Source: Promethearchaeota archaeon Loki_b31 (GTDB lineage: Archaea; Asgardarchaeota; Lokiarchaeia; Sigyniarchaeales; SOKP01). From it: DNA of 17,946 bases. Under the pieces are notes generated by a model. It was not told the origin of the DNA and did no database searches. It saw only the letters and a program-made list of their open reading frames with translations. This document shows, piece by piece, positions 1 through 17,946 of the stretch. Both the position numbers and the translations under genes were made by a program. How positions within the stretch are numbered: position 1 is the first letter of the stretch; each line of letters begins with the position of its first letter. The stretch spans positions 1 through 17,946 of the forward strand of contig NJBI01000062.1 of assembly GCA_005222975.1 (NCBI GenBank), read 5' to 3'.

Positions 1-136
1 TAAGTTTTTCGATTCACAATATTATAAAGGATCGCCATCATATTTCAACTTTTCGTACTTTTTGTCGCCGTTTATAGCGTTACAGCTCGGTGACTGAGAT
101 TAGTTTGCTATCAAATATTTTTTTTTTGTTTTTTTT

Positions 137-697
137 TTATTTAAAGCAAACTAAGCCAAATCTAAATGAATATTTATTGGAGGGATATTCAACATCTAAA
201 TTCAATTCAAGTACCGTCCTTATAACTTCAATCCCTACAGCTTCCATAGAATATCTTTTCATTTTTGGAAAACGGCATAATTCGCCAGAATCAAAAGTGC
301 AATTTCCCGCCTTTTGAATTTTACAATATTTGCATGTCCCATCATACAAAAGAAGTCGTTTTTTATACTTTTTATTATATTGGGATAAGAATTTATCGAA
401 TTCAGTTTCCAAATCATTTAATTCGAAACTTTTGGTGAGTAAAAATGTATTTTTAATGAAAAATTCTGATCTGTTTGTCCTTTCCTTTTCTTTCTTAATA
501 TATTCTTCCAGATCAAATGTAGAGTAGAGTAAATAAAATTCTGTGTAAGTTGACATAGCTTTTTCAAGATAAGGTGAATTTGGAGGACAACTCCACGAAT
601 GATCATAAAAAGGACACTTAAAAATAGGTGAAATACACATCTCCTGAACTTTAGGATCGAAATAAATATCGTCATATTTTATTTGAACGAAAGACAT
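137..697 (-). CDS. DUF2284 family predicted metal-binding protein
   Basis: 186 aa with the DUF2284 Cys pattern: C..P..KCPFYDHSWSCPP near the N-terminus, and GTCKYC...C......CRFP....YSMEAVGI followed by a C-terminal GLV. Confidence 0.85.
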   Translation of the reverse strand: MSFVQIKYDDIYFDPKVQEMCISPIFKCPFYDHSWSCPPNSPYLEKAMSTYTEFYLLYSTFDLEEYIKKEKERTNRSEFFIKNTFLLTKSFELNDLETEFDKFLSQYNKKYKKRLLLYDGTCKYCKIQKAGNCTFDSGELCRFPKMKRYSMEAVGIEVIRTVLELNLDVEYPSNKYSFRFGLVCFK

Positions 698-806
698 CTT
701 CAGATGGAGAAAACTTCAGAAAATTTTAAATTTAATTATTTAAAAATATTAGATTTATTTAGTTTCTAAATTTTATTTTTATAAATTAAAGTGAATATTA
801 TACCTA

Positions 807-1820
807 ATGGATTCATTTGATCGTATTTTTGCTGCTTTGAAAGGTCGTTCAGTTGATCGAGCACCAGTATTTCCCCAAATCGGGGATCATGTGGGGATTA
901 TAAATGGGTTAACTTATAGTAGTATGTATAAAGATGCGAAAAAAGCTGCAAAAGCTCATCTAAAAGCGTTGGATTTGTATGGTTATGATATAACAACAAT
1001 TCAGGTTGAACCAAGCTGGCCGGTTGCCGAAGCTTGTGGTGCAGAAGTTACTTATCCGTCTAATAAAAATCCCTGGATTACCAAATATGTGATTGAATCA
1101 GAAAAAGATTTAGAAGGATTAGAGATACCAGATTTCATGTTAACAGAAAGTACAAGAGTTTTGATTGAAGGTACACGAATTCTTGCCAAGGAAGCTAATG
1201 TTCCTGTAGCAGCTTTCATGACGGGTCCAATATCTTTTAGCTTACAGCTAATGCCTTATAAAGCTTTGATAAGAAGGATAGTAAAAAACCCTAATTTTGT
1301 ACACCAATTAGTCAAACGATCTATTGAAATAATTAAGGAGTACATTTATGTTTTGAAAGAAGCTGGAGCAACAATCTTTGTAATCTGTGAACATGATCTT
1401 CAGATGTTGAGACCTACTCAGGTAAAAGAATTCAGTATAGATTATCTACCTGAGATCCTTAATGTGTATGACTATAATATCCTTCATATGTGTGGAAAGA
1501 TAACGCCACATCTAAATGTTGTTGCGGGTTATCTTAAAAAAATTGATAGATTAAATACATTGAGCATTGGACCATATGTTGACATTACTAAAACCCAAGA
1601 ATTGTTTGATCATAAGATAGGTGTGGCTGGAAATATTGATCATGTTAAATTACTTCCATCTGGCACACCAAAAGAAATTGAAGTAGCAGTTCACGCAGCT
1701 TTAAATGCAAGTAGAGGTGATCCACGCTTTTTAGTCGCACCAGGATGTGAAATTACTGGAGACACACCTATAGAAAACGTAAAAGCTTTTGTACACGCTG
1801 TAAAGACATATTTCGACTAA
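807..1820 (+). CDS. Uroporphyrinogen decarboxylase superfamily protein, MtaA/MtbA/CmuA-like methylcobamide methyltransferase
   Basis: 337 aa. N-terminal 'DRIFAALKGRSVDRAPVFP', 'AEACGAEV', 'MTGP', the Zn-binding His-x-Cys 'LHMCG', 'GNIDH..LL..GTP.EI' and the C-terminal Cys in 'APGCEI...TP.EN' are typical of MtaA-type enzymes. The RQAGR motif of true UroD/HemE is absent. Confidence 0.85.
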   Translation: MDSFDRIFAALKGRSVDRAPVFPQIGDHVGIINGLTYSSMYKDAKKAAKAHLKALDLYGYDITTIQVEPSWPVAEACGAEVTYPSNKNPWITKYVIESEKDLEGLEIPDFMLTESTRVLIEGTRILAKEANVPVAAFMTGPISFSLQLMPYKALIRRIVKNPNFVHQLVKRSIEIIKEYIYVLKEAGATIFVICEHDLQMLRPTQVKEFSIDYLPEILNVYDYNILHMCGKITPHLNVVAGYLKKIDRLNTLSIGPYVDITKTQELFDHKIGVAGNIDHVKLLPSGTPKEIEVAVHAALNASRGDPRFLVAPGCEITGDTPIENVKAFVHAVKTYFD

Positions 1821-1840
1821 ACCAAAATAGTTTTAATATA

Positions 1841-1888
1841 TGATCTAAGTTCGTGAAAGAGTGGTTTCACGATCAAATAAATAGATCA
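1841..1888. terminator. Stem-loop between convergent genes (putative terminator or 3'-end stabilising structure)
   Basis: Perfect 8-bp inverted repeat TCGTGAAA (1851-1858) / TTTCACGA (1865-1872) with a 6-nt loop, flanked by a second perfect 7-bp pair TGATCTA (1841-1847) / TAGATCA (1882-1888). It lies between the stops of the MtaA-like gene and rps27e. The structure is seen; the function is inferred. Confidence 0.5.
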
Positions 1889-1912
1889 AAACTCAAATAA
1901 GGTGAAAGTTAG

Positions 1913-2119
1913 TTAAGAAAGCACTTCTAAAATCTTGGTTAGAATTCGTGCTTTACCACCAGTAGATTGGAGCAATATTTTTCCACATACTAAACATTCC
2001 ACATCTGTAGCAGAACACCCAAAAATTATTTGCTGATTGCCACAATTTAAGCATTTTACACGTAAAAACCTACTTTTTGGATAGGGAATTAAATCATCTG
2101 GTCTTTTTTTCTTTGGCAT
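1913..2119 (-). CDS. rps27e: 30S ribosomal protein eS27 (S27e)
   Basis: '[20 protein letters not shown].....V.CLVCGKIL...TGGKARI' is the eS27 zinc ribbon. It directly follows rpl44e, as is typical in archaea. Confidence 0.97.
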
Positions 2120-2133
2120 AATTTTTCACAATT

Positions 2134-2415
2134 TTATACTTCTTGTAATTCGAATTTTTTTACGCGGTATGATTTTGAATATTGCTTTTTACCACATTCA
2201 GAACATTCTAATATTGGCTGAGATCTTTTATTCATTTTCGCGTTTTTATGAAATATCTCTTTAGGAAAGCTACCGTAGCCCTTTTTCTTTCTTTCTAGGC
2301 GTCTTCGTCCATGGTTCATCGCTCTTTCCTTCCCTTTCTTATAGAGCGACACGTTGTGCTTTGTATGGGAGCGACATTTTGGGCAATACCGATTTATCGT
2401 ACGTGGAAATTTCAT
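2134..2415 (-). CDS. rpl44e: 50S ribosomal protein eL42 (L44e)
   Basis: 'MKFP.....YCPKC.SHT.H.V..YKKGK......GRRR..RK.KGYG' and 'LECSECGK' are eL42 signatures. Confidence 0.97.
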   Translation of the reverse strand: MKFPRTINRYCPKCRSHTKHNVSLYKKGKERAMNHGRRRLERKKKGYGSFPKEIFHKNAKMNKRSQPILECSECGKKQYSKSYRVKKFELQEV

Positions 2416-2564
2416 TTTTCAAACAACTACAAATTTTAAATTAAACTAATTAATTATTTATAAATTTTAAATTTTATTAGTTCTGAATAACTCTTTTATT
2501 GATATAGATAAAAAATAATTTAAGTAGTAATAACCTAATTTTATTAAAACTTTTGTTAAGAATT

Positions 2565-3488
2565 ATGTCATTCAAAGAGAAATTTAGGGAAGGAATCATA
2601 TCAGCAAAAGATTTTTCGCGGGAAGATATCGATCATATCTTAAAAAAAGCCAAGGAAATGATTCAGGATAAGAAAAGTTCAGAACTCCTTAAGGGCAAAA
2701 TTTTAGCGTCTTTATTTTTTGAACCCTCGACTAGGACTCGTTTAAGTTTTGAATCAGCAATGCATCGATTAGGGGGGAGCGTAATTGGCTTCCATTCTGG
2801 TGATGTCTCTTCTGCAAAGAAAGGAGAAAGCATCGCAGACACCATTCGAACCGTAGAAAATTATAGCGATGGCATTGTTATAAGACATAATTTAGAAGGA
2901 TCAGCAAGACTTGCCACAAAATTTGCAAAAATACCAATTATAAACGCGGGATCAGGGAGCGGTGAGCACCCAACTCAAGCTTTGTTAGATTTATTAACTA
3001 TTACCGAAGAGGGGCATAAGTTAGACGGTTTAAATATTGGGATAATGGGGGACCTAAAATTCGGAAGGACTGTTCATTCTCTGTCGATATTACTTTCAAA
3101 TTATGATGTAAATATCTATTTTATAAGTCCTAAAGAGCTAATGATGCGAAAAAGAGATAAGGATTTCTTACGGCAACGACAAGCAAAATATAAAGAAATT
3201 GAAAAATATCGAGATATCTTAAATGTTTTGGACGTTCTCTACATTACTAGAATTCAGAAAGAGAGGTTTGCCGACATTGAAGAATACGATAGAGTTAAAA
3301 ATATATATATCTTTACAAAAAAAGATTTAAAGGAAACTAAAGACGATTTTAAAATTATGCATCCTCTACCCAGAGTTACAGAAATTTCTCCTGATATTGA
3401 TGATTCACCAAAAGCGATTTACTTCAAACAAACTTACTATGGAATCCCTATGAGAAAGGCGATTTTAGCAGAACTTCTATCAGATTAA
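2565..3488 (+). CDS. pyrB: Aspartate carbamoyltransferase catalytic subunit
   Basis: Motifs FFEPSTRTRLSF, KGES..DT, IRH, INAG...EHPTQ, GDLK.GRTVHS, TRIQKERF and MHPLPR. ATG at 2565 is preferred over the ORF-track TTG at 2553. Confidence 0.97.
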   Translation: MSFKEKFREGIISAKDFSREDIDHILKKAKEMIQDKKSSELLKGKILASLFFEPSTRTRLSFESAMHRLGGSVIGFHSGDVSSAKKGESIADTIRTVENYSDGIVIRHNLEGSARLATKFAKIPIINAGSGSGEHPTQALLDLLTITEEGHKLDGLNIGIMGDLKFGRTVHSLSILLSNYDVNIYFISPKELMMRKRDKDFLRQRQAKYKEIEKYRDILNVLDVLYITRIQKERFADIEEYDRVKNIYIFTKKDLKETKDDFKIMHPLPRVTEISPDIDDSPKAIYFKQTYYGIPMRKAILAELLSD

Positions 3489-3508
3489 TTCGTAGTAAAC
3501 GCTTCAAT

Positions 3509-5500
3509 TTAAGCTCTAATTGAAAACGCGTTTAATTTTGAATTCATTAAAATCTCTATAAGTTCAAGCAAATGTAAGTTATCTAAATTACATGTAAAAA
3601 TGCTCCCTCCGTCTAGGATTTTTTCGAACTTCTTATAAAGCTCAATTTTTATCTCGAGTGATAATTTTGAATCATTTCTAATCAAATCTATGTTGTAACG
3701 TTTAGTTTCATCTCCTAAACTAAGTTTATTATTATATTCTTTATTATATAGGTAATTATCGTTATGAGGATGAGTAAAAATATAGTTTCCATGTTCTCGT
3801 TGATTATTTTCATCAATAATATCAACCATAAAATTTAATACTTTTTGGGCAAAAACCTCGCTATTTACGTTTCTATCTATTTCAATACCACAATGCGTTT
3901 TTACAGCTTCATTTAAGCCAAAAAAACTAATGGATTTTAAAGATTCGTCAATCCAATCACCATTTTTCGGCTCAAAAAATTCGGAAATTATTTTCTTCCA
4001 ATGATTTGAAGATTTTAATTTTCTATCTACTAATTTTTTTTTACTAACAAAGAATTCAAACACAGAATCTAGTTTTTCGTGCAAATTTTCGAAAAAAATA
4101 CAATCTTCTTGGTTAGATTTTTTAGCAATCATGTGTAAATTTATCAGAATTTTGTCTAAAACGATTTTATTTCTTTCTTCGTCGTTCTTGTTTAGCTTGT
4201 GGACATTTGCAAGCGTTGAATTTATTAGGTTTGAATGGTTGTTCTTATAGAAAATAATATTATTACGATAACTTGAAGTGAGAACTTTTATTAAATTATC
4301 AGACTCGCTTTTAGAGCTAAGAAAGTCGGAGTAATCGTATAACATTAAAGGACATATGAGGTCATTGTTTAGGCTAATTTGATTGATTAAATTCTTTAAA
4401 AAGTCGTTGTAAAAATGATTATTCGAATTTTCTGCATTATTATTTTTATTATTTTCCAAAAAAGAGAATTCTAAAGAAAGGTGAGATTTCTCGTCGTATT
4501 GCCTATTACTAAGTTTTAAAATTTGGGAAATTATGATATTAAGAATATTTGATGTATTTTTATTAGAATTAAAATAAGATAAAAAGGAGTTACTAAAATT
4601 GCCTAATAATATATCTTCAGAAAAATAAGGCTTGAATTTCGTTAAAATATCGAAATAATTCATTATTAAATTAATAAAGTCCGTATTATTTTCCAGTTTA
4701 TTAAGATTAATCGAAGTTTGCTTAGTGATATGTTCTACGATTGATTTTGAGTCAAGATAGAAGCCTAAGGGTCTCAAACTCCAATAATTTAAGTTTAATA
4801 AAGCTACCTCTCCTGATAAATATAAGTCCGCTAAGTTTTTAGGGAGCAAACTTAACAAAAGAAATTGCTCAGACACATCGGATCCTAACTTAGAGATAAA
4901 CTGTTCGGGGTTTAAGTTTCTGTCAAAAAAACTAAAAGCTTCAAAAGGAGGAGTCCCTAACCGAGTTAATTTGTGCCTTATTTCTTCTAGCCCATTTTCT
5001 AATAGAATCGCGTTAATATATTCCCTCATTAAGGGTGTTGTTAAGTAACCAATGTTAGCTTTAGAAAGACGCTCTTTTACTTCCTTTGATATTTGTATTG
5101 CTAAAAATTTCTCCAACTGTCCTTCCTTAATCAAGTAATCTTCGATTTTGTTCGCATTAAAAGGCTCTTTCGAGTATTTAGAAGTCCTTATCATAATTTG
5201 TTTGTTTTGATCGTTAAGGATTTGTTCCATCGATACGACATTTTTTAAAATTTGTTTCCCTAAAGTGCTTAAAGTATAACCACTCTCGGAAGTTGATATT
5301 AAATTACCATTTTTTAGCGCTTTTAAATGAAAAGAGAAATTAATTGAGTTTGGATTTGCACCTAAAACTTCTTTTTGAAGCATTGAATAAGATAAAGGAT
5401 TACGATAGACATTTAATTTTTTCAAAATGTCAATTCTTATTTTTTGACCTAGTATCTTTAGCTGTTTCTCTAAAACATCAATATTTTTGTCGGAATCCAC
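3509..5500 (-). CDS. ArsR-type winged-HTH / ATP-cone / degenerate class III ribonucleotide reductase (NrdD-like) fusion protein, probably catalytically inactive
   Basis: aa ~10-90: 'LKILGQKIRIDILKKL....LSYS.L......NFSFHLK.L....LI.....Y.LS.LG..IL' is an ArsR/HTH_20-like wHTH. aa ~102-182: 'IRTS....EPF...KI...L.KE......A.QI..EV.ERL.....YLT.PL.RE..NA.LLE.GLEE.RHK.TRLG' matches the archaeal NrdD ATP-cone. Later NrdD-like anchors are 'LLP..LAD.YLSG', 'INL..IA', 'FFGLNEAV..H.G' and 'KIE....F..IL.GG.I'. The protein ends before the CxxC/glycyl-radical domain. GTG start. Confidence 0.8.
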   Translation of the reverse strand: MDSDKNIDVLEKQLKILGQKIRIDILKKLNVYRNPLSYSMLQKEVLGANPNSINFSFHLKALKNGNLISTSESGYTLSTLGKQILKNVVSMEQILNDQNKQIMIRTSKYSKEPFNANKIEDYLIKEGQLEKFLAIQISKEVKERLSKANIGYLTTPLMREYINAILLENGLEEIRHKLTRLGTPPFEAFSFFDRNLNPEQFISKLGSDVSEQFLLLSLLPKNLADLYLSGEVALLNLNYWSLRPLGFYLDSKSIVEHITKQTSINLNKLENNTDFINLIMNYFDILTKFKPYFSEDILLGNFSNSFLSYFNSNKNTSNILNIIISQILKLSNRQYDEKSHLSLEFSFLENNKNNNAENSNNHFYNDFLKNLINQISLNNDLICPLMLYDYSDFLSSKSESDNLIKVLTSSYRNNIIFYKNNHSNLINSTLANVHKLNKNDEERNKIVLDKILINLHMIAKKSNQEDCIFFENLHEKLDSVFEFFVSKKKLVDRKLKSSNHWKKIISEFFEPKNGDWIDESLKSISFFGLNEAVKTHCGIEIDRNVNSEVFAQKVLNFMVDIIDENNQREHGNYIFTHPHNDNYLYNKEYNNKLSLGDETKRYNIDLIRNDSKLSLEIKIELYKKFEKILDGGSIFTCNLDNLHLLELIEILMNSKLNAFSIRA

Positions 5501-5784
5501 TTTAAGTTCAATAAATCTTGTATATCATTATTTCGGCTTAATTAAATATTATACTTAAGAGGTATATAAAAATTAGGAATTTTACAGACCAAAATGAGAA
5601 TAGATATTATGTAGGTGATAAAATACAATATAATTTTTAATTTTCCAAAAGAATTTCTTGTTCTGACTCTTTAAAGAGGATTTATGATTATTTTGGTACA
5701 TAGAGAAACGATTTTAATGAAATTAAGTATGTAATAAATAACTTATAAAAAGAGTACAAAATAATTTTTCAAATTGAAGGTTTT

Positions 5785-6402
5785 TTAGCGTGCTGATACT
5801 GCTATCCTTTCAATTTCGTCTTTTCTTTTTACTGCCCTTGATTCTTGGCTATCGTTCGAAGCTAATATTAATTCTTGAGCCAAATTCGCTGCAAATTGTC
5901 GTTCGTTTGAGTGAGATCTTGCACCAATAGCTTGTACTAAATATTTAATTGCTAAATCTACTCGGCGCTGTGGCGCTATATCGACAGCAGACGCATAAGA
6001 AATCCCACCTCGAGCAATCTTTGTCGTTTCTTCTCTTGGAGCCGTATTGCAAATCGCTTCAATTAAAATTTGGATAGGATTCACGCTTGTATTCAATTCT
6101 ATCAAAGTAAACGCATCTTCTAAACTCCTTAAAAGTTTACTCTTTTTTCCTGAGCCGTACGAGCTCTTATGTCCTTTAATTTTACTACCAATAAATCCAG
6201 GTGCTAGTAATCTGTTAACAAATCGTTCAACAATGGATATTTTAGTAGTCTTCCAAAAGCGCTTATGTTCATGCTTTCCCGCAGTGTGCGGAATGATAAC
6301 AGGTCTTAAGTTTATGTAATGTTCAAGAGTCCAATCTTTAATTTCAATGTTGTTAAACGACCATTTATTAAATAATTTAATATCTTTTTTTGTTTTACTC
6401 AA
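5785..6402 (-). CDS. rps7: 30S ribosomal protein uS7
   Basis: 'IKLFNKW', 'PHTAG.H..KRF', 'NPIQ.L..AI.N..PREE.T.I..GG......VD.APQRRVDLA' and 'KDE.ERIA.SAR'. The TTG start is preceded by an SD-like AGGTGA that overlaps the rps12 stop codon. Confidence 0.97.
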   Translation of the reverse strand: MSKTKKDIKLFNKWSFNNIEIKDWTLEHYINLRPVIIPHTAGKHEHKRFWKTTKISIVERFVNRLLAPGFIGSKIKGHKSSYGSGKKSKLLRSLEDAFTLIELNTSVNPIQILIEAICNTAPREETTKIARGGISYASAVDIAPQRRVDLAIKYLVQAIGARSHSNERQFAANLAQELILASNDSQESRAVKRKDEIERIAVSAR

Positions 6403-6412
6403 GTTAATTCAC

Positions 6413-6847
6413 CTATCGCATTGGTTTTTCTACTTTGCCAGCAATCAAGGCATGAAGTGATACTCCGTTTACTTTCACAACCCGCCATCGTACTCCGGGA
6501 AGGTCGCCTACTGCACGGCCCTTTGCTCCACCAATTCCTTCTACAATCACTCTATCATGTTCGTCAATGAAGTTCAAAGCCCCATCTCCAGGAAGAAACG
6601 CAGTTATAGTTTTGCCATTCTTTTTTAACTGAACGCGTACGCACTTTCGAATAGCAGAGTTAGGTTGTTTGCTTTCTCGCCCTACTTTTTGTAGTACGAT
6701 ACCAAGAGCCTGTGGTGAGCCTTCCATGGGATCTACTTTCTGTTTTAATTTAAGCTTCTTTCTTTTATACTTTGTTTTGCTCCATCGAAATTTCTTACGA
6801 TTCATTTTCAGCTTACGAGCTGCATACAATCCTTTGGTTTTTCCCAT
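6413..6847 (-). CDS. rps12: 30S ribosomal protein uS12 (archaeal/eukaryotic S23 type)
   Basis: '[36 protein letters not shown]', '[15 protein letters not shown]'. Confidence 0.98.
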
Positions 6848-6948
6848 TGAAAGATACCTTAAAAATTTTATATTTGTTCTTACGTATTTATTATATGATT
6901 TAAATATCTCTTTAAACTTAAAATTTTTGAATTTAGAGAATTAGGTAT

Positions 6949-7437
6949 TTAATTTTTTGTGTTGATTATTACATTATCAAACTCAAAGTGGCGTAAAACA
7001 AGTAATTTTATTTTTCTTATCATAGAACCTTCTTTACCTATTGCTTTTCCACGATCTTGAGGTCGCACGGAAATAATCACGGTTTTCTTTTCGTTTCTAC
7101 TTTCCTTAATTTCAATATTTTGAACTTGAATTGAATTCTTAGTAGTATTTAAAATAAATTGAATGAATTGCTCGAGATTTTCTGACCAAGGGATTACATC
7201 GATCTTTTTTTGAAGTTTAGCCATGAGGTCCTTCACATGTTCTCCAGCTTTACCAATTGCTTTCCCTACATCTTCTTTTTTAACTAAGAAAATGATTATC
7301 TCAGAATTATTTTCTGGAGATTCAAATATTAAACAATCCTTAATAATCGCACCGGAAATATTATTAAACAGCGAAATCAATTCCATTGATTGACGATCTA
7401 GTTTGATCCTTTTGCGTAACATATTTTTACATTCCAC
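6949..7437 (-). CDS. nusA: Archaeal NusA-like transcription factor (two KH domains)
   Basis: Two KH GxxG loops ('VGKAIGKAG', 'RGKAIGKEG') and the canonical position between rpl30e and rps12. The true start may be the second Met (MLRKRIK). Confidence 0.93.
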   Translation of the reverse strand: MECKNMLRKRIKLDRQSMELISLFNNISGAIIKDCLIFESPENNSEIIIFLVKKEDVGKAIGKAGEHVKDLMAKLQKKIDVIPWSENLEQFIQFILNTTKNSIQVQNIEIKESRNEKKTVIISVRPQDRGKAIGKEGSMIRKIKLLVLRHFEFDNVIINTKN

Positions 7438-7441
7438 ATAT

Positions 7442-7819
7442 TTATTGATTACTTTTGGTTTTTAATGATAATAAGTCTGAATCTCCAAAATCGTTGACTC
7501 CAAGAATAGATATCATATAAGGTTTGCCCATTGCTAGACCTAACTCCCACGAAGAGCCATGATATCTGTGAATGAAGAGATTATTGTTCATAAGAGAGTT
7601 ATAATAACTTAATTGAGCGTCTAATTCGGCCGGACAGTTGTTTGCGATGATAAGCATCTTAAAGGGTTTTTGCCTTAGTTGACTAAGAACTTGGGATTTA
7701 CCAAATATCAATTTACCTGTTTTTAATGCAACTTTAATATTGGTATCAATATCAAATACTTTTACTTTCTTTCGAGATAAATCAACCGATTCTATCATCT
7801 TTTTGCTTTTCCTTGCCAT
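7442..7819 (-). CDS. rpl30e: 50S ribosomal protein eL30
   Basis: 'ALKTGK..FG', 'IIANNCP', 'Y.G.S.ELG...GKP...S.L.V.D.GDSDLL'. Canonical position after rpo1C. Confidence 0.95.
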   Translation of the reverse strand: MARKSKKMIESVDLSRKKVKVFDIDTNIKVALKTGKLIFGKSQVLSQLRQKPFKMLIIANNCPAELDAQLSYYNSLMNNNLFIHRYHGSSWELGLAMGKPYMISILGVNDFGDSDLLSLKTKSNQ

Positions 7820-7882
7820 CGACTTTTCAAATAGTATTCGTTTTAATTATCAATAATAAAGTAATAAAATAAATTCATAATA

Positions 7883-7898
7883 ATATAAAATTTTATCG
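7883..7898 (-). promoter_or_regulatory. Putative internal BRE-TATA promoter for rpl30e-nusA-rps12-rps7
   Basis: The minus strand reads CGATAAAATTTTATAT (purine-rich BRE-like element plus TTTATA) in the 88-bp gap, about 65 nt upstream of rpl30e. The AT-rich background limits confidence. Confidence 0.3.
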
Positions 7899-7907
7899 CT
7901 TGTTCCC

Positions 7908-9104
<1,197 letters not shown>

Positions 9105-9130
9105 CTATAACCTTAAAAATTTTTAAAAAT

Positions 9131-12061
9131 CTATCCTAATTTTTTTTTTTTCCATTCTAAATATCCTTTTGTGAGCTTACCTCGCCACACTACGTTTTTT
9201 CCTGTGTCTTTTTCGTATAATTCCCTTAATTCCTCGTCGCTTAGATTTTGATCTTTTTGATCAGGTTTGGGTTGTTTTTTAATATCTGGTTTTTTAGATT
9301 TTGTCGTTGCTTTTGGTTTTTTTGTTGTTGTTTTGATTTTTGGCGATTCTTTAATTTCTTCTCGAATTTGATTAATATCAAGATTTTTAGCCTTAAGTAT
9401 TAATACATCAAGATTTACAGCTGCAGAATGGTCAGTATGCATAGGATCTATGCCGTCATCACCATATCTAAACTGAATAATATTTTTGTCACTATTTCTT
9501 ACAGTCCCGTCGTTTTCAATTATCATATCTTGTAAAGCGTTTACAAGCCTTCTTTGCATATATCCACTTGTGGATGTACGAACTGCCGTATCTACAAGGC
9601 CCTCTCTCCCACCCATCGCATGGAAGAAGAATTCCGCTGGTTTTAACCCTTTTCGGTAAGAAGATTCGACAAAACCACGAGCTCGAGGGCTTAAATCATT
9701 TACTTTGAAATGAGGAAGTGCCCTTCCAATATATCCTCGATTAATTCGTTCGCCTCTAATCGCTTGTTGGCCTACAACGGCAGACATTTGTCCTAAATTT
9801 AATATATTTCCTCTCGCACCTGACTTTGTCATAATTACAGAATGAGCCTCATCTCCGATATACTCAGATGCTGTTTCTTCAGCCATTTTCCGCGCTTCTG
9901 CAAGTATTTGTCGAATTCTAAGTTCTAGCGTTTCGCGCATTGAGCGTCCAGGGGCTCTTTTTAAAATGGTGGTGTCATTTTCGATTAGGGCTTTTATTAA
10001 TTTTTGTGATTCGTCGTTAGCGTCTTCCAATATTTTTTGAATTTTTTCGTAAGCTTCTCCATGAACATATACTTCATCTAAGCCCATTGTCATTCCATTT
10101 TGTCGGATAATATACAATAACATTTTTGTAGCGCTATCTAAAAACTCTCTTCCACGAGCGTTTCCGTGGTCTTTAATTATTCTTTGTAAAATGCTATTAG
10201 GTTGCATAGCTCCAAATGAATTCTCGTCAATTGTTCCAGTTATTAATATGCCGTTTTTAATTACGACATATGCGTCGTACTGACAGTCTTCTTTTTCGCA
10301 TACATCGCATTTTTTGCAAAATTTTGATTTGACTTTTATATTCAAATCGTTAGGAAACAAAGTGCTAAAAATTTGTTTTCCGGAGTAGAGCGGTTCAGGG
10401 TCTGTTGTTATGGGAGTTAAATCTTCTAAATTAAATTCGGGCTTAGTCTTAAAAACATCTCCTAAATAGAATAACTTTAAAGCATCTTTTTTGTTATAAA
10501 GTGAATTTAAACTGGTAAACTGAAAAACTGAAGAAATAAAATCTTGAATTCCTCCAAGAATTGGTCCGCCAAATCGTGGAGATAAAATATGCTCTTGAAC
10601 TTTGAGTAATAATTCAGCTTCCGTTCGAGCCTCTTCACTTTGGGGAACATGCAAATTCATTTCGTCGCCATCAAAATCAGCATTATAAGGTGGACAAACT
10701 GTTAAATTCAATCGGAATGTTTTACCTTCCATGATTTTTACTTCATGAGCCATAATAGACATTCTATGAAGAGAAGGTTGCCGATTAAATAATACCAGAT
10801 CGCCGTCTGCTAAATGGCGCTCAACAGTAAATCCAGGAGCAAGCATCTCAGCAATAATTTCTCGATTTTTAACGTATCGTAGGTCTACTCTTCTACGATC
10901 GGTTCTAATTATATAGTTAGCTCCCGGATGGTCGAATGGTCCCTTTAAAACCAATTGTTTCATTTCTTCAATATTCCAATCGTTAATATTAGTTGGAATA
11001 GTTAAGACTTTAGCAATGGCAATCGGTACACCCACTTCGTTAATACTGACATAAGGAGATGGTGATATTACTGATCGCGCGGAAAAATCAACTCTTTTCC
11101 CGCTAAGGTTACTTCTAAATCTCCCTTCCTTTCCTTTTAATCTTTGGGTGAGTGTTCTCAATGCCCTTCCCGAGCGATGTCTTGCTGGAGGAATTCCTGA
11201 CACTTGGTTATCCAAATAAGTAGTTATGTGATATTGGAGCAATTCCCATAAATCCTCAACAATTAAGTGAGGGGCACCAGCGTCAATATTTTCTCTTAAT
11301 CTTTGATTAATACGAATAACATCAACTAATTTATGAGTTAAATCATCTTCAGATCTGATTCCACTATCTAATGTAATTGAAGGTCTCGCACAAACGGGGG
11401 GAATCGACAATACTGTAAATATAACCCATTCAAGTCTTGCGTTTTCAGGAGATACACCTAAGATCCTAAGATCGTTATCAGGTATTTTTTTAAGGCGTTC
11501 TAAAATCTCAATAGGCGTTATTCTATGAGAACCCTTATTTTCCTCCTCTTCGTAATAAGTTGTAGGTTTTTCGATTACAATCTTCTTCTTTTTAGCTCCA
11601 CAATAAGGACAAATTTTACTCTTTCGCGCAAGCTTGAATACAAGTTTAGTTGCTTCTTCATCCACTTCATAGTATATCTTTCTGTGTTTTATTTGTTCTT
11701 CTCTAAAACCTTCAATTTCTTCTTCTGTTAGCATTAACCTCGAACATTCTGGACAGATGCTTCTTAAAACTTTTAACACTTTTTTCGCATATCCGACATG
11801 GATTACGGGACGGGCGAGTTCTATATGACCAAAGTGTCCCATACAGTTACTTACGAGGTTACCACAAGTCTGACATCTCTGTCCTGGCTCGATAGTTCCT
11901 AAACGTTGGTCCATAAGCCCACTAGGTATGGGCAGTCCATCTTCATCATATGTATCGGCTGTTATTATTCTAGCAGCAGACATTTTTCTAATCTCATCGG
12001 GGCTTAACAACCCGAATTTGATTTTATCAATTAATTTAGTACGACTAAACGAGTAGCTCAT
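9131..12061 (-). CDS. rpoA1: DNA-directed RNA polymerase subunit A' (Rpo1N) with C-terminal extension
   Basis: Zn sites (CQTCG....C.GHFGH; CPEC...CPYC), 'RLKGKEGRFR.NL.GKRVDFSARSVISP', 'LFNRQPSLHR', catalytic 'YNADFDGDEMN' and bridge helix 'GGREGLVDTAVRT..SGYMQRRL'. SD-like GGGTGA upstream. Confidence 0.98.
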   Translation of the reverse strand: MSYSFSRTKLIDKIKFGLLSPDEIRKMSAARIITADTYDEDGLPIPSGLMDQRLGTIEPGQRCQTCGNLVSNCMGHFGHIELARPVIHVGYAKKVLKVLRSICPECSRLMLTEEEIEGFREEQIKHRKIYYEVDEEATKLVFKLARKSKICPYCGAKKKKIVIEKPTTYYEEEENKGSHRITPIEILERLKKIPDNDLRILGVSPENARLEWVIFTVLSIPPVCARPSITLDSGIRSEDDLTHKLVDVIRINQRLRENIDAGAPHLIVEDLWELLQYHITTYLDNQVSGIPPARHRSGRALRTLTQRLKGKEGRFRSNLSGKRVDFSARSVISPSPYVSINEVGVPIAIAKVLTIPTNINDWNIEEMKQLVLKGPFDHPGANYIIRTDRRRVDLRYVKNREIIAEMLAPGFTVERHLADGDLVLFNRQPSLHRMSIMAHEVKIMEGKTFRLNLTVCPPYNADFDGDEMNLHVPQSEEARTEAELLLKVQEHILSPRFGGPILGGIQDFISSVFQFTSLNSLYNKKDALKLFYLGDVFKTKPEFNLEDLTPITTDPEPLYSGKQIFSTLFPNDLNIKVKSKFCKKCDVCEKEDCQYDAYVVIKNGILITGTIDENSFGAMQPNSILQRIIKDHGNARGREFLDSATKMLLYIIRQNGMTMGLDEVYVHGEAYEKIQKILEDANDESQKLIKALIENDTTILKRAPGRSMRETLELRIRQILAEARKMAEETASEYIGDEAHSVIMTKSGARGNILNLGQMSAVVGQQAIRGERINRGYIGRALPHFKVNDLSPRARGFVESSYRKGLKPAEFFFHAMGGREGLVDTAVRTSTSGYMQRRLVNALQDMIIENDGTVRNSDKNIIQFRYGDDGIDPMHTDHSAAVNLDVLILKAKNLDINQIREEIKESPKIKTTTKKPKATTKSKKPDIKKQPKPDQKDQNLSDEELRELYEKDTGKNVVWRGKLTKGYLEWKKKKLG

Positions 12062-12155
12062 AAATCCAAATCACCCTTAGATTTTAGATTAACAATATAA
12101 TACAATAAAGAATAAGTTAACAAGTTCTGCACTATAAAGAATTTAAGCAAGCAAA

Positions 12156-12171
12156 TATTAAAAATTTTTCG
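12156..12171 (-). promoter_or_regulatory. Putative BRE-TATA promoter of the rpo1N operon
   Basis: The minus strand reads CGAAAAATTTTTAATA, matching the archaeal BRE (CGAAA) plus TATA arrangement about 95 nt upstream of rpo1N. rpo1N is first in its unit, so it needs a promoter in this gap. Confidence 0.4.
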
Positions 12172-12250
12172 GATTAGGCATTTTTTTATCTTTTATTTTA
12201 TTAATTTATATCAAAGAGTATAATTTATAGATATTTTTAATTAATTAGTG

Positions 12251-12859
12251 ATGAAGATAAAGAATTATTTTAAAAGTAAATTAGTGCTTTTCATTATTCA
12301 AATCTTAATTTTAAGTTCATTAATGTCTATATTTCATTATAACTCTCAAATCGAGTTTACTAACTCAATTTCAGAGGAAAGAAAGTTGATAATCCAACTT
12401 CTTTCAAATTATATTATGTATAACAATAGCTTTGGTTTTATATACGTATATATTACTTGGATTTTAGTATCACTAATACCAATTTTTATTTTTAAGGATT
12501 TCAAGAAAGCTTATTCTATGAATTTACTCGCATTCTTTTTTCCTAACTTCTTCTTTTACGTTTTTTATTACCGGTACTCAGAAACAGATTTTAATGCTCT
12601 TTTTCCTTCACTTATTATAAAAACAATCATTTTGGGTATTACGATCGTAATTATTTCGATAGGGTTATCGTTAATCTTAAAATTTTTTAAACGTTTTAGA
12701 AAAGAAACAAAAGAAGATAACTTAAAGCAAATAGAACTTCAAAGTAAAATAACATGTCAGAATTGTGGAACGGAATTTAATTCAGTTCCCAAATATTGCT
12801 ATAATTGTAATAATCTTTTAATAAACGAGTTAGGGGAACACATTGGATATAAAAAGTAA
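12251..12859 (+). CDS. Membrane protein (about 4 TM helices) with C-terminal zinc ribbon
   Basis: Four hydrophobic segments followed by a basic stretch and 'CQNCGTEFNSVPKYCYNC' (CxxC-x10-CxxC). Start at GTG 12248 or ATG 12251. Confidence 0.75.
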   Translation: MKIKNYFKSKLVLFIIQILILSSLMSIFHYNSQIEFTNSISEERKLIIQLLSNYIMYNNSFGFIYVYITWILVSLIPIFIFKDFKKAYSMNLLAFFFPNFFFYVFYYRYSETDFNALFPSLIIKTIILGITIVIISIGLSLILKFFKRFRKETKEDNLKQIELQSKITCQNCGTEFNSVPKYCYNCNNLLINELGEHIGYKK

Positions 12860-14312
12860 TACAAATTCTTTAGAACTATTATTTAAACCAACAAATGTAT
12901 TAATTATTGAAGCGAAACCAAAAATTGCTTTTTTTATTGAAGGCTTTATTAGACAAGGATTTGATTTAGAAAAACTTTACTTAGTTTCACCCAAAGAAGA
13001 TGAACTTTTAGGAATAAAATGTTTTAAATCTATTGACGATGTTCCAGCCGATACGATAGATTTACTGATTTTATCCATTAGAAGAGAGATTGTAGTTCAA
13101 AATTTAAAAGATTTATTATCTAAAAAGAAAATAAATTTTGTTCATATTTTTACTGCTGGAACTGCAGAATCTGACGAAGTAGGACTTAAAATTGAACGGG
13201 ATTTAAAAGAAATTTTAATGAATTATCCAGAAACCAGAAGCATAGGACCAAATTGTATGGGTCTGTATTGTCCACGCGGAAAAGTAGCGTATTACTCCTC
13301 TTTTCCGGTTGAAAGCGGGAATATAGGCTTAATCTTCCAATCGGGAGATTTGCATTCCAAAATGGTTAAATTTAGTTCTCGAAGGTACAACCTAAGATTT
13401 TCAAAGGGAGTAAGCATAGGTAATTGCATTGACATACAAGTTTCTGAACTTTTACAATATTTCAACGACGACGACGAGACTGATTTGGTTTGTGTTTACT
13501 TCGAAGGTTTATCCACTTTGCATGAAAATGAAGGGAAAAGGTTACTAAAAGCGTTTAAAGATACAAAAAAACCAATACTTTTTATGCGAGGGGGCAGAAC
13601 TGAACGAGGCCAGACAGCAGTTTTAACTCATACAGGCTCAATGGCGTCTAAACACAAGATTTGGGACGCAATCTTTAACCAAACAACGATTATCGAAATA
13701 CCACCATCATTAGATGAGCTGATTGATTACGCTTACCTTTTTTCAAATTATATAAAAAAGTTTAAAAAATTAAGTAAAAAAGTTATCTATCCATCAGGTA
13801 AAAGGGCTTTAGTTGTTCTATGGTCCGGAGGATTTGGAATATTGGCAACCGATACTTTAACAGAATTAGGCTTGGAATTACCATTGTTCGAAGGGGAAAA
13901 GTTAGAAAAACTGAAAAAAATTTACCCCATCAAAATCGGTAGTTTATCTAACCCTTTTGATATGCCATGGGTTACTGCGGATAAAGTATTTCTAGAGGTA
14001 TGCAAAGTAGCGATAGATGATGATATCGATTTAATTATAGTAGAAACCGACGCTTGGAGGGATTTAAACGATGTTAGGTTTAAGGGTTATTACAACAATT
14101 TACAGGGTATAAAAACATATGCTGAATCCTTAGAAAAAGTTTTTATCATTATTCTTCATCAATATCCAAGCGAATCTCGAGCAATTTTCCACGATAAGCT
14201 AGTTGAAGATGGATTTTTAGTGTATCCCTCAATAGAAAGTGCTGCAAAATCTTTCCTAAATTTATATAAATATGGTCAGAAGAGAGAACAGTTGTTTGGT
14301 AGAATAAATTAA
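12843..14312 (+). CDS. Acyl-CoA synthetase (NDP-forming) alpha-subunit-like CoA-binding protein
   Basis: 'LF.P..V.II', 'SIDDVP...DL', 'TAG.AE', 'IGPNCMG', 'G..G...QSG', 'FSK.VS.GN..D', 'GG.TE.G..A..THTGSMA' (phospho-His position), 'SGG.G..ATD' and 'NP.D'. The TTG start has an SD-like AGGGG and overlaps the upstream gene by 17 bp. Confidence 0.88.
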   Translation: MDIKSNTNSLELLFKPTNVLIIEAKPKIAFFIEGFIRQGFDLEKLYLVSPKEDELLGIKCFKSIDDVPADTIDLLILSIRREIVVQNLKDLLSKKKINFVHIFTAGTAESDEVGLKIERDLKEILMNYPETRSIGPNCMGLYCPRGKVAYYSSFPVESGNIGLIFQSGDLHSKMVKFSSRRYNLRFSKGVSIGNCIDIQVSELLQYFNDDDETDLVCVYFEGLSTLHENEGKRLLKAFKDTKKPILFMRGGRTERGQTAVLTHTGSMASKHKIWDAIFNQTTIIEIPPSLDELIDYAYLFSNYIKKFKKLSKKVIYPSGKRALVVLWSGGFGILATDTLTELGLELPLFEGEKLEKLKKIYPIKIGSLSNPFDMPWVTADKVFLEVCKVAIDDDIDLIIVETDAWRDLNDVRFKGYYNNLQGIKTYAESLEKVFIIILHQYPSESRAIFHDKLVEDGFLVYPSIESAAKSFLNLYKYGQKREQLFGRIN

Positions 14313-14394
14313 TGTTCAAGGTAAATTAATCTTGTAATATTGCTCAAAAAGTTTTATTTTAGTTTGAAAAAAATTTTAGAGAATGTGCAGTTTT

Positions 14395-15372
14395 ATGGTT
14401 GGAGAATTACTAGCAATTTTGGCAGTCCTAACTTTTGTAGGATCAAATGTGCTCTATCGAAAGACAGAGCGTTATGCGAGCCCTATTTTTATTAATTTCT
14501 TTCGTACTGCTCTCGGCACTATAACATTTTTCCTTGTTGCCGTTGTCTTAGGAATCCTTCCTTATCTTTTGTTACTCCCATGGGAATTGTGGGTAATTTT
14601 ATTCGTTAGTTTTCTTTTTGGCCAGGTAATCGGTGATACGGCTTATTTTAAAGCACAAAAAGAACTTGGTACGACAATTGCTTTAGCAGTTTCCATGACT
14701 TTTCCTCTTTTTACTTTTATTCTATCATTAATTTTTCTGAATCGCCCTTTTGAAATAAAGATGATTCTGTCGCTAATTTTCATTGGACTGGGGATAATAA
14801 TTATAGGAAAATATAAAATCAAAGCTGAAAGTAATAATTCATTAAAAACAAATTCAGAAAATTTCCGATGGAAAAAAAAATTACATGAGATAATAGCGCA
14901 TACTTCTATTAAAGCTATTGGCTATAGTTTAGCCGCATCCCTCGGATGGGCTATTGGCCTAGTTATTATTGACTATGCAACAAACCAGATTGACCTGATT
15001 TTAAATGCTGAAGGAGTTAGTTCAATCGTTAGTAATGTAATTCGATTTCCATTTGCTTTAGCTATCTTAATATTAATGGTATGGAGAGAAAAGAATGCTG
15101 CCGATCGTAATCAAACTATTTTTTCTCTAAAAAAACCCTCTCAGACATGGTTAATTTTACTTTTAGCGTCAATTATTGGCACCTCTTTAGGAGCTTATTT
15201 ATATACTGAAGCTACTCGCACTGCTGGTGCCATTGTTATGTCATTATTAGCTAGTGCAAGCCCATTACTTTCGCTTCCTCTAACTTATTGGGTGAATAAG
15301 GAGAAAGTATCAATACAAAGTTTTTTAGGAATAATATTGACGATTATTGGTATAATCTTAATATTATTTTAA
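14395..15372 (+). CDS. DMT/EamA family transporter
   Basis: About 10 hydrophobic segments in two repeats with EamA hallmarks: 'P...NF.R', 'GDT.YF.A....G...A......PLFT..L...FL', and second-repeat 'LY..A....GA....LL....P...L......KEK.S.....G'. Start at ATG 14383 or 14395. Confidence 0.9.
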   Translation: MVGELLAILAVLTFVGSNVLYRKTERYASPIFINFFRTALGTITFFLVAVVLGILPYLLLLPWELWVILFVSFLFGQVIGDTAYFKAQKELGTTIALAVSMTFPLFTFILSLIFLNRPFEIKMILSLIFIGLGIIIIGKYKIKAESNNSLKTNSENFRWKKKLHEIIAHTSIKAIGYSLAASLGWAIGLVIIDYATNQIDLILNAEGVSSIVSNVIRFPFALAILILMVWREKNAADRNQTIFSLKKPSQTWLILLLASIIGTSLGAYLYTEATRTAGAIVMSLLASASPLLSLPLTYWVNKEKVSIQSFLGIILTIIGIILILF

Positions 15373-15444
15373 TTAAGATAAACTATCAAATTAAAAGTTT
15401 AAATCTAAATTCTAAAAAATCTCAAAATTGCTTTGAAAATATCT

Positions 15445-16023
15445 TTAGAGAATTTTATCGTACTTAAAATTATTAGTATCCATGATTAGTTTTATCATCT
15501 CTACAAACATTTCTTTAATGTTAACATTGTCTTTCGCAGACGTCTTAAAAAACAGTACTTTTTTGTGTTTATTCCTAAAATTCTCTATTACTAACTCATC
15601 TACTTTTTCAAGGCTACCAGCTAAATCACTTTTACAACCAATTAATAATTTCGGAGTGTCTTTTTGTTTTTGCTTAATTAGATGCTCGTACCACCAATCT
15701 AAGCCAAGTAAAGTGTTATTAAGGTTGAATAGGCTAAATACCATAAAAATACCGTTTGCTCCATTGATATAATAACTAAACATTTTTTTAAACTGTTCTT
15801 GGCCACCAAAATCCCATATACTCAAACGAATATACGTTTTATCGCCATCTACAACAAGAGGGATGTCATAAGTGTAAAAATCAATTCCTATAGTGAGTCT
15901 TGTGTTTGCGTCGAATGTATCAAAGCATAGTCTTCTTGCTATACATGTCTTTCCCACACCACCTTGACCCAGCAGACATATCTTAAATATATAATAAGGC
16001 TGGACTTTATGTTCTAATGTCAT
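15445..16023 (-). CDS. Ras-superfamily small GTPase, Rab-like (Asgard eukaryotic signature protein)
   Basis: G1 GQGGVGKT, G2/RabF1 TIGIDF, G3 IWDFGGQE, RabF4-like YYINGA, G4 GCKSD and G5 TSAK. No C-terminal prenylation Cys. Confidence 0.93.
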   Translation of the reverse strand: MTLEHKVQPYYIFKICLLGQGGVGKTCIARRLCFDTFDANTRLTIGIDFYTYDIPLVVDGDKTYIRLSIWDFGGQEQFKKMFSYYINGANGIFMVFSLFNLNNTLLGLDWWYEHLIKQKQKDTPKLLIGCKSDLAGSLEKVDELVIENFRNKHKKVLFFKTSAKDNVNIKEMFVEMIKLIMDTNNFKYDKIL

Positions 16024-16174
16024 TAAACTTCAACCGATAAATAAAGTGTAATAAAAATTAATGTTTTCTAGAAATAAACATTACAATCGGTTTTAAATCT
16101 TTATATCCTAAATTAAAAAAAATTTATTTCCAGATTACGAACCAAAAATAACTCCAGATACAATTGAAGATTAT

Positions 16175-16570
16175 TTGAGAGGGGCAAGCAAAGTCTACGA
16201 CATTCTTGCAGAAGTTGGAGAGTCAAGCTCTGGAAATTTGAAAAAGATTGTAAAATACTTTAAAAAATACGTTAAGAAAGCTATTAAAAACCCTGGTGGA
16301 TATCGGAAAGGTAACATCGCAATTGGAGCAGATTTTAGCCAATTTTACCCATCTGAAGAAGAACTATTAGCTTCCGAATTAGGCAAAATGATAGAAAAAA
16401 TCGTTAATTCACATTCCAGAGAAGAGTTTGAAAAAGTTAAAGTACAAGAAGGAATCAAATCTCAAAAAATTGAATTTAACGAAATTTACTTTAGACACGT
16501 TGATGTCATGGGATCGGGAAGATTCTTTTACGCAGAAAAAAGACCGGAAAAAAAGGAAGTAATAATATAA
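16175..16570 (+). CDS. Hypothetical protein (true start probably further upstream)
   Basis: 131-aa ORF filling the space between two minus-strand genes, with protein-like composition. The frame stays open upstream to 16112. No family recognised. Confidence 0.7.
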   Translation: MRGASKVYDILAEVGESSSGNLKKIVKYFKKYVKKAIKNPGGYRKGNIAIGADFSQFYPSEEELLASELGKMIEKIVNSHSREEFEKVKVQEGIKSQKIEFNEIYFRHVDVMGSGRFFYAEKRPEKKEVII

Positions 16571-16664
16571 CGAATTTAACGAATTGAATATATAAATAAA
16601 AAGAAAAAATAAATAATTAGATACTCAAATAATATTTTGTTGTTTGTTACATAGAAGGATTTTC

Positions 16665-17270
16665 TTAATCCCCCATAAGGCTCATATTTTCCACTAGAAC
16701 TTTGACCTCAGCAGTAGTTAGAGTAGGACTGACTATAAAATATTGATTCTCTTCAATCCATACCATGGTTAAAAGCGTATATTCTCCGTATTTTGCTATA
16801 AAGCTACTTTCACCTCCAGAGGAAGCTCTTTCATTTACTAGCACAGGCCAACCATTTATTTCAAATGCCTTTTCAAATTCAGCATGTATAATATTTGAGG
16901 ATAAATCATTATATGTTGGAATAGATTTAGCGCGTGATATTTGAATACCTAATTCTGCTGTTTTATAATCTTTATTTGACTCTGCACTATAAACAACTAT
17001 TGCAATAAAGGGGCTCTCTTTAAGATATATTGCAGTCATTTCAAATTTATTCGGAAGATCTGAAGGTAAATAAACGGCAATTTCATTTTTTTTCAAATAA
17101 TTTGTAAACTCGCTGATATTGACCTCTTTAGATGTTGCATAGAAATCTGGGGGAGTAGGCGTTGTATTTATGTTATTAGTGTTTAAAGTAATTAAAAAAG
17201 TAGATGCAAAAATTAATATAGTTAAGAGAGAAGCCGAACTTATCAAAAAAGATTTAGCATTTTTTCTCAA
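16665..17270 (-). CDS. Secreted or membrane-anchored protein, DUF4367-like
   Basis: Basic N-terminus, one hydrophobic helix and a T/P/N linker, then 'VYLPSDLP..F', 'INGWP' and 'VW.E....F.V...L...EV..LVE.M', which resemble the DUF4367 pattern. The TTG start is preceded by SD-like GGATGTGAT. Confidence 0.6.
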   Translation of the reverse strand: MRKNAKSFLISSASLLTILIFASTFLITLNTNNINTTPTPPDFYATSKEVNISEFTNYLKKNEIAVYLPSDLPNKFEMTAIYLKESPFIAIVVYSAESNKDYKTAELGIQISRAKSIPTYNDLSSNIIHAEFEKAFEINGWPVLVNERASSGGESSFIAKYGEYTLLTMVWIEENQYFIVSPTLTTAEVKVLVENMSLMGD

Positions 17271-17518
17271 ATTTAATCACATCCATGAGCATAGAACTCA
17301 TAATGAGAAATTGTTCTCGCCCATAATAAATCACGCTCTAACCATAGAATAAAAGGATAAATAAGTATAAAAATTTATGGAGTTGAAATTCCGGAACACA
17401 CTCCCTCGACTCTTAACTTTTAATGTTGGAACTTAAACTGAAGAACTAACAGAGTGTTTTATCACTCAAGTAAGATTATTTTATCTACATTTTTATTAAA
17501 TTGTGAATTATTTTGATC

Positions 17519-17946
17519 ATGACAAAGTCAAAAAATACTATGATTTTCATTGACTATGGAAATCTTTACCATAACGCCCATGAGCTCAAATTTGAAGTAG
17601 ACTATGGAAAACTCATGAGTGTATTAGGTAAAAACAAGAATGTCATAAAAGCCACAATATATATGGGTGTAATTTATCCAATCAAAGGCAAAAAAATAGG
17701 ATGGATTAAGTCCTTGAGAAGAAAATACGGAATCGAAACCAAGTTTAGATATCTTAAAGAAACCCCGCGAGGATTTAAAGAAAAAGGAGTGGATGTTTTA
17801 CTTGCTATCGACATGCTCATCAATGCTTATGAAAATAATTATGATATTGCAGTTTTATTAAGCGGGGATGCAGATTTTATTCCTGTGATAGAAAAAATCC
17901 AAGCGTTAAATAAGAAAGTTGAGCTATGGTGTTTTAAAGATTCAGT
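17519..17946 (+). CDS. NYN domain (LabA/DUF88, PIN-fold) putative ribonuclease, 3'-truncated by the window edge
   Basis: Manual translation from ATG 17519 gives MTKSKNTMIFIDYGNLYH...EVDYGKL...GFKEKGVDVLLAIDML....ENNYDIAVLLSGDADFIPVIEKIQALNKKVELW. It contains the NYN acidic motifs IDxxN, EKGVD and SGDxDF. It is absent from the ORF track because no stop occurs in the window. Confidence 0.92.
   Translation, partial: MTKSKNTMIFIDYGNLYHNAHELKFEVDYGKLMSVLGKNKNVIKATIYMGVIYPIKGKKIGWIKSLRRKYGIETKFRYLKETPRGFKEKGVDVLLAIDMLINAYENNYDIAVLLSGDADFIPVIEKIQALNKKVELWCFKDS

Follow-up and report, generated by a model that had tools for sequence, protein, structure and literature searches.

What does a protein do that carries a winged helix and an ATP-cone in front of a class III ribonucleotide reductase (RNR) that appears unable to work? 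The question is raised by gene X, which lies in the window, i.e., the whole 17,946-nucleotide stretch of Promethearchaeota archaeon Loki_b31 DNA that was analysed. To our knowledge, the control of deoxynucleotide (dNTP) supply at the level of genes in archaea is largely unknown. In bacteria, NrdR is a repressor of RNR operons. NrdR has been described for most bacteria and for only some archaea (PMC9110341). We found no account in the literature of the architecture of winged helix, ATP-cone, and dead NrdD, nor of any RNR-derived regulator (the "nrdD" attachment sites in a Tn7 preprint are unrelated). We concluded that X is probably, though far from certainly, a noncatalytic class III RNR descendant that senses nucleotides, binds DNA, and regulates the supply of deoxynucleotides.

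Gene X encodes a winged helix, an ATP-cone, and a catalytically dead, C-terminally truncated NrdD-like body (Table 1). A preliminary description of this DNA had claimed an uninterrupted frame of 663 codons, a gap of 20 bp between the X stop codon and pyrB, and the lack of an nrdG activase in the window. All three claims were confirmed, with the gap measured to the pyrB 3' end; nrdG lies on another contig. The ribosomal protein block that ends in S7 was a neighbour of X in 72 of 80 loci, at spacings from 149 bp to 5.9 kb.

Table 1. Features of gene X and its surroundings, in window coordinates
Feature	Coordinates	Strand	Basis or remarks
Gene X, whole	3509..5500	-	663 aa; GTG start; stop codon 3509-3511
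Winged helix, ArsR-type, aa 1-99	5204..5500	-	Pfam DUF7347, NCBIfam HTH_metalloreg, secondary structure, profile match, conservation
ATP-cone, archaeal NrdD-type, and linker, aa 100-182	4955..5203	-	Pfam, paralogue alignment, conservation; dN/dS 0.09
First NrdD-core helices, aa 183-260	4721..4954	-	Predicted dimer interface; NxN flap, HxH, RPFC lost; dN/dS 0.08
Barrel, first half, aa 261-440	4181..4720	-	Weakly conserved, indel-rich; dN/dS 0.28
Barrel, second half, aa 441-663	3512..4180	-	Pfam NRDD match; invariant N454, C537; dN/dS 0.37
pyrB, aspartate carbamoyltransferase catalytic chain	2553..3488	+	Convergent with X
Ribosomal protein S7 gene	5785..6402	-	End of rpoA'-rpoA''-L30e-NusA-S12-S7 block, upstream of X, same strand
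RNR box CCGACAAAA	5485..5493	-	Overlaps X codons 3-5; same 9-mer CCGAYAAAA in nrdD and nrdJ leaders
TATA box TTTTTATATA	5563..5572	-	Conserved; BRE-like stretch upstream
Upstream element TTATCACCTACATAATATC (family consensus ATATCACCYAYATATTATC)	5603..5621	-	X-specific; about 35 nt upstream of TATA box

At the N terminus of X, the winged-helix family Pfam DUF7347 matched aa 14 to 87 (E, 2e-10; 41.1 bits against a gathering threshold of 27.6), and NCBIfam HTH_metalloreg matched with an E value of 7e-4. A profile of the X family matched the ArsR structures 6j05 and 6j0e (E, 3e-4), and relatives matched Pfam HTH_5/HTH_20. The AF2 secondary structure (H-H-H-H-E-E-H) is that of an ArsR-type winged helix; X has the a1-a5 fold in common with the ArsR/SmtB repressors, with the recognition helix at aa 55 to 64 and the wing at aa 68 to 77. 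Three residues of the recognition helix (H58, L59, and L62) are near-invariant, and the helix and the rest of the domain are conserved throughout the X superfamily. In contrast to the ArsR/SmtB repressors, X has a large sensor module fused to the winged helix, lacks the metal-binding Cys motif (there is no Cys at all across aa 1 to 99), and scored below the cutoff of the ArsR/SmtB subfamily model NF033788 (19.3 bits versus 55).

The Pfam ATP-cone match at aa 102 to 173 (E, 0.005) fell below the cutoff in X itself, while relatives exceeded it, and the region shared 28% identity with the corresponding cone and linker in the NrdD of the same genome (E, 7e-17). A cone is thus present in sequence, and the AF2 model of X shows its fold. 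The residues that the superfamily conserves best lie in this region (R105, S107, E112, F114, I119, R159, R175, R180, and G182), and of these the basic R105, R175, and R180 show no variation. The N-terminal KR(D/N)G of the cone is replaced by IRTSK in X.

Beyond the cone, Pfam NRDD matched aa 445 to 657 with partial coverage (profile positions 276 to 500 of 562; 46.9 bits versus a cutoff of 26.2), and the score for the NCBIfam NrdD equivalog TIGR02487 was far below its cutoff (38.8 bits versus 326.35). The AF2 model of X (pLDDT, 88; pTM, 0.80) had only class III RNRs as its top 36 Foldseek matches (best E, 4e-17; TM, 0.55 to 0.65), led by those of P. copri, T. maritima, S. thermophilus, and T4. 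X shares with class III NrdD (T4, T. maritima, P. copri, and the archaeal cone-bearing clade) the ten-stranded barrel fold, the type of N-terminal ATP-cone and linker, colinearity with the NrdD of its own genome, the Asn of the INL motif and, probably, the dimer interface. It differs from NrdD in having a winged helix at the N terminus and in lacking the NxN flap, HxH(D), the two Cys residues, the Glu, the Zn ribbon, and the glycyl-radical domain. Conservation within X peaks in the winged helix, the cone, and the helices of the interface. The ArsR-like N terminus, the cone at about aa 102 to 182, and the colinear NrdD body of the preliminary description were thus each recovered.

We read the residue losses of X against P0122, the intact NrdD paralogue of the same genome. 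HIHML of P0122 is ALLNL in X, RPFC is RPLG, YYTNS is RYNID, and QPSES is HPHND, with the catalytic Glu gone. The NxN flap (8 residues) is deleted, and the finger-loop CC of P0122 has no counterpart, with no conserved Cys in that stretch. X terminates (...NAFSIRA) immediately ahead of the stretch in which P0122 has CxxC...CxxC and RVTGYY, leaving no Zn ribbon and no glycyl-radical tail, and the same end was found in 29 of 29 aligned members of the X subfamily. Apart from the flap, these replacements, the missing Cys residues, and the truncation had been proposed earlier from archaeal NrdD motifs, and the paralogue bears them out. PMC11226230 places the NxN flap among the most conserved NrdD motifs and assigns substrate binding to the flap and the HxHD motif. 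At the level of this alignment, X has been shown to lack every residue required for radical chemistry and substrate binding; the known mechanism of nucleotide reduction is not available to it.

The losses extend to the relatives of X. Both active-site Cys were missing from 97 of 97 winged-helix-bearing relatives in Asgard and TACK archaea (motif table against the intact paralogue), and the Loki subfamily additionally lacks the HxH motif, Glu, YTNS, Zn ribbon, and radical tail. The preliminary description held that it would be refuted if close homologues kept the catalytic Cys and the radical C terminus and this copy were a lone decaying allele. Close and distant homologues alike lack the Cys, 478 homologues of the same length were detected, about 145 species-level genomes encode a relative of X, and every domain is under purifying selection (dN/dS, 0.08 to 0.37). 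Homologues are also encoded by single-contig genomes of the sister family. Each refuting condition of the preliminary description that could be checked computationally failed to refute it. Relatives are annotated "anaerobic ribonucleoside-triphosphate reductase," the mislabelling by automated pipelines that had been predicted.

The genome of X encodes its own RNRs, a point that the preliminary description had left to be checked: an intact NrdD (469 bits), NrdG2 (152 bits), and a class II NrdJ were all present. An apparent lack of class I/II RNR (no match to PF02867) proved to be a false negative, as NrdJ was found with PF17975. A six-frame search of the whole genome, X included, gave no match to the NrdR model TIGR00244.

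A strictly conserved DNA signal that X has in common with two working reductase genes makes it probable that X is a nucleotide-sensing switch, so far undescribed, in the supply of DNA precursors. This signal, new in this analysis, is the invariant 9-mer CCGAYAAAA (the RNR box), which nrdD, nrdJ, and X share at a set distance from the TATA box. It was found at the 5' end of X in 77 of 80 species loci, in 29 of 31 nrdD leaders, and in 20 of 35 nrdJ leaders. The spacing from TATA to box was 70 nt in most nrdD (23/28) and nrdJ (16/18) promoters and 75 to 77 nt in most X promoters; in the window, TTTATAT of the TATA box begins 77 nt ahead of the box. Codon 3 of X varies among S, A, T, and P while CC stays constant, and the box is noncoding in 5 loci; it is conserved at X as DNA rather than as peptide. 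The genome has 263 CCGAYAAA sites, 8 of which have a TATA heptamer 61 to 80 nt upstream, and an ORF start follows at 3 of these: X, nrdD, and nrdJ. The layout of TATA, box, and ORF thus exists in this genome only at these genes. The X promoters also have an upstream element with ATCACC (75 of 81). The genome's only other strong match to this ATATCACC element, at C87:68933, lies within a coding region and was treated as chance.

A DNA-level site is favoured because the leaders show no sign of an RNA element and because the box also occurs inverted, upstream of nrdJ, in the sister family. The nrdD leader gave no consensus RNA structure (0 pairs), and neither the nrdD nor the nrdJ leader matched an Rfam family; on these grounds an RNA element was rejected. 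The box was not found upstream of nrdG. MCM, Cdc6, and a RadA-like gene of this genome are likewise preceded by the box, which raised the idea of a wider DNA replication regulon; the MCM site was kept in 2 of 29 related genomes, and all three sites were treated as chance. Genome-wide, the box 8-mer was not commoner than permuted 8-mers (80 versus a median of 67). In favour of a link between X and the box, an Asgard family in which no X was detected (0/43) had no box in 21 nrdD leaders. Against it, none was found at X or nrdD in another Asgard family with 773-aa-type homologues or at six distant X loci.

That X is the binder of the RNR box is inferred; there are no binding data, and another factor is not excluded. 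The box presumably lies at about +40 to +47 from the transcription start, starts having been inferred from TATA boxes only, and this is an unusual site for an archaeal repressor. ArsR-type dimers usually bind inverted repeats; the RNR box is asymmetric.

We propose the following mechanism. X would dimerise through its NrdD-type interface, in line with the homodimer model given below and subject to its caveat. The cone, perhaps together with the region at the interface that is retained at the position of the specificity site in real NrdD (aa 183 to 260), would read ATP/dATP or dNTP levels, an inference for which there are no nucleotide-binding data. The nucleotide state may then alter DNA binding by the two winged helices, for which DNA-binding data are likewise lacking. 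Either the RNR box or the gene-specific ATATCACC element, or the two together, could be the target, and binding about 40 to 47 nt downstream of the presumed start would repress or tune nrdD, nrdJ, and X itself. In a bolder version, which is possible but remains doubtful, X would act through CCGAYAAAA at 70 to 77 nt from TATA as master regulator of a minimal Lokiarchaeia RNR regulon (nrdD, nrdJ, and X), and it would integrate two nucleotide signals handed down by the ancestral enzyme, the ATP/dATP ratio (cone) and dNTP balance (interface specificity site).

In its regulatory logic, X as proposed would resemble bacterial NrdR, but it consists of other building blocks. Both proteins join a DNA-binding-type domain to an ATP-cone, and both go with a conserved box at RNR genes of several classes and at their own gene, although for X this is a working pattern only, the box binder not having been identified. 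NrdR uses a Zn ribbon where X has a winged helix, a dead RNR body of 480 residues is present in X only, and there is no homology outside the cone; NrdR boxes are paired and palindromic, whereas the X box is an asymmetric 9-mer downstream of TATA. The archaeal RbkR, a riboflavin kinase with a winged helix, offers a second parallel in which a metabolic-enzyme fold is fused to a winged helix. According to PMC5397151, RbkR controls genes of its own pathway and is bifunctional, with an active enzyme part; that of X is dead and truncated. The analogy with NrdR is independently supported by the box common to X, nrdD, and nrdJ and by distant homologues that lie directly upstream of RNR or dcd genes: X is followed by nrdD in Bathyarchaeota, by dcd in Thermoprotei, and by nrdJ, then convergent pyrB, in Nitrososphaerales.

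The recurrence of pyrB raises the alternative that X senses nucleotides and controls the neighbouring carbamoyltransferase gene, regulating pyrimidine synthesis (pyrB, pyrI, and carA) instead of, or besides, the RNR genes. pyrB adjoined X in 78 of 80 Loki-order loci, and it is also found beside X on contigs labelled Baldrarchaeota (with pyrI), Helarchaeota (with carA nearby), and Nitrososphaerales. The two genes run in the same direction in the sister family, 42 nt apart, an operon-like arrangement. However, X and pyrB are not cotranscribed in X's own family, because they are convergent there, and the RNR box and the ATATCACC element were both absent from the pyrB promoter region across 77 loci. 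Moreover, the Nitrososphaerales layout suggests that an older X-RNR-pyrB block existed and that adjacency to pyrB is what is left of it. We regard pyrimidine control as unlikely. The idea that X substitutes for PyrI was rejected, as PyrI is encoded elsewhere in the genome.

X could instead be a noncatalytic partner subunit that tunes the activity or specificity of active NrdD through the dimer interface, in which case the winged helix would make contacts with protein and not with DNA. The helices of the interface rank with its best conserved parts, and a homodimer model of aa 185 to 663 scored 0.76 (best control, 0.00), with at least 91% of contacts shared among runs and a partner pLDDT of at least 77. 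Among proteins solved as pairs of one chain, 20 of 30 attained the mark for this score, compared with 1 of 23 among those solved as single chains. It is important to note that the pass may mirror only the likeness of X to NrdD, because NrdD dimers have already been solved. Dead NrdD bodies also seem useful in themselves, because another NrdD paralogue that is dead and truncated, and that has a cone without a winged helix, occurs in many sister genomes. Against a partner role, an X-type protein and NrdJ occur without NrdD in 5 sister-family genomes, the dead protein being the sole NrdD-family match found. The superfamily-wide conservation of the winged helix, recognition helix included, also speaks against it, and the shared DNA box would be left unexplained. 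We consider such a role improbable.

There is very little to recommend a third possibility, that the barrel remnant still binds or acts on a nucleotide or related ligand by nonradical chemistry. N454 (the INL Asn), D466, an HCG motif at aa 536 to 538, and TQPH are invariant in the barrel, and the dN/dS of its C-terminal half is below 1 (0.37), but the known substrate-binding and radical elements are all gone, and the half that would hold the finger loop is the least conserved part. Finally, the lost motifs and truncated C terminus might suggest an nrdD pseudogene in decay whose N-terminal extension arose by accident, a reading refuted by the same-length open frame in about 145 species, purifying selection in all domains, the conserved promoter elements, and the confidently predicted fold.

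Under the reading that we prefer, in which X is a regulator derived from a class III RNR, the X family supplies a candidate regulator, a candidate operator, and a three-gene regulon for deoxynucleotide supply. Metabolic reconstructions of Asgard and TACK archaea that take the label "anaerobic ribonucleoside-triphosphate reductase" at face value would go wrong. If our reading is true, a transcription factor has taken over a whole allosteric enzyme as its sensor module.

The gene on which this part centers encodes a protein that we call X. Pfam places a winged helix, DUF7347, at residues 14 to 87 (E = 2e-10), a weakly matched ATP-cone at residues 102 to 173 (E = 0.005), and the second half of the NRDD profile (positions 276 to 500 of 562) at residues 445 to 657; the NCBI equivalog model for NrdD gives X 38.8 bits (cut-off, 326). 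The AlphaFold2 model, for which 98 relatives were the input, is confident (pLDDT 88, pTM 0.80) and consists of an ArsR-type a1-a5 winged helix, then the cone, then the barrel. Its 36 best Foldseek matches were class III RNRs only (best E, 4e-17), including those of P. copri, T. maritima, S. thermophilus, and T4, and the N-terminal part of the X family profile matched ArsR structures.

The genome of the window encodes an intact NrdD paralogue (709 aa, 469 bits) with the motifs HIHML, RPFC, a CC finger loop, QPSES, YYTNS, CxxC...CxxC, and RVTGYY. In the alignment to this paralogue, X has ALLNL in place of HIHML, RPLG in place of RPFC, HPHND in place of QPSES, and RYNID in place of YYTNS; the CC loop has no counterpart, an 8-residue deletion falls exactly at the NxN flap position, and the chain terminates immediately ahead of the position of the zinc ribbon. 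In NrdD, substrate is bound by elements that include the NxN flap and the HxHD motif, and the phosphate ligands of the cone are Lys7, Arg8, Arg87, and Arg91 (PMC11226230). X retains invariant basic residues, R105, R175, and R180, in the corresponding hairpin and last helix. Judged from sequence against the paralogue of its own genome, X is catalytically dead. The preliminary description had proposed a winged-helix N terminus and an NrdD-type body with its functional motifs replaced and its C terminus missing; the first two are borne out by the Pfam and structural matches and the last two by the alignment.

X is also not needed for catalysis, since this intact NrdD, an NrdG2 activase (152 bits), and NrdJ (1,242 aa, with a cone) are present elsewhere in the genome. 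PyrI is encoded there as well, and NrdR was not found in this assembly (3.5 Mb, 92% complete). PF02867, the standard Pfam barrel model, overlooks the intein-bearing NrdJ in a six-frame search, so surveys relying on it would undercount RNRs in Lokiarchaeia. The genome further encodes a stand-alone 141-aa protein, an archaeal-type ATP-cone plus linker; in a sister family, proteins of 187 to 245 aa match the same region of X as this protein does.

Positions of the features (no prefix, window; G000, genome of the window; G025, a sister genome; C, contigs; L, loci from other records or regions)
Feature	Position	Strand	Description
X ORF	3509-5500	-	663 codons, uninterrupted frame, GTG start
nrdJ	G000:C87:43297-47025 (L224:398-4126)		class II RNR; intein with HNH domain
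141-aa cone protein	G000:C15:9684-10109 (L228:1429-1854)		
MCM gene	G000:C41:4249-7983		1,244 aa; LAGLIDADG intein
Third NrdD-family gene	L229:351-2141 (G025:C69) and about 50 similar places		about 600 aa
pyrB/L44e divergent promoter region	2416-2552		holds block TAATTATTTATAAATTTTAAATTTTATTAGTTCTG
AATAAACCCTAAAACA repeat	L176:4830-5000		upstream of a Nitrososphaerales X homologue
TAGGTTAAGGCA	L195-L220; G000:C87 ~43180-43250		nrdJ promoters
TTAGTTAAGCAG	~5530-5550	-	X promoters

X is a family and not an accident. We identified 478 homologues of about 664 aa, each with DUF7347 and NRDD and, where the source is named, mostly labeled Lokiarchaeota or Promethearchaeota; a relative is present in 145 species-representative genomes. 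Searching 1.8 billion representatives without a profile brought in longer relatives (700 to 800 aa) from Jord-, Baldr-, and Helarchaeota, Thermoprotei, Bathyarchaeota, and Nitrososphaerales. Their annotations read "anaerobic RNR," "hypothetical," or "ArsR family," the first being the mislabeling as NrdD that the preliminary description anticipated. Both cysteines are absent in 97/97 aligned family members; many longer members retain the zinc ribbon and some the glycine, and the entire C-terminal tail is gone from the Loki subfamily. Residues invariant across the superfamily concentrate in the recognition helix, the cone, the linker, and the first core helices. Comparison of six close orthologues gave dN/dS values of 0.21 for the winged helix, 0.09 for the cone, 0.08 for the first core helices, 0.28 for the middle, and 0.37 for the C-terminal half. 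A search with the N-terminal 260 residues gave one copy in each of 56 genomes among 201 sampled in the phylum, with a patchy distribution among families.

At 78 of the 80 species loci, X and pyrB stand tail to tail, across a gap of 6 to 67 bp where the best tblastn match covers the whole gene. Upstream, an rpoA'-rpoA''-L30e-NusA-S12-S7 block on the same strand as X lies 149 bp to 5.9 kb away (72 of 80 loci). In more distant lineages, X mostly adjoins nucleotide-metabolism genes. The gene order in Nitrososphaerales is X, nrdJ, and a convergent pyrB; an NRDD gene follows X by 138 nt in Bathyarchaeota, and a dcd/dUTPase gene by 98 nt in Thermoprotei. In Baldrarchaeota pyrB faces X and pyrI adjoins, in Helarchaeota pyrB comes after X with carA close by, and the Jordarchaeia X locus had no nucleotide-metabolism neighbor. 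Five genomes of a sister family in the same order encode NrdJ and an X-type protein (703 to 750 aa in the two whose ORFs were read); NrdD was not found in these five, three of which are single contigs. In one of these five (L180), pyrB precedes X with the same orientation and a 42-nt gap, and in two others the flank upstream of X resembles the 3' end of a pyrB-like gene. From the Nitrososphaerales layout we infer an old X-RNR-pyrB block, of which the Loki arrangement would be a remnant. Separately, the block TAATTATTTATAAATTTTAAATTTTATTAGTTCTG between the divergent pyrB and L44e genes is strongly kept in about 40 diverged genomes. At one Nitrososphaerales X homologue, the 16-nt direct repeat AATAAACCCTAAAACA has two copies directly upstream, the second extending into the ATG; this repeat may serve as an operator particular to the lineage, on the evidence of one sequence only.

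Upstream regions of nrdD aligned from 25 diverged genomes contain two islands of identity, a TATA box and, further downstream, the 8-mer CCGACAAA, and the rest varies freely. In 77 of 80 loci the X gene has the same motif (the RNR box, CCGAYAAAA) at nucleotides +8 to +16, and nrdJ leaders carry CCGATAAAA or, in some genera, CCGACAAAA (20 of 35 loci). When the entire genome was scanned with a weight matrix, the nrdD leader ranked first and the X start second. Counted from the first base of TTTATAT, the box lies 70 nt away in 23/28 nrdD and 16/18 nrdJ promoters and 75 to 77 nt away in most promoters of X. The genome has 263 CCGAYAAA sites; 8 have a TATA heptamer 61 to 80 nt upstream, and only three of these precede an ORF start: those at X, nrdD, and nrdJ (a fourth lies 196 nt from a transposase gene). 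A CCGACAAA site 109 nt upstream of the MCM gene was rejected, as it is not conserved in relatives.

Over the box, codon 3 of X is TCC, GCC, ACC, or CCC (S, A, T, or P), the first base varying and CC being kept, and Asp is invariably GAC and Lys invariably AAA in a genome of 31.5% G+C. At five loci, each from a different species (L048, L058, L065, L079, and L083), an in-frame TAA follows the box and X has to begin with an ATG that lies 17 nt past the box start. Together, the fixed synonymous codons, the varied codon 3, and the five noncoding boxes indicate conservation of DNA (or RNA) and not of peptide; the annotated GTG or TTG starts of other orthologues may also need checking. The nrdD leader yielded neither a consensus RNA structure nor an Rfam family match, and upstream of nrdJ the sister family also has the box in reversed orientation; both points favor a double-stranded DNA site. 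The box is absent from 21 nrdD leaders of an Asgard family in which no X was found (0/43), and also from a family with 773-aa X-type proteins, tying it to the Loki order and not to the whole superfamily. The X promoter has an element of its own, ATATCACCYAYATATTATC, which precedes the TATA box by about 35 nt in 75 of 81 promoters and is all but unique genome-wide. Close to where transcription is expected to begin, TAGGTTAAGGCA is common to nrdJ promoters and the similar TTAGTTAAGCAG to X promoters, but the two are not spaced alike from the TATA box and the RNR box.

X belongs to NrdD by descent yet fails each functional criterion of the enzyme, and we found no literature on its architecture or on DUF7347. 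Many sister genomes, though not that of the window, have a third NrdD-family gene (200 to 240 bits, profile positions 8 to 504), with a cone, an NrdD body that closely resembles the true enzyme, and no winged helix. It has RPYN for RPFC and lacks the finger-loop Cys, the zinc ribbon, and the radical tail, and it has the appearance of another dead NrdD, independent of X and cut short where X is.

A homodimer of X was modeled with an NrdD-type interface (residues 185 to 217, 238 to 243, 271 to 292, and 315 to 329) at a score of 0.76 (best control, 0.00), with at least 91% contact agreement between runs and a partner pLDDT of at least 77. Of 30 proteins whose solved structures are pairs of one chain, 20 reached this mark; of 23 with single-chain structures, 1 did. 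It is important to note that NrdD dimers have already been solved, so this result may show likeness only.

The evidence establishes X as a conserved, noncatalytic protein that joins a winged helix and a cone to the NrdD fold, and it establishes a box common to the X gene and both RNR genes. Like NrdR, X combines a cone with a DNA-binding domain, and boxes mark its own gene as well as RNR genes of more than one class; unlike NrdR, it has no zinc ribbon and no TIGR00244 match. By this analogy, X would work like NrdR without belonging to the NrdR family. Such a mechanism has its weak points, as the box is asymmetric and lies downstream of the presumed start (starts are not mapped), an unusual place, and its binder has not been identified. 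As a regulator, X would take its geometry or oligomeric state from nucleotide occupancy of the cone, and perhaps also of the interface site; we infer that this state would set winged-helix binding to DNA at the box, the ATATCACC element, or both, and that such binding would control nrdD, nrdJ, and X itself.
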